From Methanomicrobiales archaeon (GTDB taxonomy: Archaea > Halobacteriota > Methanomicrobia > Methanomicrobiales > Methanospirillaceae): DNA of 64,000 nucleotides. Shown piece after piece: positions 1 to 64,000 of this stretch. Within the stretch, counting starts at the first letter, position 1. Every line of letters begins with the position of its first letter. Location of the stretch: the NCBI GenBank assembly GCA_037137755.1, contig JBAXJR010000002.1, forward strand, positions 64,001-128,000, given 5' to 3'. Position numbers and translations under genes: made by a program. A model generated the notes under the pieces. That model saw only the letters and a list, made by a program, of their open reading frames with translations. It was not told the origin of the DNA and did no database searches.

Positions 1-2
1 CC

Positions 3-1040
3 CTCGTCATCACCCCGGATGCTGTCAGGATGGGCCCTCCGGGGTCGGCTCCCAGTTCCTCCGACTCGTCGCAGGTAATATCCAAGGCCCAACTGAGTAA
101 AATCAGGATTGCTGCAGGAACTAATGCAAGTGCTATTATTCCCGTTTATTCGAAAAATACCGAGTTCGTTCTCGGTTCTGTGCCAGGCAGGGGCATGCTC
201 TACGGGATCGACCCTGATGATCTCACGTCGTTTCTCACGATCGCAAACGTTACAAACATTAACGGAATAAATGATGCACTTGTGGGGTCAACTATTGCCA
301 CCAACTTTGACTTAAAAATCGGTAGCAGGATCAAGATTGGATCGAGTACAGCAGATTCCCGCCCGGAGGCCCGGATTGTAGGGATCCTCGAAGAACGGGG
401 AATGGCATCGGACCGTGTCAGTACTGACAATGCAATTGTTGTATCCGATACATGGTATACCAACCAGTACGGCGGGGAAAATGAGTACCCGCAGGTAAAT
501 GTGATTGTTAAGAACATCGATTCGATAACCGGTGTCGAAGCGGCAATTGACGCGAAACTCAATACAGATGAGAAAAAGCCAGTTATCAGGATCCAGGACG
601 CAAGTTCACGGTTATCGAGTATCACCTCGACGCTTGGAACGATGACCACGTTTATACTGGCGATAGGAGCCATCTCGCTCCTGGTCGCTGCCACCAGCAT
701 CTTCAATGTGATGATGATGTCGGTCACCGAGCGGGTGCATGAGATCGGAATCCTTCTTTCGATTGGAACAGAGCGTGGGGAAGTCCGCAGGATGTTCCTG
801 TACGAGGCGATCATACTCGGTATTATCGGCGGAGGTGTAGGGGCTATCAGCAGCCTCGTCATCGGCTATTCCGTCGTGAGTGCCATGATCGGGACAACGA
901 ATTATTTCTTCCTGCCTGAAAGTATCCTGTATATCCCCCTTGGCATGGTTATTGGTATCATTGTCTGTGTAATCTCCGGGCTCTACCCTGCATGGCGGGC
1001 ATCGAACATGGACCCGATCGACGCACTGAAAAGCGAGTGA
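3..1040 (+). CDS. MacB/FtsX-family ABC transporter permease (5' end lies outside the window)
   Basis: The frame is open from position 3. An extracellular domain is followed by the C-terminal FtsX motif IFNVMMMSVTERVHEIGILLSIG...EA, three TM helices and YPAWRASNMDPIDAL. Confidence 0.92.
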   Translation, partial: LVITPDAVRMGPPGSAPSSSDSSQVISKAQLSKIRIAAGTNASAIIPVYSKNTEFVLGSVPGRGMLYGIDPDDLTSFLTIANVTNINGINDALVGSTIATNFDLKIGSRIKIGSSTADSRPEARIVGILEERGMASDRVSTDNAIVVSDTWYTNQYGGENEYPQVNVIVKNIDSITGVEAAIDAKLNTDEKKPVIRIQDASSRLSSITSTLGTMTTFILAIGAISLLVAATSIFNVMMMSVTERVHEIGILLSIGTERGEVRRMFLYEAIILGIIGGGVGAISSLVIGYSVVSAMIGTTNYFFLPESILYIPLGMVIGIIVCVISGLYPAWRASNMDPIDALKSE

Positions 1041-1277
1041 TTACGGCAGAGATACCGCTCGTAGAACTATGTGGATTATATAAGCCATAATCCTGGGTAA
1101 TTACGCAGTGCCGGGCTGGAGCCCCCCATTTTTAGATTTTGGGGTTTTATCTCTCCCTGATACAATAATTTTCTTTAATACTGTTCCCCCGACTACAACT
1201 TTAATCATTGACCCTCAGACAATTTTAGCCTGATATATTCAACGTTCTGGTTCAATTATTCCACTCCCCTATGCAGT

Positions 1278-1372
1278 ATATCACTCCTCGCATGCGCCGA
1301 ATATAACTCCGTGCCCGGAAACGGAATCCATGATGATTTCCTGATCGGGGATCATCAGAAAAAGGAGGTGAT
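1278..1372 (+). promoter_or_regulatory. Copy A of a duplicated promoter-like plus hairpin module
   Basis: ATATCACTCCTCGCATGCGCCGAATATAAC (1278-1307), a 24-nt spacer, a GATGAT...ATCATC stem (1332-1356), then AGGAGGTGATC (SD-like). The first 30 nt match 2046-2075 at 26/30. Confidence 0.6.
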
Positions 1373-2045
1373 CGTAAGCGGAACGAGTAAACAAGGTTGG
1401 AATATACTTGATCGGACAGCAGGATTACTATCGTATTCCCCCCCGGTAGGTCTGGTGATCACAGGCAGGAACTTCTTATTGACCATGATGAAAAAATCCG
1501 TGGAAAACCCCGCCCGGGTAACAGGAGTGTAATCACCGGGCCCGGGAGAAAAGGCCGGAAAATATTCAGACGGAAAACTACGTGTGAAGGATAAACAACG
1601 AGCGCAATCAAAGGATAAGAGATCGATACCCTGGATCGCACAGGGATTTTTCTGGTGTGGGTCTGAGCCAGTGAAAAATCGGCACCACTACCATTAAAAA
1701 CCTGTTTCAACGATGTAATTCTCCCATCAGGAAAAAGAATGGACAGGCACCCGACAACCCATCCATTCTTTACCGGGTATCTGTGATACCATTTTTCCCA
1801 TTCTTTGAAAAAACGTTCCAGGCAGGGACTGCAATCATCATGAGACCTTTGCTCACTTGGTTTACCCGGCTGTGATAGAATTCTGAACTTTTTGCGGTAA
1901 CGGCTCCCGGCAGAGTTTCCGTATCGCTTGTTACAGTCGAAGGCGATTTCCGGGGAATAAGCCTGTGGATTATCAGGGATCGGATTATCTTTTTTGAGAT
2001 ATTATCTTCACGAGGTGGTGCTATTAATGGCCTCCCCGGTTCATC

Positions 2046-2137
2046 ATATCACTCCACGTATGAACCGAATATAACAGGGCCGGTGGTTATTCTTATCCGG
2101 ATGATTCTACCCGGAGTAGATCATCGGAAGAAGGATG
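2046..2137 (+). promoter_or_regulatory. Copy B of the duplicated promoter-like plus hairpin module, upstream of the lipoprotein gene
   Basis: ATATCACTCCACGTATGAACCGAATATAAC (2046-2075), the same 24-nt spacer, a GATGAT-TCTAC-CCGGA-GTAG-ATCATC stem (2100-2125), then GGAAGAAGGA. Confidence 0.6.
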
Positions 2138-2335
2138 CAAATTAAAACCCTGGAGATCCGTCAGGGCCTGGGTTATAATCACGTCCGGTTACCGCGGTGA
2201 TTTGCGATAACTTCTACCATACCAGCCACTCGAATTTTCGGGTTTCAGCCAGTTACGAAATAAGAGATGACGTATACGTGTATCCTGGTACCAGGTAGGT
2301 ACCATGCCACGATAGTTCTAAAAGAGAGGTATCTC

Positions 2336-2689
2336 ATGAAAAAAAGCAGGATATCCATGCTGATTGTTTCAGCAATCCTTGTCGCAGGAATTTTCTGTGC
2401 GGGATGTACAGATTCGGGTAGTGCTACAACGCAATCCGGGACTAATTCAGGTGCAACAGTACAGCCCCAGTCTTCTACTTCACCAAATACAGAAAAACCA
2501 AACTGGGTCTCACCAGCAACTCCACCTGATCAGGTAATGACCGTAAAAGATGGGCCGCAGTTCAACCAGTCTGATGCTCCTTCAGGAACACCCCCGTCCG
2601 GAGTGATGATAAATGGCCCCCGTCCATCAGGTACTCCCCCATCAGGTGGCGGTCAGCCTCCATCCGGTACTCCGCCAACCGGTCAGTAA
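2336..2689 (+). CDS. Pro/Ser/Thr/Gly-rich lipoprotein, probably disordered
   Basis: GAGAGGT RBS before ATG 2336. Signal MKKSRISMLIVSAILVAGIFCAGC with a lipobox. Three PSGTPP(S/T)G repeats at the C-terminus. Confidence 0.8.
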   Translation: MKKSRISMLIVSAILVAGIFCAGCTDSGSATTQSGTNSGATVQPQSSTSPNTEKPNWVSPATPPDQVMTVKDGPQFNQSDAPSGTPPSGVMINGPRPSGTPPSGGGQPPSGTPPTGQ

Positions 2690-2807
2690 TGTGTTCCATC
2701 TGATAATCAGTGGGCCCTGTCATACGGTGGTTGACCAAAGGACCTGCTGAGAAACCAGGTCCTGTATGAGGGCCCACTGGCAGCAGTTGAAAAAATGTAA
2801 TTATTCA

Positions 2808-3051
2808 GGCTTTGTTGAAACCCTGCATATTTTTTAAAAAGAGGGGATACGTTGACATGAGGGGGTTTCGCCCTTCCCCCAATAAGATATCCATTGAGTA
2901 AGGGTTCATTGTAGGCATTCAGGAAAATTTCAGAGATTTAAAAGATTATTCCCTATCCCAACCCGGGGTCCCCAGAGCGGCGGACCATGAGCCCCGGGTG
3001 CGTGACTAAATATCGGAGTAACCTAAACGCCAGGATTGATTAAAAAGGGTT
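2808..3051. mobile_element. Degenerate copy of the MITE at 14445-14705
   Basis: Begins GGCTTTGTTGAAACCCTGCATATTT and aligns co-linearly with 14445-14694 (CCCCCAATAAGATATCCATTG, GATTATTCCCTATCCCAACC, GCGTGACTAA). The right TIR has decayed after AGGGTT. Confidence 0.8.
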
Positions 3052-3187
3052 CCCCATGTAAATGCCTGAACGATCCCCCAATACGTGGAGATTTAGAAAT
3101 GATATTTTCATGGTTCGGGTGTGAAATTCTCGTTCATGTGTGTTTCTACAGAGCCATTATTCCCATTTATTTTTGGAAAATGGGGTT

Positions 3188-5212
3188 TCAGGGCCTGATT
3201 TTTTTCAGGTCCGTAAGTATTTCTGTGACTGAGGCATACCGGTTTCCCGGATTTTTCTTCATGCATTTGAGAATGATTTCCTGAATTACCGTGCCCTCCG
3301 CTCCAGGTAATTGCGGCAGTACTGGGTCATCATAGAGGATAGCGTGCATTATCGCTGCGATACCCTCCCTCCTGAATGGTACATTCCCTGTCACCAGATC
3401 ATACAGCAGGACCCCTAGCTGGTAGATGTCTGTCCATGGTCCGGTGTCCCCGAAAAGGTTCGGGGCCAGCTGTTCAGGTGCTGCAAAATCCGGGGAAAAG
3501 CTGATGAGTGCGGTCTGTTTTGTATCGGTAAGTGCTTTTGCAAGTCCCCAGTCGGTAATTTTCGGGACTCCCTCGTCAGACATAAGGACATTTTCCGGCT
3601 TGATGTCCCGGTGAATGATACCCCGTTCATGGGCGTATTGAAGACCTTCAGCCACACCGGTAATAATTTCAACTGATTTATCGATTGAAAGGGGAAGCCG
3701 CATTTCCGCAAGGGAGGTCCCGAAATATTCAATTTCAATATAGGGTACCGGGAAAATATTTGCTGAATAAATCTCCACAATATTTTTGTGGTGAAGCCCC
3801 TGCCAGAGTTGAAGCTCTTTGGTGAAATGGGTCCCTGTTACCTCATCAAACCGTATGGGGACTTTAATGGCAATGGTTCTTCCCTCGGCATCCTTTGCAC
3901 GGAATACCCGCCCGACTCCGCCTTCACCCATATATTCTGCTCCGGGGTACTTCTCACCGAGGGAAGGCGGGAGACGGGCTGCATAGTGCCGCTGATCCTC
4001 AGGAACCGCATCCCCATGCCCCGGGTACCCGATCGTATTCACAACCGTGTTACTCTGGGATTGTGTCCCTTCGTTCCGGTCATCCCTCCCGTGTCTTTTG
4101 CGCCACCAGCTCCTTTCATACCAGATACCCGCAACCGCCGATACAACGATTATGATCGGAATTATCCACCATAACGGGCCAAGGTTTCCAGGGAAGGGTG
4201 GGGGTTGGTTCTGGATAGAACCCGGGCCTGCTGAAAACGGGTTATTATTCAGTGGCTGACCTGCAGGGGCCGTTACAGGCATATCGGCAACCCGTATCAT
4301 GGTATAGGACAAGGGGGGCTTTGAAAGGGGTGCATAATCAGTAATTGATGCACTCATCATCTGGTTTCCTGGAGAACCCGGGCCTGTATTCTGCGATATA
4401 TACTGAATGTTCCGTGCAATCTGCTCACTGGCATTATCCCCGTTACCTGGGATCATGAAATTCCCGAGCACCCCGGAACCGGTATTCTGTACGATGAAGG
4501 GAACGTCTCCTACTCCATCACCATTTGCATCTTCCCCCTGGTAATCCGTCCAGAAATTTCCGAGAGAACCGGTCAGGTTTTTTCCACCATACTGGTACTG
4601 CAATGGGGTACTGTCCCATAACAGGTCTGGGGACTGGCTCATCACATTCATGGGATTGTCAAAGTAATTCAGAAATACTTTGTTCATCTGCGACTTGCGG
4701 TCCGCATAGATCCCAACCGAGTTATTGACGAGAATATTGTTGGAAATTTCGTTATGTTCCGCGGATTCCAATCCGATTCCACGTTGAAGTCCGGTGATGC
4801 TGGAGTTATGAATCTTATTATTTTCCGACTGTATGAGAATACCATATCGGGCAGTCCCCGAGAGGGTTATGCCATCAACAACGATGCCACTGGCACTCAG
4901 CGTGATCCCCGCAATACCATCACCGGATATTATTTCCGGCGGATTCTCCATATCCAGCGCTCCAAGAACAATTGACCGGTTTATGACAAGATTTTCTTGC
5001 CAGGCACCATTTTTCAGAAGGATTGTATCCCCATTTTCAGCAGTACTAACCATGCCCTGCAGGGAACTGTTGCCTTCGTCCGCCGGGTAGATAAACACAG
5101 TAGCGGTTGCCGGGGATGAAACGAGGTAGAGAACTACCAGTACCAGGACAACCAGGATGTTCCTTGTTGCCGATATCGTCCTTACCCGCGGACTTCCTGC
5201 CCTCATAATCAC
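3188..5212 (-). CDS. Single-pass receptor-type Hanks Ser/Thr protein kinase with extracellular NosD/CASH beta-helix
   Basis: Signal peptide; parallel beta-helix repeats; GNFWTDYQGEDANGDGVGDVPF (NosD-like end); Pro-rich linker; TM helix LWWIIPIIIVVSAVAGIWY. Kinase motifs GEGGVGRV, IAIK, FTKE, HRDIKPEN, DWG, APE and DIYQLG. Confidence 0.93.
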   Translation of the reverse strand: MIMRAGSPRVRTISATRNILVVLVLVVLYLVSSPATATVFIYPADEGNSSLQGMVSTAENGDTILLKNGAWQENLVINRSIVLGALDMENPPEIISGDGIAGITLSASGIVVDGITLSGTARYGILIQSENNKIHNSSITGLQRGIGLESAEHNEISNNILVNNSVGIYADRKSQMNKVFLNYFDNPMNVMSQSPDLLWDSTPLQYQYGGKNLTGSLGNFWTDYQGEDANGDGVGDVPFIVQNTGSGVLGNFMIPGNGDNASEQIARNIQYISQNTGPGSPGNQMMSASITDYAPLSKPPLSYTMIRVADMPVTAPAGQPLNNNPFSAGPGSIQNQPPPFPGNLGPLWWIIPIIIVVSAVAGIWYERSWWRKRHGRDDRNEGTQSQSNTVVNTIGYPGHGDAVPEDQRHYAARLPPSLGEKYPGAEYMGEGGVGRVFRAKDAEGRTIAIKVPIRFDEVTGTHFTKELQLWQGLHHKNIVEIYSANIFPVPYIEIEYFGTSLAEMRLPLSIDKSVEIITGVAEGLQYAHERGIIHRDIKPENVLMSDEGVPKITDWGLAKALTDTKQTALISFSPDFAAPEQLAPNLFGDTGPWTDIYQLGVLLYDLVTGNVPFRREGIAAIMHAILYDDPVLPQLPGAEGTVIQEIILKCMKKNPGNRYASVTEILTDLKKIRP

Positions 5213-5221
5213 TATCAGAGT

Positions 5222-5989
5222 TCACTCATTTACAATAAAAAGGAACCGTGCAGAATTTTTTCCCATTGCAAGGTCGATAACGTCACCATTTTTCAACGGG
5301 GTCTTAACCTTTTGTTTAATTGACTCCGAGTTTACAAAGGTACCCCCGGAACTGCCATAGTCCTCGATTTTCCAACCGGGCCCGATTTTTGAAAGGATTG
5401 CATGTGGTTTTGTGATCCTTGTTACTACAATATACTCTTCAGCTAGCACAATGTCCCCTTCGGTTGTCATTGATGGTGTGTCAGGATCGATCCTTCCGAT
5501 AAGGACGCGGTCCTTTTTAATCAGGTACGTCACACCCGCATTCTTACCTTCCAGGAGGTGGAGTGCAGGGAAATCATTTCCTGATTCCCTGAGCACTGCT
5601 GCCCGCACCGAATCAAGGCGTCCCTGGATATCACCGTACCCGATCGGGATATTAATCCTTGAAAAGACCCCCATATTTTTAATGAGCGTTTCCATGCCCC
5701 CCTCTGCGAGTGAAAATTTCCAGACCGGATGAATTCCTTTAGCGGTCTCCCTTCCAAAACCCGCCTCTTTCTTCACAAGCCCGATATGGACGAGCTGGTC
5801 GATGTGCTTTTTGGTGTTTGCATAGCTCGTCTCGATACGGGCGGAGATCTCACTGATCTCCTTTGGCTCCCGCTCGATAACCTTGATTATTTTCAACCGT
5901 ATCGGGTTGGAAAGCACGTCCAGATATTCGGACAGTTCCTGTAAAAACGCGGGGTCCGTTGAAATTGAAATTGTTTCTCTCTCGGTCAT
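5222..5989 (-). CDS. ArsR-like winged-helix transcription factor fused to a C-terminal FHA domain
   Basis: N-terminal LDVLSNPIRLKIIKVIEREPKEISEISARIETSYANTKKHIDQLVHIGLV (wHTH). C-terminal IGR...VTRITKPHA...IEDYGSSGGTFVN...LKNGDVIDL (FHA). 9-bp gap to the kinase gene. Confidence 0.88.
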   Translation of the reverse strand: MTERETISISTDPAFLQELSEYLDVLSNPIRLKIIKVIEREPKEISEISARIETSYANTKKHIDQLVHIGLVKKEAGFGRETAKGIHPVWKFSLAEGGMETLIKNMGVFSRINIPIGYGDIQGRLDSVRAAVLRESGNDFPALHLLEGKNAGVTYLIKKDRVLIGRIDPDTPSMTTEGDIVLAEEYIVVTRITKPHAILSKIGPGWKIEDYGSSGGTFVNSESIKQKVKTPLKNGDVIDLAMGKNSARFLFIVNE

Positions 5990-6373
5990 TTGCTAAAAAC
6001 ACCCGGGATATGTTAGTTGCACACAGGGATTCTGCAGGTGTGATTCATTAAACTATCCCTGTTTCTTGATAAACGGGATTGTTCTCTCTCACCCTTAGTA
6101 AGGCCTTGCGAATATTAACCTGTTGAATCTTAAAAAACAGGATATATAATCGATGATCGAATCCGGTGATATTAATCCCCGGAATGGAACATGATCTCAC
6201 TACTACAATATCTCCATTATAGTAACCGTGCTGACAGGGGAGAAAGGATAATCAAACTGATTATTGGGTTGTGATAACGAAAAAAATACCGGATAACTCG
6301 ATATTATTGCATAACAAAAAGGAGCCCTTCTATTCATGATTACAAAACCAGGTGTGTGAACCTCTGGTCCCCG

Positions 6374-6853
6374 CTAGTCCTGTGCAGTCATCTCGATCTC
6401 GACCATCGCACCCCTGGGCAATCCTGCGACCTGAATGGTTGAGCGGGCAGGAGATGAATTTCCTATGTAATGTGCATATATTGTATTGACGGTACTAAAA
6501 TCAGATAAATTTGTCAGGTATATCCGGGTAACAACCACATCGGAAAAGTCAAGACCTGATTCCCGCAGTATCTCCTGCAAATTCCTCATTACCTGGTCTG
6601 TCTGCCCCTCAATTGTGCTGGAAAGGTTACCTGTCTCCGGGTCAATACCGATCTGTCCGGAGGTATAGACGAGATTATCGGAATGAATCGCCTGGCTGTA
6701 GGGACCGATCGGTCTGGGTGCCTTATCGGTAACAATAACCTGTTTCTGGTGATGGGGTGGAATGAGGACTACAAGGCTCATCACGATCATTCCCAAAAGA
6801 AAACATGCGATAACCAGCAACAGGGTATTTCTGTCAACTTTCAGATCACTCAT
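6374..6853 (-). CDS. ridA: RidA/YjgF/UK114-family enamine deaminase with an N-terminal hydrophobic anchor
   Basis: APRPIGPYSQAI, YTSGQIG, PARSTIQVAGLPRGAMVEIE (catalytic Arg and Glu present). Extra ~20-residue hydrophobic N-terminal segment. Confidence 0.88.
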   Translation of the reverse strand: MSDLKVDRNTLLLVIACFLLGMIVMSLVVLIPPHHQKQVIVTDKAPRPIGPYSQAIHSDNLVYTSGQIGIDPETGNLSSTIEGQTDQVMRNLQEILRESGLDFSDVVVTRIYLTNLSDFSTVNTIYAHYIGNSSPARSTIQVAGLPRGAMVEIEMTAQD

Positions 6854-6930
6854 TTATACCAGCCTCTCCTGTACTATCTATCGGAAATTCTGTCCCAAAT
6901 ACTTATTTGTCTGCTCATGAGACCGGATTA

Positions 6931-8706
6931 TTATTCGATACGGTCATAGCCTGGATCATCCGAACGGTCGGGTGTTATTCCTGGTTTCTCCTTTGGCTTT
7001 ACCTGGATCTCCCGAATGACCCGTGTCCCGCCCATCGCGGATAATATCGCAGCGATGATGGAAAGTAGGGCCCCGATGTAGAAGGAGATCCGAAGCGACG
7101 GCATGAAGGCCGTTGCAAGGGTTGTCGGGAACCAGGTCGTGCCAGTCAGGGTTGTTATGGTTGTGGGGCTGATCGTGGCAACGATCGATGCCGGTACTGT
7201 TACAAGGATCGCCTGGACCGGGTTGTATCCCAGGAATGCGGCAAATAATGCACCTGTCGGTGGAATTGTACTCATTGGGATGATTAGTTCAGGGGCCCCG
7301 GCTTCTGTAAGCGATGTAGCGAGTACCGGGGGAAACATGTGCGTCATGCTGATGATGACGATGGTGAAAAACAGGGCCATGGAGACGACCATCCCGGTGT
7401 TCTGCAGCATCGACCTCATGCCCGACGCGACACCCCGGTCTTCCGGGGGCACAGAATTCATGATGGCCGCGATATTCGGCGCACCAAACATGCCGTTCCC
7501 GAGGCCCATGATCAGGAGTGCGACAGCGAAGACCGGGTATTCAAAGTTATACGGCAGCACGGCCAGTATCAGGAACGCGAGGGCGATGAGGAGCATACCG
7601 GACGTTGCGAACCACCGGGAGCCGTATGTATCTGATAACCAGCCTGACAGAGGGCCCATGATAATAAACCCTGCTGTGAGGGGCAGCATGAATATCCCGG
7701 CCCAAAACGGTGTCGATTCATAGCTGTAACCGTGAAGCGGCAACCAGATGCCCTGCAACAGCATGATCAGGAGGAACATCATGCCCCCGCGGGCGAGTGC
7801 ACCCAGGAACCCGGCTGTGTTCGCAAGGGAAAATATCCTGTTCTTAAAAAGGGCCAGCCTGAACATCGGGTCCTCAACCCGGCTTTCAATGATCGGGAAT
7901 GCGATCAGAAGGGCGATTCCGATGAACATGGATGCCTGTACCCATGGATTGCCCCATCCCATCGGGTCCTGTCCGTACGGGAGAAGTGCATACGTGATAC
8001 CGATCAAAAAGATAGTCAACCCGGCAACAAAGGTGATATTGCCCCACACATCTACCTTCAGACCCCGTTTCGGTAATGATGTCTCTTTGAGCTTCATGAA
8101 GGCCCATATCGTGCCCAGGATACCGACCGGTACACTGACGAGAAACACGTACCGCCAGTTGTAGAATGCGAGGATTCCACCGAGGATGAGGCCAATGAAC
8201 TGGCCCGACAGGAACGCCATCATGTTGAGCCCCAGGGCCTTGCCACGTTCACCAGGTGGGAATGCATCGGTGAGGATTGCCGCACTGTTGGAAAAGGTGA
8301 ACGATGCACCAACTGCCTGGACGAGACGGAACACAATCAGCTCAATTGCACCTGCATCCCCTGTTCCAGGCGTGAGAAAAAGCAGGATGGAACCGAGGGT
8401 GAAAATGGCAAACCCGATATTATAGAGCTTCACCCTCCCGTACATGTCCGAAAGCCGGCCGAAACTGAGAAGCAGTGTTGCGGTGACGAGGCTGTACCCC
8501 ATCAGTATCCAGATCAGGTACTGGAACGAGGTGAGCGGGTCGATATTGATGCCGTTGAAGATCGCAGGCAGCGAGATGAGGATGATGCTCCCGTTCACGG
8601 AGACCATGAACATCTCGATCGTCGTTATCGAGAGTACGATCCACTTGTATTCGATGCCTTTTTTGACAGATCCTGTGTTATTGCCTGCGATTTCGCTTTT
8701 TTCCAT
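6931..8706 (-). CDS. MFS drug:H+ antiporter, DHA2 (14-TM) type
   Basis: Motif [33 protein letters not shown], and many TM segments. Confidence 0.92.
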
Positions 8707-8824
8707 TCTGATCGGGCTGTCCCCCGGGATAATCCAAATGTTTTTCCTGGATATGTAAACTATCCTTTACATCGTTGGATCTTTTTGGACTATAATGTTT
8801 CCAGATTGAATTGTCATTAAAAAT

Positions 8825-8844
8825 TTCGTCCCAAGTTGGACTAT
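8825..8844. promoter_or_regulatory. Putative PadR-type operator upstream of the MFS gene
   Basis: TTCGTCC-N6-GGACTAT has the same half-sites and spacing as the dyad in front of padR. An extra GGACTAT half-site lies at 8787-8793. Confidence 0.4.
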
Positions 8845-8975
8845 TTGCTGTACTACTTTTATCCAGCCCCTCAAAAACAATAAAGCGTAATGAGAAAAAG
8901 GAATACCCCCCTCGCAGAAACCGGAAAGTGTTGTATCGTGACACCAACCTGTGAAGAGACGGGAACGTCCGCCAT

Positions 8976-9443
8976 TCACTCTCTATTCTGCTCAAGTACG
9001 GTCATGCGGGGATAAAACCCGAACCCCAGGTAAAATTTCCACGCTCCTTCGTTCCCGTCGCCGACCGAGACCCGGTTCCTGACCGATCCGTTCGCGTCAA
9101 GCCATGCGAGAGCCCTGGTCACTAATGCGGAACCGATCCCCCGTGAACGGTATCTGTCTTCAACGAATATCGACTCGATCTCGCCCTTCTTCTCTTGTGA
9201 CAGGGAACTGACACAGTACCCTATATACCGGCCGGATTCCGTGTCGAAAACAAGGTCCAGTTGCAGAGACCCCGTCGATGCGATCTTTTCAAAAAACTTC
9301 TTACGATCGTCGAAGGTCATCTTCTCGTAGTGCTGCCGGAAGGTCCCCGCACGTGTATGGTGATATTCGTTGAGCTGGACCCATAGTGGCCTGATCAGCT
9401 CGATGCTGGTGATGCCTGATGTCCGGTATTCAAAGGGCGGCAT
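8976..9443 (-). CDS. GNAT-family N-acetyltransferase
   Basis: EIESIFVEDRYRSRGIGSAL (acetyl-CoA motif A) and NEGAWKFYLGFGF. Start placed at ATG 9443 because the longer ORF overlaps the permease. Confidence 0.88.
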   Translation of the reverse strand: MPPFEYRTSGITSIELIRPLWVQLNEYHHTRAGTFRQHYEKMTFDDRKKFFEKIASTGSLQLDLVFDTESGRYIGYCVSSLSQEKKGEIESIFVEDRYRSRGIGSALVTRALAWLDANGSVRNRVSVGDGNEGAWKFYLGFGFYPRMTVLEQNRE

Positions 9444-9577
9444 TCTTACATTTGAATTAGGATGTGAAAAGGGAATAAGGGTGCCGGGGGGGTGCCGGTC
9501 ATTTAATGGCACATCCCGGATCATCGATGTATTTCTCCCGGGGAAAAAAGAGGAGGCCCCAGTCAGTTTTACCCGTT

Positions 9578-10327
9578 TCAGGACTTGATTGTCCGGAACA
9601 GGTAGGCACCAATAATGGTAATGGCGATGGTGAATCCACCGAGCACTGCGAGGCACACGAGCGGGTTAATCTGTGAGACCCCGGTCAGGCCGTACCGGAT
9701 CCCCTCAACACCATAGGTAAGCGGGTCGAGGAGCGTTATCGGGACAATTGCTGGCGGCAGGCTGCTGATGGGGAAGAGCGCTCCGGAGAGGCCGAAGATC
9801 GGGAAGACGACGAAGTTCATGATGAGCTGGAACCCGGTCATGTCATCCATTCTCGACGCGATCGCGATGCCGAACGCGGTGAAGGCGATCCCGATCAAGG
9901 CCATGAAGCCGAACGCAATGAGAAATCCCGTTATAGTTCGGCTATTCAACCCGATAAACAGCGAGATCACGAGTATGATCACGCCCTGGATGAACGCCGT
10001 TGTTGCACCGCCAGCTGTCTGCCCCAGCATGATCTCCAGGCGGGAGACCGGCGCAACAAGCGTCTCTTTCAGAAACCCGAACTGCTTGTCCCATATGATC
10101 TGGATACCGGAGAAGACGGACGTGAAGAGGACACTCATGGCGATCATGCCCGGAATGAGGAAAACAATATAGTTCTCGTCCATTCCGGGGATCTGCACGA
10201 CGGAGTTGAGCCCGAAGCCGAGGAAGAGCAGGAAGAAGAGCGGCATGCTGACGCTGCCGATAATACGGCTCTTCGACCTGATATACCGCTTCATATTCCG
10301 GAGCCAGATGGTATAAATGATATCCAT
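9578..10327 (-). CDS. ABC-2 type exporter permease (DrrB-like)
   Basis: Six hydrophobic segments; FGFLKETLVAPVSR; LSGALFPI...DPLTYGVEGIR. Confidence 0.92.
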   Translation of the reverse strand: MDIIYTIWLRNMKRYIRSKSRIIGSVSMPLFFLLFLGFGLNSVVQIPGMDENYIVFLIPGMIAMSVLFTSVFSGIQIIWDKQFGFLKETLVAPVSRLEIMLGQTAGGATTAFIQGVIILVISLFIGLNSRTITGFLIAFGFMALIGIAFTAFGIAIASRMDDMTGFQLIMNFVVFPIFGLSGALFPISSLPPAIVPITLLDPLTYGVEGIRYGLTGVSQINPLVCLAVLGGFTIAITIIGAYLFRTIKS

Positions 10328-10329
10328 GG

Positions 10330-11316
10330 TTACCGCCTCATCATTTTCTGGTACATCCGCATGTTTGCTTTCCCGTCGGCTTCCTCCTCGCGGATGGTCT
10401 TGCCGGTAAAGGAGAGGAAGACGTCTTCGAGCGTCGGCTTGTGGATCAAGATCGATTCGATCGCGATTTTATCCCTGTTCAGGAGCGTCACGATGGTACC
10501 CACGTGCTGCTCGGCGTTCTTAAGGCTGATGATAACCTGCCCGTCGTGCTGCTCGATCCGTGAGACCCACGGCTCATTTAATGCTGCGACAATGGCAGAA
10601 GGGTCTGATGATTTGAGGGTGACGACATCGCCGCCCATCCCGTTCTTAAGGTTCACAGGGGTGTCGAGGGCGATGATCTTACCGTGATCGATAATAGCGA
10701 TCCGGTTGCAGAGGCGGTCCGCTTCCTCCATGTAATGCGTAGTGAGGATGATGGTGATCCCGTGCTCTTTGTTGAGGGTTGCAATGTACTGCCAGAGGTG
10801 GTTCCGGGTCTGCGGGTCGAGGCCGAGTGTAGGTTCATCGAGGAAGAGCACGGCAGGACGGTGGAGGAGTCCGCGGGCGATCTCGAGCCTTCGCCTCATT
10901 CCGCCGGAGAACGTCTTAACGATATCGTCTTTCCTATCCTCGAGTTCCACGAGGTTCAGGAGTTCATAGATCCGCTGGTTCCGGATATCCCCGTGAATGC
11001 GGTACAGCCTCCCATGGAAGTCCATGTTCTCCCAGGCGGTAAGCTCCTCGTCGAGGCTCTGGTCCTGGAAGACGATCCCGATTGACTTCCTGACCCCGTC
11101 CTCGTTGTGTTCAATATCCATCCCATTCACCGTGGCGGAGCCCGAGGTGGGTTTTAACATGGTCGAGAGCATCGCAAGGGTCGTGGTCTTCCCGGCCCCG
11201 TTCGGGCCCAGCAGGCCGAAGATCTCTCCCTGTTCGATCTCAAATGAAATATCATTCACCGCGACCAGGTCGTTAAATTTCCGGGTCAGGTGATCAACGT
11301 GTATTGCAACTGTCAT
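10330..11316 (-). CDS. ABC exporter ATP-binding subunit (DrrA-like)
   Basis: Walker A GPNGAGKTT, signature FSGGMRRR, Walker B LFLDEPT, H-loop TTHYM, C-terminal PTLEDVF. Confidence 0.95.
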   Translation of the reverse strand: MTVAIHVDHLTRKFNDLVAVNDISFEIEQGEIFGLLGPNGAGKTTTLAMLSTMLKPTSGSATVNGMDIEHNEDGVRKSIGIVFQDQSLDEELTAWENMDFHGRLYRIHGDIRNQRIYELLNLVELEDRKDDIVKTFSGGMRRRLEIARGLLHRPAVLFLDEPTLGLDPQTRNHLWQYIATLNKEHGITIILTTHYMEEADRLCNRIAIIDHGKIIALDTPVNLKNGMGGDVVTLKSSDPSAIVAALNEPWVSRIEQHDGQVIISLKNAEQHVGTIVTLLNRDKIAIESILIHKPTLEDVFLSFTGKTIREEEADGKANMRMYQKMMRR

Positions 11317-11319
11317 CTT

Positions 11320-11802
11320 TTATCCAATCCTTTTCAGATCATTCAGGCACTGTTCCAGCACCCGCACCGCATGATGCTCATCGCCCGGTGGAAGTTCATC
11401 GAGCGTGGTTTTAATATCAAACAGCAGTCCTTTTGCACTGACCCTGGCTCCGCCGAAGATGTCAAGGATCAGGTTCTTGTAAAGCGCCATCTTCCTGTGG
11501 TTTTCCTGTCCCTGCTCTTTCACTGTCTGCAGGGTCTCTTCCCCGCTCTTTGTCACTGCAAATGTAGTCTTCGCCCTCTTACCGGTGGCGATCACCTCAA
11601 TGAGGTGTTCGTCCTCGAGCTGGTGGAGCACCGGGTACAGCGTCCCCTTACTCGGGACCCAGAGCCCGCCGGTCTTCTCCTTGATCTCGGTGAGAAGATC
11701 ATAGCCTGACTTTGGGCACCTGCTTAAGGAGTGCAGGATGAAGAGTGCAAGTAAACTCCGTTCTTTCCCATGCCGGGAACCAAACTTCAGCAGGCTGGTC
11801 AT
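11320..11802 (-). CDS. PadR-family transcriptional regulator
   Basis: KSGYDLLTEIKEKTGGLWVPSKGTLYPVLHQLEDEHLI. First gene of the ABC operon. Confidence 0.9.
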   Translation of the reverse strand: MTSLLKFGSRHGKERSLLALFILHSLSRCPKSGYDLLTEIKEKTGGLWVPSKGTLYPVLHQLEDEHLIEVIATGKRAKTTFAVTKSGEETLQTVKEQGQENHRKMALYKNLILDIFGGARVSAKGLLFDIKTTLDELPPGDEHHAVRVLEQCLNDLKRIG

Positions 11803-11805
11803 CTA

Positions 11806-11827
11806 AATAGTCCGATTACGTACTATT
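11806..11827. promoter_or_regulatory. Putative PadR autoregulatory operator
   Basis: Imperfect dyad AATAGTCCG-ATTA-CGTACTATT, 3 nt upstream of the padR ATG. TTTATATC TATA-like box on the minus strand near 11846-11853. Confidence 0.55.
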
Positions 11828-11964
11828 ATGGTAAAGGAATTGAAGAGATATAAAGCTGAAGGTGCTGATAAATAGGTTTCAATAGTATCCGTGCTCCGGG
11901 TAAACCCCCGGGATATGAAATCATTACGAAACATGACAAGGTCTTGGGAGAACCGGTTTCCACA

Positions 11965-12025
11965 GCTTTGTTGAAAAAGATATGAACTGGGTGTGAATTC
12001 ACCATTCATGTCTGTTTCACAAAGC
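11965..12025. repeat. 61-bp imperfect palindrome whose end matches the MITE terminal repeat
   Basis: GCTTTGTTGAAAAAGATATGAA...TTCATGTCTGTTTCACAAAGC. The left arm shares GCTTTGTTGAAA with the MITE end at 2809. Confidence 0.55.
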
Positions 12026-12061
12026 AGGTTCCTCGAAAAATAAATGCATCCGGCAGTCTAT

Positions 12062-12841
12062 TCAGTCCAGCCGCTTCTCGTGGTTAGGAAATGCCACCCG
12101 GGGTCTCCGTGTAATGAAGGAGGCGTCAAGGTTTTTCACCATCAACGCTGCTATTCCTGCCGGAATACCCAGCGCCATCATATCGGGTGGAAGGGAATGG
12201 TTTTGCGTCGGGTCCTGCGGCCCCATAAATGCAGTATTGGTTGGAGCATTCGCAGCCATTCCCGCCGGATACGTGATGAACGTGGCACATGAGGGTCCCC
12301 AGGGGACAATGACAGGGGAGAACGGGTCATCACGGTCAAAATGGACGAGGGCCACCATATTCCGGACCTGTTCTGCAGTGCCAAAGCAGCAGACTGACCG
12401 TATATCCGGGGATGGATCGGGGAGTGCGTCACACGCTGATACGACAAGATATTTTCCCGGGGCTGTAATTTTCCCCATGACTTTGAAACAGGCTTCAACT
12501 TTTTCCGGGCCTGATTTTAAGAATTCCGCAGCTCCACCCCGGACATCTTTCCGGCCGGTTGAGACGAAGTATTTAATATCCTCCCGTTCCGGGGTAAATC
12601 CCATGTGGGAGATGCCGCCCGGGCAGCAGCCTTCGCTGGTATCTGCACTGACATAGACTGCTGACACTTCGTTTCGTGTCGCCATCCGGAACAGGGAAAC
12701 CGCAAAACACCGGTTCACTTCGGCCATACGGGGAATGCCCAAAGGAAGTACTTCTGATCCGTACACGGCGAGAGGGCGTGTCGAAAGCCTGAATGCTGAC
12801 GTGAGCCTCGCCCCTATTTCCCTGATATTAAGTTCGGTCAT
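12062..12841 (-). CDS. DUF169 (COG2043) family protein
   Basis: CCPGGISHMGF, VIVPWGPSCA, ~260 aa; paralogous to the neighbouring gene. Confidence 0.75.
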   Translation of the reverse strand: MTELNIREIGARLTSAFRLSTRPLAVYGSEVLPLGIPRMAEVNRCFAVSLFRMATRNEVSAVYVSADTSEGCCPGGISHMGFTPEREDIKYFVSTGRKDVRGGAAEFLKSGPEKVEACFKVMGKITAPGKYLVVSACDALPDPSPDIRSVCCFGTAEQVRNMVALVHFDRDDPFSPVIVPWGPSCATFITYPAGMAANAPTNTAFMGPQDPTQNHSLPPDMMALGIPAGIAALMVKNLDASFITRRPRVAFPNHEKRLD

Positions 12842-12853
12842 GGTTATTCTACC

Positions 12854-13678
12854 TCAATCGCACTCGGCAAGCCCTTTCCAGATCGGGCCGTCGAACACAC
12901 CGTCCTTTGCCTCCTCCTCCATCTCCAGGAAGAGCGAGAACGGTACGGCAAAGGTGAACATATGTGCAGGGATGGTTGTTCCCACACTCTCCCGTGCGGA
13001 AAGATCCGTGTACCCGAGCACTGCCCGGGGGTGCTCTTGCTTTGCCTCGTCGTACACGAATGCCCCGATCTGCTGGCAGGCTGCCATGGGGGGGACCCGC
13101 ACCGGATCGGTGCCCTCGCGGACTGCCCCGACGAGGGTGACGAGCCCGGTGATCTGCAGCGGGTCGGCAACAAATACAACAACAACCGGGTGTTCACCAG
13201 GTTTCACCTTGCTGAGTGGCGTGAAGATCACGTACTTCTCGGCAATGTCGGTGATCGGCAGGTCCACGGTCATAAACCTTTTTGCCTTCTCTGTATTTTT
13301 ATGGAGGCGTTCACCGTGGATGAACTTGGCCCGGTCCCGTTCGGGAACCTGTTGCACCATCGCGCAATAGGCCTCCGGGTTTTTGCTGCTCTCTGAGCCT
13401 TTTACAAAGAACGAGGCCATGAATTCGACACCTGCGCCTCCGAAGGCATCGTAGTACCCGTTGCCGAAACCAAGTCCCGCCCGTGCACCGGGGCAGCCAT
13501 AGCTCTCCCGGTCAAACACAGCGGTCTTCCCCTTCATTGCTACATGTGCAAAGAACGGCATGATGCAGCCGAATCCGTGCGGTTTTATCTGCAATGCCCC
13601 TTCGGGTTTTACATTACTCCAGAGAATTGCCACGGGTTCCTGGCCAAGCCGGAGTTTTTCTGCGGTAATGCTCTTCAT
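12854..13678 (-). CDS. DUF169 (COG2043) family protein
   Basis: LRLGQEPVAILWS, GCIMPF, YGCPGARAGLGFG, AACQQIG, AVLGYTDLSAR. Confidence 0.8.
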   Translation of the reverse strand: MKSITAEKLRLGQEPVAILWSNVKPEGALQIKPHGFGCIMPFFAHVAMKGKTAVFDRESYGCPGARAGLGFGNGYYDAFGGAGVEFMASFFVKGSESSKNPEAYCAMVQQVPERDRAKFIHGERLHKNTEKAKRFMTVDLPITDIAEKYVIFTPLSKVKPGEHPVVVVFVADPLQITGLVTLVGAVREGTDPVRVPPMAACQQIGAFVYDEAKQEHPRAVLGYTDLSARESVGTTIPAHMFTFAVPFSLFLEMEEEAKDGVFDGPIWKGLAECD

Positions 13679-13729
13679 GTCAGTTCATCATCCTGAGCAA
13701 TACTATCCGATGAACCTCCTCTCTATAAA

Positions 13730-13747
13730 TAGATGACTATTCAACTA
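13730..13747. promoter_or_regulatory. Putative MarR operator in the divergent DUF169/marR promoter
   Basis: Imperfect dyad TAGATGACTATTCAACTA directly beside a TATA-like CTATAAAT (13723-13730). Confidence 0.55.
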
Positions 13748-13766
13748 ATTGCAAGGTCTGGAGAAC

Positions 13767-14228
13767 ATGGGTCTGAACGACGAAGAATCTGTTACTCAGT
13801 GGATTTCGGATAGTGAAGTTCCGGCAGCACTGATTTCGTACACGTATCGTACGATTCAGAAATCATTTGCCAAAGAGCTGGCCTTGTATCATATCGGTTG
13901 GGGTCACTTCGCGATCCTGATGTCCCTGTACGAGATGGAAGGCCGCAGTCAGGACCGTCTTGCCTTATCCCGGGGTTTTGATAAAACAATGATTGCGAAA
14001 TCCGTGGTCAGGCTGGAGGAAGAGGGTTTTATTCGCCGCGAGATTGACCAGGACGACAAGCGGGTGAAACGGCTGTATCTTACGGAAAAAAGCCGGAATC
14101 TCCGCCTGGAGATGGAGCGGATTGGTTACCGGTTGAATGAGTTACTCATCAGGGATTTCGATGCAGAGGGATCAGTTCAGGCAATCGGGAACCTTCGAAA
14201 GATTGCACTGAATGCATCGGAACTGTGA
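13767..14228 (+). CDS. MarR-family transcriptional regulator
   Basis: SQDRLALSRGFDKTMIAKSVVRLEEEGFIRREIDQDDKRVKRLYLTEK. GGAG RBS before ATG 13767. Confidence 0.92.
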   Translation: MGLNDEESVTQWISDSEVPAALISYTYRTIQKSFAKELALYHIGWGHFAILMSLYEMEGRSQDRLALSRGFDKTMIAKSVVRLEEEGFIRREIDQDDKRVKRLYLTEKSRNLRLEMERIGYRLNELLIRDFDAEGSVQAIGNLRKIALNASEL

Positions 14229-14444
14229 CTGTGGAATTCCTGACTCCGCAATGACCGGAGTGTAATAGGGCAGGAGATTCTCCTTGATATCAGGCACTGC
14301 CCCCGGTGGAAAGAGTTCGGGGAATGTTACGAAGGGATAAAACAGGAGTTTATAGACCTGAAAAAATGTACCGGTGGATCCCCGCAACCCCCGGAAAAAC
14401 GGGGCTGGGAAAAATTTCCCGGGCTTTCGAGATACAGATATTTC

Positions 14445-14705
14445 GGCTGTGTTGAAACCCTGCATATTTAAAAAAAAGAAGGACTACGTTGACAGGAGGG
14501 GGTTTCACCCCCTCCCTGCCCCACCCCCAATAAGATATCCATTGGCAGGGTTAAATTGGGGCATTCTAGAAAATTTCAGAGGTTTGGAGATTATTCCCTA
14601 TCCCAACCGGGGTCGCCACAGCGGCGGGGCGAAGCCCCGGGAGCGTGACTAACTATTGGAATAATCTGATCTGCAAGATCGGTTTGAGAGGGTTTCAACA
14701 GAGCC
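14445..14705. mobile_element. 261-bp non-autonomous element (MITE) with 17-bp TIRs and an 8-bp target-site duplication
   Basis: Left end GGCTGTGTTGAAACCCT and right end AGGGTTTCAACAGAGCC are 16/17 complementary. GATATTTC is directly repeated at 14437-14444 and 14706-14713. No transposase. Second copy at 2808. Confidence 0.92.
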
Positions 14706-14860
14706 GATATTTCGTTAATTTTTTTCTTGGAATTGTTTTTCATCCTCCAACGATAGTTGGGACGGATTTTTCGAATAACAAGAATCCACAATATTGGATT
14801 TTTGGTTGATTTCAACAAAGAACGAATTGCTTTAAATAACAGGGTGCAATGGAGATATAC

Positions 14861-15445
14861 ATGCTAAACGATTTTATGGAGAAGGTCAGGGGTTTTATTT
14901 TGAAACCTGTCGAGACCTTCCAGGAATGTAAGGAAGACTCCCTCGGAAATGCCCTTACCTATTACATCATTCTCGTTATCATTAACGCGATCCTCTCGAC
15001 ACTGGTCCTGTTTGCAGGGATAAGCACCCTGAGCATGTACGAGAAAATCCCTGGAATGGAAGGGATCTTCCCGGCTGTCCTGTTCGTTGGTATAATCGTG
15101 GGAGGAATCATCGGCGTGTTCATTTGCGGTGCATGGCTCCACATTTTTGTCTGGCTCCTCGGTGGGAGAAAAGGTTACGAAAAGACATTGAAAGCCATCA
15201 TGTATGGATCAACACCGGGACTCCTGATCAGCTGGATCCCAATCATTGGTATTATTGGAGCGTTATGGACTCTCATTCTTGAGATCCTTGGTATCCAGGA
15301 ACTCCAGGAGATGTCCACGGGGAGAGCAGCTGCAGCAGTTATTCTCGCAGTGGTCGTCTTTGTGATTATTATCATCGTTGTCGCCCTGGTATTTTTTATG
15401 GCCGTTACAAGAGTCATAAGTGCATCTTCATACATAACCCATTAA
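14861..15445 (+). CDS. YIP1-family membrane protein
   Basis: ILKPVETFQ, HIFVWLLGGRKGYEKTLKAIMYGSTP, GIQELQEMSTGRAAAAV; about five TM helices; GGAG RBS. Confidence 0.85.
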   Translation: MLNDFMEKVRGFILKPVETFQECKEDSLGNALTYYIILVIINAILSTLVLFAGISTLSMYEKIPGMEGIFPAVLFVGIIVGGIIGVFICGAWLHIFVWLLGGRKGYEKTLKAIMYGSTPGLLISWIPIIGIIGALWTLILEILGIQELQEMSTGRAAAAVILAVVVFVIIIIVVALVFFMAVTRVISASSYITH

Positions 15446-15623
15446 CTCCATTTTTTCCAAAATATGATATGTTTCCGTTTTCCAGTGTATTGGCGGTGAG
15501 TAATGGTAACCACCACATAGAGGGCACACCTCCTGCCCCGTTGAAGGGGCATGGAGTATCTCAACGGTACCCTGGTAAAGGAAGAATTCCCGTCCTCCCT
15601 GAAAAGAAATGAATGAATCTGCT

Positions 15624-16250
15624 TCAGTTCCTGACGTAGATATACCGGAGCAGGTGAGTGTGCCTGCCCTCCCCGCCATGTTCTTCGGGGTCCTCCATCA
15701 TGCCGGTCTCCAACACATCGAAGTCCCGGAACTCTGATACCAGGTCCTCTTCTGAATAATAGTGGACTTCTCGTCCGGGCTTACTCTCGAAGGTGTTCTC
15801 CTCGACCTTCCTGCCCGTGCCATAACCAGGCTCCCTGTCGGAGAAGACCACGAAGAACATAACCCCTCCCTCCTTCAGCTGCTCCAGGCATCGTGCAAGG
15901 AATGAAGCCCGGTCGACCTTCCGGAAGAGGTGAAGAACATTGAAACAGTAGATACCATCATACATCGAGTCGTCGAAGGGCATGTCAAGCACTGACCCGT
16001 GGTGGTACCGTACTTCCCCCGGATTTTGCAGCGCAAGAGTAACCGCCGTCGTTGAGATCTCTATGCCGGTTACCAGAAACCCTTCCCTGGCAAATGCCAC
16101 GGCATTGCGGCCATACCCGGAGCCCGGTACAAGGACCTCGTGCACACTGGCCGATTTAAAGAGCCGGATCGCGTACTCCACGGTCCTGCTGGGTGTATCG
16201 CCCCATATCATGCCTTCCTCGATGAAACGCTCCTCCCAGAAGGTGTTCAT
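15624..16250 (-). CDS. Class I SAM-dependent methyltransferase
   Basis: VLVPGSGYGRNA motif I, VTGIEIS, GSVLDMPF, YDGIYCFNVLH. Start placed at MNTFWEE. Confidence 0.88.
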   Translation of the reverse strand: MNTFWEERFIEEGMIWGDTPSRTVEYAIRLFKSASVHEVLVPGSGYGRNAVAFAREGFLVTGIEISTTAVTLALQNPGEVRYHHGSVLDMPFDDSMYDGIYCFNVLHLFRKVDRASFLARCLEQLKEGGVMFFVVFSDREPGYGTGRKVEENTFESKPGREVHYYSEEDLVSEFRDFDVLETGMMEDPEEHGGEGRHTHLLRYIYVRN

Positions 16251-16438
16251 ACAGGAGATGTGGTCTTTTGCGGAAAAGTACCTGCCGGAACAGTCCGGGT
16301 ATACATTCAACGACCCTTTAAGGAACGAAACAGAAACAGGGTGGTTGCAAAGACACCGGGGAATTATCTTCTGAAAAGGGAGGGAGCTGAACAACAGTAT
16401 CCGGTCCGGTGAAGGTGACCCGGGTCATGCCCCGGGTT

Positions 16439-16702
16439 TCAAATACCTGGTGTCTCTTTTAATGTTATATTATACATGCACCCGTCATACGTGGACTTTT
16501 TCCGCGAGACCCGGAAGGGTGTATGCGGCATATTTTCTGCCCGCTCTAGAAATTTTGCAACAGTGCCTCCATCAACAACCCTGAGGCCGCAAATCCTGAT
16601 AATTGTGCCTACCTTACCGTTGAGCACTTTGCCCTTGTGAAGAGATGAAAGGAGTGACTGGCCGATTTCCCATTGTTTTTTTCTGATTTCACTCTTTTCC
16701 AT
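16439..16702 (-). CDS. Hypothetical basic protein (87 aa)
   Basis: ATG-started ORF filling an intergenic gap. No recognisable motif. Confidence 0.5.
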   Translation of the reverse strand: MEKSEIRKKQWEIGQSLLSSLHKGKVLNGKVGTIIRICGLRVVDGGTVAKFLERAENMPHTPFRVSRKKSTYDGCMYNITLKETPGI

Positions 16703-16967
16703 ATGTTGTATACTGTGCAGGTAGTAATCATAGCTTTGCTAATGAACAATGGTAACAAATAAGCCTTTAATGGATTTATTTTTTTAAAAATTCAACGGTT
16801 AATCGTGAAAACTGGTCATATGGATATTCGATAATTCTGTAAAATTTCGTTTCACAATCTGGATGAACTGAGCAGAAGTGGCCTGGAACAGAAGGAAGAG
16901 GGGACGGGAGATGAGGGACTAACCTTTTCGGCGGACATACTCCATCCCGGGTCCTGATTTTTTAGAG

Positions 16968-18971
16968 CTACGTATGAATAAACCGGTATGCACCTTTCGG
17001 CACACTCATCTCGAACCGTGCACCCGACCCAATTGTGCCTGTTTCCCGGATCGTGATGCCCGTAATTCCGAGAATTTCCCGCACCAGGAATAATTCCATG
17101 CCTTGCTGGGTCCCGTATCCCCGTTCAAAGATCTTCTCCTTATTGGCGTCCGGTATTCCGGTACCATTGTCCTCGAAGGACAAAAGGAGACCGTCTCCGG
17201 CAATCTGGTACCCTATGATGACCCTGGTTGAATTCTTTGCGTGGCGGAGGACATTTCCTGCCAGTGTGAAAAAAACTCTTTCCAATAGTGAATCCGCGTA
17301 AATTTCCAGGTTATCTAACTGGATGGTCCGGTGAATAGATGAAAAATCCAGGTGCGAGATCCCCAGTACAAATGACTGGTGAACGTTCTGCCACTCGGGA
17401 GGTTTTACACCAAGGTCCTGGTAATTTTTTGCAAAGTTCAGACAATAGTCTATCTTCCTGACCGATTCCTCTTCCATTTCCAGGTAATTTTTAACCGGTT
17501 CTTCTCCAGGGAGTGGTCTTTCGAGGGTGAGGTATCCCTTTAGCGTGAAGACTGCATTCTGTATATCGTTAAACGTGACCTGGTTCAGTAACGTAAGCTT
17601 TTTAGTAACCTGCTGTAATGCAGCCTCTGCCTGTTTACGCCCGGTGATGTTCGTCATCAGGACCAGTACAACGGGCTCTTTCCGGTAACTGATCGGGACT
17701 GCCTGAAGAAATGCGGTGGTAATTTCTCCGTTGCCGGTCCTGATATCAACTTCATAGGGGTGTAACCGGTCACCTGACAACCGTGCTCTCATTTTATTTT
17801 CGACATCGCTACGCTGGTTATCGGTGATAAACGTAAGGATCGGTTCTCCGACGACCTTTGACCCAGGGGAAACCAGTATGTTCATCGCTGCCCTGTTGGC
17901 GAACCTGATGATCCCGTCATGGTCATAAATGAGGATAATATCCGGCAGGTTCTCAACAAGGTTGCGGTTAAACTCCTCGCTCTCCCGCAGGGCCTCTTCT
18001 GCCTTGCTGCGTCTCTCTTCTTCCTTTACGATACCCCGGGCCCGGGCAAGGTAATAGGCGAAGTAAAGGAGTGCAATGATCAGGATCGCGGAAATGATGA
18101 TCAGGGTATTCCGGAACCCCTGTATTGTACCCAGTATTTCCTGTTCCGGTGTTGAGACAATGACTGACCAGGACGTGTCACCAATTGTTACCGGCAGGTA
18201 GATCGCCTGGAATTTCCGGGAAGACAACTGTTGGACTGGATCTCCGCTGACCGTATAGGCAGTGATACCCTTTGACCCCTTCATTGCCTCCTGTGCCATT
18301 GCCGTGAAGGTGGGAGAATAATTAAAGATTTCAAAGACGGACTTACCGACCTGTCCCGGATAGGGCGAATAGAGCACGACACCATTCTGGCTGATTGTCC
18401 AGGCATATCCCGAATCAAGCACCCTGATGTTGCCCAGGTTTTTCTGTGCAAGGGTATCAAAAGGAATCAGAATAGCAATACTGCCTGCGAAACTGCCGTC
18501 CCGGAAGACAGGCATATGAAATGCTATCGTCCTGAATCCCTGGACCGACGTAAATACATCACTGATCACAACCGAATGGGTGTTCATCAGCTGAAGGACG
18601 TGGGATTGGGAAGAAATATCGGCTCCGGTGGCTGATTCAACAGGATAAGTATAGGTGATAGTACCGTTCTCATCAACCCGGGAAATGGATGAAATCTCAC
18701 CTGCATGGCTGATGAAAAAATTCCGCATCAGATCCCTGCCATCAGGATCGAGGACTATGATATGATTGTTCCCTGCAAGAAACGAGAGAGAACTATTATA
18801 CCCGGTAAAAAAGCTTTCAATCCCTGCTGCTGCCTGGCCGGCATGTACGACCTGTTCGTTATTCACCTGGGTAATGGTTTTTGACTCAATATCTGTATAG
18901 GTTGAATACAACAGAAATCCACATACTGCCAGGAGTACAAAGAAAACAACAAACTGCCGGATGTATCGCAC
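16968..18971 (-). CDS. Membrane sensor: dCache-PAS-histidine-kinase-like, H-box His replaced by Asn
   Basis: Two TM helices flank a dCache domain (VVISDVFTSVQGF, SGYAWTISQNGVVLYSP), followed by PAS. H-box reads VTFNDIQN; G1 DNGTG; G2 degenerate (GMELF). Confidence 0.88.
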   Translation of the reverse strand: MRYIRQFVVFFVLLAVCGFLLYSTYTDIESKTITQVNNEQVVHAGQAAAGIESFFTGYNSSLSFLAGNNHIIVLDPDGRDLMRNFFISHAGEISSISRVDENGTITYTYPVESATGADISSQSHVLQLMNTHSVVISDVFTSVQGFRTIAFHMPVFRDGSFAGSIAILIPFDTLAQKNLGNIRVLDSGYAWTISQNGVVLYSPYPGQVGKSVFEIFNYSPTFTAMAQEAMKGSKGITAYTVSGDPVQQLSSRKFQAIYLPVTIGDTSWSVIVSTPEQEILGTIQGFRNTLIIISAILIIALLYFAYYLARARGIVKEEERRSKAEEALRESEEFNRNLVENLPDIILIYDHDGIIRFANRAAMNILVSPGSKVVGEPILTFITDNQRSDVENKMRARLSGDRLHPYEVDIRTGNGEITTAFLQAVPISYRKEPVVLVLMTNITGRKQAEAALQQVTKKLTLLNQVTFNDIQNAVFTLKGYLTLERPLPGEEPVKNYLEMEEESVRKIDYCLNFAKNYQDLGVKPPEWQNVHQSFVLGISHLDFSSIHRTIQLDNLEIYADSLLERVFFTLAGNVLRHAKNSTRVIIGYQIAGDGLLLSFEDNGTGIPDANKEKIFERGYGTQQGMELFLVREILGITGITIRETGTIGSGARFEMSVPKGAYRFIHT

Positions 18972-19228
18972 TTATATCCCTCACACTGTTGTCATATGTC
19001 CTTTGGTTCTTCGTTCCCGATACCGGATGCCTGTGTCCCTGATGCGGGAAGTTACAACAATTCCTTTCTGCTCCACTGTCTGATTAACTCTTCCCTGGAA
19101 GGTGTAGTCTGGGCATCTGTGGTAAGATGATGTACCACGTGCTATCGCTGCACTCACCGGATGGACCGTATACTTCGTTTTTTTGTGTCCGACTCCTGTT
19201 ATTGTTGGGACAAGAAAAAAAGTGATTT

Positions 19229-20971
19229 TTAATAATCGCTCATCACAGTTGAGACATTATTGATATCAAGGTAACGGTCCGCTGCCCGGGTGTATTGCGG
19301 CCAGGTCACATTCACTCCACCGTTTGGATCCCCTGTTTTTGCGAACCTGGTCCAGAAGTCCACCAGGTTATCAGCGACCACCGGGTTTGCGTTCACATCT
19401 TTCGCCATTCCGAATAAAAGAAAGGTTTCACTGCCATGTAATGCCCCGTTTTCCCCGGGTAAGACATAGGAGTACCGGTATAGGTACGTGTTCCGTTCAA
19501 TGTCTCCCATCGATCCCGCGGCAAACTTCGCACTATCGGCAAAATCGTAGCGGGTCATGATCTGGGCCAGGCGGAGCTGGACTTCCTCTGTCGAATTGGC
19601 AGGATACTGTGCGAAAACCGAACCTGCATCTGTCCCGAAATAGTTCTGCAGAAATGTTATGTACTCCGGGACAGTCATGTTGGCACCCGCCGAAAGCGAG
19701 GTCCCGTCATTGGCGTTCGTCCCGATCAAAAACGGGACCGGGTTCTGCTTGTGCAGACCGAACAGGGCGTCTACAGAGTCCGGGAGTAACCATCCGTCAA
19801 TCGTCGGCTCGAATTTGAGAGTATGGGTACGGTTCCATGACGACGCCAGCCAGGGTGATGCGTTGACGAGGTTCATAGCACTCTCCGTTCGCATCTTATG
19901 AATTGCATCCGGCCCGGAATATCCGAGGCTTTGTGCGAAGTCCAGCCCGATATGCTCGGCATCGGCTTTCGAATGGACGTTATCAATCGTCGGTCCGTGC
20001 GCCCAGAAGGGTCCGCTTTCGACGAGTGCCTGGCTGTAGAGCCCCTTGCTCTGTGGGCTGACAAGATGGATAAGGACACTCTCTCCACCAGCGGACTGGC
20101 CAAAAATGGTCACCCGTGACGGGTCGCCACCGAACGCCCCGATGTTATGCTGGACCCATTGGAGGGCGGCCTGCTGGTCGAGGATCCCGTAGTTGCCCGA
20201 GACGTTATTCACGGATTCGTTATCGAGCTGTGGGTGAGCCATAAACCCGAGGGCACCAAGCCGGTAGTTGGTCGTTACGATTATTACTCCTTTTTGAGCA
20301 AGGGTGGTCCCGTTATAGAGTGCAATGTTATCAAACGGGGCTACCTGTGCGAATGCCCCGCCATAGAAAAAGACCATTACCGGGAGTTTTTCGTCGGCAT
20401 TCTTTGCAGGGGTCCAGACATTGAGGTACAGGCAGTCCTCGCTCATAGTTGCGGGTACCGGTGATCCTGAAGGTGGCTGGGGGGGATTTGCTGAAAAAGC
20501 CTTCGCGTCCTTAACGCCGTCCCAGGGTTGTACCGGTGCGGGCGGTCTCCACCGCAGGTCTCCGATCGGGGGGGTCGCGAACGGGATGCCGAGATAGACC
20601 CTAAGCCCGTTCTCCTGTAACCCGGAAATATACCCGGCATCAGTTTTCACGACCGTAGGATCGGGAGCAGGTGTCGATGAACCTGATGAATCTGACGAAT
20701 AATCAACGGTTGTGGGTGGTTTCGTGGTAGCTGCCGTTGCAGGGGTTGTTATGGTTGCGGTAGTGTTGGTTGCAGAAATGCTGCCTGCCGTGGTGGGAAT
20801 TGCAACTACCGGTGCAGTTCCTGACTGCTGAATAATCGTTGTCTGTACTGGTGTGGGAATTGCGGTCGTTGGCTTCGGAGCCTGAACCGCTGGCTGCGGC
20901 TGAGTACATCCAGCCACAAGCAAAGCTGAAATGATAATTGCTACGAAAATGAAAACTATCTGGTTTCTCAC
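19229..20971 (-). CDS. Lipoprotein carboxylesterase, type B / cholinesterase-like fold (paralogue 1)
   Basis: Lipobox LVAGC, Thr/Pro-rich linker, SEDCLYLNVW, FYGGAF, nucleophile GQSAG, GTNANDG, LHGSE, WTRFAKTGDPN. GGTGAT RBS with GTG start. Confidence 0.93.
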   Translation of the reverse strand: MRNQIVFIFVAIIISALLVAGCTQPQPAVQAPKPTTAIPTPVQTTIIQQSGTAPVVAIPTTAGSISATNTTATITTPATAATTKPPTTVDYSSDSSGSSTPAPDPTVVKTDAGYISGLQENGLRVYLGIPFATPPIGDLRWRPPAPVQPWDGVKDAKAFSANPPQPPSGSPVPATMSEDCLYLNVWTPAKNADEKLPVMVFFYGGAFAQVAPFDNIALYNGTTLAQKGVIIVTTNYRLGALGFMAHPQLDNESVNNVSGNYGILDQQAALQWVQHNIGAFGGDPSRVTIFGQSAGGESVLIHLVSPQSKGLYSQALVESGPFWAHGPTIDNVHSKADAEHIGLDFAQSLGYSGPDAIHKMRTESAMNLVNASPWLASSWNRTHTLKFEPTIDGWLLPDSVDALFGLHKQNPVPFLIGTNANDGTSLSAGANMTVPEYITFLQNYFGTDAGSVFAQYPANSTEEVQLRLAQIMTRYDFADSAKFAAGSMGDIERNTYLYRYSYVLPGENGALHGSETFLLFGMAKDVNANPVVADNLVDFWTRFAKTGDPNGGVNVTWPQYTRAADRYLDINNVSTVMSDY

Positions 20972-21025
20972 AGGATCACCCTTTATGATGTGCCACTTCG
21001 GTTTTATTCCGTAAAGAGTTATTCA
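20972..21025 (-). promoter_or_regulatory. Conserved 5' region shared by the two esterase genes (other copy 22832-22884)
   Basis: GAATAACTCTTTACG(G/C)AATAA(A/C)ACCGAAGTGGC..AT.AT.AA.GGTGAT lies in front of both start codons. Confidence 0.6.
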
Positions 21026-21088
21026 TAAATGTTACCTGCGATCTATCCTGCGACAGTTGTTCTTACGTCAGAATAAAAAAAGAGCGGT

Positions 21089-22831
21089 TTAATAACCGGT
21101 CATTACTGTCGATGTAGTATTGATATCGAGGTAGCGGTCCCCTGCCCGTGTATATTGCGGCCAGGTGACATTCATCCCGCCGTTCGGGTTACCCGTCTTG
21201 GCGAAACGGGTCCAGAGATCTATCATATTGGCAGCCACTGCCGGGTCAGCTTTCACTTCGTTTGCCAATCCAAACAACAGGAAGCATTCACTGCCATGGA
21301 ATGCACCAAGGGGCTGCAAGGGCCCCGGAAGGACATAGGAGTACCGGTACAGGTATGTTTTCGGTTCCAGGTCTGACATCGATCCCGCTACATACTTCGC
21401 TGCGTCATTGAAGTCGTAGTCCGTCATGATCTGGTCGAGCTGGAACTGGACCTCCTCCGTTGTAGTGGCGGGATATTTTAAGAGGACCTGCTCCGCTTCA
21501 GGCCCGAACCGACTCTTGATATAGGTCTCGTATTCGGGCACGGTCATGTTTGCACCGGCAGCAAGAGTGATCCCGTCATTGGCGTTGTGCCCGATCATAA
21601 GGGGGATCGCATACTCACGGTGAAGACCGAACAGGATGTCAGGTGAATCGGGTATTTCCCACCCGTCAATCGTCGGCTCGAAATGAGGGCTGGACACAAT
21701 CTGGAACGACGATGCAGGCCAGGGAGTGGCATTCGCGATCACCTGGTAACTCAGTTTCCGCATATTTGCAATTGTCCCAGGACCTGAATACCCAAGGCTC
21801 TGTGCAAAATTTACTCCCAGATTTTCTGCATCGGCCTTTGAATAGAGCGCATCAATTTCCGCCCCCTTTGTCCAGAAGGTAGCGCTTTCGACGATTGCCT
21901 GGTTGTAGAGCCCCTTGCTCTGCGGGCTGACAAGATGGATAAGGATGCTCTCCGCTCCTGCCGATTGACCGAATATGGTCACGCGGGACGGGTCTCCGCC
22001 GAAAGCCCCGATATTACGCTGGACCCATTGCAGGGTCGCAAGCTGGTCCAAAAGCCCGTAATTGCCCGAGACGTTATTTGCGGACTCGTTATCGAGTTCC
22101 GGGTGGGCGAGGAAACCGAGAGCACCAACACGGTAATTGGTGGTCACGACGATGACCCCTTTCTGTGCAAGGGCTGTCCCATTATATGTTGATATCTGGC
22201 CGGCGATTTTTCCGAATGCCCCCCCGTAGAAAAAGACCATGACCGGGAGCTTTTCGTTGGCGCTGTTAGCGGGGGTCCATACATTGAGGTACAGGCAGTC
22301 CTCGTTGGTTACTAATCCGGGACTGGCATTCGGTGGCTGGGGGCATGCCGCACAAAATGTCTTTGTTTCCTTAACGCCGTCCCAGGGTTGTGCAGGTGCG
22401 GGTGGTCTCCAACGCAGATCTCCAGTTGGAGGAGCTGCGAATGGGATTCCGAGGTATACCCGGAGCCCGTTCTCCTGTATTCCGGAAACATACCCGGTGT
22501 CGGTTTTCACAACATTTGGATCGGGAGCCGGTGTCGATGTATCTGATGAATATGCCGAGTAATCGAAGGTGGTGGGAGGTATTGTGATAGCCACCGTCGC
22601 AGGGGTTTTTATTGTTACCGTTGTGTTGGTTACCGTCCCGTTGGCTGCCGTGGTGGGAATTGCAGCTACCGGTGCAGTCACTGACGGCTGAACAACCGGT
22701 GTCTGTACAGGTGTGGGAATTGCGGTCGTTGGCTTCGGAGTCTGAACCACGGTCTGTGGCTGAGAACATCCTGCCGCGAGAAACGCTAAAATTACAATCG
22801 CTATGAAAATATACACTATCCGGTTTCGCAC
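21089..22831 (-). CDS. Lipoprotein carboxylesterase, type B / cholinesterase-like fold (paralogue 2)
   Basis: Lipobox LAAGC, NEDCLYLNVW, GQSAG, GHNANDG, FHGSE. Same length (580 aa) as and co-linear with paralogue 1. Confidence 0.93.
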   Translation of the reverse strand: MRNRIVYIFIAIVILAFLAAGCSQPQTVVQTPKPTTAIPTPVQTPVVQPSVTAPVAAIPTTAANGTVTNTTVTIKTPATVAITIPPTTFDYSAYSSDTSTPAPDPNVVKTDTGYVSGIQENGLRVYLGIPFAAPPTGDLRWRPPAPAQPWDGVKETKTFCAACPQPPNASPGLVTNEDCLYLNVWTPANSANEKLPVMVFFYGGAFGKIAGQISTYNGTALAQKGVIVVTTNYRVGALGFLAHPELDNESANNVSGNYGLLDQLATLQWVQRNIGAFGGDPSRVTIFGQSAGAESILIHLVSPQSKGLYNQAIVESATFWTKGAEIDALYSKADAENLGVNFAQSLGYSGPGTIANMRKLSYQVIANATPWPASSFQIVSSPHFEPTIDGWEIPDSPDILFGLHREYAIPLMIGHNANDGITLAAGANMTVPEYETYIKSRFGPEAEQVLLKYPATTTEEVQFQLDQIMTDYDFNDAAKYVAGSMSDLEPKTYLYRYSYVLPGPLQPLGAFHGSECFLLFGLANEVKADPAVAANMIDLWTRFAKTGNPNGGMNVTWPQYTRAGDRYLDINTTSTVMTGY

Positions 22832-23153
22832 AGAATCACCATTAATAATGAGCCACTTCGGTGTTATTGCGTAAAGAGTTATTCCTTCGCTTTTTCCAGG
22901 AACAAATATCGGTATCCTGGAAGTCTCATTTCATCGGACAGCGCGGGTAACTTACGGAGAGGGAAATTTTCTAATCCATCGAAATCTGTCCGGTTATTCT
23001 TAATATTCCGGCAATTATTGTTTTAGAGTTTTAAAAAACGGAAAGGTACACCAAAAAGAAGTCCCGGATGATTAATCTGTAAATATCTGGCGGGATGAAG
23101 GAGAGGCGGGCGACCCCACACTCCTGACATGTCCCTCTATTTATCCCGCGTTT

Positions 23154-24647
23154 TTAATTTACGATCTGGCTTGAAGGTTTATCCCCCTCAGGTTGCTGGT
23201 AATCAGGATGGGTCTCCTGTCGTGCAAGAATTGCAAGGACAAGGATAATGATGCCGACCGCGAATGCAAACAAAAATGCCAGGTCAAACCCTGCCGTAAG
23301 TACCTCTTTTCTCATGTATGCCGGTGCTAACTTTGTTACCGCGTTGTGGCTCGCAATTGCGTCAATGCCCTGAATAAATACGACATTAAAAATGGCAATC
23401 CCGATTGTCATGGGAGCAAACCGTTCAAGACTGGTAAGGCTTGAGACCATTCCCTGGTATCTCTTTCCGACCGAGTTCATGATCATGTTTGATGCCGGTG
23501 TCAGCATCAGGCCGAGACCGAAGCCGATCAGGACAAGGCACAGGATTACAAATCCGGTGGTCGTATCCGGCCGGATACGGGTCATCAGGAAATACCCCGC
23601 AACAACCGAGATTCCGGCAGCGATGCAGAGCAACCTGCCCCCGGCCCGGTTATAGAGCATACCTGCAAGGATTCCACCCACCATCATGGCAACCGAGAGT
23701 GATGTTAATATCAGCCCGGCAGCTGAGGGGTCGTATCCCTGCACGTACTCGAGATAGAAGGGGAGCAGGTAACTGATACCGGCAAAGCTGAAGAACAGCA
23801 GGACCATCGTGGTATTGGTCAGGAGGAAATTTCTCCGTTTAAACAGGCGTAGCTCGAGCAACGGGTCAGAGGCCTTGAGTTCGCACCAGATAAAGCCGCC
23901 GAGCGTGAGAAGTGCCAGTAAAAATGAACCTATGATTACCGGGTCAGTCCATCCAAGTGTCTGCCCCTCTGACAGGGCGAAGAGCAGTGAGGCCAGGCCC
24001 GTGAATATCAGGACTGCACCAGCCCGGTCGAACCCGGTCGTCCGTTTCTGTGCCTTCATCGCCGGGATCACCTTGGCACCAAGGAGAATTGCACAAATCC
24101 CGACCGGGACATTGATGAAAAAGATCCAGTTCCAGGAGAGGAACTGCGTGAGTAAACCACCGATAGTCGGCCCGATTGCCGTCCCAAGGGCGGCGAACGT
24201 CAGGACGATCCCCATCGCTTTTCCTTTCTGGGCCATCGGGATATACGCCGTGACCATCGCGGGCCCGATCGCGGTGATCATGGCACCCCCGACAGCCTGG
24301 AAGGCCCGTGAACCGATAAGTACGGGAAATGAATGGATAAAATCCGGGAGAAATCCGCAGCAAAAAGACCCGATGGTGAAGATCAGGAAACCTGACAGGA
24401 ACACTTTTTTGAACCCGATCACGTCGGAAATTTTGCCGAAGATCAGGACACACCCGGCCATTACCAGCAGGTAAATTGTCGATACCCAGCTCACCGTGCT
24501 TGTGGTGACGTTGAACGCCTGAGATATCGTAGGGAGTGCAATATTGACAATTGTTCCATCCAGTGCCGACATAAATGTGGCAAGTGATATTGAAATAATG
24601 AGGAGGCCGAATCCTTTCTTATAGGTATCAGCCCGGTCTGTCTCCAT
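23154..24647 (-). CDS. MFS drug:H+ antiporter, DHA2/EmrB-QacA type
   Basis: LDGTIVNIALP, GKISDVIGFKK, SRAFQAVGGA, WNWIFFINVPVG. Confidence 0.93.
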   Translation of the reverse strand: METDRADTYKKGFGLLIISISLATFMSALDGTIVNIALPTISQAFNVTTSTVSWVSTIYLLVMAGCVLIFGKISDVIGFKKVFLSGFLIFTIGSFCCGFLPDFIHSFPVLIGSRAFQAVGGAMITAIGPAMVTAYIPMAQKGKAMGIVLTFAALGTAIGPTIGGLLTQFLSWNWIFFINVPVGICAILLGAKVIPAMKAQKRTTGFDRAGAVLIFTGLASLLFALSEGQTLGWTDPVIIGSFLLALLTLGGFIWCELKASDPLLELRLFKRRNFLLTNTTMVLLFFSFAGISYLLPFYLEYVQGYDPSAAGLILTSLSVAMMVGGILAGMLYNRAGGRLLCIAAGISVVAGYFLMTRIRPDTTTGFVILCLVLIGFGLGLMLTPASNMIMNSVGKRYQGMVSSLTSLERFAPMTIGIAIFNVVFIQGIDAIASHNAVTKLAPAYMRKEVLTAGFDLAFLFAFAVGIIILVLAILARQETHPDYQQPEGDKPSSQIVN

Positions 24648-24947
24648 ACCTCCCCGTTAGGCTTGCCGGACATAAGAGGGTTGCCATATTTTATCCGCAT
24701 GCTGCTGTTCCATACTACTTGTTACCATGGTGGGAAAACAAACAATAATGTTCTAAATAGGCAGGCCATAAATTCCAGGTATTCGTGGAACCCCCTTCCC
24801 GGTTCATGCGTGAATTTTAAAACACTTTTATTTGAGAATTCGAATGTCCGTTTGAGTATTTCCTGTAAGATAAACATACCGCTGATATCGACAGTAATTT
24901 TTTAAAAAATATCATCGAACGTTAAAAATCATATCAGGGAAAGTGAG

Positions 24948-25238
24948 TTGAAAACTAAGACCTACAATCTAAAATTCAAAGCCCTCAAAATCTTTTCTTA
25001 CACTAAAATCGCGGCAAAGGAGGCCGGACCAACATTGAAAATAAAGGTGAGGTGGACTACGGCTACCGGAGTTCTGCTCGCAGTAATTTTCCTTATACTT
25101 GCACTGCTTTTTTGTCATGGGTATGCGAAAAATTGGCGGGTTCACCCTGGAAATTGCAAAATGGCTCATAATTACCTTCATGGCAGTGGCAATAATCATA
25201 CGTATATTGTAAAAGGGTGCCCGTATGTTTCCGCATAA
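24948..25238 (+). CDS. Possible small membrane protein or gene remnant
   Basis: TTG-started ORF with one hydrophobic stretch (GVLLAVIFLILALLF). No family recognised. Confidence 0.25.
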   Translation: MKTKTYNLKFKALKIFSYTKIAAKEAGPTLKIKVRWTTATGVLLAVIFLILALLFCHGYAKNWRVHPGNCKMAHNYLHGSGNNHTYIVKGCPYVSA

Positions 25239-25628
25239 AAAAACATTATTTCAGGCGGTCTCATTCAGGAAACAGGGAATGGCATCTCCCGGAACACCCT
25301 TTTTTTGATCTGCTCTAGAACTACCGGTCATCGGTGGAACATTTTCATTCACCTTAATCAATGATATTTAGATCGATGGGGACGTTCCGGATAACCGGGA
25401 TGGAGCCGCTATGGCTCCTTGTAGGTGCGATACCATCTGACATTTGTCGGAGATGTAAACTGTAACATGACGTTAAGACCGGTGGTTGTTTTCAACCGAT
25501 CTGTCAACCTTTATTGCGTTCCCTTTTCTGCAGGTAGTTCTGAAGGATTCTTATCTGCGACCTCTCCTGTTAGGAACTGATCGAAAATGGACCCGGCCCG
25601 GACCTCTCATCGGCAGATAACATTGTGG

Positions 25629-26282
25629 TCACTTCCCGAATACTACGCTGCCGTTTGTGTCCGTAAGCGGGGTATACGGGGCCTTACATTCATCCGAGAA
25701 CTGCCTGACTGCCATTTTCACTCCCTGGTAACGGCGGGGGCCATAATCATGCACCATAATATATCCTCCCGCGGCCAACCGCGGGTAAAAATAGCACAAC
25801 CCTTCATAGGTGGGTTTGTAAAGATCGGTATCGATTGAAACAAATGAAAAGGTCTCCTCAAGTCCGTCGAGTGACTCCGGAAAATATCCAGGTTTCACAA
25901 TACATTGCAAGGGATTGGGGATTCTGGAGAGCACATTCCTGACATTGACCCTCGAGAAATCACCAAAATCGGTCTGTAAGTCCTGTTCTGACTCAGAGGT
26001 GAGGTCTCTTGTATCGAACCCTTCAAACGTGTCAAACAGGTACAATTTGCGGTCAGGAAACAGGGAACTGATACGCCTTGCAAAATCTCCCCTGTATACG
26101 CCGAGTTCTGCAACTTCCCCTGGTATATTCCGTTCGATTATCTCCCTTGCAAGCAGGTTGAGTGACTTTATGCGGGCCGGGTCAGTTGCGATGATCTCTC
26201 CGACAGGGAGGGACCGGGCAAGATGGTGATTTACGGTTGCTCCAAGGTACGCAATATCCTTGCGGGCGGGCATACGTCTCAT
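25629..26282 (-). CDS. TylF/MycF/NovP-family O-methyltransferase (start uncertain)
   Basis: IPGEVAELGVYRG, LYLFDTFEGF, PGYFPESL, FVSIDTDLY, GGYIMVHDY. Confidence 0.88.
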   Translation of the reverse strand: MRRMPARKDIAYLGATVNHHLARSLPVGEIIATDPARIKSLNLLAREIIERNIPGEVAELGVYRGDFARRISSLFPDRKLYLFDTFEGFDTRDLTSESEQDLQTDFGDFSRVNVRNVLSRIPNPLQCIVKPGYFPESLDGLEETFSFVSIDTDLYKPTYEGLCYFYPRLAAGGYIMVHDYGPRRYQGVKMAVRQFSDECKAPYTPLTDTNGSVVFGK

Positions 26283-26688
26283 TCCATGCGTGAGGCATCC
26301 ATGCAGGACGCTATATCCACGCGATACGATTGTCAGATCTACTCCTCCTTCAGGTGGCATTCAAGATACACACTATCAAAAAAAACCATGGGCAAAAAAA
26401 ACGGCTCCACGGGTATTGACTGGTAACCCACGAATCTCTTATATGATAATCCACCCCGGTGAATAAGAAACTCGCACTTATCCCCTTTTCCATTCCTGTC
26501 TTTTCATGGCGGGTGAATAGGGTCCGGCATGTGTAACATTGGGATATTTCGGGAGATTTTTGTTGGCCTCCCGTATGATCCTGTTCTATCTGAACCGGTG
26601 CCCGTCCACCGGAACTGCAAAAGATAGCTCCCAACCAGGGAACCCGTTGACCCGGAGTAGTTTTTTTTTCAAAAAAGAAAGAGTGTTG

Positions 26689-27279
26689 TTATGCACCAAT
26701 CGCAGCAAGATTACCCGGGCTCCTCATGTAGAGCCAGTAACCTCTTGTCGGGTACAATATTGTGGACTCGCTTGAGTCTCCATTGAAGATTGCCGGTTCA
26801 TAACTCTGGCTTACTGCATTGAACCCCAGTGAGGTCACCCAGTCTGGCTGGACTGCCAGGTATGTGTTCCGTGCAGATGTCTGGTACAACCCCGTGAAAC
26901 CAATCGTACTCCAGCCTTCCGGCAGGCTTCGAGGTGACGGGATAAACATCGGGTTTGTCGTATCAAAGTTCAGAGGGACCCCGGTGTCTGAGACTGAATA
27001 GATCCAGATACCATACAATGGCTGTACCGGGGTCGTTGCAAGGACCGTAACCCAGCGTGGCGGAGTTTGTGATCCATCCCACATAAAGGCCGAATGCCCC
27101 CCCATGTTCACATTACTGAATATCGCACCGGTATTGTACCCGGCTGCCAGTATCTTTGGTGTTGAAACAAAGTTCCATCCCGATTTTAGTGGGATGTTTG
27201 TTTCCGCTGCACATGGCAGGACCAGGAACAATGCAACTATCAGGATAATTAACGAATATCGAAAATTCCAACCAGGCAT
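26689..27279 (-). CDS. Secreted/cell-surface protein with two GW(N/S)xxx...G(I/Y)W repeats
   Basis: Signal peptide ending LPCAA; LKSGWNFVSTP...YGIWIYS; LPEGWSTIGF...RGYWLYM. Confidence 0.8.
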   Translation of the reverse strand: MPGWNFRYSLIILIVALFLVLPCAAETNIPLKSGWNFVSTPKILAAGYNTGAIFSNVNMGGHSAFMWDGSQTPPRWVTVLATTPVQPLYGIWIYSVSDTGVPLNFDTTNPMFIPSPRSLPEGWSTIGFTGLYQTSARNTYLAVQPDWVTSLGFNAVSQSYEPAIFNGDSSESTILYPTRGYWLYMRSPGNLAAIGA

Positions 27280-27458
27280 TATGTTAGATTGGGGGGCAAT
27301 ATGAAAAAATGTTCGGGAGACTTATAGGTGAGGCTGCAGCAGGGGCAGTTACAGTCACCACGGTGTGGAATTCTAAAGGAAAAATGGCATTGAATACAAA
27401 TCAGAAAGATTAAATCGCCTGGTTTGATAAAAAAATGGGAGCCTAAAGATTTACAGCA

Positions 27459-28619
27459 TTAATATGACGTTATTTCAATTGACCAGGGTCCCGAGGCGGT
27501 CACATCCAGGTAATAATCTCCCATGACTAACCGGGCAGCACTTTTTCCGCTATAAGGGCCTGCCGTGTTGACCAACGACTCAATAGTATTGCTTTGCACT
27601 TCCTTCAGCCACACGATAAACTCAAACCCTCCATTATAGTTCATACTGAACATGCGTAAACCGGATCCTGTGGCTGTAAATTTTACAACCTGATTACCTG
27701 ACCCGTTTATCAGTAATGGGACTGATATGGGTGTTGGATTTTTTTGCGTAACTGAAGGTGAAATAAGGATTGTCCAGGGCCCGGATGCTAATATATCCAG
27801 GTAGTAATCACCCGTTGTTAAAGGTGAAGAAATTTTACCATTATATGGACCAACCGTATTGACTAATAAATCAACATTATTACCCTGGGCGTCTTTCAGC
27901 CACACCACAAAATCAGATCCTCCATTATAATGAATAATAAATTCCCGTTGACTAGTGCCTGTTGCAGAAAAAGCTGCAACATTGCTACCGGTACCGCTCA
28001 TTTCCACCGACGTGATCACAGTAGGTGTTGGGACCGGTGTAGGGCCGGGAGGTGGAAGACTATAGTCCGCTGGACCATTCAGGTAAACCCAATAGCCCTT
28101 TCCGGGGGTTAGCGGTGAATTTTTCGAAATCTCATCGTTGAAAACGGTCATGTCGTATTGCTGCGACGAAGCGTTCCACCCCATATACATGATCCATTTG
28201 TCAGAGAATGTCGAAAATCCCTGGACTACGGGAGCCGGAGGGCCTGCAAACCCTATCATATTCCAGCCGGAAAAAAGTGGTTTTGAAGTTGGGATCTGCG
28301 AGTTATCACCGACGACGGGTATATCCATTGGATTGACGGAATAGATCCATATCCCATCCTGTGGGCTGAGCGATGACATCCGGTTCAGGCTGTCCCAGTT
28401 CTGGGTCGCTGCGTTGTATCGCCACATGGAATGACCCCCTGTGTCGACAGAAAAAAAGAGGGAATCTACCGGGTATTGATAATTTGTGTGGGATAAAGGT
28501 ATTGAAATAAAATTCCAACCCGCTTTTAATGAAATACTCGTATCAGCAGCACATGGCAGGACAAGAATTGATGCAACTACCAGGGTAAATAAAATGCACT
28601 GAACATACCTCCCGGACAT
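27459..28619 (-). CDS. Paralogue of the 26689 protein with two extra C-terminal beta-sandwich repeats
   Basis: Signal ending LPCAA; LKAGWNFISIP; GWNMIGF...GKGYWVY; Pro/Thr linker; duplicated G(T/S)G.....FxVWLK....LVNT.GPY.GK......GDYYLD..ASGPW module. Confidence 0.85.
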   Translation of the reverse strand: MSGRYVQCILFTLVVASILVLPCAADTSISLKAGWNFISIPLSHTNYQYPVDSLFFSVDTGGHSMWRYNAATQNWDSLNRMSSLSPQDGIWIYSVNPMDIPVVGDNSQIPTSKPLFSGWNMIGFAGPPAPVVQGFSTFSDKWIMYMGWNASSQQYDMTVFNDEISKNSPLTPGKGYWVYLNGPADYSLPPPGPTPVPTPTVITSVEMSGTGSNVAAFSATGTSQREFIIHYNGGSDFVVWLKDAQGNNVDLLVNTVGPYNGKISSPLTTGDYYLDILASGPWTILISPSVTQKNPTPISVPLLINGSGNQVVKFTATGSGLRMFSMNYNGGFEFIVWLKEVQSNTIESLVNTAGPYSGKSAARLVMGDYYLDVTASGPWSIEITSY

Positions 28620-28835
28620 AATGATTCACTTGTGGGGGAATATGAAAAAGGTTTGGGAGACCGGTTCAGGAATTGTAATAATTGGATCGAACCATTTTTT
28701 GGATTCTGTTATTAATTCCTGCCTGGTGATGGTGCTGGATTAGTGGGGATACCGGCGTACAAAATGTTTGCGACCGGGTCCCTGTTGGCATGAAGGATTT
28801 GTCAGTAGCAACGGTGTATTACATAACTACTCGTA

Positions 28836-29323
28836 ATGATGGAACAGTTCAATACAATCTAAAGATTACTACAGGACACTTGGTGTAAATAAAAGTGCAT
28901 CAGATGATGAAATTCACAAGGCATATCGAAGGTTGGCAAAGCAGTTTCACCCGGATTTAAATTCAGATCCAACTTCAACAGAAAATCTCAAACAAATAAA
29001 CGAAGCATACAGTGGTTTAAAAGACCCCAAAAAACGAGCGATGTATGACTCGGAATTTGATTACCATTTTTCCCGGGTGGGATCAAAAACTTCGGGGACA
29101 AGGGAGACTTCATCCGCAGATTCAGAAAACATATAACGATCATCCACCTGTTCCTGGAAAGGTGTGGATTCATCCTCGCGGGCTGAATATTGGGCAGACC
29201 GCCAGAAAAAAGCGGGAGAACCGGGCAATCCTCCCTGTTCCGTGACGCCATAAAATTGATAAAAACAATAATTACCGTTATTATTCTGATCTACCTGGTT
29301 GCAGTTTTTGTTTACACCTCATA
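28836..29323 (+). pseudogene. Disrupted J-domain (DnaJ-like) membrane protein
   Basis: [34 protein letters not shown]...[18 protein letters not shown] from 28861. The ATGs at 28836/28839 are out of frame with it, there is a stop at 29136, and a TM-like tail (IITVIILIYLVAVFVYTS*) lies downstream. Confidence 0.7.
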
Positions 29324-29724
29324 AAAAAGCTTAACAAGTCCTGATTCACCCATTCAGATAAAAAAATATAGACCTGTTATGAGGGTAGTTAGCGTTGTGG
29401 GTATACTTCCCACCGTCACAGTTTTCTCCACCAGCTTCTGTGCTGGTAAACCGCAAAATTGATCCCCGTTTCAGCTGTCAAAAATTGCAGGACGACGTAT
29501 TCCTGTAGTTCCCTCCCGGAATTCAGCCAAGTTGGTTTTTTTGAAAAATTACGTCAGTTGTCAACGTCATGGACACCTGGTACCTACCTGTTTGTGACGT
29601 AGTATATTCATTAAAACTTGAATAGTACCATTGAAAAGGTGTCAAGTGTTCCTCCGGACAACTCCCTTGGTATCCAGGTAATGCCCCCTCATCCATATTG
29701 AAAATCTAAAGATAAGGCGATCAC

Positions 29725-30118
29725 ATGCAAAAAAAAGGCAGGTACTTTCAACTGGGATTGGTATCCCTTCTCACATCACGTTTCTAGTGATATTTCCCCC
29801 GCTGCGACAATTCCTCCGATAACCAGGGCTCCGCATACACCCGGTTCACTAGTTATAAGTTATCTGACCCAATCTCGTGCCGCCGGTCTGATGGGCCATG
29901 CAGTCGCAGGCTATTATGCCAATCCTGCCCGGTTTACATCGATTAATTCAACTATCTTCTTAATACCAACCGGTTCCTTCAATGCACCGGACGGATCATC
30001 AACGTCAGGGTTCTCCATTCCTGACTTGTTCCCGTCAAGTAATTATTCTTCGATAAGTCAAAACTGGGACGATTTATTCCCCTCACTGGCACCCATTGGT
30101 GGCAGTTGCGGCGGCTAA
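29725..30118 (+). pseudogene. Frameshifted secreted protein ending in GGSCGG
   Basis: ATG 29725 gives MQKKGRYFQLGLVSLL; the signal peptide continues (ITFLVI / SPAATIPP) only after two frame changes; the final frame is open from 29702 to 30118. Confidence 0.45.
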
Positions 30119-30352
30119 CCTGAATTCTTAATTTATCCTGATGTTTCCCTGATCCCGGAAGGTAAGCCTTTAGAGAAACAGGGGCTCCTACCTACCAGTG
30201 CAAGCAGGATGGTGAAAATGGCGCTGAATAAATCGTGCGGGGAAAAAGAGTGTCCGTGTCCTCCTCGGGCTGCACAATTTTACATTTACCCAGACCTCCA
30301 CACTTTTCAACAGGTTAATCAACGCCCTGTACAGATCACTCTTCTGGTATCC

Positions 30353-30766
30353 ATGGTGTTCCCAAATAAACCCGGTGGATTGGTACTCCTTATTATACTG
30401 TCAGTAATTTTTTCCGGGTGCGTACAGCTTGGACAATCCGGCCCGGTAACTGCAGATGGATACCGTGATGTAACAGCCCCGGAGGCACGGTCGATAAAGC
30501 ACGAAAGTGAGGGGAAACTGGTCATTATCGATCTCTCACCTGATTATAACGTGGGACACCTTCCCATGGCTATCAGTATCCCGCTCGAATCGCTGGATGA
30601 GAAGATCCCAGCCCTCGATAAATCAAGGCCATACCTTGTCTACTCCCGAACTGATGATGTAAGTATTGCCGGTGCCAGAAAAATGGTGAGTACCGGGTTC
30701 TCTCCGGTCTATCGGCTGAAGGGCAACTATGAGGCCTGGGTATCAGCCGGTTACCCGGAAGTATGA
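30353..30766 (+). CDS. Rhodanese-like domain lipoprotein lacking the catalytic Cys
   Basis: Lipobox IFSGC; VIIDLSPDYNVGHLPMAISIP; active-site loop YLVYSRTDDVS; VYRLKGNYEAWVSAGYP. Confidence 0.85.
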   Translation: MVFPNKPGGLVLLIILSVIFSGCVQLGQSGPVTADGYRDVTAPEARSIKHESEGKLVIIDLSPDYNVGHLPMAISIPLESLDEKIPALDKSRPYLVYSRTDDVSIAGARKMVSTGFSPVYRLKGNYEAWVSAGYPEV

Positions 30767-30883
30767 GTCTCTGCAATCCTTTTTTGTAACGTTGGGTGGG
30801 ACCCTACCGATACAAGTTCCCGGACACAGTGATATCCCAACAGTAAAATGGAGAAACTATTTTATTGGATGATATAACTTGGG

Positions 30884-32629
30884 TCATCCTTTTTTTAACG
30901 TAAACCGGATCGCTGCCCCCTGCTCCGGGTGTCCTTGTACCCGGTCATCAGCCCAGATCCTGCCCCCATATGCTTCGATAAGCATTTTCGCTATATGCAG
31001 GCCCAGCCCGTAACTGCTTCGTTTTTCCGAGCCAAGCATGAAACGATCGAAAATACCCGGCTTTATCCCGTCAGGAATACCAGTGCCGGTATCACTCACC
31101 GATACACGTAGCATCCCATCAAGCAAATCCTCCACCTCCACCTCAATAATGACCGCTTCACCGCCGGATTTGATACTGTTTGATATGAGGTTCTGGAAAA
31201 CTACCTGCAGCATCTCATCAGCAAGGACCCGGACCTCACAATTCCTGCACCTGATCGTAATTCCCTCGTTGTCCCTGATCTCTTCCGTGACCACCGCATT
31301 GAGCCAGGTGGATTTTTGTTCCGGAGGGTTTTTGTAGATCTTTGATATCGTCTCGATGTTCCGGATAACACTCTGACCCTTACCGAGTGTCTCGATCATG
31401 TGCAGGGTATACCCTTTCTCTTTCTCACCTACGCTGTTTTTTAAGATTTCCGCATAACCCCGGAGGGAAAAGATCGCATTCATGATCTCGTACGTCAGGA
31501 CATCGAGGTAAATATCAAGGTAGATGTTAGCCTTGCGGTTTGCTTCTGCCAGTTGTTCCCGCTGCTGCGCCAGCTGTGTCTGGCTATCCTGCAGTTCCTG
31601 GAGCATCGTGTTAAGCGAATTTTTCAGCGATGCTATTTCGTCATCCCCGCTGACAGGCAACCGTTCCGAAAGGTCGCGTTTCTTCCCGATCACTTTCATA
31701 GCGAAGTCCAGGTCTGCCAGTGGGGTAACAATATACCTGCGGAGGAGCAGTTCGGTAACAGCCCCGAAGATGATCGCGATCATCATGAATGCCACGATAA
31801 AGAATGTAACCGTGGCATTGGCCTGCTGGTAAATATCCCGCTGGGTTGTCACTTTTAGGAGCGCAACGGGTTTATTCTCAATATCATAGACAATTTTATT
31901 GCTCTGCAGCGTCGAGGAGTCGTGAACCCGGCTTGCGGTATCCGGTGCACCCGGTGCTGTCAGTTGAAGCACTATAGGGTCCTTGTTCAACCATTGCTCA
32001 TCAAGCGGGATCAATTTCAATGGTATATGAGCCCGGTCCTGCAACGCTGTGATCCGGGAATCGTCGTAGGAACGGACCATGATAAGTGTGCCCCTTGCGG
32101 GCCCTTCTCCATGGCTCGTGAGAATCGTGTGCAGTGAGACCATATAGAGCCCTTCAGGCTGCTGGATAAACCCACTTATTCCCTTATCTGATAAATTCTT
32201 CAAAAAATTTGGACGGCTTGAAAAATAATCCTGTATCCCCTGTGGGACGTCGCCCTCGGTCTTGTCCTGCAGGTTATACCATCTGCTGTACGAATTATTC
32301 CCGGAACTGTCATAGAACAGGATTCCATTGACCTGGAGGCTTTCATAGGCAGACGGATAGTCAAGGTTACTGCTAATATAATCTGAATTTCTGTCTGTTA
32401 TGAACGTGTAGGTGTCATCCCACATCGCCCAGTCGCGGGTGCTGTCCCCCAGTTTTTCTTCTTCAAATTTTATCTGGCTGGTGACCCGTTCAACATTAAT
32501 AACAGACCCCTTCTGCTCAATCTGGGCATACGATGCGAGAATAAAGAACTGGGCAAGAAAAATCATCGCTAAGATCAAAATCAAAATAGTCGTACCAATA
32601 ATGATCAATGTACGTGTATGGATCTTCAT
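30884..32629 (-). CDS. Membrane sensor: CHASE4-HAMP-histidine-kinase-like, H-box His replaced by Tyr
   Basis: DWAMWDDTYTF (CHASE4), HAMP (PLADL...DDEIASLKNSLNTML), H-box VLTYEIMN, N box NLISNSIK, G1 DTGTG, G2 YGLGL. Confidence 0.9.
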   Translation of the reverse strand: MKIHTRTLIIIGTTILILILAMIFLAQFFILASYAQIEQKGSVINVERVTSQIKFEEEKLGDSTRDWAMWDDTYTFITDRNSDYISSNLDYPSAYESLQVNGILFYDSSGNNSYSRWYNLQDKTEGDVPQGIQDYFSSRPNFLKNLSDKGISGFIQQPEGLYMVSLHTILTSHGEGPARGTLIMVRSYDDSRITALQDRAHIPLKLIPLDEQWLNKDPIVLQLTAPGAPDTASRVHDSSTLQSNKIVYDIENKPVALLKVTTQRDIYQQANATVTFFIVAFMMIAIIFGAVTELLLRRYIVTPLADLDFAMKVIGKKRDLSERLPVSGDDEIASLKNSLNTMLQELQDSQTQLAQQREQLAEANRKANIYLDIYLDVLTYEIMNAIFSLRGYAEILKNSVGEKEKGYTLHMIETLGKGQSVIRNIETISKIYKNPPEQKSTWLNAVVTEEIRDNEGITIRCRNCEVRVLADEMLQVVFQNLISNSIKSGGEAVIIEVEVEDLLDGMLRVSVSDTGTGIPDGIKPGIFDRFMLGSEKRSSYGLGLHIAKMLIEAYGGRIWADDRVQGHPEQGAAIRFTLKKG

Positions 32630-33397
32630 GATGCCCCCTCATCGGTATTAACCATACGGGGATATATAAACGTTTTGTTAACACCGCCCATTCACGCCCA
32701 TACGATATCCTTCATAAACGGTCGTCATCCGGGGGGAAAGTGTACGTACCTGTTAGCGGGACCTGCATGAAGTGAAATACTATAATCTACATCATGGGGA
32801 ATTATTTTCTAAAATTATGCTGATTCCATGGTTCTTTATCCAATCAGACAATTTCAAAATGCTTTTATACCCCTTTGTTTCCACTGGAGCGTCCGGCATC
32901 CAGCAATACAATTGCTTAAACAGGCCAATTAAGGTGGCATCCCAATTTTTCACCAGGGCCCGGTTCAGGGAATCTGGTGGGCCAGGTCATTTTTTCCAGG
33001 CTCCCCCATCGCTACCAGGATGTGACAGAATTACTCGAAAACAGATGTAAATTAAATCATATGGCTTTTTTCAATGACCGTTGATAAACATGGCCACGAC
33101 CTGATATCACATGAATACCTGTCGACACTATTGGAGTAAAAGCGATTTAAATAAGTGAATCTCCCCATAAATACCTTCTATATTAGGTCCATCGCGATTT
33201 TGGGACCTGAATTTGAATGAACTTCACTTACATTAACACGGTATTTGCTGGATCGTCCCACCCGCTCAAAGTCCGCGTTAGTCTGGCAGAAAATGTATCT
33301 CGTGAGATCGGCTGTACCCGACGTCCCCTTTTTGCTAATGATTACTGCACTATCCTGCCACGAATGCAAACCCCTTCAATCCTAAAATATTTCATGA

Positions 33398-33823
33398 CTA
33401 TGTTTTCACTATTCCTTTTTTAATCGCCATTTTTTTTATTTTTACATTAAGGTTGGGACTGTTCTCCATTTTGTGCCAGTCAGAGTTACTCATACCCATA
33501 AAAAAACCGCATGGACATTTGACCCATGCTTCATATTTATCAGGGAATTCTACACGAAGAGTAGATTTTCCACACTTGGGGCAGGTCAGTTTAACCAGGT
33601 TCACCGAAGTGGTGACATCGCGGTCCATATCGTGTTCCTCGACTGGTGGATCTTCGGAAACGGGCTTGCTATTATCGGTTTTTCCGCCACCTGCAACATG
33701 CTGCACCTTCACTCCCGGATCTTTGGACATATTGTGTGCGGTGTCCTTTGCATCAGCATATGCGGTTTTTACGGCCTTAATCTCTAAATCATCAGTCATT
33801 TTTGTTTCCAGCTCCTGATCCAT
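33398..33823 (-). CDS. Hypothetical protein with a C-terminal zinc-ribbon-like motif
   Basis: Acidic low-complexity N-half, then CPKCG-x14-CPCG. Confidence 0.7.
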   Translation of the reverse strand: MDQELETKMTDDLEIKAVKTAYADAKDTAHNMSKDPGVKVQHVAGGGKTDNSKPVSEDPPVEEHDMDRDVTTSVNLVKLTCPKCGKSTLRVEFPDKYEAWVKCPCGFFMGMSNSDWHKMENSPNLNVKIKKMAIKKGIVKT

Positions 33824-33999
33824 GGTATGAGTTTTTTAATGAAACCATTCAGATTGACAGATAAAAAATTCTATACCATTATCAACTATAACCTCCATTT
33901 GAGCGTGGAAGTATATCCTTCTAACCTGTTGTTGCAAAATATAAAATCAAATTTTCTTAAAAAAAGTATTCTGGGAATGGACTATTCCCGTTTATATTG

Positions 34000-34983
34000 T
34001 TACGTGGAGTCCTTTCCATACATTATGATGGCGGCTAACCCTAACACTCCCACTATTAAGACGATATCAGGTCCCGAGGCCTTGGTGGTCGCAGGAGGCA
34101 GACTTGTGGGGGATGCAGTGATGGGGGCGGTCGGTGGAGCTGTCGTCAGAATTACCGGGGTGGCTGCAGTTGTCAAATCCGTCGTTGCAACCGTCGCTGG
34201 CCGAGTAGTACTGAAGACGCTTGTCTGGGTCGGTGAAACCGATGAGGTTATGAGCGGGTTTGAACTCAGGATCTGGACATTGCCCGTCTGGGGCGTGATC
34301 GTCTTACCCTCGACCGGGTAGTTGTCCTTCACGCTGTTCACATTACAGACTGCCCAAACTGTATAGGTACCAGATGCATAGGTGCTGGTATCCCAGACGG
34401 GGCCTGTTGAAAATGGTGATGTGGAGATCGGAATGTCTATCAGCGGGTAATTGGATACCGCTGCAAGTTCGTTCCCATTGGGCATCCTGACATGAATCGT
34501 CACGGGTATCCCTGATACGCCGGGTCTGGTTGTGATGGGAATGAGGTTTGTCTCAACAGTGAAACCCACCTGGTCCCCTTTCGGTACCCACGTGGTCATC
34601 CCTGTCACTTCAAAATGCGAAGTCTGATCGTAGATCCTGAGGTTTATGTTCGGCTCTTCCACGTAAAAAGCGAGTTTTTTATCGGGAAGGGTATACCAGG
34701 GCCCGGTCCTGCCTACAAAGACCGAGGGGGCAATATAGAAGTTTTTCGCGTTATCCACCGAAGTTGTGGCCGATGGTGCGCTTGTTGAGACATTGCTCGC
34801 CGTCCCGAACCATCCGATCATCGAGTTGGTTGCCGCCCCGGTCTGGCTGATATCAAGGCCTTGTTCACCAATAAACGCCATGCCCCCCTGTGGAACCGTA
34901 GAAATCGACCCGCTGACGGGGAGCATTATTAATAACGTCCCGATAAAGGCCCCAACTGCACACCATGTAAACCGTTTTAACAT
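34000..34983 (-). CDS. DUF3821-like cell-surface glycoprotein with Thr-rich linker and C-terminal membrane anchor
   Basis: TVPQGGMAFIGEQGLDIS, NFYIAPSVFVGRTGPWY, WDT...GTYTVWAVCNVN, Thr/Pro tail, hydrophobic C-terminus. Confidence 0.8.
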   Translation of the reverse strand: MLKRFTWCAVGAFIGTLLIMLPVSGSISTVPQGGMAFIGEQGLDISQTGAATNSMIGWFGTASNVSTSAPSATTSVDNAKNFYIAPSVFVGRTGPWYTLPDKKLAFYVEEPNINLRIYDQTSHFEVTGMTTWVPKGDQVGFTVETNLIPITTRPGVSGIPVTIHVRMPNGNELAAVSNYPLIDIPISTSPFSTGPVWDTSTYASGTYTVWAVCNVNSVKDNYPVEGKTITPQTGNVQILSSNPLITSSVSPTQTSVFSTTRPATVATTDLTTAATPVILTTAPPTAPITASPTSLPPATTKASGPDIVLIVGVLGLAAIIMYGKDST

Positions 34984-35234
34984 AATTATTTCTCCATTGA
35001 ATTGTTCGATGGTGCACAATAGGTACGGGATATGATAAACATGATCCTGAAAAGCACGGTTAAGAACGTCCTGGAAAATGGGAAATTTCCGTCTAATGAC
35101 TCATAATTCCACTGTTTGAAAAATTCGCCCTTCTACGGTGACAAATCCCAACCGGTCCACACTTGTACCGCGATAATACCTGCAGGGATAACGGTTAATA
35201 ATCCTGACCGCTTTATCCTCATCTGGAATACATC

Positions 35235-35606
35235 ATGTCCCGTATTGTGCATTTCGAGATTCCTGCGGAAAAACCAGAACAGATTGCCGGGTTCTATAAA
35301 AAAGTCCTTGGCTGGGATATCCTAAAATGGGGCGGCCCTGTTGACTACTGGCTCGTCGGGACGGGCCCGGAGGACAAACCAGGGATTAACGGGGGAATCG
35401 CGCGGAAAAAGGACAGGCCTGCGTCCGGTATCCTTGTCACTGCTGAGGTGGAATCTGTCGACCATGCCCTGGACCTGGTCATTGCATCAGGCGGGAGTGT
35501 TGTCGTCCCGAAACAGGCGATTCCGGGTGTCGGATGGCAGGCACATTTCCGCGATCCCGAAGGGAACGTACTCGGCCTCCTCCAGTACGATCCCGGGGCC
35601 AAATGA
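35235..35606 (+). CDS. VOC/glyoxalase-bleomycin resistance family protein
   Basis: IVHFEIPA...FYKKVLGW, GINGGI, IPGVGWQAHFRDPEGNVLGL. Confidence 0.92.
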   Translation: MSRIVHFEIPAEKPEQIAGFYKKVLGWDILKWGGPVDYWLVGTGPEDKPGINGGIARKKDRPASGILVTAEVESVDHALDLVIASGGSVVVPKQAIPGVGWQAHFRDPEGNVLGLLQYDPGAK

Positions 35607-35903
35607 GAAGGGATCAATACTACCTTGCAGTTTGGAAGAAAGAATTTTTTGGGTTGTATTGATCGAATTATTCCTGCGAAACACAAAGGGCAATAGTCTC
35701 TCTACTCCCCCTGTTCCTTGCAAAGCAGCCCACCATCAGAAATACCTGCGGGAACGTCCGGGTAAGACCCGAAAAAACAAGCCCTGCATGGGACGGACAT
35801 ACCCCATAGCCCGGGATACCGTATTCATGAAGGGTATTAGCCAAGATATTTCATGGTTCAGTCAAAATAGAGAAGTTAGCGGAAAAACAGGCCAAGAATA
35901 AAA

Positions 35904-38471
35904 ATGTTATCCATTCTCTATGTCGATGATGAACCCGACCTGCTCGAAATTGCCAGGCTCTTTCTTGAGCAGGACGGAGTGTTCCGCGTTGACACCACAA
36001 CCTCAGCGTCTGCTGCTCTGCCGCTCCTTATACCGGCACAGTACGATGCCATTATTTCTGATTACCAGATGCCGGGAAAGGACGGTATCCAGTTTTTAAA
36101 AGAGGTCAGGGCATCAGGTAATACCATACCGTTCATTATTTTCACTGGCCGGGGGAGAGAAGAGATCGTTATCGAGGCCTTAAACGAAGGGGCTGATTTC
36201 TACCTGCAGAAAGGTGGTGAACCAGAGGCGCAGTACGCTGAGCTTACGAACAAAATCATCTATGCCGTCCAACGAAAACGGGCCGAGGACGCGCTCTGGA
36301 GGAATGAGGTACGGCTCAACAGGGCTGAAGAAGTGGCAGGGTTCGGGAACTGGGAGATTCATCTCGCTACGAATGCGGTGACCGCATCGAAGGGTGCCCG
36401 GACATTGTATGGCCTCCCTGATGACGACCTGACAATTCAGGACATCCTGAGTGTCCCACTCCCGAAACACCGGCCACTACTCGATGCTGCATTAAATGAC
36501 CTGGTAAATAAGGGTGTGCCCTATGAGGTGGAGTTTAAAATCCAACGGAAAAAGGACGGAAAAATACTGGACATTTACTCCCTTGCCGAGTTTGATCCCC
36601 TGCAGAGGACGGTATTCGGGGTGATCCATGACATTACCGGGCGCAAGCGGACAGAAGCGGCACTACGGAAGAGCGAGGAAAGTTACAGGGGGCTTTTCAA
36701 CACGGTTCGCCAGGCGATCTATATCATCGATGAGGAAGGGACGTTTGTTGATGTGAACGATGGCGCGGAGGTGATGTATGGTTATGCCCGGGAGGAATTC
36801 AAAGGGAAGACACCTGAATTCCTCTCGGCGCCGGGAAAAAATGACTTTCCTGCAGTAGTAGAACAGTTGCGGAAAGCATTTTCCGGGGAACCACAGCAGT
36901 TCGAATTCTGGGGGCTGAGAAAGAATCACGAGGTGTTCCCCAAGGATGTCCGGCTTTACAAGGGGATGTATTTTGGCAGGGACGTCCTCATTGCCATCGG
37001 TACGGATATCACCGAGCGCAAAAAGGTGGAAGTCGCACTGGAAAAGAGCAGGATCCAGCTTGCGGAGGCGATGGATCAGGCACACCTGGTGAACTGGGAA
37101 TTTGATGTTGGAACGGGTATATTTACCTTTGATGACCGGTTTTATGCTCTGTATGGCACAACCGCGGAGATTGAAGGTGGCTACCTGATGTCAGCAGAGA
37201 TATATGCAAAAAAATTCGTTCACCCAGATGACCAGCACCTTGTAGCCGATGAAGTGAAAAAAGCTATTAAGGCCGTTGACCCCGGGTACGAGTCACATGT
37301 GGAGCACCGGATAATCCGCAGGGATGGGGAAATCCGGTATATTGTTGTGCGTTTTGGAATTATAAAAGACGAAAACGGCAGGACTATCAAGACCCACGGA
37401 GTGAACCAGGATATTACCAGACTCAAACGGGTGGATGAAGCACTCGAACAGTCAGAGGAAAAATTCCGCCTCCTGGTAGAGAACAGTCACGACATCATCT
37501 ACACGCTCAACCTGCAGGGAGTATTCACCTTTGTATCTCCGAGCTGGGTCAGGCTTCTCGGGCATCCCTTCGCTGAGGTAGTTGGAAAACCGTTCCTGGA
37601 ATTTGTTCATCCGGATGACAATCGGAGGTGCCAGGAATTAATGCAGAGCTTAATTGAGACGGGACAACGACAAACGGATGTTGAGTACCGCGTCCGACAC
37701 GCTGACGGGACCTGGCGTTGGTATACCACCAATGCTGTTCCTTTACATGATAAAGCGGGCAAAATCAATGGCGCCGAGGGTATTGCCAGTGATATCACCC
37801 GACGTAAAGAATACGAAGTGGCGCTCTGTCTGGCAGGCAACAAATTAAAACTTCTGTCCGGGATAACCCGCCATGATATCAATAACCAACTGATGGTCCT
37901 CGCGGGCAACCTGCGTATGTTGCAAAAGAAGCATCCTGATACCACTCACAATGAGAATTTCCATAAGGTCGAAACCGCTGTAAAGCGGATCTCATCTATG
38001 ATCCAGTTCACGAAGGAGTATGAGGAGATCGGTGTCAATGCACCCGTCTGGCAGGACATACTATCGCTCGTAGATACAGCTGCAATGCAGGCTCCGCTCG
38101 GAACAGTTATTTTGGAGAATGATCTTCCCAAAGGAACAGAAGTGTTCGCTGACCCGCTGATTATTAAAGTCCTTTATAACCTGATGGACAATGCGATGCG
38201 ATACGGCGGCAAGACCACGACAATTCGGTTCTTTGTTAAGGAATTCGATACTGATCATATTCTGGTCTGTGAGGATGATGGTATCGGCGTCCCGGCTGAG
38301 GAGAAGGAGAAAATTTTTGAACGTGGATTCGGGAAAAACACCGGTCTTGGGTTGGCCCTGTCCCGGGAGATCCTCTCGATCACTGGCATCACGATCCGCG
38401 AGGCCGGGGATGCGGGAAACGGTGCAAGGTTCGAGATGAGGATGCCGAAAGAAGCATACCGGGTTACATAG
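35904..38471 (+). CDS. Cytoplasmic hybrid sensor kinase REC-(PAS)4-HisKA-HATPase, His intact
   Basis: ILYVDDE, IISDYQMPG, YLQKG; four PAS/PAC units; ITRHDINN; NLMDNAMRY; DDGIG; NTGLGL. Confidence 0.95.
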   Translation: MLSILYVDDEPDLLEIARLFLEQDGVFRVDTTTSASAALPLLIPAQYDAIISDYQMPGKDGIQFLKEVRASGNTIPFIIFTGRGREEIVIEALNEGADFYLQKGGEPEAQYAELTNKIIYAVQRKRAEDALWRNEVRLNRAEEVAGFGNWEIHLATNAVTASKGARTLYGLPDDDLTIQDILSVPLPKHRPLLDAALNDLVNKGVPYEVEFKIQRKKDGKILDIYSLAEFDPLQRTVFGVIHDITGRKRTEAALRKSEESYRGLFNTVRQAIYIIDEEGTFVDVNDGAEVMYGYAREEFKGKTPEFLSAPGKNDFPAVVEQLRKAFSGEPQQFEFWGLRKNHEVFPKDVRLYKGMYFGRDVLIAIGTDITERKKVEVALEKSRIQLAEAMDQAHLVNWEFDVGTGIFTFDDRFYALYGTTAEIEGGYLMSAEIYAKKFVHPDDQHLVADEVKKAIKAVDPGYESHVEHRIIRRDGEIRYIVVRFGIIKDENGRTIKTHGVNQDITRLKRVDEALEQSEEKFRLLVENSHDIIYTLNLQGVFTFVSPSWVRLLGHPFAEVVGKPFLEFVHPDDNRRCQELMQSLIETGQRQTDVEYRVRHADGTWRWYTTNAVPLHDKAGKINGAEGIASDITRRKEYEVALCLAGNKLKLLSGITRHDINNQLMVLAGNLRMLQKKHPDTTHNENFHKVETAVKRISSMIQFTKEYEEIGVNAPVWQDILSLVDTAAMQAPLGTVILENDLPKGTEVFADPLIIKVLYNLMDNAMRYGGKTTTIRFFVKEFDTDHILVCEDDGIGVPAEEKEKIFERGFGKNTGLGLALSREILSITGITIREAGDAGNGARFEMRMPKEAYRVT

Positions 38472-38644
38472 TGGAACAGAAAAAAGACCAGATTATCCGT
38501 GTGATCCTGCCGGCCCGGAATTCATAAGAATCCGTTAACTGTTCACCTGGAGGGTGAAGGAGAAACCTGATCCCAGGCTACGATACGTAATGACCCCGGA
38601 AGGATGTCAGAATAAAAATGGAGGGCCCTGCCCAGGATATCGCC

Positions 38645-39214
38645 TTAATGCAGCAGGTCCCTGCCTATCCGGTATGCCTTATCCATGAACTCTTTTCTCC
38701 CGGTGACCGGCGGTTTGATACCTGCATCGAGGTCATACGCCACCAGGTGGTCCTTCACGGAGAGGCCTGTTAACCCAACCATGTGCATGAACGTTGTAAC
38801 GGGGCTCTCGAACAGGTGGGCATCCGGCTGGTTCTGCGTGAAGATGAACGAGACTTTTTTTGATCCCGGTAATTTTGGGCTTAAATTCATACCGATATAC
38901 GGGAACATCCGGTCCTGCCATAGCTTGGTCTGGGCCGAAATACCGGCAAAGTAAATAGGTGATGCTACAATAATACCAGCCGACTCCTGCATCAGCTGGT
39001 GGATAATCTGCATGTCGTCTTTGATCGCACATGCAGTTACGTCGTTCTTCTTGCAGTAATAGCAGGCCTGGCAACCCTTAATCTCCAGGTCGTTTAAGAA
39101 CACCGTTTCAGTCTCAATACCCTGTTCTTTCAGCCCCCTTCCGGCCTCCCCTGCGAGGACCGCAGTGCTGCCGTTCTTCCGTGGACTTCCTATGAGAATG
39201 GTAACTTTTGTCAT
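38645..39214 (-). CDS. Iron-sulfur flavoprotein (Isf-like, flavodoxin fold)
   Basis: GSPRKNGST, CQACYYC-x7-C, ASPIYFAGISAQTK. Confidence 0.9.
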   Translation of the reverse strand: MTKVTILIGSPRKNGSTAVLAGEAGRGLKEQGIETETVFLNDLEIKGCQACYYCKKNDVTACAIKDDMQIIHQLMQESAGIIVASPIYFAGISAQTKLWQDRMFPYIGMNLSPKLPGSKKVSFIFTQNQPDAHLFESPVTTFMHMVGLTGLSVKDHLVAYDLDAGIKPPVTGRKEFMDKAYRIGRDLLH

Positions 39215-39241
39215 CTTTTTAGTTCTCCAGCACAAAACGGT

Positions 39242-39895
39242 TCACCGGGAGGTTATCAACCGTGCTCCCAGTTCAAATGCCCGTTTGCAGTCCTGCGGGA
39301 AGACCGTCCTGCGACGTTCCTTCCGTTCCTCCGGGTCGAAGTAGCTGAAGACCACCTTGTCGTAGTCCGGGAACTGGAGTGTCTCTAAGGAAAACAGGGA
39401 TTCCGCATGACCAAATGTACGGGCAAGTACATGCTCGTTCAAACCGGTATGCACAGGGTAGTGGTATTCAACCATCTGCTGCCCGGATACGTTCATGGTA
39501 TAAATAAACGCTGTCCGGACTGTCTTTTCAAAGAGAGAACCTGGTGGATTCGTGTACACAAGATACGGGAACAAAAGCCGCTCCATGAAACATCGCATCA
39601 TGCCGGTCACTGTACCGAAGTAGATCGGTGAGCCTAGGATGAGGGCATCGATGTCCGGTATTTTTTCAAGGACCGGGGTAAGCCCGTCCTGAACGGCACA
39701 TTTGCCATAGCTGTTCCCACCTTTCAATTTGCAGGCGAAACAGCTGGTGCACCCGGTATACGCAAGGTCATAGAGATGGACCAGTTCCGTTTCCGCTCCT
39801 GCAGATGCCGCCCCGTCAAGGGCGGACTCCAGCAGGGTTGCGGTATTCCACTTTTTTCGCGGGCTCCCGTTGATTGCAAGGATCTTCATTGTCAT
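39242..39895 (-). CDS. Iron-sulfur flavoprotein (Isf-like)
   Basis: NGSPRKKWNTA, CTSCFAC-x10-C, GSPIYFG. Confidence 0.9.
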   Translation of the reverse strand: MTMKILAINGSPRKKWNTATLLESALDGAASAGAETELVHLYDLAYTGCTSCFACKLKGGNSYGKCAVQDGLTPVLEKIPDIDALILGSPIYFGTVTGMMRCFMERLLFPYLVYTNPPGSLFEKTVRTAFIYTMNVSGQQMVEYHYPVHTGLNEHVLARTFGHAESLFSLETLQFPDYDKVVFSYFDPEERKERRRTVFPQDCKRAFELGARLITSR

Positions 39896-39925
39896 CTTCC
39901 TTTATTTTTTACCGGTTCCTGTGGT

Positions 39926-40744
39926 TTACAGCCACTTCACATCAAGGGGTTTCCGCCGGGGGATCCCGTAGACCTGGTACAACGGGTGGCCGAACATCAT
40001 CGCATAGGCGCTTTTCCGCCCGGCGGGAATACCGAGCTCCTTCTGAAGGGGCTCATACAACTGAGCAGCCATCGCGACAAACCCCGCCCAGCAGGTCCCG
40101 ATACCGAATGCAGGTGCAGCGACGTCGATATGGGTGAGGGCGATGATCGCATCCACGGATGCAATCGGGTTACCATCCTGGATATGGGCGAAGAGGAGGT
40201 GAGGGGCATCCCTGCAGATAATATCCTGTCCCGCAGCCCATGCCCCGAGCAGCATCGGTATATAGCCACTCAACGGATGGTTCGTATTCTGCAGCGTTTT
40301 CATCCACTCGATGGTCAGCCCGGCAATTTTCCTGACTCTCTTTGGATCATGGACTATGAGCCACTGCACCGGCTGTCCGTTGCTTCCTGAAGCGGCGTAC
40401 CGGGCGATATCGAGAAGTTCGAGGATCTTTTCCCTTGGGACCGGGTCTGGCGTAAATTCCCTCACGGACCTGCGTTTTTTAAGATAAAACGCCATGTTTT
40501 CGGGAGAGATTGTACCGGCACCGGCCGGAAGGGGCACTTTCTCATCCGGGCGGACGTTCAGGATGAGTGCCTCGGTCGGACACGAAACCTCACAGTGACC
40601 GCACTGGATACACATGCCTGCCACTGCATCGGTTACCACTGGCAGGGTGTTCTCATCGGCGGGGGTAACAATCCCCATCGGGCAGACTTTGGAGCAGATC
40701 CCGCAGCGGGTGCAGAGATCCTTGTCAACAAGTATTGTGGTCAT
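39926..40744 (-). CDS. 2x[4Fe-4S] ferredoxin-nitroreductase fusion
   Basis: CTRCGICSKVCP, CIQCGHCEVSCP, RRSVREF, AASGSNGQP, GIGTCWAG. Confidence 0.93.
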   Translation of the reverse strand: MTTILVDKDLCTRCGICSKVCPMGIVTPADENTLPVVTDAVAGMCIQCGHCEVSCPTEALILNVRPDEKVPLPAGAGTISPENMAFYLKKRRSVREFTPDPVPREKILELLDIARYAASGSNGQPVQWLIVHDPKRVRKIAGLTIEWMKTLQNTNHPLSGYIPMLLGAWAAGQDIICRDAPHLLFAHIQDGNPIASVDAIIALTHIDVAAPAFGIGTCWAGFVAMAAQLYEPLQKELGIPAGRKSAYAMMFGHPLYQVYGIPRRKPLDVKWL

Positions 40745-40962
40745 CTTTCACTTGTCCTTATTCATACTGTTTGTTCCTGCTACATGAGATTTTTTCCACG
40801 CATTCCCATGTAACTCACGCAGCATTTAAACGGTCCTCCCTCAAGTCGCCTCCTGATCGATCTTAACCCGGCAAGATTTGCAGCTTACCGGGTTGGAAGC
40901 AAAAGGCGCACTGGCCAATAATTGCATAACGTGTATAGTGGATTAGGTGCTAACGATCACAG

Positions 40963-41838
40963 ATGAAAACGGACCTGCGTTGTACGCTTCCTTTTCTGTT
41001 CATCCTCATCCTCCTGCTGGTCGCCGGGTGCACAGAGAAGTCGCAGCCATTCGCGTCAATGGACCAGGGCCCAACTGTAACCACTTCCACTGTCATCCCG
41101 ATAACGATACCCGAAACGGGAACGAGAGATGAACTCGTTGCCTTTGTACAGCGGGCCGCCAATTATGCGAAGGCGGAGGGCAAAGGAAAGGCCCTTTCAG
41201 AATTCAACAAAAAGAACGGTTCATTCTTTGATGGCCAGCTGTACATCTACGCCTACGACTTCAACGGCACAACCATCGCCCACCCGGTAAACCCGGAGAA
41301 GATCGGCGTGAACCGGCTCATGGAGAAAGATGCGGCAGGCAGTCTCTTCATCAGGGATCTCATGGATGTGGCCAAAAACGGCAGCGGGTTTGTCGAGTAC
41401 TACTACCTCAACCCCACCCATAACAATGCCATCGAAAAGAAACTCGGGTATGTTATGAAAGTTGATGACTCCTGGTGGCTTGGCTCCGGGATATACGCGG
41501 GTACAGCCGGTTTCGTCACTCAAAGCCCCGGTGCACCTGCAACGCCCGACGAGGTGAAGGCCTTTGTTGGCAAGGCAGCCGAATTCGCACGGCAGAATGG
41601 TAAAAAAGCAGCTCTTGCGGCATTCAATACCCAGTGTGGGCCGTTTGTTGCCGGAAATGTCTATATTTATGCACTCGACTACCGTGGATTCATCCTTGCC
41701 CTGCCGTTCCAGCAGGACCAGGTAGGCCAGGACGTATGCAGCCCCGGATCCCGTCACGTTGACCGGAAGACCCGAACTTTCAAAATTATGAAAGGGCCGT
41801 TGGAGGCCGGTACGAGTCCTTTTTTCCATCGGAATTAA
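40963..41838 (+). CDS. Cache-domain lipoprotein (two single-Cache repeats, the second truncated)
   Basis: Lipobox LVAGC. Repeat 1: LYIYAYDFNGTTIAHP...GSGFVEYYY...KLGYV...WWLGSGIY. Repeat 2: VYIYALDYRGFILALP, breaking off near 41730. Confidence 0.8.
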   Translation: MKTDLRCTLPFLFILILLLVAGCTEKSQPFASMDQGPTVTTSTVIPITIPETGTRDELVAFVQRAANYAKAEGKGKALSEFNKKNGSFFDGQLYIYAYDFNGTTIAHPVNPEKIGVNRLMEKDAAGSLFIRDLMDVAKNGSGFVEYYYLNPTHNNAIEKKLGYVMKVDDSWWLGSGIYAGTAGFVTQSPGAPATPDEVKAFVGKAAEFARQNGKKAALAAFNTQCGPFVAGNVYIYALDYRGFILALPFQQDQVGQDVCSPGSRHVDRKTRTFKIMKGPLEAGTSPFFHRN

Positions 41839-41851
41839 AAGCTTTGATTCA

Positions 41852-42169
41852 TTAGTTCGTAATCCCGCCCGTCCCTCTTTCCCTTCTCCCCAATTTCTCC
41901 AGTAACATGGACCTGTTATAATATGCCTCCTGGAAGGATGGATCTTCTTTTAAGGCTTTTTCAAATTTTGACAATGCTTCGAGATCCCGTCCCATATGGG
42001 TAAGACAGTTCCCCATCTCGTTGAATGCCTTTGCAAAGCGTGGAGCGGCTGTCACTACCTGTTTCAGGCGTTGAAATGCGACTTCGTAGTTCCCCTGCCT
42101 TGATAATTCTACCGCCTGCCGATAGGCAAATTGTACTTCAAGCGGAATTTTTCCCCCATTTACCTTCAT
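41852..42169 (-). CDS. Small TPR-repeat protein
   Basis: AYRQAVELSRQGNYEVAF...PRFAKAFNEMGNCLTHMGRDLEALSKFEKAL..DPSFQEAYYNR. Confidence 0.82.
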   Translation of the reverse strand: MKVNGGKIPLEVQFAYRQAVELSRQGNYEVAFQRLKQVVTAAPRFAKAFNEMGNCLTHMGRDLEALSKFEKALKEDPSFQEAYYNRSMLLEKLGRRERGTGGITN

Positions 42170-42469
42170 CCCCTTACACCCCCTGGCGGACCACGGAGGG
42201 ATATCCCAAAAGTCCGGTGGCAAATCTCCATTCCTGCCCATCTCACTTTAATATTTGCGCAGCGGGTACGCCGTGCATATGCCAGGAGAGATGAAAATAT
42301 CTGAATAGTAATCTCTTCACATTCATATGAATCATGGCGGAATTTGGTCCCGTAATCGCAGTTATTTAGGGGATCCCAGTATCGGCGCAATAACTGCACA
42401 TCAATGCATATCCAATAAAAAGAGGTGACTATTCAGATCTAACCTTGGGATTTCCTTTCAATTCTCACC

Positions 42470-42649
42470 TCACATTGCTTTCCATACCACGAAATAAGCA
42501 AGTAACAAGACAAAAAACACGATGATTATTTCAATAATTGGTGGGACTTCCTGGGCAATATAGTCAGGGACTGCAAAAACTGCGATGAGAATTATGATTA
42601 TAGCACTAAGGATCAGCCCAATCTTTTTAAGAGCGTCGCAGGTTTCCAT
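42470..42649 (-). CDS. 59-aa two-TM membrane protein (below the ORF-track cutoff)
   Basis: METCDALKKIGLILSAIIIILIAVFAVPDYIAQEVPPIIEIIIVFFVLLLAYFVVWKAM*; TATA-like GTATATA upstream. Confidence 0.65.
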   Translation of the reverse strand: METCDALKKIGLILSAIIIILIAVFAVPDYIAQEVPPIIEIIIVFFVLLLAYFVVWKAM

Positions 42650-43110
42650 GCTATAGCATTGAAGACTTAAATGGGATATATACCTTATCCAAAAAGAATG
42701 ATCGGGAATATAACCGCCTTATCAATATCCGGTCAATGATCCGGCAACCGGGGATGGGTATCATTTATACCATTTTCTGGTGAATAAACCCCCTGATCAA
42801 ACGGAAATTTTTACCGAGCCTATTTACCGAGTCTATATCGATGGTTAAATTATATGCTACCATGGATATCAATGACCTGCTGAAAGCAGCGACCATTTTC
42901 ACGCTCTGCTCAGGGTATTATTTCCTTAACAAGGGAGGAATTCAAAATCAGTAGAATTGTGTTGCATAGTCCGCCTCAGGCGAAGGGTATGGCCCCGTAC
43001 AAAGTTACGGAGGCCGGCTCCAGAGAAATGCCAGGCCCGGGGGTGGAGATAAACCCTGATATTTTTCGTCCGCCCGTCTATCTGGTCTGTCATTGTCATA
43101 AAAAACTGGA

Positions 43111-43608
43111 TTATTCCCGGATTGATTCATTTGCCATGTTGAGATAATGGTTACTTCTTTGAAATAATGTGTTTCCCTGTTCCAAATAAGTCAGGGCCGT
43201 TGTATAATCTTCAGACCGGGCAGCAGCAGCACTCTTTGAAAAGTAATCGCCGGCAGTTTGTACATCGAGTAATCCCAGGAGATAATTTGTTTTCCATGCC
43301 TGGTATTTTGGGGATACATTGAGGTCCCTCATCTGGAAGTAATACTGACCTGCCAGGGAACTAAGCCTGGCAGAATCGGCTCCTAATGATGCAATATCCT
43401 TTCCGGACGCATCTTCTGAAACTTTTGATAGTGCCGGCCCTAATGCCTTCCCCGACTCCGCGCCGATGGATAACAATTCTGCATCCTGGTATGGAGGTGG
43501 AACCGCTGAGGGTGTAGTTGCAACACATCCTGCAAATATAGCCGTGACTATGATTATTAGGACCAGAACCGCACCCGGCAAATGAAAAGATGGGCATTTC
43601 ATATACAT
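43111..43608 (-). CDS. Hypothetical helical lipoprotein
   Basis: Hydrophobic signal ending IFAGC; amphipathic helical pattern. Confidence 0.75.
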   Translation of the reverse strand: MYMKCPSFHLPGAVLVLIIIVTAIFAGCVATTPSAVPPPYQDAELLSIGAESGKALGPALSKVSEDASGKDIASLGADSARLSSLAGQYYFQMRDLNVSPKYQAWKTNYLLGLLDVQTAGDYFSKSAAAARSEDYTTALTYLEQGNTLFQRSNHYLNMANESIRE

Positions 43609-43746
43609 TGCATAACAGGGATTAGACGATAAACCCGCCTGTCTGGTACCCATGTACTCCGAAAGACACGGCCACATACCGTTATTACAATATTCTAAAA
43701 GTATACAAACTCAGAAGTCAATTCTGGTGCAGGTGTACCCCCTCAA

Positions 43747-43878
43747 ATGGCTGAATATGCAAGCAACAGGGAAAAATGGTTAATCATTCTCCTGGTGATA
43801 ATTGTGGTGGCAGGTATTGTATTATCAGTTATAATGTATGGACCACACTGGATTAAGGGAATTTCCGCTTTTATTTGA
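43747..43878 (+). CDS. 43-aa single-TM microprotein (below the ORF-track cutoff)
   Basis: AGGTG RBS; MAEYASNREKWLIILLVIIVVAGIVLSVIMYGPHWIKGISAFI*. Confidence 0.55.
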   Translation: MAEYASNREKWLIILLVIIVVAGIVLSVIMYGPHWIKGISAFI

Positions 43879-43982
43879 AATACCTAACCCGGGTAACATA
43901 GTCAAATTACCTTTTTGTAGCGGGGATGGCTGATAACAACCTCATACGGCAACAATGGCCATCTTTACGAAATAGTGCGAGT

Positions 43983-44378
43983 TCACACCTCATACACCGG
44001 CACAGCACGGACATTGTAATCTTTTATGCACTCTCCATCGAGCTCAACCGCAACTGTCGTGGATGCCCCGGGTGCAAGAGTCCCGATATAGATATCCCGT
44101 GAATCCCTGACAGCATTGTCGTTGATATGGACGAGCATGACCCCGAGTCTCACATTTTTCGCAGGTGTTGAGCCCGTATTAAAGACCTGGTATGAAACGG
44201 TGTAATAGCAGCCCCGCGTAATCCCCCAGTCTTCGGACTGCTTAAGAAGGGTCGCCTGAACCTGGGATGTCTGGCCGCCCTGGTCATATGTCCCGACACT
44301 GCCTAGTGAGGAACACCCGGCAACCATGATAGAAGTACTAATGAATAGTAATAGAAGTGCCAACCCGGCGGGTTTCAT
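43983..44378 (-). CDS. Small Ig-like (CARDB-like) lipoprotein
   Basis: Lipobox MVAGC; YQVFNTGSTPAKNV; IGTLAPGASTTV; GGTGA RBS. Confidence 0.75.
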   Translation of the reverse strand: MKPAGLALLLLFISTSIMVAGCSSLGSVGTYDQGGQTSQVQATLLKQSEDWGITRGCYYTVSYQVFNTGSTPAKNVRLGVMLVHINDNAVRDSRDIYIGTLAPGASTTVAVELDGECIKDYNVRAVPVYEV

Positions 44379-44628
44379 CCGTTTTCACCTTACCTGTATG
44401 TTGTATGGTATGTCCCATCAATGTCACTACCTGGATCTCCATTACGGTTCAAGTCATGGGATAAGGAGAATACCTTTGGCCAATACCTCCTCCCGAGAAA
44501 CCTCTGGATCTGGCCTGCCCGTCCCAGGGAGACATTAATGGTGACTGGTATGGCGATCCAGGTGACTGGTGTAGCAGGGATGTGCCCTCCCATACATTTA
44601 ATACTGGCAACGGTATGTATGTTGCTTC

Positions 44629-45066
44629 ATGAAGAGCATTTTTATAGTAATTCTCCTGATCGGCGCGTTTATGCTGTCTGCGGGATGTAACAGTCTCCCA
44701 GGGCAGCCAGTAGCGAAGAACACGTTAACGACGAGTCCGACAGATGCAGTCCCTATGGAAAGCGGGGTCACCGTCAGTGTAGCGGAAAAGGACCCCATTT
44801 ACAAGACACTTGATGTGACATTTGCCGGGGGGAACGGGCAGGTCCAGGTGAAGGACATTGAAGTATTGTTCACGGGTGGAGACGGTACGAGCGGGACAAA
44901 GAAGTTAAACCCGGTAAAGGGTGAGGCCGTGACATTCCAGGGTTCGAATGAGACCGATAAAGTTGTCGTATATGTAACGTATTACAATGGAAACCGGTAC
45001 AAGGTCATCGACAAGCTTGTTGGGACACGGACCCGGGAACCAAGCTTTACACCCAGTGGTGCGTAG
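44629..45066 (+). CDS. Hypothetical beta-rich lipoprotein
   Basis: Lipobox LSAGC; VTFAGGNGQVQVKDIEV; DKVVVYVTYYNGNRYKVID. Confidence 0.78.
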   Translation: MKSIFIVILLIGAFMLSAGCNSLPGQPVAKNTLTTSPTDAVPMESGVTVSVAEKDPIYKTLDVTFAGGNGQVQVKDIEVLFTGGDGTSGTKKLNPVKGEAVTFQGSNETDKVVVYVTYYNGNRYKVIDKLVGTRTREPSFTPSGA

Positions 45067-45271
45067 TTCACCATCCGAAATGATACTTTTTTTTGGGTAA
45101 ATTCTCATCATCCCAACGTTGAAGATAGTCGTTATTTCCTTTGTATTAGTGCCAGTGTCTGATAACGTCGCATCAGGGGACAGAAAATGGACTTACCGGA
45201 TGAACCAGGGCTGCGGTTGTAAATCGTCCTCGCCAGAACCCAAAGGATCACTGGCACAACAAAAAAGGTAG

Positions 45272-45844
45272 TTATTCCAGTTTCTTCATCAGCCACGCCA
45301 TGTTCCGGCCAAGTGTCTTCATCGTTGCAAGCCCTTCCTTGTCCTTTTTCACATCACCGAGATCCAGGCCCATACCGATGTTCCAGTACGAGGAACCAGG
45401 AACTATCATCTGGCTGATAAGGAAGAAATGGTTCAGGGTATCAAATGTATGGATTGCGCCAGACCTACGGGCTGAAACTACCGCAGCGCCCACCTTTCGC
45501 TGGAACATGTGATCATTTGCCCGTGCCACGTATCCCGCACGGTCGATGAGGGCTTTCATCTCAGACGAAACATCCGTAAAATACGTAGGCGATGCGAGGA
45601 TGATCCCGTCCGCCTCAACCATTTTTCCGATGCACTCGTTGACGACATCGTTGTGGATCACGCATTGCTGGTCATGGTTCTTCTCACACTTTCCACAGGC
45701 AAGGCAGCCATGGACCTTTTTGCCCGCGAGCTGTACCAGCTCGGTCTCTATGTCCTCTTTTTTCAGCTCCTTAAACACTGTCCTGACCAGGATGGCTGTG
45801 TTGCCATCTTTTCTGGCACTTCCGTTGAATGCAACAACCTTCAT
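45272..45844 (-). CDS. isf: Iron-sulfur flavoprotein (Isf)
   Basis: MKVVAFNGSARKDGNT, CLACGKC-x7-C, ASPTYFTDVSSEMKALIDR, ARRSGA, GSSYWN. Confidence 0.92.
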   Translation of the reverse strand: MKVVAFNGSARKDGNTAILVRTVFKELKKEDIETELVQLAGKKVHGCLACGKCEKNHDQQCVIHNDVVNECIGKMVEADGIILASPTYFTDVSSEMKALIDRAGYVARANDHMFQRKVGAAVVSARRSGAIHTFDTLNHFFLISQMIVPGSSYWNIGMGLDLGDVKKDKEGLATMKTLGRNMAWLMKKLE

Positions 45845-46053
45845 GAGAATTCTCCGCTTGTTGCTATTACGTTCGGATCTTATAGAATGATCGCCTGGGT
45901 TTTTGTATCCGGTGGTCACGAATGGCCAGCCAGCCAGTCCTGCCAGGGGCCAGTCTCCGGTTTTCATAAAAAGGGAATGATTTGCTCCAGAAATTGCTCG
46001 TGCATTTTGTTCCATGGGGTGCATTGGTGGAAGAAGGCCGTAACCCGGAGTTT

Positions 46054-46081
46054 CGCATGAAGGTATTAATACGGGAATGCG
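46054..46081. promoter_or_regulatory. Dyad-symmetric TATA region upstream of the DUF2193 operon
   Basis: CGCAT-N4-GTATTAATAC-N4-ATGCG, perfect symmetry centred on TATTAATA, 55 nt before ATG 46137. Confidence 0.45.
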
Positions 46082-46136
46082 CCAATGGTTGCCTGAAGGC
46101 ACCCTTTTAATACTGGTGCCGGGAGTTTGCAAAACT

Positions 46137-47636
46137 ATGCAGGAAATAATCAATAAAATGATCGCCGAGGCGATGACTGCCCAGCACGCTGACGTGAACC
46201 AGGTAAAAAAGAAACGTGGGCAGGATTTCGTAATTGACGATACCAGGGCGTATGTGGATGCCGTCAAGGGCATGAAACCTGCCGGTGGCCAGAGTAAGGC
46301 AGTCTTTGCACTGCATACCGATTCGGTCAACGCTCATTACACGATTTTGAAAAGCCTGACGACCACCATTCGTCCTGAGGACGACCCCTTCGTCGAGCAC
46401 TACCAGACACCGGTCATCCTAGAGATGCTGTATGATGCGGACCCGAAGTTCCGGAAGAGCGTGGACATATTTATCAAGGCCGTTGGCAAGGCTGAGGCCC
46501 TGATCGGCAGGGAATCGGCCCGCCGGTATGCAGGGTTCTACGGTCCCACCTGCGTGGTGGACTTTGCCCTGATCCCGGGCAGCAGCAGCAATATCGTCAA
46601 CCAGATACTCAAGACCATTGACCTCCCGGTTGCCCATAAACAGGCGATCCTCGCCTCAAAGTCATGGGGCATGAATACCTCGTATGGGTTCGGGGACGTT
46701 TTCGCCCATGCCGTTGAGGGCGGTGCGACGCTTGCAGACGCCGTGAAGCAGGAAGTTGCCATGATCCAGTCCATCTACGATACGCCCGTCGATGCACAGG
46801 CAAAACTCATGGACAGCGTGGGCCACTCCTCGTTTGACTGCCGGAAATACATGAAGGACTACCGGACGAAGATGCAGGGTGCGGTCAAAGCGTCAATTGA
46901 TGAAGGGGTACACTATGCGAACATCGTTACGGTGCCGGCGTACTGTGTCGGGGACATCGCCCATCACATCTCCCAGTCCACCTACAACATGTGCAAGGAC
47001 GACGTGATCATGGCGGTCATCGAAGCGGTGACTGAAGTGATGGACAAGACCCTGAAAGCGGCAGCACCGAAGATGAAAAATGAGCACGAAGTGCTGTCGG
47101 TCGCCACTGGTGCGTCGGCAAGTGCCGCGGAATATATCCTCGAACTCGACGGATTCAACGCGATCATGGTCGTGGACATGCTGACGAAACGTTACCATAA
47201 TTACGTCCAGCTCTACCCGAAACGGGGTGCAGCCATCGAGCTTCACAACTGCGATTTCATGGACATGATCTACCGCGGCTGGAAGATGGTGGACAAGGCA
47301 CGAAGGATGCAGAGCAGTGAACCGGGCCTCGTCAAACCAAAAGTTGGCGGGTTTGAAGTCGATCTCTCGCCAGTCCTGGAGAACGAGGTGCTCGCCAACC
47401 CGCAGCGGTACGCGTACCCTGCCTGTGCGATGACGGTCCGGTTCTCGGCGATGATGCGGCTTTCCGACTACCCTTGCCTGCTCACGAGCGAGCCGGTAAC
47501 CGCTACGTTAATGACGAATATTATCGCACTTCACAAGGAAGTCGCAGCCGCTCCGGCACGGATCTGCAAGGATTGTGCATCGGCTGCGCTGATGGATTTC
47601 CGGCACTGCTCCTGCCAGTGGAAGGAAGCGGTCTGA
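46137..47636 (+). CDS. DUF2193-family protein (~500 aa, C-terminal Cys cluster)
   Basis: Recognised from RPEDDPFVEHYQTP, GFYGPTCVVDFALIPG, SKSWGMNTSYG, NPQRYAYPAC and C-terminal CKDC-x9-CSCQWKEAV. Confidence 0.8.
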   Translation: MQEIINKMIAEAMTAQHADVNQVKKKRGQDFVIDDTRAYVDAVKGMKPAGGQSKAVFALHTDSVNAHYTILKSLTTTIRPEDDPFVEHYQTPVILEMLYDADPKFRKSVDIFIKAVGKAEALIGRESARRYAGFYGPTCVVDFALIPGSSSNIVNQILKTIDLPVAHKQAILASKSWGMNTSYGFGDVFAHAVEGGATLADAVKQEVAMIQSIYDTPVDAQAKLMDSVGHSSFDCRKYMKDYRTKMQGAVKASIDEGVHYANIVTVPAYCVGDIAHHISQSTYNMCKDDVIMAVIEAVTEVMDKTLKAAAPKMKNEHEVLSVATGASASAAEYILELDGFNAIMVVDMLTKRYHNYVQLYPKRGAAIELHNCDFMDMIYRGWKMVDKARRMQSSEPGLVKPKVGGFEVDLSPVLENEVLANPQRYAYPACAMTVRFSAMMRLSDYPCLLTSEPVTATLMTNIIALHKEVAAAPARICKDCASAALMDFRHCSCQWKEAV

Positions 47637-47665
47637 TCCCGGAACTGGGATGGTGGTGAAAAAGT

Positions 47666-47878
47666 ATGAAATGTTACGTGTGTGCAAAAGAGGGAAAGGA
47701 TAGTGATGCTGTTGCCGTATGTGTTGCCTGCGGTATGGCGACCTGCATGAAGCATACGATCAGGAAGGAAGTCGATGTATGGGAGGGTGGGTACCCGCTT
47801 CCTTCCAGGAAACTGCCAAAGAAGATGCCCCGGATGCTCTGTCCGGACTGCAATGCGGCGTACGGGGAGGGTACGTAA
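47666..47878 (+). CDS. DUF2180-family small Cys-rich (Zn-binding) protein
   Basis: MKCYVC...AVAVCVACGMATCMKH...LCPDC; GGTGA RBS. Confidence 0.8.
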   Translation: MKCYVCAKEGKDSDAVAVCVACGMATCMKHTIRKEVDVWEGGYPLPSRKLPKKMPRMLCPDCNAAYGEGT

Positions 47879-48618
47879 TGGCGTCACTCAGCTCCCGCAG
47901 TATTGCAGAAGGCGTTGGTACAATGCTCCTCGTGTATTTCGGTGCAGGGGCCGCGGCAATCACGCTGATGCTTGCGAATGGGTTAAAACCGGCGACCAGT
48001 TTCAACATCGGGATTGGCATGCTTGGAGGGTTAGCCGACTGGTTTGCAATCGGGATATCATTTGGTATTGTCATTGCTGCAGTAATATACTCACTCGGCC
48101 GTGTTTCCGGGGCGCATATCAACCCGGCTGTGACTATTGCACTCTGGGTAACGAAACGTTTCCCTAGCGTTGACACCGCTGCGTACGTGGTTGCCCAGTG
48201 TATCGGCGCAGCATTCGGAAGCCTGCTGTTTTTCCTGACTATCGGTATGGCTGCAGTTACGATCGGGGGACTTGGGGCAACCACTCCGTTTCCCGGGATC
48301 GGGTATGGGCAGGCGATCCTTGTCGAGGCAATCGCGACGTTTGTGCTGATGCTGGTGATCATGGGTGTTGCGGTGGACAAGCAGGCCCCGCCAGGATTCG
48401 CAGGACTGATCATCGGTCTTACGGTGGCAGGGATGATCACGGCTACGGGGAACATCGCCGGGGCATCACTCAACCCGGCCAGGACATTCGGGCCGTACAT
48501 CATGGACTGGGCCCTGGGTGGTCTGAATCTCTGGTTTTTGTTCCCGATTTACATCATCGGACCGGTGATTGGCGCAGTGCTCGCGGCGGTCTTCTACGAC
48601 CGGATTACGGCAGAGTGA
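47878..48618 (+). CDS. aqpM: MIP-family channel, AqpM-type aquaporin
   Basis: SGAHINPAVT and GASLNPARTFGP (two NPA motifs), six TM helices. TAATG overlap with the DUF2180 gene and GGAGG RBS. Confidence 0.9.
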   Translation: MASLSSRSIAEGVGTMLLVYFGAGAAAITLMLANGLKPATSFNIGIGMLGGLADWFAIGISFGIVIAAVIYSLGRVSGAHINPAVTIALWVTKRFPSVDTAAYVVAQCIGAAFGSLLFFLTIGMAAVTIGGLGATTPFPGIGYGQAILVEAIATFVLMLVIMGVAVDKQAPPGFAGLIIGLTVAGMITATGNIAGASLNPARTFGPYIMDWALGGLNLWFLFPIYIIGPVIGAVLAAVFYDRITAE

Positions 48619-48811
48619 GATTCCGGCTCTGCCTTCATTTTTTATAGAGCTGGCCGGATAAAGGAGCACAGTTTGAGATTACCGTGCCGAAATGGATGTG
48701 GCGCATCCCAGAAGCAGATAGAAGGAGGGAATGATGGTAAAAAGGACCCCGCTCCGGGACATCAACGCGGCCGACAAGAGATCCGAGGCAGGGGGCTTTC
48801 CTCATTACCGT

Positions 48812-50881
48812 TTAATGTCCTTCCCTGGCTCCATCCCCGGAATACCTGTACATCCCGTTCGGCACCGTGACCTCAAACCGTGCACCCTTCCCCGGTTCAC
48901 CCGTTTCACGGATGGTGAGGCCGGTGATGGAAAGAATTTCCCGGGTAAAGAAGAGGCCCCGTACCATTGTCCCGGTGCCTTCACGATGCAAAAAGATCCG
49001 CTCTTTCTTCTCATGAGGGACACCGATCCCATCATCCTCAAAGAAGAGTACGACCCCTTCAGGAGTCGTCCGATGCCAGACCCGTATCTGGGTAACATTG
49101 CCCCCGTGGGCCAGGGAGTTCTCAAACAGTCCCTGGGACGCCTTCTCCAGCAATGGATCAGCAAAGATCTCGAGATTCTCCATTTCAATGCTGTGCAGGA
49201 CATTCCCCATTGACACATGGGAGAGACCGAACAGCAACGTCATCTTCACGTTCTGCCATGCCGGTGGTTTTGCCCCCAAATCCTGGTAATCCCTGGTAAA
49301 TTCCGCAATCTCGTTGATTGACCTTGCAGCCTGCTCGCATTTTTGTATGTTTACAATAATCCCTTCCTGTCCGCGGGCCTCCTGTATTGCAAGTTCAAGG
49401 TAACTATTCAGGACAAAGATCTCGTTCGTCAGCTCCCTTCTTGTCAGCTGGGAGAGCACATTGAGTTTCTGGTTGACTTTGAGGAGGGTGTCTTCGGCAA
49501 GCTTGCGATCGGTAATGTCCAGCGCTGTAAATGTCACACCAACAGACAGGTCAGACGGATCAACGGGTGACGATGAGAGGATGATATCTATTATTGTCCC
49601 GTCTTTCCTCTGCCAGCGGGTCCCGACTGAACCGGACCCTTTCTGTGTGATCTGGCCGTATTTCTCCCTGCCTACATATTCGAACTCCTCCTGTGACGCA
49701 TAGAGCAAAGCGGAGGAGTTACCAATGAGTTCTTCCGCGGTGTACCCGGTCATCTGGCAAATCCGGTCGTTGACTGTCCGGAAGACCCGGTTGGATACGA
49801 CCCCTATTCCAATCGGTGCGACACGGATGATGCTGCTGAGCTGGGATTCGCTCTCCTGCAGTGCGTCTACGGCCTTCTTCCTGTCGGTGATGTCGAGGAT
49901 AACGGTGAGCAGGCAGGGGGTACCAGCAACCTCAATCACTGTAGCGGAGAATAATCCGTCCAGCACTTCGTGGTCCTTCCGGGTGACTTTCACATCCAGG
50001 TCCCGCACCTGCCCGGTCGCTGCGAGCTGGCCCTGGATGACCTCCCACTGTGCAGGGTCAGGATACAGGCCGAGATCCGATAGCGTTCTCCCGATGACCT
50101 CTTCCCGGGAATAGCCCAGGGTCTTCAGGAACGATTGATTCACGTCAAGAAATCTGCCTTCTTCGATCGAAGATACTGCCATAAGTGCGGGATTTGTATG
50201 AAATGCACTGGAAAACTTGTCCTCTGAAGCTTTAAGACGCCGTTGCTCCCGGATATTGCGTCGCTGGGTGAGCCCAAACGTTACGACAAGTAGCAGGATG
50301 AGGAGGGTTGTCGTTACGATTGTCGCAGAATCCCGTGCAATGGTGTAATTCCAGTACCTGGCATCAACATCCGTCCCGTAGAGAGCGACGGACTGCCCCG
50401 TTTTCTTATCGGATACCGGAACTAACGCACTCATCCAGGTGCCCCAGCGGTCGGATACCGGACCCTCCGTCATCTCTGTCTGATCGGAAAATGCACTTAA
50501 GATAACGGGTGTTACCTCGTTATAGACCTGCCCGGGAGGTGAGTTTGCCCAGGAGCCTTCAGGTTCTGAGTCAACATAGAATATTATCCCTTCAGGACGC
50601 TGGCCAATCAGGTATGCAAACCGTATAGACGGATCTGCAGCACGAAGTCGTACCATCTGGGCTTTCAGTTGCTGGTAGTCTGTGGAACCGAGGTCGGACG
50701 GTGAACCATTTAATGACTCTATCATCGCAGGATCGATACTTTCTACTGCAATTCTCGTTTTTGTCAGCAGATCTTTCCGCATCTGCTGGTCCAGTTGTTG
50801 TGCAGTCCAGGCCGTAAGGACCACCCCGGCGATGATGATGATCACGGCGATTATCTGCCACCATCTGATATTCCGTGTCAT
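48812..50881 (-). CDS. Membrane sensor: extracellular domain-(PAS)2-histidine-kinase-like, H-box His replaced by Arg
   Basis: Two TM helices flank a Cache-like domain (EGPVSDRWGTWMSALVP); two PAS. H-box LTRRELTN; G2 degenerate (GTMVRGLF). Confidence 0.88.
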   Translation of the reverse strand: MTRNIRWWQIIAVIIIIAGVVLTAWTAQQLDQQMRKDLLTKTRIAVESIDPAMIESLNGSPSDLGSTDYQQLKAQMVRLRAADPSIRFAYLIGQRPEGIIFYVDSEPEGSWANSPPGQVYNEVTPVILSAFSDQTEMTEGPVSDRWGTWMSALVPVSDKKTGQSVALYGTDVDARYWNYTIARDSATIVTTTLLILLLVVTFGLTQRRNIREQRRLKASEDKFSSAFHTNPALMAVSSIEEGRFLDVNQSFLKTLGYSREEVIGRTLSDLGLYPDPAQWEVIQGQLAATGQVRDLDVKVTRKDHEVLDGLFSATVIEVAGTPCLLTVILDITDRKKAVDALQESESQLSSIIRVAPIGIGVVSNRVFRTVNDRICQMTGYTAEELIGNSSALLYASQEEFEYVGREKYGQITQKGSGSVGTRWQRKDGTIIDIILSSSPVDPSDLSVGVTFTALDITDRKLAEDTLLKVNQKLNVLSQLTRRELTNEIFVLNSYLELAIQEARGQEGIIVNIQKCEQAARSINEIAEFTRDYQDLGAKPPAWQNVKMTLLFGLSHVSMGNVLHSIEMENLEIFADPLLEKASQGLFENSLAHGGNVTQIRVWHRTTPEGVVLFFEDDGIGVPHEKKERIFLHREGTGTMVRGLFFTREILSITGLTIRETGEPGKGARFEVTVPNGMYRYSGDGAREGH

Positions 50882-51206
50882 AGCATCCTGACCCCGCCGA
50901 TCATCGCCCGTCCGGAACCTGCCCGGGTGAAGGATAACATCGCTATCAGATACCTTCCACGACAGAAAGCCAGGTCTCTTTCGGCACCAATATTTCGAAC
51001 CGTACCCTCATCACCACGGTTAAAACGTCTCCAGGATAGTGAGGGTACATTCGTGTTCATAATGGAATGGATCATAAATGTTATACTATTAATAATGTGG
51101 GTGTGACTATCCCGGGAAGTCCCTGCATAGCCTTGTGAACTGTTTGCAGGTCCTCCTGAAAACGTGCTGTAAAAGATCGTCAGATGGGAAAAAGACGGTT
51201 GTGAAA

Positions 51207-53486
51207 TTAATTTCCATTGACGATGACCAGGTCCTTTTTGACCGATACATTACTGACGACCAAACCGGTACCTGCATCCAGTTTCAGGACCATCAGGGTA
51301 ACATTATAGAACCCTGGGAACCGGTAGGTATGAACCGGGTTACTGGTTGTTGAATTTGTCCCGTCTCCAAAATCATAATTTAAGAATATAGGGTTTCCTG
51401 TTGACATATCTGTAAATGTTACCGTTAATGGTGCCTTGCCGGTAACTGGAGAGGCAGTGAATGATGCAACCAGGGGTTCTACAGGTACCCGGGCCACGTT
51501 GATGATACCTGTCTTTGTTGCAACGCTGCACATGACCGAGTTCGATGTAGCATTGTATTTCGTAATGGTCAGGTTAATCGTGTAGATTCCCGGGTACCTG
51601 TAGCGGTGGACCGGGTGCGGACCGGTCATGGTAACGCCATCCCCGAAATTGTAAACATACATCTCCGGCTTCCCGATGGATGTATCCGTGCATTGCACGG
51701 TCAGCGGGGCCGTGCCACCTGTGGGGGAGACGGTGAAATCTGCGAGTAAAACTGGTTTCGGAGCAGGACTAACGGTGATGTAGTTCGTCCTGACGAGGGT
51801 ACCAGGCCCGCCGGGTCCAGTAACGTTCAGTCTTACCGAATACGTTCCGGCATTGGTGTACGTGTAATCGGGGTTCTGCAAAATGCTGCCAGTTGTCCCG
51901 TTATTGGTGAAGTCCCAGGCGTACGAAGTATTAGGATCTTTTGACGTGGCAGTGAAATGAACGGCCAGGGGGGCACTCCCTGTTACCGGGGTGCCGCTGA
52001 AATCTGCGACCGGGAGAACGGTGACTGTGAACGAGGCGGTTGTCCCGGGAACAACCGCTCCCGATACATCAGAACCGGTAAGACTGACGGTATAAATGCC
52101 CGGCGTTGAAAGCCCCTTAACCTCTATGCCGAATTCCCAGAGTGAATTGAACCGTGTCTGGCTCCCCTGTGTGTAAAGCCTTGACAGGTTCACCTCATGC
52201 CGGGTCGTAGAAACGATACCCCCTTGTGAATCTGTGATCGTGCAGGTGATCAGGGCAATCCGGTTGTTAATGGCATACTCGTACGGAGTGCCGGTTGAAG
52301 ACACGGTCGACGCAATCGGTTTTGTTGCCCCGTAGATGATAAACTCCTTTCCGGATGGGAAAGAAATCCCGTCGGACATGTCAAAGTCCAGGTTTTTTGG
52401 CGTTGATACATCGTACGGGTCAAAGAGGTTTTCATAGCTGGTACTGGTCCGGGTAATAATTTCCACCCGGGCGAGGTTTAACCGGGATGAAGGGAGGAAG
52501 GGGACGGGTGTGCCAGCAATCGTCTGTATCATTCCAGAACCCGCATTGTTGTAGGTAATAGACGGTTCGCCAATGTCATAGGCGAGGAATGTTGTGTCGG
52601 CGGTGTCCTGGAGGTTATACCGAAGAATAGCAGCTAGTTCGATCTTGTATGTTGTGCTGCCATTGTTGATATTGTAGACAAACATCGTGTTATTCGCTAC
52701 CTGCGGGGTGTCGATAATGGTCCCGGGGCGGTCGTTCACGATCTCAATCCCGTTGTTAGGCTTCCACCGGCCAGGGGCTTCGTACCACCTGCTGCTGTCA
52801 ACCGGGTCCGTAAAATATCCCGGAAACCAGTCAATATAGGTACGGCGGTTATTGGTAATTGCGTATCGGATGATGGCATTTTTATTCGGGATATTCCGGA
52901 ATGATCCAAGCACTGCGTTGGTAATGCCGAACGTCACCGTCTTCGTTGCGACCTGTCCGGCAAGGTCCCCTGAGTGCCCTGTCACCCTGATCGTATAGTT
53001 GCCTGCTGCCAGATCTGTAAGCGGTACCCCGTTGCTGTCAGAATAACTGGTATCGAAATTCTTTGTGACCCCTCCAAGTATGAGCCCCATGTAGTAGGAA
53101 TTAGTCACCACGACCTTATTGGAAGGGTCAAGGATACTTCCCGGGGTTTTCACCAGGTCCGGTACCATTACATTGTTCTTCCGGGTGGCATTCGTGTAGG
53201 TGGTATCGATCACGCTTTCATTGGTGATGCCGGTCACGGGGTCGACCAGGCTTCTCACCACCCGGACCGGCGTGCCGGTTGCAGAGTCTCCCCGGAACAC
53301 CTCGATCATAATATCTCCGGGTTTCCCGACCGCTTCCGGAAAAATACCGTACACATAAAAATCACGCATCTCGGCCAGGTTTGTCTCATGTACACTTGGC
53401 TGGGTAATTAACAGGTCCTGTGCACTGGCAACCGGTATGAAAAGGAACAGGATTATCAGGGTGGGGACCAGGAAGGCCGGTTTCAT
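51207..53486 (-). CDS. Secreted protein: large uncharacterised N-domain plus three PKD domains
   Basis: Signal MKPAF...PVASA; PKD motifs ADFSGTPVTGSAPLAVHFT, WDF, YTYTNAGTYSV, FGDG...HRYRYPGIY, FGDG...HTYRFPGFY. Confidence 0.87.
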   Translation of the reverse strand: MKPAFLVPTLIILFLFIPVASAQDLLITQPSVHETNLAEMRDFYVYGIFPEAVGKPGDIMIEVFRGDSATGTPVRVVRSLVDPVTGITNESVIDTTYTNATRKNNVMVPDLVKTPGSILDPSNKVVVTNSYYMGLILGGVTKNFDTSYSDSNGVPLTDLAAGNYTIRVTGHSGDLAGQVATKTVTFGITNAVLGSFRNIPNKNAIIRYAITNNRRTYIDWFPGYFTDPVDSSRWYEAPGRWKPNNGIEIVNDRPGTIIDTPQVANNTMFVYNINNGSTTYKIELAAILRYNLQDTADTTFLAYDIGEPSITYNNAGSGMIQTIAGTPVPFLPSSRLNLARVEIITRTSTSYENLFDPYDVSTPKNLDFDMSDGISFPSGKEFIIYGATKPIASTVSSTGTPYEYAINNRIALITCTITDSQGGIVSTTRHEVNLSRLYTQGSQTRFNSLWEFGIEVKGLSTPGIYTVSLTGSDVSGAVVPGTTASFTVTVLPVADFSGTPVTGSAPLAVHFTATSKDPNTSYAWDFTNNGTTGSILQNPDYTYTNAGTYSVRLNVTGPGGPGTLVRTNYITVSPAPKPVLLADFTVSPTGGTAPLTVQCTDTSIGKPEMYVYNFGDGVTMTGPHPVHRYRYPGIYTINLTITKYNATSNSVMCSVATKTGIINVARVPVEPLVASFTASPVTGKAPLTVTFTDMSTGNPIFLNYDFGDGTNSTTSNPVHTYRFPGFYNVTLMVLKLDAGTGLVVSNVSVKKDLVIVNGN

Positions 53487-53604
53487 GGAACGGTTATTAT
53501 CGTGTGAACCGTTTAACCTTTTCTGAGAAAATTTCCTAAAACCCGAAAGAGCATGCGTATTTCCATGATGTTCGATCCGGGGCTGAAATAGGGAAATGAG
53601 AAAT

Positions 53605-53828
53605 TTAGTTGTCCCGGTCGACAAGAAAGGCGATTTTCACGACCGCACGATATTCCACAATCTGATCATTTCCCACTTTGGCTGTGCATCTTTTCAGGTC
53701 TACACCCTTGATGTTCCTTACGGTTTTTGCAGCCTCTCTGACCGCATTTGCTGCTGCTTCTTCCCAGCTCTTTGGTGAACTACTGATCAACTCGTAATCT
53801 TGACCACTGAATCATATTCTTTGGACAT
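53605..53828 (-). pseudogene. Dodecin (flavin-binding) with a 1-bp deletion
   Basis: ATG 53828 gives MSKEYDSVVKIT, then the frame breaks (ACG AG TTG where ACG GAG TTG is expected). It continues ELISSSPKSWEEAAANAVREAAKTVRNIKGV...VEYRAVVKIAF. Total length 224 nt. Confidence 0.85.
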
Positions 53829-53883
53829 ATTTTCACTTCATCCCTAAATGGAAAGATGGTCCATTTTATCCTTTCGCAAGCCT

Positions 53884-54110
53884 GGGGACCCGGTAATCAT
53901 CCCGGCAGTGTTCGCCATTGCCACCGGTTTACCGGTGATCATAATCTCATATCTTCTCGTAGCGGGTGTGGGAAACGCAGTGGAAATGTTAAGAAAATGG
54001 GGGAGATCGAACCCTGGATCCGGAGAGCGGTTGCAGTCTTATATATCGTGTTCGGGTTGTACTTCATTGCCATCATCCCTGGAATTTGTTTTTTCCAGAA
54101 ACGAACGTGA
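53884..54110 (+). pseudogene. 5'-truncated, frameshifted membrane permease fragment (ArsG/CcdA-like C-terminus)
   Basis: GDPVIIPAVFAIATGLPVIIISYLL, then a shift at an A-run near 53995 to MGEIEPWIRRAVAVLYIVFGLYFI. Confidence 0.55.
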
Positions 54111-54220
54111 TACAGAGCGCGATCTTCATGGATTTCCGGTAATCACGGACGGTATCGTGTTTCATGGTATACGCTGCAACTGCCAGGTGGTGAGGAGACC
54201 GGGTGTCGCCACCGGAAAAA

Positions 54221-57136
54221 TTACCTGTACGCTCCATTCGGCACGCTTATCTCGAACCGTGCCCCCTTCCCCGGCTCCCCGGTTTCCCTGATGGTGATAT
54301 TTGTGATATCAAGAATTTCCCGCACAAAGAAGAGACCCCGCACCGAGGCACGGACGCCGTCTACCCGTAAAAAGATCTTCGCCTTAATTTCCTGCGGGAT
54401 GCCGGTACTATCGTCCTCGTAGAAGATGGTGGCCCCTGTGGGGGTGATGGTATGCCAGATCCTGATCCTGGTGACGTGGCCCCCATGTGCCAGCGAGTTC
54501 TCGAAGAGGCCCTGGCATGCCTTTTCCAGCAGGGGGTCGGCAAATATCCCGAGGTCTCCGGTCTCAATGCTATGCTGTATTTCCCCGATGGAGATGTGAG
54601 AGATGCCAAAAAGGAACGCCAGTTTCACGTTCTGCCATACCGGGGGTTTAATTCCCATGTCCTGGTAATCCCTCGTGAATTCTGTAATCTCGTTGATAGA
54701 CCTGGCTGCCTGTTCCCCTTTAATTATACTTTCGATAACAGGATCATGTCCCGCGGCCAGTTTCTTTGCCAGTTCAAGGTAGCCATTCAGGATAAATATC
54801 TGGCTTGTCAGGTCCTTTCTTGTCAACTCCGAGAGCACGTTGAGCTTCTGGTTAACCCGGAGAAGGGTGTCTTCGATACGCTTCTGCTCGGTAATGTCGG
54901 TGTGTGTCCCCACCATTCTGACAGGGTTACCCTCTGCATCCCGGTCAACCACCATGCCCCTGGTAAGGACCCACTTCCAGTTCCCCAGCTTTGTCCGCAT
55001 CCGGAATTCGATGGAATATCCTTCATTCCTGCTGATCGAGGCCTGGATCATCCGTTCAGTGGCAGGCAGGTCGTCCGGATGAACAAGCGAGCGCCAGGTG
55101 GCATACGAACCTGGCATCTCATTGGGTTCATAGCCGAGCATGGTATACCAGTGGGGACTGAAGAATGCTGTACCGGTTGGGACATTCCAGTCCCAGATAC
55201 CGTCATTGGTCGCATCCAGCGCGAGACTGAAGCGTTCCTCGCTCTTCCACAGGTCTCTCTGGATGGCACTGAGCTCATCGAACTGCGCCTTGAGTTCTTC
55301 CTCAGTTGCTACCAGTTCCTCGTTGGCCGCCTGAAGTTCCTCGTTCTGCCGTTCCAGTTTCTCTTCAATCTTTTTGCGTTCGGTCAGGTCCGTTGCTATG
55401 CTGAGCAGTACCTCCCTGCCCCCCCAGTTGATAATTCTGGCATTGACATGCAGCGGGAATGTCGAACCATCTTTCCGGTAGTGGTATACGTCAAAATCGG
55501 CCATTCCCAGGGTATGGAGGTCCTGCATTCGTTCATCGATTAATTTTTCCGTTTCCGGTACATCGAGGTCGCGAAGGTGTATCTCGAGGAATTCCCCGCG
55601 GGTAAATCCATGCAGCCGGAGGGTTTCCTCGTTGACATAGAGCATGTTCCCGTCAAAATCATGGACGATTAACGATGCCGGGGCATCGTCTGCCATCCGG
55701 GCGAGAAGCCTGATCTCTTCTTCTGCCCGTGTGCGATCGGTGATGTCTTCCCCGGACCGGAGGGTCCCGGTAATCACCTGTTTTTCATCCCGTATGAGGG
55801 TACTATGCCAGGAAACCAGGCGTTCCTCCCCTCCTGCTGTTACGATGATGTTTTCAACCTGCTCCGGCTGATCCACCGCCCCGGTCACTATCCTGACAAA
55901 TAGCTCCCTGCTCGCTTCCCGTAACCGTTCGGGCAGGAACGTATCAAACCAGTTCTTTCCGAGAATTTCCTCTTCACTGCGTCCCAGCAACCTGCACCCT
56001 GCCGGGTTTACCATGATCACCGCCTGGTCGGCACCAATGGCAAGGACGGTAGTCCCCACGATCTCCAGGTAAGAACGGGCCTTTTCGCGTTCATTGCGCA
56101 GATCTTTCTCTGATTCGTACAGTTCCCTGTAGAACCGGGTGCTCTCTCCCCGCCATACCATGCCGATAACGGCCCCGATTCCAACAAGGAGGATGGCTAC
56201 AATCCCCATCAGGAGGATAAACTGCTCCCTTAACGGTCCGTACACTTCCGAGGTATCCATCCGGGCGACGAGGGACCATGGTGTACCAGGGACTTTCCGG
56301 ATGGCGGCAATGACCGGTACACCCCGGTAATCTGCACCCTCAACCATACCCTCCTCGCCAAGTGCTGCTTTTACTGCAGGGACCTCAGTCCGGTCCAACG
56401 GGATCCGCAGTGTAAGGGGCGGGTTATTGCTGAATTTAAGGTTATTAAGATAGACTACCTCGTTGCCTTCCTGGCGGACGATCAGGGTCTCTGCCGATGC
56501 ACTCGGGCCGGGCCATTCATTGATAAACGGATAGAGATATGACCCGGGATCAACCTGGAACGCAAGGAATCCCAGGGGCTGGCCCCCTTCCTGGTCGTCA
56601 TACAGGGGGACAACGATGGTAAGGTAGATCTTCTGGTCAGTATCATCCCGGTAGAAGTCGAGGACCGTGATATTCCCGGAGACAAGGATCCTGGGTAGTT
56701 CCCGGCTCACGGTTGCGGCAACCGGGTTTTGTGTGTCGGGGACTGACATGCGGAGGGTACCGGTCGTATCCATCAGGTACACCCTGTCATACTGGTTGTA
56801 ACTCAGTTCTTTCTCCAGCCATGCCCGGACCTCCCCTTGCGTTTCGGTATCATTCGTGTCGTTGAAGAGGTGGCGGACACGCGAAGAGAAGAGGGGATTG
56901 TGGAAAAAAGTCCCGGCATCACCCATCCGCTCGGTTTTCCAGTCCACCAGCTCATTTACTTTCAAATCTGAAATGGCGGTCAGCTGGTGATCTATCTCCA
57001 CCTTGTAATTTCTCTCGTAATGCTGGTAGTAAACGTAACTGGTAACGAGGATCGCCGCTGTCATGATAACAAACAGTATGACCAGGAGGTACCGGACACG
57101 CTGCCCGTTTACCCGGTCCGGACCAACGCCGCTCAT
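54221..57136 (-). CDS. Membrane sensor: dCache-(PAS)3-histidine-kinase-like, H-box His replaced by Lys
   Basis: Two TM helices, dCache (SAETLIVR, DYRGVPVIAAIRKVPGTPWSLVARMD), three PAS, coiled coil EELQAANEEL. H-box LTRKDLTS; G1 DDSTG; G2 degenerate. ATGA overlap with the upstream gene. Confidence 0.9.
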   Translation of the reverse strand: MSGVGPDRVNGQRVRYLLVILFVIMTAAILVTSYVYYQHYERNYKVEIDHQLTAISDLKVNELVDWKTERMGDAGTFFHNPLFSSRVRHLFNDTNDTETQGEVRAWLEKELSYNQYDRVYLMDTTGTLRMSVPDTQNPVAATVSRELPRILVSGNITVLDFYRDDTDQKIYLTIVVPLYDDQEGGQPLGFLAFQVDPGSYLYPFINEWPGPSASAETLIVRQEGNEVVYLNNLKFSNNPPLTLRIPLDRTEVPAVKAALGEEGMVEGADYRGVPVIAAIRKVPGTPWSLVARMDTSEVYGPLREQFILLMGIVAILLVGIGAVIGMVWRGESTRFYRELYESEKDLRNEREKARSYLEIVGTTVLAIGADQAVIMVNPAGCRLLGRSEEEILGKNWFDTFLPERLREASRELFVRIVTGAVDQPEQVENIIVTAGGEERLVSWHSTLIRDEKQVITGTLRSGEDITDRTRAEEEIRLLARMADDAPASLIVHDFDGNMLYVNEETLRLHGFTRGEFLEIHLRDLDVPETEKLIDERMQDLHTLGMADFDVYHYRKDGSTFPLHVNARIINWGGREVLLSIATDLTERKKIEEKLERQNEELQAANEELVATEEELKAQFDELSAIQRDLWKSEERFSLALDATNDGIWDWNVPTGTAFFSPHWYTMLGYEPNEMPGSYATWRSLVHPDDLPATERMIQASISRNEGYSIEFRMRTKLGNWKWVLTRGMVVDRDAEGNPVRMVGTHTDITEQKRIEDTLLRVNQKLNVLSELTRKDLTSQIFILNGYLELAKKLAAGHDPVIESIIKGEQAARSINEITEFTRDYQDMGIKPPVWQNVKLAFLFGISHISIGEIQHSIETGDLGIFADPLLEKACQGLFENSLAHGGHVTRIRIWHTITPTGATIFYEDDSTGIPQEIKAKIFLRVDGVRASVRGLFFVREILDITNITIRETGEPGKGARFEISVPNGAYR

Positions 57137-60100
57137 GATAACCCCTCTCCTTTCCGGTATTTCCCATCCGGTACGGTGATTTCAAACCGGGCACCCTGTC
57201 CCGGCTCTCCGGTTTCCCGGATGGTGATGCTGGTGATATCAAGGATTTCCCGTACAAGAAAGAGCCCGAAACCGGTGTTTTTCCCGAATCCACGCTCGAA
57301 TATCTTTTCCTTTTCCCCAGCCGACACCCCGGTCCCATCATCTTCCCAGGTGATGGTTAACCCCGCATCCGACTCATAGCAGGACACCACCACCTGCGTT
57401 ATATGTCCCCCGTGCCGCACGGAGTTATCAAGAAGGTTACAAAAGACCTTCTCCAGCATTCTGTCTGCAAATATTTCCTGTGAGGTGCAATTATCAGAAA
57501 AGGTTATGTCCGGCGGGACCTGGAGTTTTGCCAGCTCCTGGTGGAGATCCTGCCACTGTGGTTCGTGAGAGCCGATATCCTCGTAGATCTGGGTGAACTG
57601 TATTTGTGAGCGGATCTGCCGGGTCTTTGTCTCCAGGCGTTCGATAAAGCGCTCCATCTCCGGGTGCTTTGCATAATCCCGTGCAAGTTCGAGAAAACCG
57701 AGCATTATCGTGACGTTGTTTAAGATGTCGTGGCGCGTGATACCGGAGAGGAGTTTTAATTTTTTATTGACTGCACGGAGGGCTTCCTCTGCCTTTCGTC
57801 GTTCCGTGATGTCACGCCCTTCGGCAACAAGAGAGATCACTGTCCCGCTGGTATCCATGACGGGTTTGAGTGAAAAATCTATGGTGGCGATCCGGTTGTC
57901 CTTACCGAGGACCTCCACTTCGTACCGTGCGAAATTGCCCAGTGCAACCTGTCCGACCGCATTTTTTAGCTGATCCTGGATGGCCGTGGATATGGCCCAC
58001 CAGCGGGCCTCCCAGAATGGCTGGTCTATCACATCGTTCAGCGTAAAACCGCCAAAATGGAGGGAACTTTCATTCACTTCCATAATTTTTCCATCCGGCC
58101 TGAGCAGTGCAATGAACTGAAACGTAGAGTCAAATATCGCCCGGAACCTGTATTCACTTTCCCTCAGGGCTTTCTCTGCCCTTTTTCGTCCGGTAATGTC
58201 CCGTGAAATGCCGAGTATCCCGATAGGAGAACCATCAGTGTCCCGGAGAAGGCTCACGGAATTTTCGACCAGTATGGTTGAACCATCTTTACAGTATTCT
58301 TCCGTTTCAAAAGAAACGGTCCGGCCGGGATCTGCCGTCCCTGTCGCCTCCAGCGCCATCTCTTCGTCCAAACATTTCAAAACGGTCTCAACAGATGCCG
58401 GGGTCATCATCTGGTCAAGGGATTGCGCCAGGGCTTCTTCAACCGTAAAACCCCGCATTTTCCTGACCGAAGGACTCATGTATTGAAGTTTCACGTCCAT
58501 GTCGAAGATCCAGATATTGTCTGCGGTGTTATCGGCGATGAGCCGGTATTTCATCTCGCTCTGGCGTAATGCATCTTCTGCATTCTTACGCTTGGTACTA
58601 TCGCGGAGCACGACAAGGTCACGGTCTTCCCCCATCCAGGGGACCCGTACCCCCATCGCTTCGACCCATTTCGATTCACCTGTTGCGTCCTGCATCTGGT
58701 ATTCCGCGACGATAGGGCCACCGTTCACCCTGATCGTGTCCAGGTCTGACATGGCTTTTTGCTGCCATTCCGGTAATAAAAACGGTGCAAAACTCAACTG
58801 ATCCACATCCCGCTGAACCGGGATTCCCGCCAGCCTGAATGCAGCATTGTTTGCCAGGTGAACGCTGCCGTCAAAACCAAGGACCATCACAGGGTCCTGG
58901 ATGTTGTCGAAGAGTGAGCGGAACCGTTCCTCGCTCTCCTCCAATACCTGGCTGGAGCGGATCCGGGCAAGCGTGCTGCCGATCCAAAGTGCCAGCGTTT
59001 CAAGCGTGTGGCGGGAAGATAACGGAATTTCATCAACTTCATGCGATGCCAGGTTCATGACTGCGATCAGGTTACCTTCATGTAGTACCGGAATATATGC
59101 AAGGGCTCGCAGCCCTTCCTGTTCACGTTCTGCATCCGTTTCAGGACGGATAGCATTATATGTCCCATACTGTGGCGTACCGGTTTTTGCCTGCTGGACC
59201 TGCGGAGCCCCCGCCTCATAGTGAGTAATTTTTGCAATAAACTGCGCAGACAGCCCTTTATGGGCAACAAGGTCAAGTGCGCCGCTCAACGGGTCCACAA
59301 TATAGATCCCGCCCGCGTCCAGCCCCTCGATCCGAAGGGCCGCGGATATGATGTGGTCCAGCGCATCACCAAAGACCGTGCACCGGTTGAGTACAAGGCT
59401 CAGGTCGTGCTGGACCCGTAACGCCTCTTCGGTGCGTTTCCGGTCGGTGATGTCTAAAAAGGATATGACGACCCCGTAGGGTGATGGTTCACCCTTTCTG
59501 AAGAGGGGACTCGTATTTACGGTGATCCAGGAGGACTGACCTGTTGAATTCCTGACACCAATTACGACATTCCTGCATGGCACCCCGGTTGCAAGGGTGT
59601 GAAGGGAAGGATGTTCTGACCCGGGCAGTTCTGACCCGTCTTCCCTGCATGTGCTCCATTTACGGCTGATCGAGGTCTTTCCGATCACTTCTTCTGCCGT
59701 TATGCCAAATATCCGTTCTGCTTCCCTGTTCCAGGCAAGGATTTTTCCTGAGCGCTCCTGCAGGATGATCCCGGTATCCACTGATGAAATAATTGCCTGG
59801 TTCTTCTCATCGCTCTCCCTGAGTGCATCATCAGCTTTTCTGCGTTCATCAACAGGACGTGTTGTCGTTACGATCCCGTTAACGCCGTGGACCCCAAGGA
59901 GATTGGTGGCCATGGTCTCAACAAAAATATAACTCCCGTCAGCTTTCCTGATACGGAATTCGGTGGGTGTGCCCGGATTTGTCCCTTCGTACACCTCGTC
60001 AAGGGCCTGCCGGACATGTTCACGGTCATCAGGATGGACAAATTCGAGAGGACTCTTACCGATGGTAAAATTTTCAGGGTAGCCAAGAATACGGCTTGAG

Positions 60101-61809
60101 GAGGGGGAATCAAAAACGATGTGACCTTCTTTATCAATGATCCGGATGATATCGGTGGCGTTCTGGATAATGGAACTGAACCTCTCCTCGTTCTCGCGCA
60201 GGGCAGTGCCTGCCTGTTCCCATTCGGTGATGTCGCGGATTGATTCAATTGCACCGATCCTGTCCCCATTCATATCAAAAAGGGGGGCTCCTGTTGCCCA
60301 GACGTACGCCCCTTTTCCGCAGTATAATGCCGGGGTGAAGACTTCTGCATAGAGCGTATGACCTTTTCTCCGGATGTAACTGTATTTTGCTTTAATCTCA
60401 TCATCATCAACATCGATGAGGTCGAGCAGTTGTCTGCGTCGCTCCCCGTAGAAGGGGACCGTGTACGCATGGTCCCCCTGGCCGATCATGTCTGCCTTGC
60501 TTACAGCGGTCATCTCCTCCATCGCACGGTTCCATGCGATTACCCGCCCATTCAGGTCAATAACAAACGTCGCATCAGGAAGGAACTCAATAATATCCGA
60601 AAGTTCCTGCTTTGACTCCTTGAGTGCCAGTTCCGTCCGGGTCATTTCATCCAGGCTGGCGTGGAGTTCCTCTTCTGCTGATTTTAACCCGGTAATATCT
60701 CTTGAAACCCCGAGGACTGACAGGACTGTTCCATCTTCTGAATATTCAGGGGTCAGCATCCAGTCAAGGAAAACTCTTCCTTTCGCACTGTCCCATTCAA
60801 ACTGGGCCTGGTAGGGCTTTCCTGTCTTGAAAACACCCGTTATCTGTTCCTCCCAGAACCTGCTCTGGTCTTCGTCAAACCCGCTTTCCCGGTGGGTTTT
60901 CCCAATTACCTGGTCTTCAGCCAGTCCGGAGACCCGTAGTGCTGCCGGGTTCATGTAGATATGGCGGCACTGCCGGTCATACCTCATGATATAATCGGGG
61001 CTGCTCTCGGCCAGGGTACGGAATTTCTTCTCACTTTCCCGTAATGCGTCTTCTGAATGTTTTCGCCCGGTAATATCCCGTGCGACACCGAGGAACCCCT
61101 GCTTCCCGCCATAGTCCATGGTGGTAATGGTGAGTTCAACCTGTACCAGGCTCCTGTCACGGTGCCGGTGGACGGTCTCGTAGGTCGTGGATCCGGTTTG
61201 TTCAACTGACCTGATAATCTCCCCGAGTTCGTTTCCGGAGCTCGCCGACACATCCCGCACGTTCAGCCTGAGCAGTTCCTCTTTTTCGTACCCCAGCTGG
61301 AGACAGGCTGCGTGGTTCGCATCCAGGAATTTCCCTGTGCTGTCTGCAAGAAATACTGCATCGGTGATGGACTCAAAAAGGACACGGTACTTTTCCCGGG
61401 TTGCTGCGATGGTATTCTCGGACTGCAGGCGATCGACCGCCATGCGGATCTTATGCGAGAGTTCTGCATACTGCGCGCTGGGTTCACCTCCTTTCTGGAG
61501 ATAGAAGTCAGCACCGCTGTTGATCGCCTGGATGACCACCTCTTCCCTGCCCTTGCCGGTAAACAGGATAAACGGGATCTTTCCAAGGTGTTTACGCACC
61601 TCGACGAGTAAACGGATACCATCCATGCCGGGCATCTGGTAATCAGAAATAATAGCGTCAAACTGCTCCCGCCTGAGAAGTTCTAAGGCTGCAAGGGCAG
61701 AATCAATGGTAACCACTGAAAAATCCCCTGATTCTTCAAGGAACAGTTTCCCTATATCCAGAAGGTCATGTTCATCATCGACGTAGAGCAACCGGATAGC
61801 CGGGGTCAT
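57133..61809 (-). CDS. Cytoplasmic hybrid sensor kinase REC-(PAS)5-GAF-(PAS)3-HisKA-HATPase, His intact
   Basis: LLYVDDE, IISDYQMPG, multiple PAS/PAC, GAF (AGGIYIVDP...ALAYIPVLHEGNLIAVMNLAS), ITRHDILNN, NLLDNSVRHG, DDGTG, NTGFGL. Confidence 0.95.
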   Translation of the reverse strand: MTPAIRLLYVDDEHDLLDIGKLFLEESGDFSVVTIDSALAALELLRREQFDAIISDYQMPGMDGIRLLVEVRKHLGKIPFILFTGKGREEVVIQAINSGADFYLQKGGEPSAQYAELSHKIRMAVDRLQSENTIAATREKYRVLFESITDAVFLADSTGKFLDANHAACLQLGYEKEELLRLNVRDVSASSGNELGEIIRSVEQTGSTTYETVHRHRDRSLVQVELTITTMDYGGKQGFLGVARDITGRKHSEDALRESEKKFRTLAESSPDYIMRYDRQCRHIYMNPAALRVSGLAEDQVIGKTHRESGFDEDQSRFWEEQITGVFKTGKPYQAQFEWDSAKGRVFLDWMLTPEYSEDGTVLSVLGVSRDITGLKSAEEELHASLDEMTRTELALKESKQELSDIIEFLPDATFVIDLNGRVIAWNRAMEEMTAVSKADMIGQGDHAYTVPFYGERRRQLLDLIDVDDDEIKAKYSYIRRKGHTLYAEVFTPALYCGKGAYVWATGAPLFDMNGDRIGAIESIRDITEWEQAGTALRENEERFSSIIQNATDIIRIIDKEGHIVFDSPSSSRILGYPENFTIGKSPLEFVHPDDREHVRQALDEVYEGTNPGTPTEFRIRKADGSYIFVETMATNLLGVHGVNGIVTTTRPVDERRKADDALRESDEKNQAIISSVDTGIILQERSGKILAWNREAERIFGITAEEVIGKTSISRKWSTCREDGSELPGSEHPSLHTLATGVPCRNVVIGVRNSTGQSSWITVNTSPLFRKGEPSPYGVVISFLDITDRKRTEEALRVQHDLSLVLNRCTVFGDALDHIISAALRIEGLDAGGIYIVDPLSGALDLVAHKGLSAQFIAKITHYEAGAPQVQQAKTGTPQYGTYNAIRPETDAEREQEGLRALAYIPVLHEGNLIAVMNLASHEVDEIPLSSRHTLETLALWIGSTLARIRSSQVLEESEERFRSLFDNIQDPVMVLGFDGSVHLANNAAFRLAGIPVQRDVDQLSFAPFLLPEWQQKAMSDLDTIRVNGGPIVAEYQMQDATGESKWVEAMGVRVPWMGEDRDLVVLRDSTKRKNAEDALRQSEMKYRLIADNTADNIWIFDMDVKLQYMSPSVRKMRGFTVEEALAQSLDQMMTPASVETVLKCLDEEMALEATGTADPGRTVSFETEEYCKDGSTILVENSVSLLRDTDGSPIGILGISRDITGRKRAEKALRESEYRFRAIFDSTFQFIALLRPDGKIMEVNESSLHFGGFTLNDVIDQPFWEARWWAISTAIQDQLKNAVGQVALGNFARYEVEVLGKDNRIATIDFSLKPVMDTSGTVISLVAEGRDITERRKAEEALRAVNKKLKLLSGITRHDILNNVTIMLGFLELARDYAKHPEMERFIERLETKTRQIRSQIQFTQIYEDIGSHEPQWQDLHQELAKLQVPPDITFSDNCTSQEIFADRMLEKVFCNLLDNSVRHGGHITQVVVSCYESDAGLTITWEDDGTGVSAGEKEKIFERGFGKNTGFGLFLVREILDITSITIRETGEPGQGARFEITVPDGKYRKGEGLS

Positions 61810-61821
61810 TGTTCAACACTC

Positions 61822-63999
61822 TCATTCCTTCCGCCACATACCTTTCGGTAGTGCGATCTCAAACCTTGCACCCCTGCCCGGCTCACCGGTCTCATGGATG
61901 GTGATACCGGTAATATAGAGGATATCCGTGGCAAGGAAAAGCCCAAGACCTGTATTTTTTCCATACCCCCGCTCGAAGATCCTTTCTTTCTCATCAGCGG
62001 GTACGCCGGTGCCGTTATCCTCCCAGTACAGGGTTAACTCCCCATCCGCCTCCCTGGTATACACCCGTACCCTGGTCACATGCCCCCCGTGCCGGACGGA
62101 ATTGTCAAGCAGGTTTGGAAAGATCTTTTCGAAGAGGGGATCAGCATACACGGTGATCCCATCCAGGTCACTTTCAAGGGTGATCCCCTCGTGCGGGACT
62201 GCTGCAAACCCTCTTCGTACCATTGCTTTCACATCGAGCCAGGCCGGGGTATTTATCCCGATCGCCTCGTATGTTTTGGTGAACTGGAGGTAATCGTTAA
62301 TCCTGCGGACCGCATCCTCCTGTTTTGCGAAATACGGGGCCAGTTCCGGATCAGGGGCCCTCTTTTTCAGCTGGCTTGTATATCCTGAAATCAGGGTGAG
62401 TTTATTGATGATGTCATGCCGGGTAAGGCTGCCAAGCAGGTTGAGCTTTTTATTTGCCATTGCAAGCGATAACGAAAGGCGGGTAAGCTCCTCTGCCCGC
62501 GTCATGAGCTGGTTTTCAAGAGCTTTCCGGTCAGAAATATCGGTCAGCAGGAGCAGGACTGCCTGTTCGTCGTGGTACTGTACCGGGGTGCTCCGGGTGA
62601 TTACGGTCTTCCTCTGGCCGTCATTTCTCATGATCTCGATCTCAAGGGACTGTGTACTCCCCGATTTAAGACGTTCTTCTATAAGGGTCCCGATTTCAGA
62701 ACGTTTCTCCGGGACCACGTATGACAGGATATCTGTCCCGACCCTTCCGTTCTCAGAGTAGCCGAGCAGGCCGTCTGCGGCCGGGTTCACGAACCTGACC
62801 TTCCGGTCGTGGCCATACACAGCAACCATGTCAGGAATATTCTCAACGAGTCCCCTGTTGAACTCCTCGCTCTCCCGCAGTGCGTCCTCGATCTGCTTGC
62901 GTTCCGTGATATCGTTAAGGAAATTCAGGGTGGCGGGGCGGCCCTCATAGTCAACGGCAACACTGCTTATTTCAACCCATTTGATTTTGCCATCTTTTCC
63001 GGTAAGCCTGAACATGTACCGGGAGGGTATGTCCTCACCATTCAGCCGCTTCCGGTACCGCTCGACGACCATGGCACGGTCATCGGGGTGAATAAACTCA
63101 TGAAATGGCGTGGAAAGGAGTTCCCTCTCAGGGTAGCCGGTTAACTCGGCCATCCTGGCATTGACAAGTTTCAATGTCCCGTCCTGTGCGACGAGAATTG
63201 CCTCATTCGCGCATTCGATCAGCTCGCGGTATTTTCTCTCGCTTTTACCCAGCGCTTCTTCCGCGTGTTTGCGTTCCGTGATGTCACGGGAAATGGATAA
63301 TGCGACCTCTCTCCCCAGTAACGTAAAAAGATGCGTGCTTACCTCAACGGGGAGGAACGAACCGTCTTTTCTCTGGTATATCGCTTCAAATGTTGCATAA
63401 CCTTTGGATTTTATTTTTGTTACAATATCTGGTATATTCAGGCGATGCCCGGGCGATGCAATATCCCGTGGTGACATTGCCAATAATTCTTCCCTTGAAT
63501 ACCCTAGAAGCGTGCATGCAATGTCATTAACCCTGAAATACCTGCCAGGGAACCCTTCGGGCAGCATTTCATGCAGGAAAATTGCATCATTTGCATTATT
63601 GAATACCTCTCTGAATACCTCCTCACTTTCTGCCAACGCCTCTTCCGACCGCTTGCGTTCCGTGACGTCCTGGACAAAACCAATAAACCTGTTGGGGGAG
63701 AGCCTGACTGCGTTTACCGACCAGTACCTGAGGGTGCAGTCCTTATGCCTGTAGAGGAACTCCCCGCTCGCCTGCCCGATACCAGACAACTGCCTGAAAT
63801 GCGCGATTCCCTGCTCGTGTGATTCAGGCGGCAACATATCAGGGATGGACATCGATACCAGCTCATCCCGCGTGTATCCGGTAATCCCTGATGCTGCCGG
63901 GTTTACCTCCAGGTAATGCCCCTCTTGATCGGTGATAAATACCCCGTAGGGTGCGTTATCAAAATAACTCCTGAACTGCTCCTCGCTCTCCTGCAGGGA
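61822..63999 (-). CDS. Multi-PAS histidine kinase, His intact (5' end lies outside the window)
   Basis: The frame is open to the window edge (SLQESEEQFRSYFDNAPYGVF...). At least four PAS; LTRHDIINK; NLLDNSVRHG; DNGTG; NTGLGL. Confidence 0.93.
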   Translation of the reverse strand, partial: SLQESEEQFRSYFDNAPYGVFITDQEGHYLEVNPAASGITGYTRDELVSMSIPDMLPPESHEQGIAHFRQLSGIGQASGEFLYRHKDCTLRYWSVNAVRLSPNRFIGFVQDVTERKRSEEALAESEEVFREVFNNANDAIFLHEMLPEGFPGRYFRVNDIACTLLGYSREELLAMSPRDIASPGHRLNIPDIVTKIKSKGYATFEAIYQRKDGSFLPVEVSTHLFTLLGREVALSISRDITERKHAEEALGKSERKYRELIECANEAILVAQDGTLKLVNARMAELTGYPERELLSTPFHEFIHPDDRAMVVERYRKRLNGEDIPSRYMFRLTGKDGKIKWVEISSVAVDYEGRPATLNFLNDITERKQIEDALRESEEFNRGLVENIPDMVAVYGHDRKVRFVNPAADGLLGYSENGRVGTDILSYVVPEKRSEIGTLIEERLKSGSTQSLEIEIMRNDGQRKTVITRSTPVQYHDEQAVLLLLTDISDRKALENQLMTRAEELTRLSLSLAMANKKLNLLGSLTRHDIINKLTLISGYTSQLKKRAPDPELAPYFAKQEDAVRRINDYLQFTKTYEAIGINTPAWLDVKAMVRRGFAAVPHEGITLESDLDGITVYADPLFEKIFPNLLDNSVRHGGHVTRVRVYTREADGELTLYWEDNGTGVPADEKERIFERGYGKNTGLGLFLATDILYITGITIHETGEPGRGARFEIALPKGMWRKE

Positions 64000-64000
64000 G

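Follow-up and report, generated by a model that had tools for sequence, protein, structure and literature searches.

The window, a stretch of 64,000 nucleotides from the genome of a member of the Methanomicrobiales, carries on its minus strand a gene for a regulator that joins an ArsR-type winged helix-turn-helix (wHTH) to an FHA domain, followed directly by a gene for a receptor Hanks-type Ser/Thr kinase (Table 1). The stop codon of the regulator gene (TGA, 5224-5222) is separated by nine bases from the GTG start of the kinase gene at 5212, after which an in-frame ATG is also present at 5206; the first-pass annotation, which had placed a wHTH-FHA gene 9 bp upstream of a kinase gene, is exact to the base in this respect. 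Convergent with the kinase gene lies the gene for a small lipobox protein (MKKS..AGC, then a Pro/Ser/Thr/Gly-rich tail), for which no Pfam family was found. Beyond it is the 3' part of a gene for a MacB-type (FtsX) ABC permease, whose 5' part lies outside the window, preceded by genes for an ABC ATPase and a CARDB-like surface protein. The ATPase gene has an in-frame TAA, which is also seen in a non-source DNA run. The CARDB-ABC-MacB operon thus constituted is adjoined by a divergent VTC-DUF4956-Cthe_2159 operon.

Table 1. Genes, protein parts and promoter features at the locus. Positions are those of the window, except for the CARDB-like gene.
Feature	Position	Strand	Basis
MacB-type (FtsX) ABC permease gene, 3' part	1..1040	+	Pfam FtsX; NCBIfam MacB/LolCE-like below cut-offs
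Promoter module copy 1	1236..1361	+	nhmmer E 4.5e-15; sequence model match
Promoter module copy 2	2004..2130	+	upstream of lipoprotein gene; nhmmer E 1e-12; sequence model E 3.2e-11
Small lipobox protein gene	2336..2689	+	117-aa ORF; convergent with kinase gene
Receptor Hanks-type Ser/Thr kinase gene	3188..5212	-	674-aa ORF; Pfam; hydropathy; 65-kinase alignment
Kinase domain (residues 426-666)	3215-3937	-	Pfam Pkinase
Kinase Thr389	4046-4048	-	65-kinase alignment
Beta-helix ectodomain (residues 47-243)	4484-5074	-	Pfam NosD and Beta_helix combined
wHTH(ArsR-type)-FHA regulator gene	5222..5989	-	255-aa ORF; Pfam; AF2 model
FHA domain (residues 142-252)	5234-5566	-	AF2 model
Winged helix (residues 13-94)	5708-5953	-	AF2 model
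Regulator Thr6 codon	5972-5974	-	91 distinct regulator N-termini
Promoter and 5' leader of the pair	5990..6085	-	alignment of 24 orthologues
446-aa CARDB-like surface protein gene	L117:9800-11140		upstream of window; homology to CARDB proteins

The kinase domain scores 134.3 bits with Pfam Pkinase (cut-off 31.7; E 6.7e-39) and, judged by its motifs, has an intact catalytic core, comprising the Gly-rich loop GEGGVG, IAIK (K450), HRDIKPEN, DWG and APE. Among 36 kinases there is no variation in K450, HRD..N, the Asp of DWG or APE, all of which are conserved in 65. The DFG motif takes the form DWG, in which the Asp is kept and the Trp is conserved in at least 90% of the 65 kinases. These motifs, together with LTDTKQT and the GR of the regulator FHA domain, can all be read in the translations, as the first-pass annotation had reported. 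A hydropathy scan gives two hydrophobic segments, one N-terminal (residues ~10-42) and the other a TM helix (~342-366) preceded by a Pro-rich stalk. The extracellular part lies above the Pfam cut-offs both for NosD (71.8 vs 23.6 bits, residues 96-226) and for Beta_helix (37.6 vs 25.9), and its AF2 model shows a right-handed parallel beta-helix whose block-mean pLDDT exceeds 90 over model residues 21-200. Pfam, hydropathy and the ectodomain model agree on the proposed architecture of beta-helix, one TM helix and Hanks kinase. In Foldseek searches the ectodomain weakly matches PL6 alginate lyases, chondroitinase B, pectin methylesterase and NosD, with polysaccharide lyases as the best matches and NosD (7o0y) fifth at E 4.4e-3; because every fold match has an E value of at least 1.4e-3, the ligand is not assignable. 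The modelled fold and the Pfam score do liken this domain to NosD of the NosDFY copper-delivery ABC system, but a true NosD identity was rejected: only the beta-helix repeat domain is common to the two, the score with NosD_copper_fam (NCBIfam TIGR04247) is 74.8 bits against a cut-off of 300, and the neighborhood has no nos genes. On the cytoplasmic side, the juxtamembrane Thr389 (motif N-T-V-V) is a candidate phosphosite, being present in 52 of the 65 kinases and, in the alignment read by eye, in all rows of the window type and of the short-ectodomain type.

The regulator exceeds the Pfam cut-offs for HTH_20 (31.4 vs 27 bits), for HTH_5 (ArsR; 27.3 vs 22, residues 26-74) and for FHA (39.6 vs a gathering score of 20.7, residues 164-240); with the metalloregulator subfamily NF033788 (NCBIfam) it scores 28.8 bits, below the cut-off of 55. 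Its AF2 model (pLDDT 85.9) consists of the winged helix, linker helices (98-136) and the FHA domain, ahead of which residues 1-7 are disordered (pLDDT <50). The winged helix aligns with the structure of an ArsR-family archaeal regulator (2p4w, E 0.0093), and its basic recognition helix, TSY(E/A)NTKKH, is invariant across the paralogue clades of the regulator. The nearest fold matches are the FHA domains of GarA, OdhI, EmbR and DgcB, and the modelled FHA domain is matched to FHA structures of GarA, OdhI and EmbR with a fold-search probability of 1.00. Passages of PMC1262709 name GR, SxxH and NG as the FHA phospho-Thr motifs. Two of these three are kept: GR (residues 165-166) and (S/T)xxH (T193-K-P-H196), with GR, H196, S213 and N220 invariant in 31 regulators, whereas the NG position is GG (215-216) in 31/31 family members. 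The disordered N-terminus holds a further conserved residue, Thr6, whose position is occupied by Thr in 91/91 distinct regulator N-termini, followed by V/I/L at +1 in 90/91 and by I/L/V at +3 in 88/91. Invariant and located within the disordered stretch, Thr6 is a candidate phospho-acceptor; with its hydrophobic +1 and +3 residues, it could equally be explained as part of a structural beta-strand.

The two genes belong together well beyond this locus. This genome has two FHA genes, both directly upstream of its two Hanks kinases, and hence two pairs; the Pkinase search gives two matches above cut-off and one below. The window locus has no PP2C phosphatase; the only one in the genome is encoded at the other pair, which adjoins a PKD surface protein. 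Across 61 genomes of the order, the wHTH-FHA protein is present in 50 and the kinase in 51, with a kinase lacking the regulator in one genome only, and a same-strand kinase domain lies downstream within 5 kb at 66 of the 72 wHTH-FHA matches (64 within 1.9 kb), although these counts overstate independence, since the sampled genomes are related kin. The co-conservation that the first-pass annotation had presupposed is accordingly borne out by adjacency as well as by joint presence and absence. The family profile matches 36 of 301 genomes of the phylum, this genome included, and all 36 fall in the window's order (35 of its 47 other genomes, against 0/253 elsewhere in the phylum). With one to four copies per genome, the pair is vertically conserved order-wide. 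The pairing of regulator and kinase is not a matter of chance: the pair is a fixed unit, kept together across its whole order.

The association with the neighboring genes is narrower and recurs in two forms. At 39 orthologous loci, within the available flank, the kinase is found at 34, the lipoprotein at 30 and the permease at 26, so that the synteny which the first-pass annotation proposed to look for, with wHTH-FHA, TM kinase and MacB permease together, does exist in the window's clade; none of 41 loci of other clades has the lipoprotein or the permease. A second form is seen in three genomes of two other families, where CARDB, ABC ATPase, MacB permease, wHTH-FHA and kinase follow one another on one strand. 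There the permease has Pfam MacB_PCD and FtsX, with one periplasmic core domain, and the CARDB proteins are homologous to the 446-aa protein of this genome (E 2e-78 and 1e-69). In these co-directional clusters the kinases, of 575 and 508 aa, contain several hydrophobic segments and expose little sequence outside the cell. The two transporter arrangements fall into different clades of the regulator tree. Over the order as a whole, a permease match within 15 kb is absent at 61 of 71 pair loci, and in one genome (G035) the pair adjoins an amino-acid ABC importer and PP2C.

A promoter module offers a further link among these neighbors. When a lipoprotein-promoter profile built from 13 other genomes is run with nhmmer against this whole 2.64-Mb genome, it gives four matches with E <0.1, all in C2:61.1-66.1 kb. 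Copy 2 comprises an upstream GGTTCAAnTAnT-like element, TATCAC, the TATA-like box GAATATAA and an ATGAT..GATCAT hairpin or palindrome. Copy 1 shares with it a 60-nt direct repeat (1248-1307 / 2016-2075) and resembles the promoter of a decayed lipoprotein paralogue, since nothing but a short, truncated lipoprotein-like start (MMKKS.. and then a stop, ~1487-1534) comes after it. Copy 3 belongs to the divergent VTC-DUF4956-Cthe_2159 operon and copy 4 to the CARDB-ABC-MacB operon; the two paralogous CARDB-ABC-MacB clusters of this genome (C28, C32) have no module match. In five genomes, 20 of 24 matches with E <=0.1 are no more than 11 kb away from the regulator gene, and one strong match in G017 stands far from the pair, upstream of the gene for a 511-aa lipobox protein. 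In the alignment read by eye, ~8 to 12 nt separate the ATGAT..GATCAT arms, a variability more in keeping with an RNA hairpin than with a rigid dimer site. The promoter of the pair itself is built otherwise: in 24 orthologues a conserved BRE/TATA-like block precedes a ATGATAGTATGATAAAG-like block, after which comes a variable hairpin with weak support in the leader. In PWM scans, the window's copy is a weak match to this clade consensus, with 19.9 of 41 bits for the downstream block and no TATA block match of >=12 bits; such scans also recognize no element common to the regulator's own promoter and the module, and no operator can be named. The poor promoter match, the in-frame TAA of the ATPase gene and the remnant of a module-driven gene suggest that the local system of this genome may be decaying. 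Concentrated as it is at the pair locus, the module marks a candidate regulon. Synteny, the second gene order and the module thus lend computational support to the earlier suggestion of a link to the MacB transporter and lipoprotein, and the pair probably switches on nearby cell-surface genes.

Parts of this design are familiar from other systems. PknH-EmbR of Mycobacterium tuberculosis likewise combines a membrane receptor Ser/Thr kinase with a winged-helix/FHA regulator, and the PknH and EmbR genes are neighbors in mycobacteria. Two EmbR structures rank high among the fold matches of the regulator model (2ff4 at rank 4, 2fez at rank 7), but only the FHA part aligns with EmbR (for 2ff4, rmsd 12.8 over 178 columns). 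EmbR has an N-terminal OmpR/SARP-type winged helix and a BTAD, whereas the 255-aa methanogen protein has the ArsR-type HTH_20/HTH_5, and neither Trans_reg_C nor BTAD was found in it by Pfam at E up to 0.01. Unlike EmbR, moreover, the methanogen family is archaeal, confined to one order, and has an invariant N-terminal Thr tail and GG in place of NG. We rate the pair as a variant of the PknH-EmbR kind of design. With GarA/OdhI and Bdellovibrio DgcB, in which the FHA domain is switched by its own phosphorylated N-terminal tail, the regulator shares a conserved Thr in a disordered tail; the best FHA structural matches are GarA with PknB (6i2p, rank 1), OdhI (4qcj) and the DgcB FHA together with its phosphorylated N-terminal peptide (6hc1). 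These proteins regulate enzymes and lack a DNA-binding domain, whereas the methanogen regulator has an additional winged helix, and its score with the NCBIfam OdhI model (22.3 vs 200) is below cut-off.

Two further comparisons concern the setting of the pair. Bce modules encode a sensor kinase and regulator together with a MacB/FtsX-type ABC transporter, and the BceRS-BceAB systems of Firmicutes resemble the locus in that a signaling pair stands beside the MacB/FtsX-family transporter that it would induce. Bce, however, is a His-Asp phosphorelay, in contrast to a Ser/Thr kinase with an FHA reader; the methanogen permease is of the MacB type with one periplasmic core domain, and the window's kinase has a large ectodomain. 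No HK/RR genes were found among the neighbors of the transporter, and the resemblance is one of logic only. Within archaea, ArnA/ST0829 of the Sulfolobales, which acts in archaellum and DNA-damage regulation, is likewise an FHA protein partnered with Hanks kinases, and its FHA structure (5a8i) is a fold match of the regulator at rank 41. According to passages of PMC5007285, a Hanks kinase phosphorylates this protein, kinase binding requires its FHA residues R, S, T and N, its promoter binding is phosphorylation-dependent, and ArnA combines a zinc finger with the vWA partner ArnB. The methanogen regulator has a winged helix instead, with no zinc-finger family found in it by Pfam and no vWA gene among the neighbors examined, and its kinase gene, unlike that of the ArnA system, is the immediate operon partner and encodes a large ectodomain.

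These observations lead us to favor, with somewhat better than even confidence, the reading that the pair is a copy of a two-gene phospho-Thr signaling module specific to Methanomicrobiales, with a full mechanism that extends to its neighbors as targets. A signal at the cell envelope would activate the receptor kinase through its variable sensor part, here the external parallel beta-helix, and the kinase would autophosphorylate the T565/T568 region of its activation loop and the juxtamembrane Thr389. The regulator would dock through its FHA domain on the kinase phospho-Thr and be phosphorylated at Thr6 in the motif x-T-[VIL]-x-[ILV]. An FHA domain, whether of the same molecule or of a partner, would then bind phospho-Thr6 in the manner of GarA/OdhI and DgcB, and this capture would alter dimerization or DNA binding of the winged helix. 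The output would be transcription of the module genes, namely the lipoprotein(s), the CARDB-ABC ATPase-MacB operon and, here, the VTC-DUF4956-Cthe_2159 operon, and the single PP2C, encoded at the paralogous pair, would reset the system. The phospho-Thr signaling system put forward by the first-pass annotation is partly supported, by the conserved two-gene unit, the MacB synteny and the module common to the neighbors; departures from its picture are the GG in place of the FHA NG motif, the lack of a phosphatase at this locus and the in-frame stop in the ATPase gene. More tentatively, and with considerable doubt, the locus may be a phospho-Thr counterpart of a "two-component" system, in which a GarA/DgcB-type Thr-tail switch on a transcription factor is combined with a Bce-like envelope-stress/detoxification module and co-sensing by the transporter.

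The recurrence of the transporter in two gene orders and two regulator-tree clades, together with the module carried by its operon, also favors an unlikely alternative in the Bce manner, by which the sensing, or a share of it, falls to the transporter together with the CARDB protein and/or the lipoprotein: the kinase would read transporter activity through its membrane or ectodomain part, the regulator would induce the transporter, and the partner of the beta-helix would be the transporter complex instead of a free glycan. The several hydrophobic segments and scant extracellular sequence of the kinases in the co-directional clusters recall intramembrane-sensing kinases, and NosD of the NosDFY ABC complex is among the ectodomain fold matches. 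Those matches are all weak, however, and led by polysaccharide lyases rather than NosD, and most pair loci lack a nearby permease. The same linkage in a second gene order speaks against a distinctly unlikely reading in which the pair is a real signaling unit but the neighbors are not its targets, with another factor binding the module and the regulator controlling distant or global genes, or only itself. The invariance of the recognition helix in all paralogue clades favors it, as a local regulon for each paralogue fits badly with that invariance, and so do the differing gene neighbors across clades, the want of an element common to pair promoter and module, and the distant G017 match; on the other side stand the clustering of the module beside the pair in five genomes and its absence from the paralogous transporter clusters of this genome.

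The remaining readings give the proteins other roles altogether. It is quite improbable that the wHTH-FHA protein is a phospho-dependent adaptor like mycobacterial FhaA/FipA, bringing the kinase to envelope or division proteins and using its winged helix for protein contacts. In NCBIfam the FHA part matches FhaB/FipA best, though its 33.4 bits are far under the cut-off of 125, and winged helices can mediate protein contacts, as passages of PMC11188069 describe for archaeal ESCRT-linked proteins; yet the N-terminal domain lies above the Pfam cut-offs for two HTH families, aligns with 2p4w and has an invariant basic recognition helix. An anti-phage defense kinase of the PD-T4-6, MADS or Stk2 kind is close to refuted: the PADLOC matches (PD-T4-6, E 5.5e-51; mad6, E 5.6e-45) and that of NCBIfam MAD6, which at 122 falls below its cut-off of 460, span the generic kinase domain only (residues ~418-672), the pair is stable and vertically inherited throughout the order, and no defense genes were seen among the neighbors examined.

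To our knowledge, almost all that has been worked out about archaeal Ser/Thr phosphorylation signaling comes from Sulfolobales. A literature search turned up no published characterization of the kinase/wHTH-FHA pair, in keeping with the first-pass annotation, which was aware of no characterized equivalent in methanogens, and the passages of the review PMC5007285 drawn on here name no methanogen Ser/Thr signaling system. The present system is very small and apparently closed, the 2.6-Mb genome holding two kinases, two FHA regulators and a single phosphatase; its pairing is fixed across an order of environmentally important methanogens, and it offers concrete candidate phosphosites (regulator Thr6 and kinase Thr389) along with a candidate regulon recognizable by its locus-specific promoter module. 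Together, these features would allow a direct test of the route by which an extracellular signal reaches transcription in an archaeon when no His-Asp phosphorelay is involved. Should the mechanism prove to be just that of PknH-EmbR, the system would carry a known design over to methanogens, a solid result but no surprise. More generally, it would also reveal the stimuli to which CARDB-ABC-MacB clusters, widespread in archaea, respond.

The two genes that the first-pass annotation had described as a receptor kinase and a transcription factor are present exactly as claimed, as adjacent minus-strand ORFs with a 9-base gap: the regulator gene ends in TGA at 5224-5222, and the kinase gene begins with GTG at 5212, followed by an in-frame ATG at 5206. 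All the sequence motifs quoted for them are readable in the translations, and Pfam scores above the cut-offs back both the wHTH-FHA and the Hanks kinase plus NosD-like beta-helix assignments. Residues 26-74 of the regulator match HTH_20 (31.4 bits, cut-off 27) and HTH_5/ArsR (27.3 bits, cut-off 22), and residues 164-240 match FHA (39.6 bits, cut-off 20.7). The kinase combines a Pkinase domain (residues 426-666, E 6.7e-39) with an N-terminal half that matches NosD (71.8 bits, cut-off 23.6) and Beta_helix (37.6 bits, cut-off 25.9); a hydropathy scan finds two hydrophobic segments, at about 10-42 and 342-366. Because no NCBIfam model reaches its cut-off with either protein, no curated family covers them.

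The host genome (G000; 2.64 Mb in 106 contigs, 90.6% complete) contains two FHA matches, two Pkinase matches above the cut-off plus a weak one below it, and one PP2C. Both FHA genes are of the wHTH-FHA type, and each lies directly upstream of one of the two kinase genes. The three genes of the second set, on contig 17, encode a wHTH-FHA protein, a kinase that has several membrane segments and a PEGA-domain ectodomain, and the sole PP2C of the genome; the set is adjoined by a gene for a 1093-aa PKD-domain surface protein, and a thioredoxin gene lies upstream. Of 61 genomes from the order, 50 have the regulator and 51 the kinase domain; G041 alone has the kinase without the regulator. A same-strand kinase domain is found within 5 kb downstream of 66 of the 72 regulator matches and within 1.9 kb for 64 of these; two regulator matches lie about 4.9 kb from a kinase that they share with a second FHA gene. 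The six matches without a downstream kinase include a 71-residue partial match and one on a 2,024-base contig. These figures bear out the idea of a two-gene unit: the pairing is genuine and, within the order, ancient, and the comparative evidence strongly supports a coupling of kinase and regulator. A profile of 31 aligned regulators matches 36 of 301 sampled genomes of the phylum at E <= 1e-20, all of which belong to the order of the window and to five of its families (f1-f5); at that threshold, it matches none of eight genomes of family f6 and none of 253 from families outside the order. Only 59 among 1.84 billion cluster representatives match the regulator at E <= 1e-30, and the best 80 of 294 relatives in a species-genome collection are named Methanoregula, Methanoregulaceae, Methanolinea, Methanoculleus, Methanomicrobium, Methanogenium, or Methanomicrobiales, a few being labeled only "Methanobacteriota archaeon." Within this sampling, the pair is thus confined to Methanomicrobiales, and the window comes from a Methanoregula-like methanogen.

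Features of the window, of the stretch directly before it on the same contig (L117), and of other loci (L006, L137, L138)
Feature	Location	Strand or orientation	Remark
Regulator ORF	window 5222..5989	minus	255 aa
Kinase ORF	window 3188..5212	minus	674 aa
Lipobox protein gene	window 2336-2689	convergent with kinase gene	117 aa; downstream of pair
MacB-type permease gene, end part	window 1-1040		beyond lipoprotein gene
Rest of permease operon	L117		446-aa surface protein with C-terminal anchor, ABC ATPase, permease start
ABC ATPase gene	L117:11095-11832 (G000:C2:63095-63832)		
VTC-domain, DUF4956, Cthe_2159 carbohydrate-binding beta-helix operon	L117:5226-8954	minus, divergent from CARDB operon	
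Module copy	window 1236-1361		E 4.5e-15
Module copy	window 2004-2130		E 1e-12
Module copy	L117 9064-9185	facing divergent VTC-DUF4956-Cthe_2159 operon	E 4.8e-5
Module copy	L117 9557-9687, ~120 bases before CARDB-like gene		E 0.057
First module copy and short ORF	window 1236-1540		
Convergent intergenic region, skipped bases	window about 2832-2943		
Pair promoter	window 5990-6085		
Pair-promoter hairpin	window 5990-6060		
Second wHTH-FHA, kinase, PP2C set	L006:6292-10347		contig 17 of G000
Pair of another genus	L137 (G035:C1:47001-63000)		
511-aa lipobox protein gene	L138:1603-3250 (G017:C1:44603-46250)		

In 36 full-length kinases, K450, H534-R535-D536, N541, D554-W555-G556, and P579-E580 are invariant, and these residues are at least 90% conserved across 65 kinases from all clades; therefore, DWG stands for DFG throughout the family. 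G165, R166, H196, S213, and N220 are invariant in the 31 regulators, all of which have S-(S/T)-G-G-T instead of the canonical S-x-N-G-T. The phospho-Thr motifs of FHA domains are described as GR, SxxH, and NG (PMC1262709); with the GR and SxxH-type residues kept and NG replaced by GG, the regulator retains two of the three. In its AF2 model (mean pLDDT 85.9, 57 sequences used), the N-terminal residues 1-7 are disordered (pLDDT below 50), 13-94 fold as a winged helix, 98-136 as two linker helices, and 142-252 as an FHA sandwich. By sequence, the winged helix aligns with the archaeal ArsR-family regulator structure 2p4w (E 0.0093) and the FHA part with 1uht. The top Foldseek matches in the PDB are the GarA-PknB complex 6i2p, OdhI, EmbR (2ff4, 2fez), and DgcB (6hc0, 6hc1), the last being an FHA domain with its own phosphorylated N-terminal tail; the FHA domain of ArnA (5a8i) is at rank 41.

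The disordered tail of the regulator model contains Thr6. At the equivalent position, 12 positions before the ELSEYL motif, Thr is found in 91 of 91 distinct N-termini from the loci gathered (counting rows with an ELSEYL-type motif), with V, I, or L at +1 in 90 and I, L, or V at +3 in 88. Many FHA domains prefer an aliphatic residue at pT+3. The kinase, in turn, has a juxtamembrane Thr followed by two aliphatic residues (S-N-T-V-V in the window, R-N-x-T-V-V-K in most orthologues), which occupies its alignment column in 52 of 65 kinases. Read by eye, the alignment places it in every row of the window-type clade, in all seven short-ectodomain rows, and in few rows of the other clade. The two Thr residues hint at how regulator and kinase may communicate, and they are candidate phosphosites, with conservation as their support. 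The kinase ectodomain model (pLDDT 82, 36 sequences used) forms a parallel beta-helix over model residues 21-200, with block-mean pLDDT above 90. Its PDB matches are uniformly weak (best E 1.4e-3) and comprise PL6 alginate lyases, chondroitinase B, pectin methylesterase, and NosD of the NosDFY transporter; on these grounds, a sugar-polymer ligand is plausible.

The upstream neighbors of the pair in the window, a RidA-like and an MFS transporter gene (Pfam), are poorly kept in 39 orthologous loci with a regulator at least 67% identical to that of the window, RidA occurring in none and MFS in 5. The beta-helix kinase is present in 34 of these loci, the other 5 being short contigs or ending within about 700 bases past the regulator gene; the lipoprotein is found in 30 and the permease, within a 6-kb flank, in 26. 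The synteny of wHTH-FHA, transmembrane kinase, and MacB permease genes envisaged from the window is thus seen in the window-type loci. Two loci (L067 and L075) have a full flank yet neither lipoprotein nor permease, and both genes are absent from all 41 loci of other clades. A permease search of the 61 genomes gave 153 matches, with two to five paralogues per genome; when 150 of these are compared by coordinates with 71 regulator matches (the partial one left out), at least 10 of the 71 have a permease no more than 15 kb away. The window-type convergent order is seen in at least 5 of these 10, and in at least 3 regulator loci (G043 and G058 of family f3, G044 of f4) the permease gene lies 53-102 bases upstream on the same strand. 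The co-directional cluster, in the two loci examined, encodes a CARDB protein, an ABC ATPase, a MacB_PCD+FtsX permease, the wHTH-FHA protein, and the kinase (Pfam), and the 446-aa protein of the host genome shows homology along its length to the CARDB proteins of these loci, with 36% identity (E 2e-78) to one and 31% (E 1e-69) to the other. The two orders sit in different regulator clades (midpoint-rooted FastTree of 33 regulators, topology only). In the co-directional clusters, the kinases are 575 and 508 aa long, with several hydrophobic segments but scant extracellular sequence. Transporter linkage of this type is not universal, as the pair in G035, from another genus, differs. There, the regulator gene sits between a polar-amino-acid ABC importer operon, on its upstream side, and a PP2C gene, on its downstream side; 3 kb further on, the kinase gene is preceded by another FHA gene, in which Pfam recognizes no HTH.

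A block upstream of the lipoprotein gene is common to 26 orthologues and has four parts: a GGTTCAAnTAnT-like element, TATCAC, a GAATATAA TATA-like box, and, ~25 nt past this box, an ATGATC..GATCAT inverted repeat. The window carries two copies of this module as a direct repeat 768 bases apart. A profile built on 13 other genomes, the window being excluded, has six matches at E <= 10 in the whole host genome, and the four with E < 0.1 all fall at 61.1-66.1 kb of the contig that holds the window (C2). A weaker match (E 0.13) is within a coding gene, and neither of the paralogous CARDB-ABC-MacB clusters (contigs 28 and 32) has a copy. The module precedes both the lipoprotein and the CARDB genes in three other genomes (19-20 kb round the pair); no VTC-DUF4956-Cthe_2159 operon was found at the orthologous loci in three other genomes. 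A covariance model of the 13 profile rows, based on sequence alone, gives 24 matches at E <= 0.1 in five whole genomes, of which 20 lie within 11 kb of a window-type regulator gene; one of the five may overlap the training rows, its best match being possibly a self-match. The one strong outlier, in G017 (E 9.5e-8), is 23 bases before the gene for a 511-aa lipobox protein with no Pfam family. The N-terminal region of that protein is Pro/Gly/Ser-rich, like the small lipoprotein; it was considered as a Cthe_2159 relative and ruled out, having no Pfam family and no similarity (E 9). The first module copy in the window precedes only a 15-codon MMKKS.. ORF with a stop, and so seems to be what is left of a tandem lipoprotein paralogue; window 1540-2000 holds no convincing ORF otherwise.

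The shared module is the best evidence that the neighboring surface genes may form one small regulon, without naming the bound protein, and such a regulon of adjacent genes is a candidate backed by conservation. The proposed output on the neighboring MacB-type transporter and lipoprotein genes stands in part, favored by the synteny and the shared module and weakened by a pair promoter that lacks the module. That promoter is well conserved in the orthologues yet shares nothing recognizable with the module, and position weight matrices find no second copy of it near the lipoprotein or transporter genes in 39 loci (412 kb in total); the window's own copy fits the clade consensus poorly. The arms of the module's inverted repeat are a variable ~8-12 nt apart (alignment read by eye), and the inner stem in the window is altered on both sides, which is more in keeping with an RNA hairpin than with a fixed operator. 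In the regulator, the recognition helix T-S-Y-(E/A)-N-T-K-K-H (residues 54-62) is invariant in all 31 aligned regulators, different paralogue clades included. This predicts one DNA specificity for all paralogues, and the invariance would be unexplained if each had its own targets. A k-mer search of 49 sequences found no motif matching that of the window clade upstream of other-clade regulator genes. At the RNA level, window 1-9000 has no Rfam match at E up to 0.1, RNAalifold yields no consensus structure for the regulator 5' leader, and single-sequence folds of this leader are weak (mean z -1.1; 7 of 24 below -1.5).

Several further observations concern these promoters and genes. In the window and its orthologues, a hairpin of variable sequence (stems GCACAC/GTGTGC, GCGTAC/GTACGC, and GCAGATCTCCGA/TCGGAGATTGC) lies immediately downstream of the conserved ATGATAAAG block in the pair promoter. 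Upstream of the regulator gene, a TATTGAACC..GGGATCATAT element resembled the lipoprotein upstream element and was rejected: it is not conserved in the window, and in orthologues, it belongs to a divergent promoter region and has its second copy inside the coding gene of a 737-aa protein. The ABC ATPase gene carries one in-frame TAA, at codon 111 (Tyr in an orthologue). A DNA run that is not flagged as a possible source has a contig spanning this site, with no difference listed. The stop is probably real, and in this population the gene is probably a true pseudogene or is read through. In the convergent region that separates the lipoprotein and kinase genes, 109 bases are skipped by contigs of two DNA runs (X6, X7), and X5 and X6 have loose contig ends at the same positions, which looks like a population indel polymorphism. 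Two contigs of an RNA-library run (184 and 169 nt) are identical to parts of the kinase gene; with DNA possible in the library, they cannot show a transcript, and the uncovered parts of the gene are no evidence of silence.

Searches of article full texts yielded no paper describing this wHTH-FHA and kinase module and no characterized equivalent in methanogens, in keeping with the first-pass annotation. A 2016 review of archaeal phosphorylation covers, in its available text, only ST0829/ST1565 and ArnA/ArnB (PMC5007285); a type IV pili census was also consulted (PMC4858521). The ESCRT-linked kinases were ruled out as the same system: as described in the accessible part of that report, they come without a wHTH-FHA protein and have an N-terminal TM segment, Ig-like repeats, and a C-terminal PCI-like domain (PMC11188069). 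Makarova et al. 2014 (PMC4158269) proved not to be a description of FtsX-type clusters, as FtsX, FHA, kinase, and CARDB are nowhere mentioned in its text. Mhun_1501 is reported as more abundant in bi-culture (PMC9275234). The most likely interpretation is that a relay of the PknH-EmbR type would link the kinase to the regulator, that a GarA/DgcB-like phospho-Thr switch would operate at the regulator N-terminus, and that the output would fall on the adjacent surface-protein and transporter genes. Although it introduces no new principle, the kinase-regulator pair is relevant to archaeal signaling and to research on the methanogen envelope.
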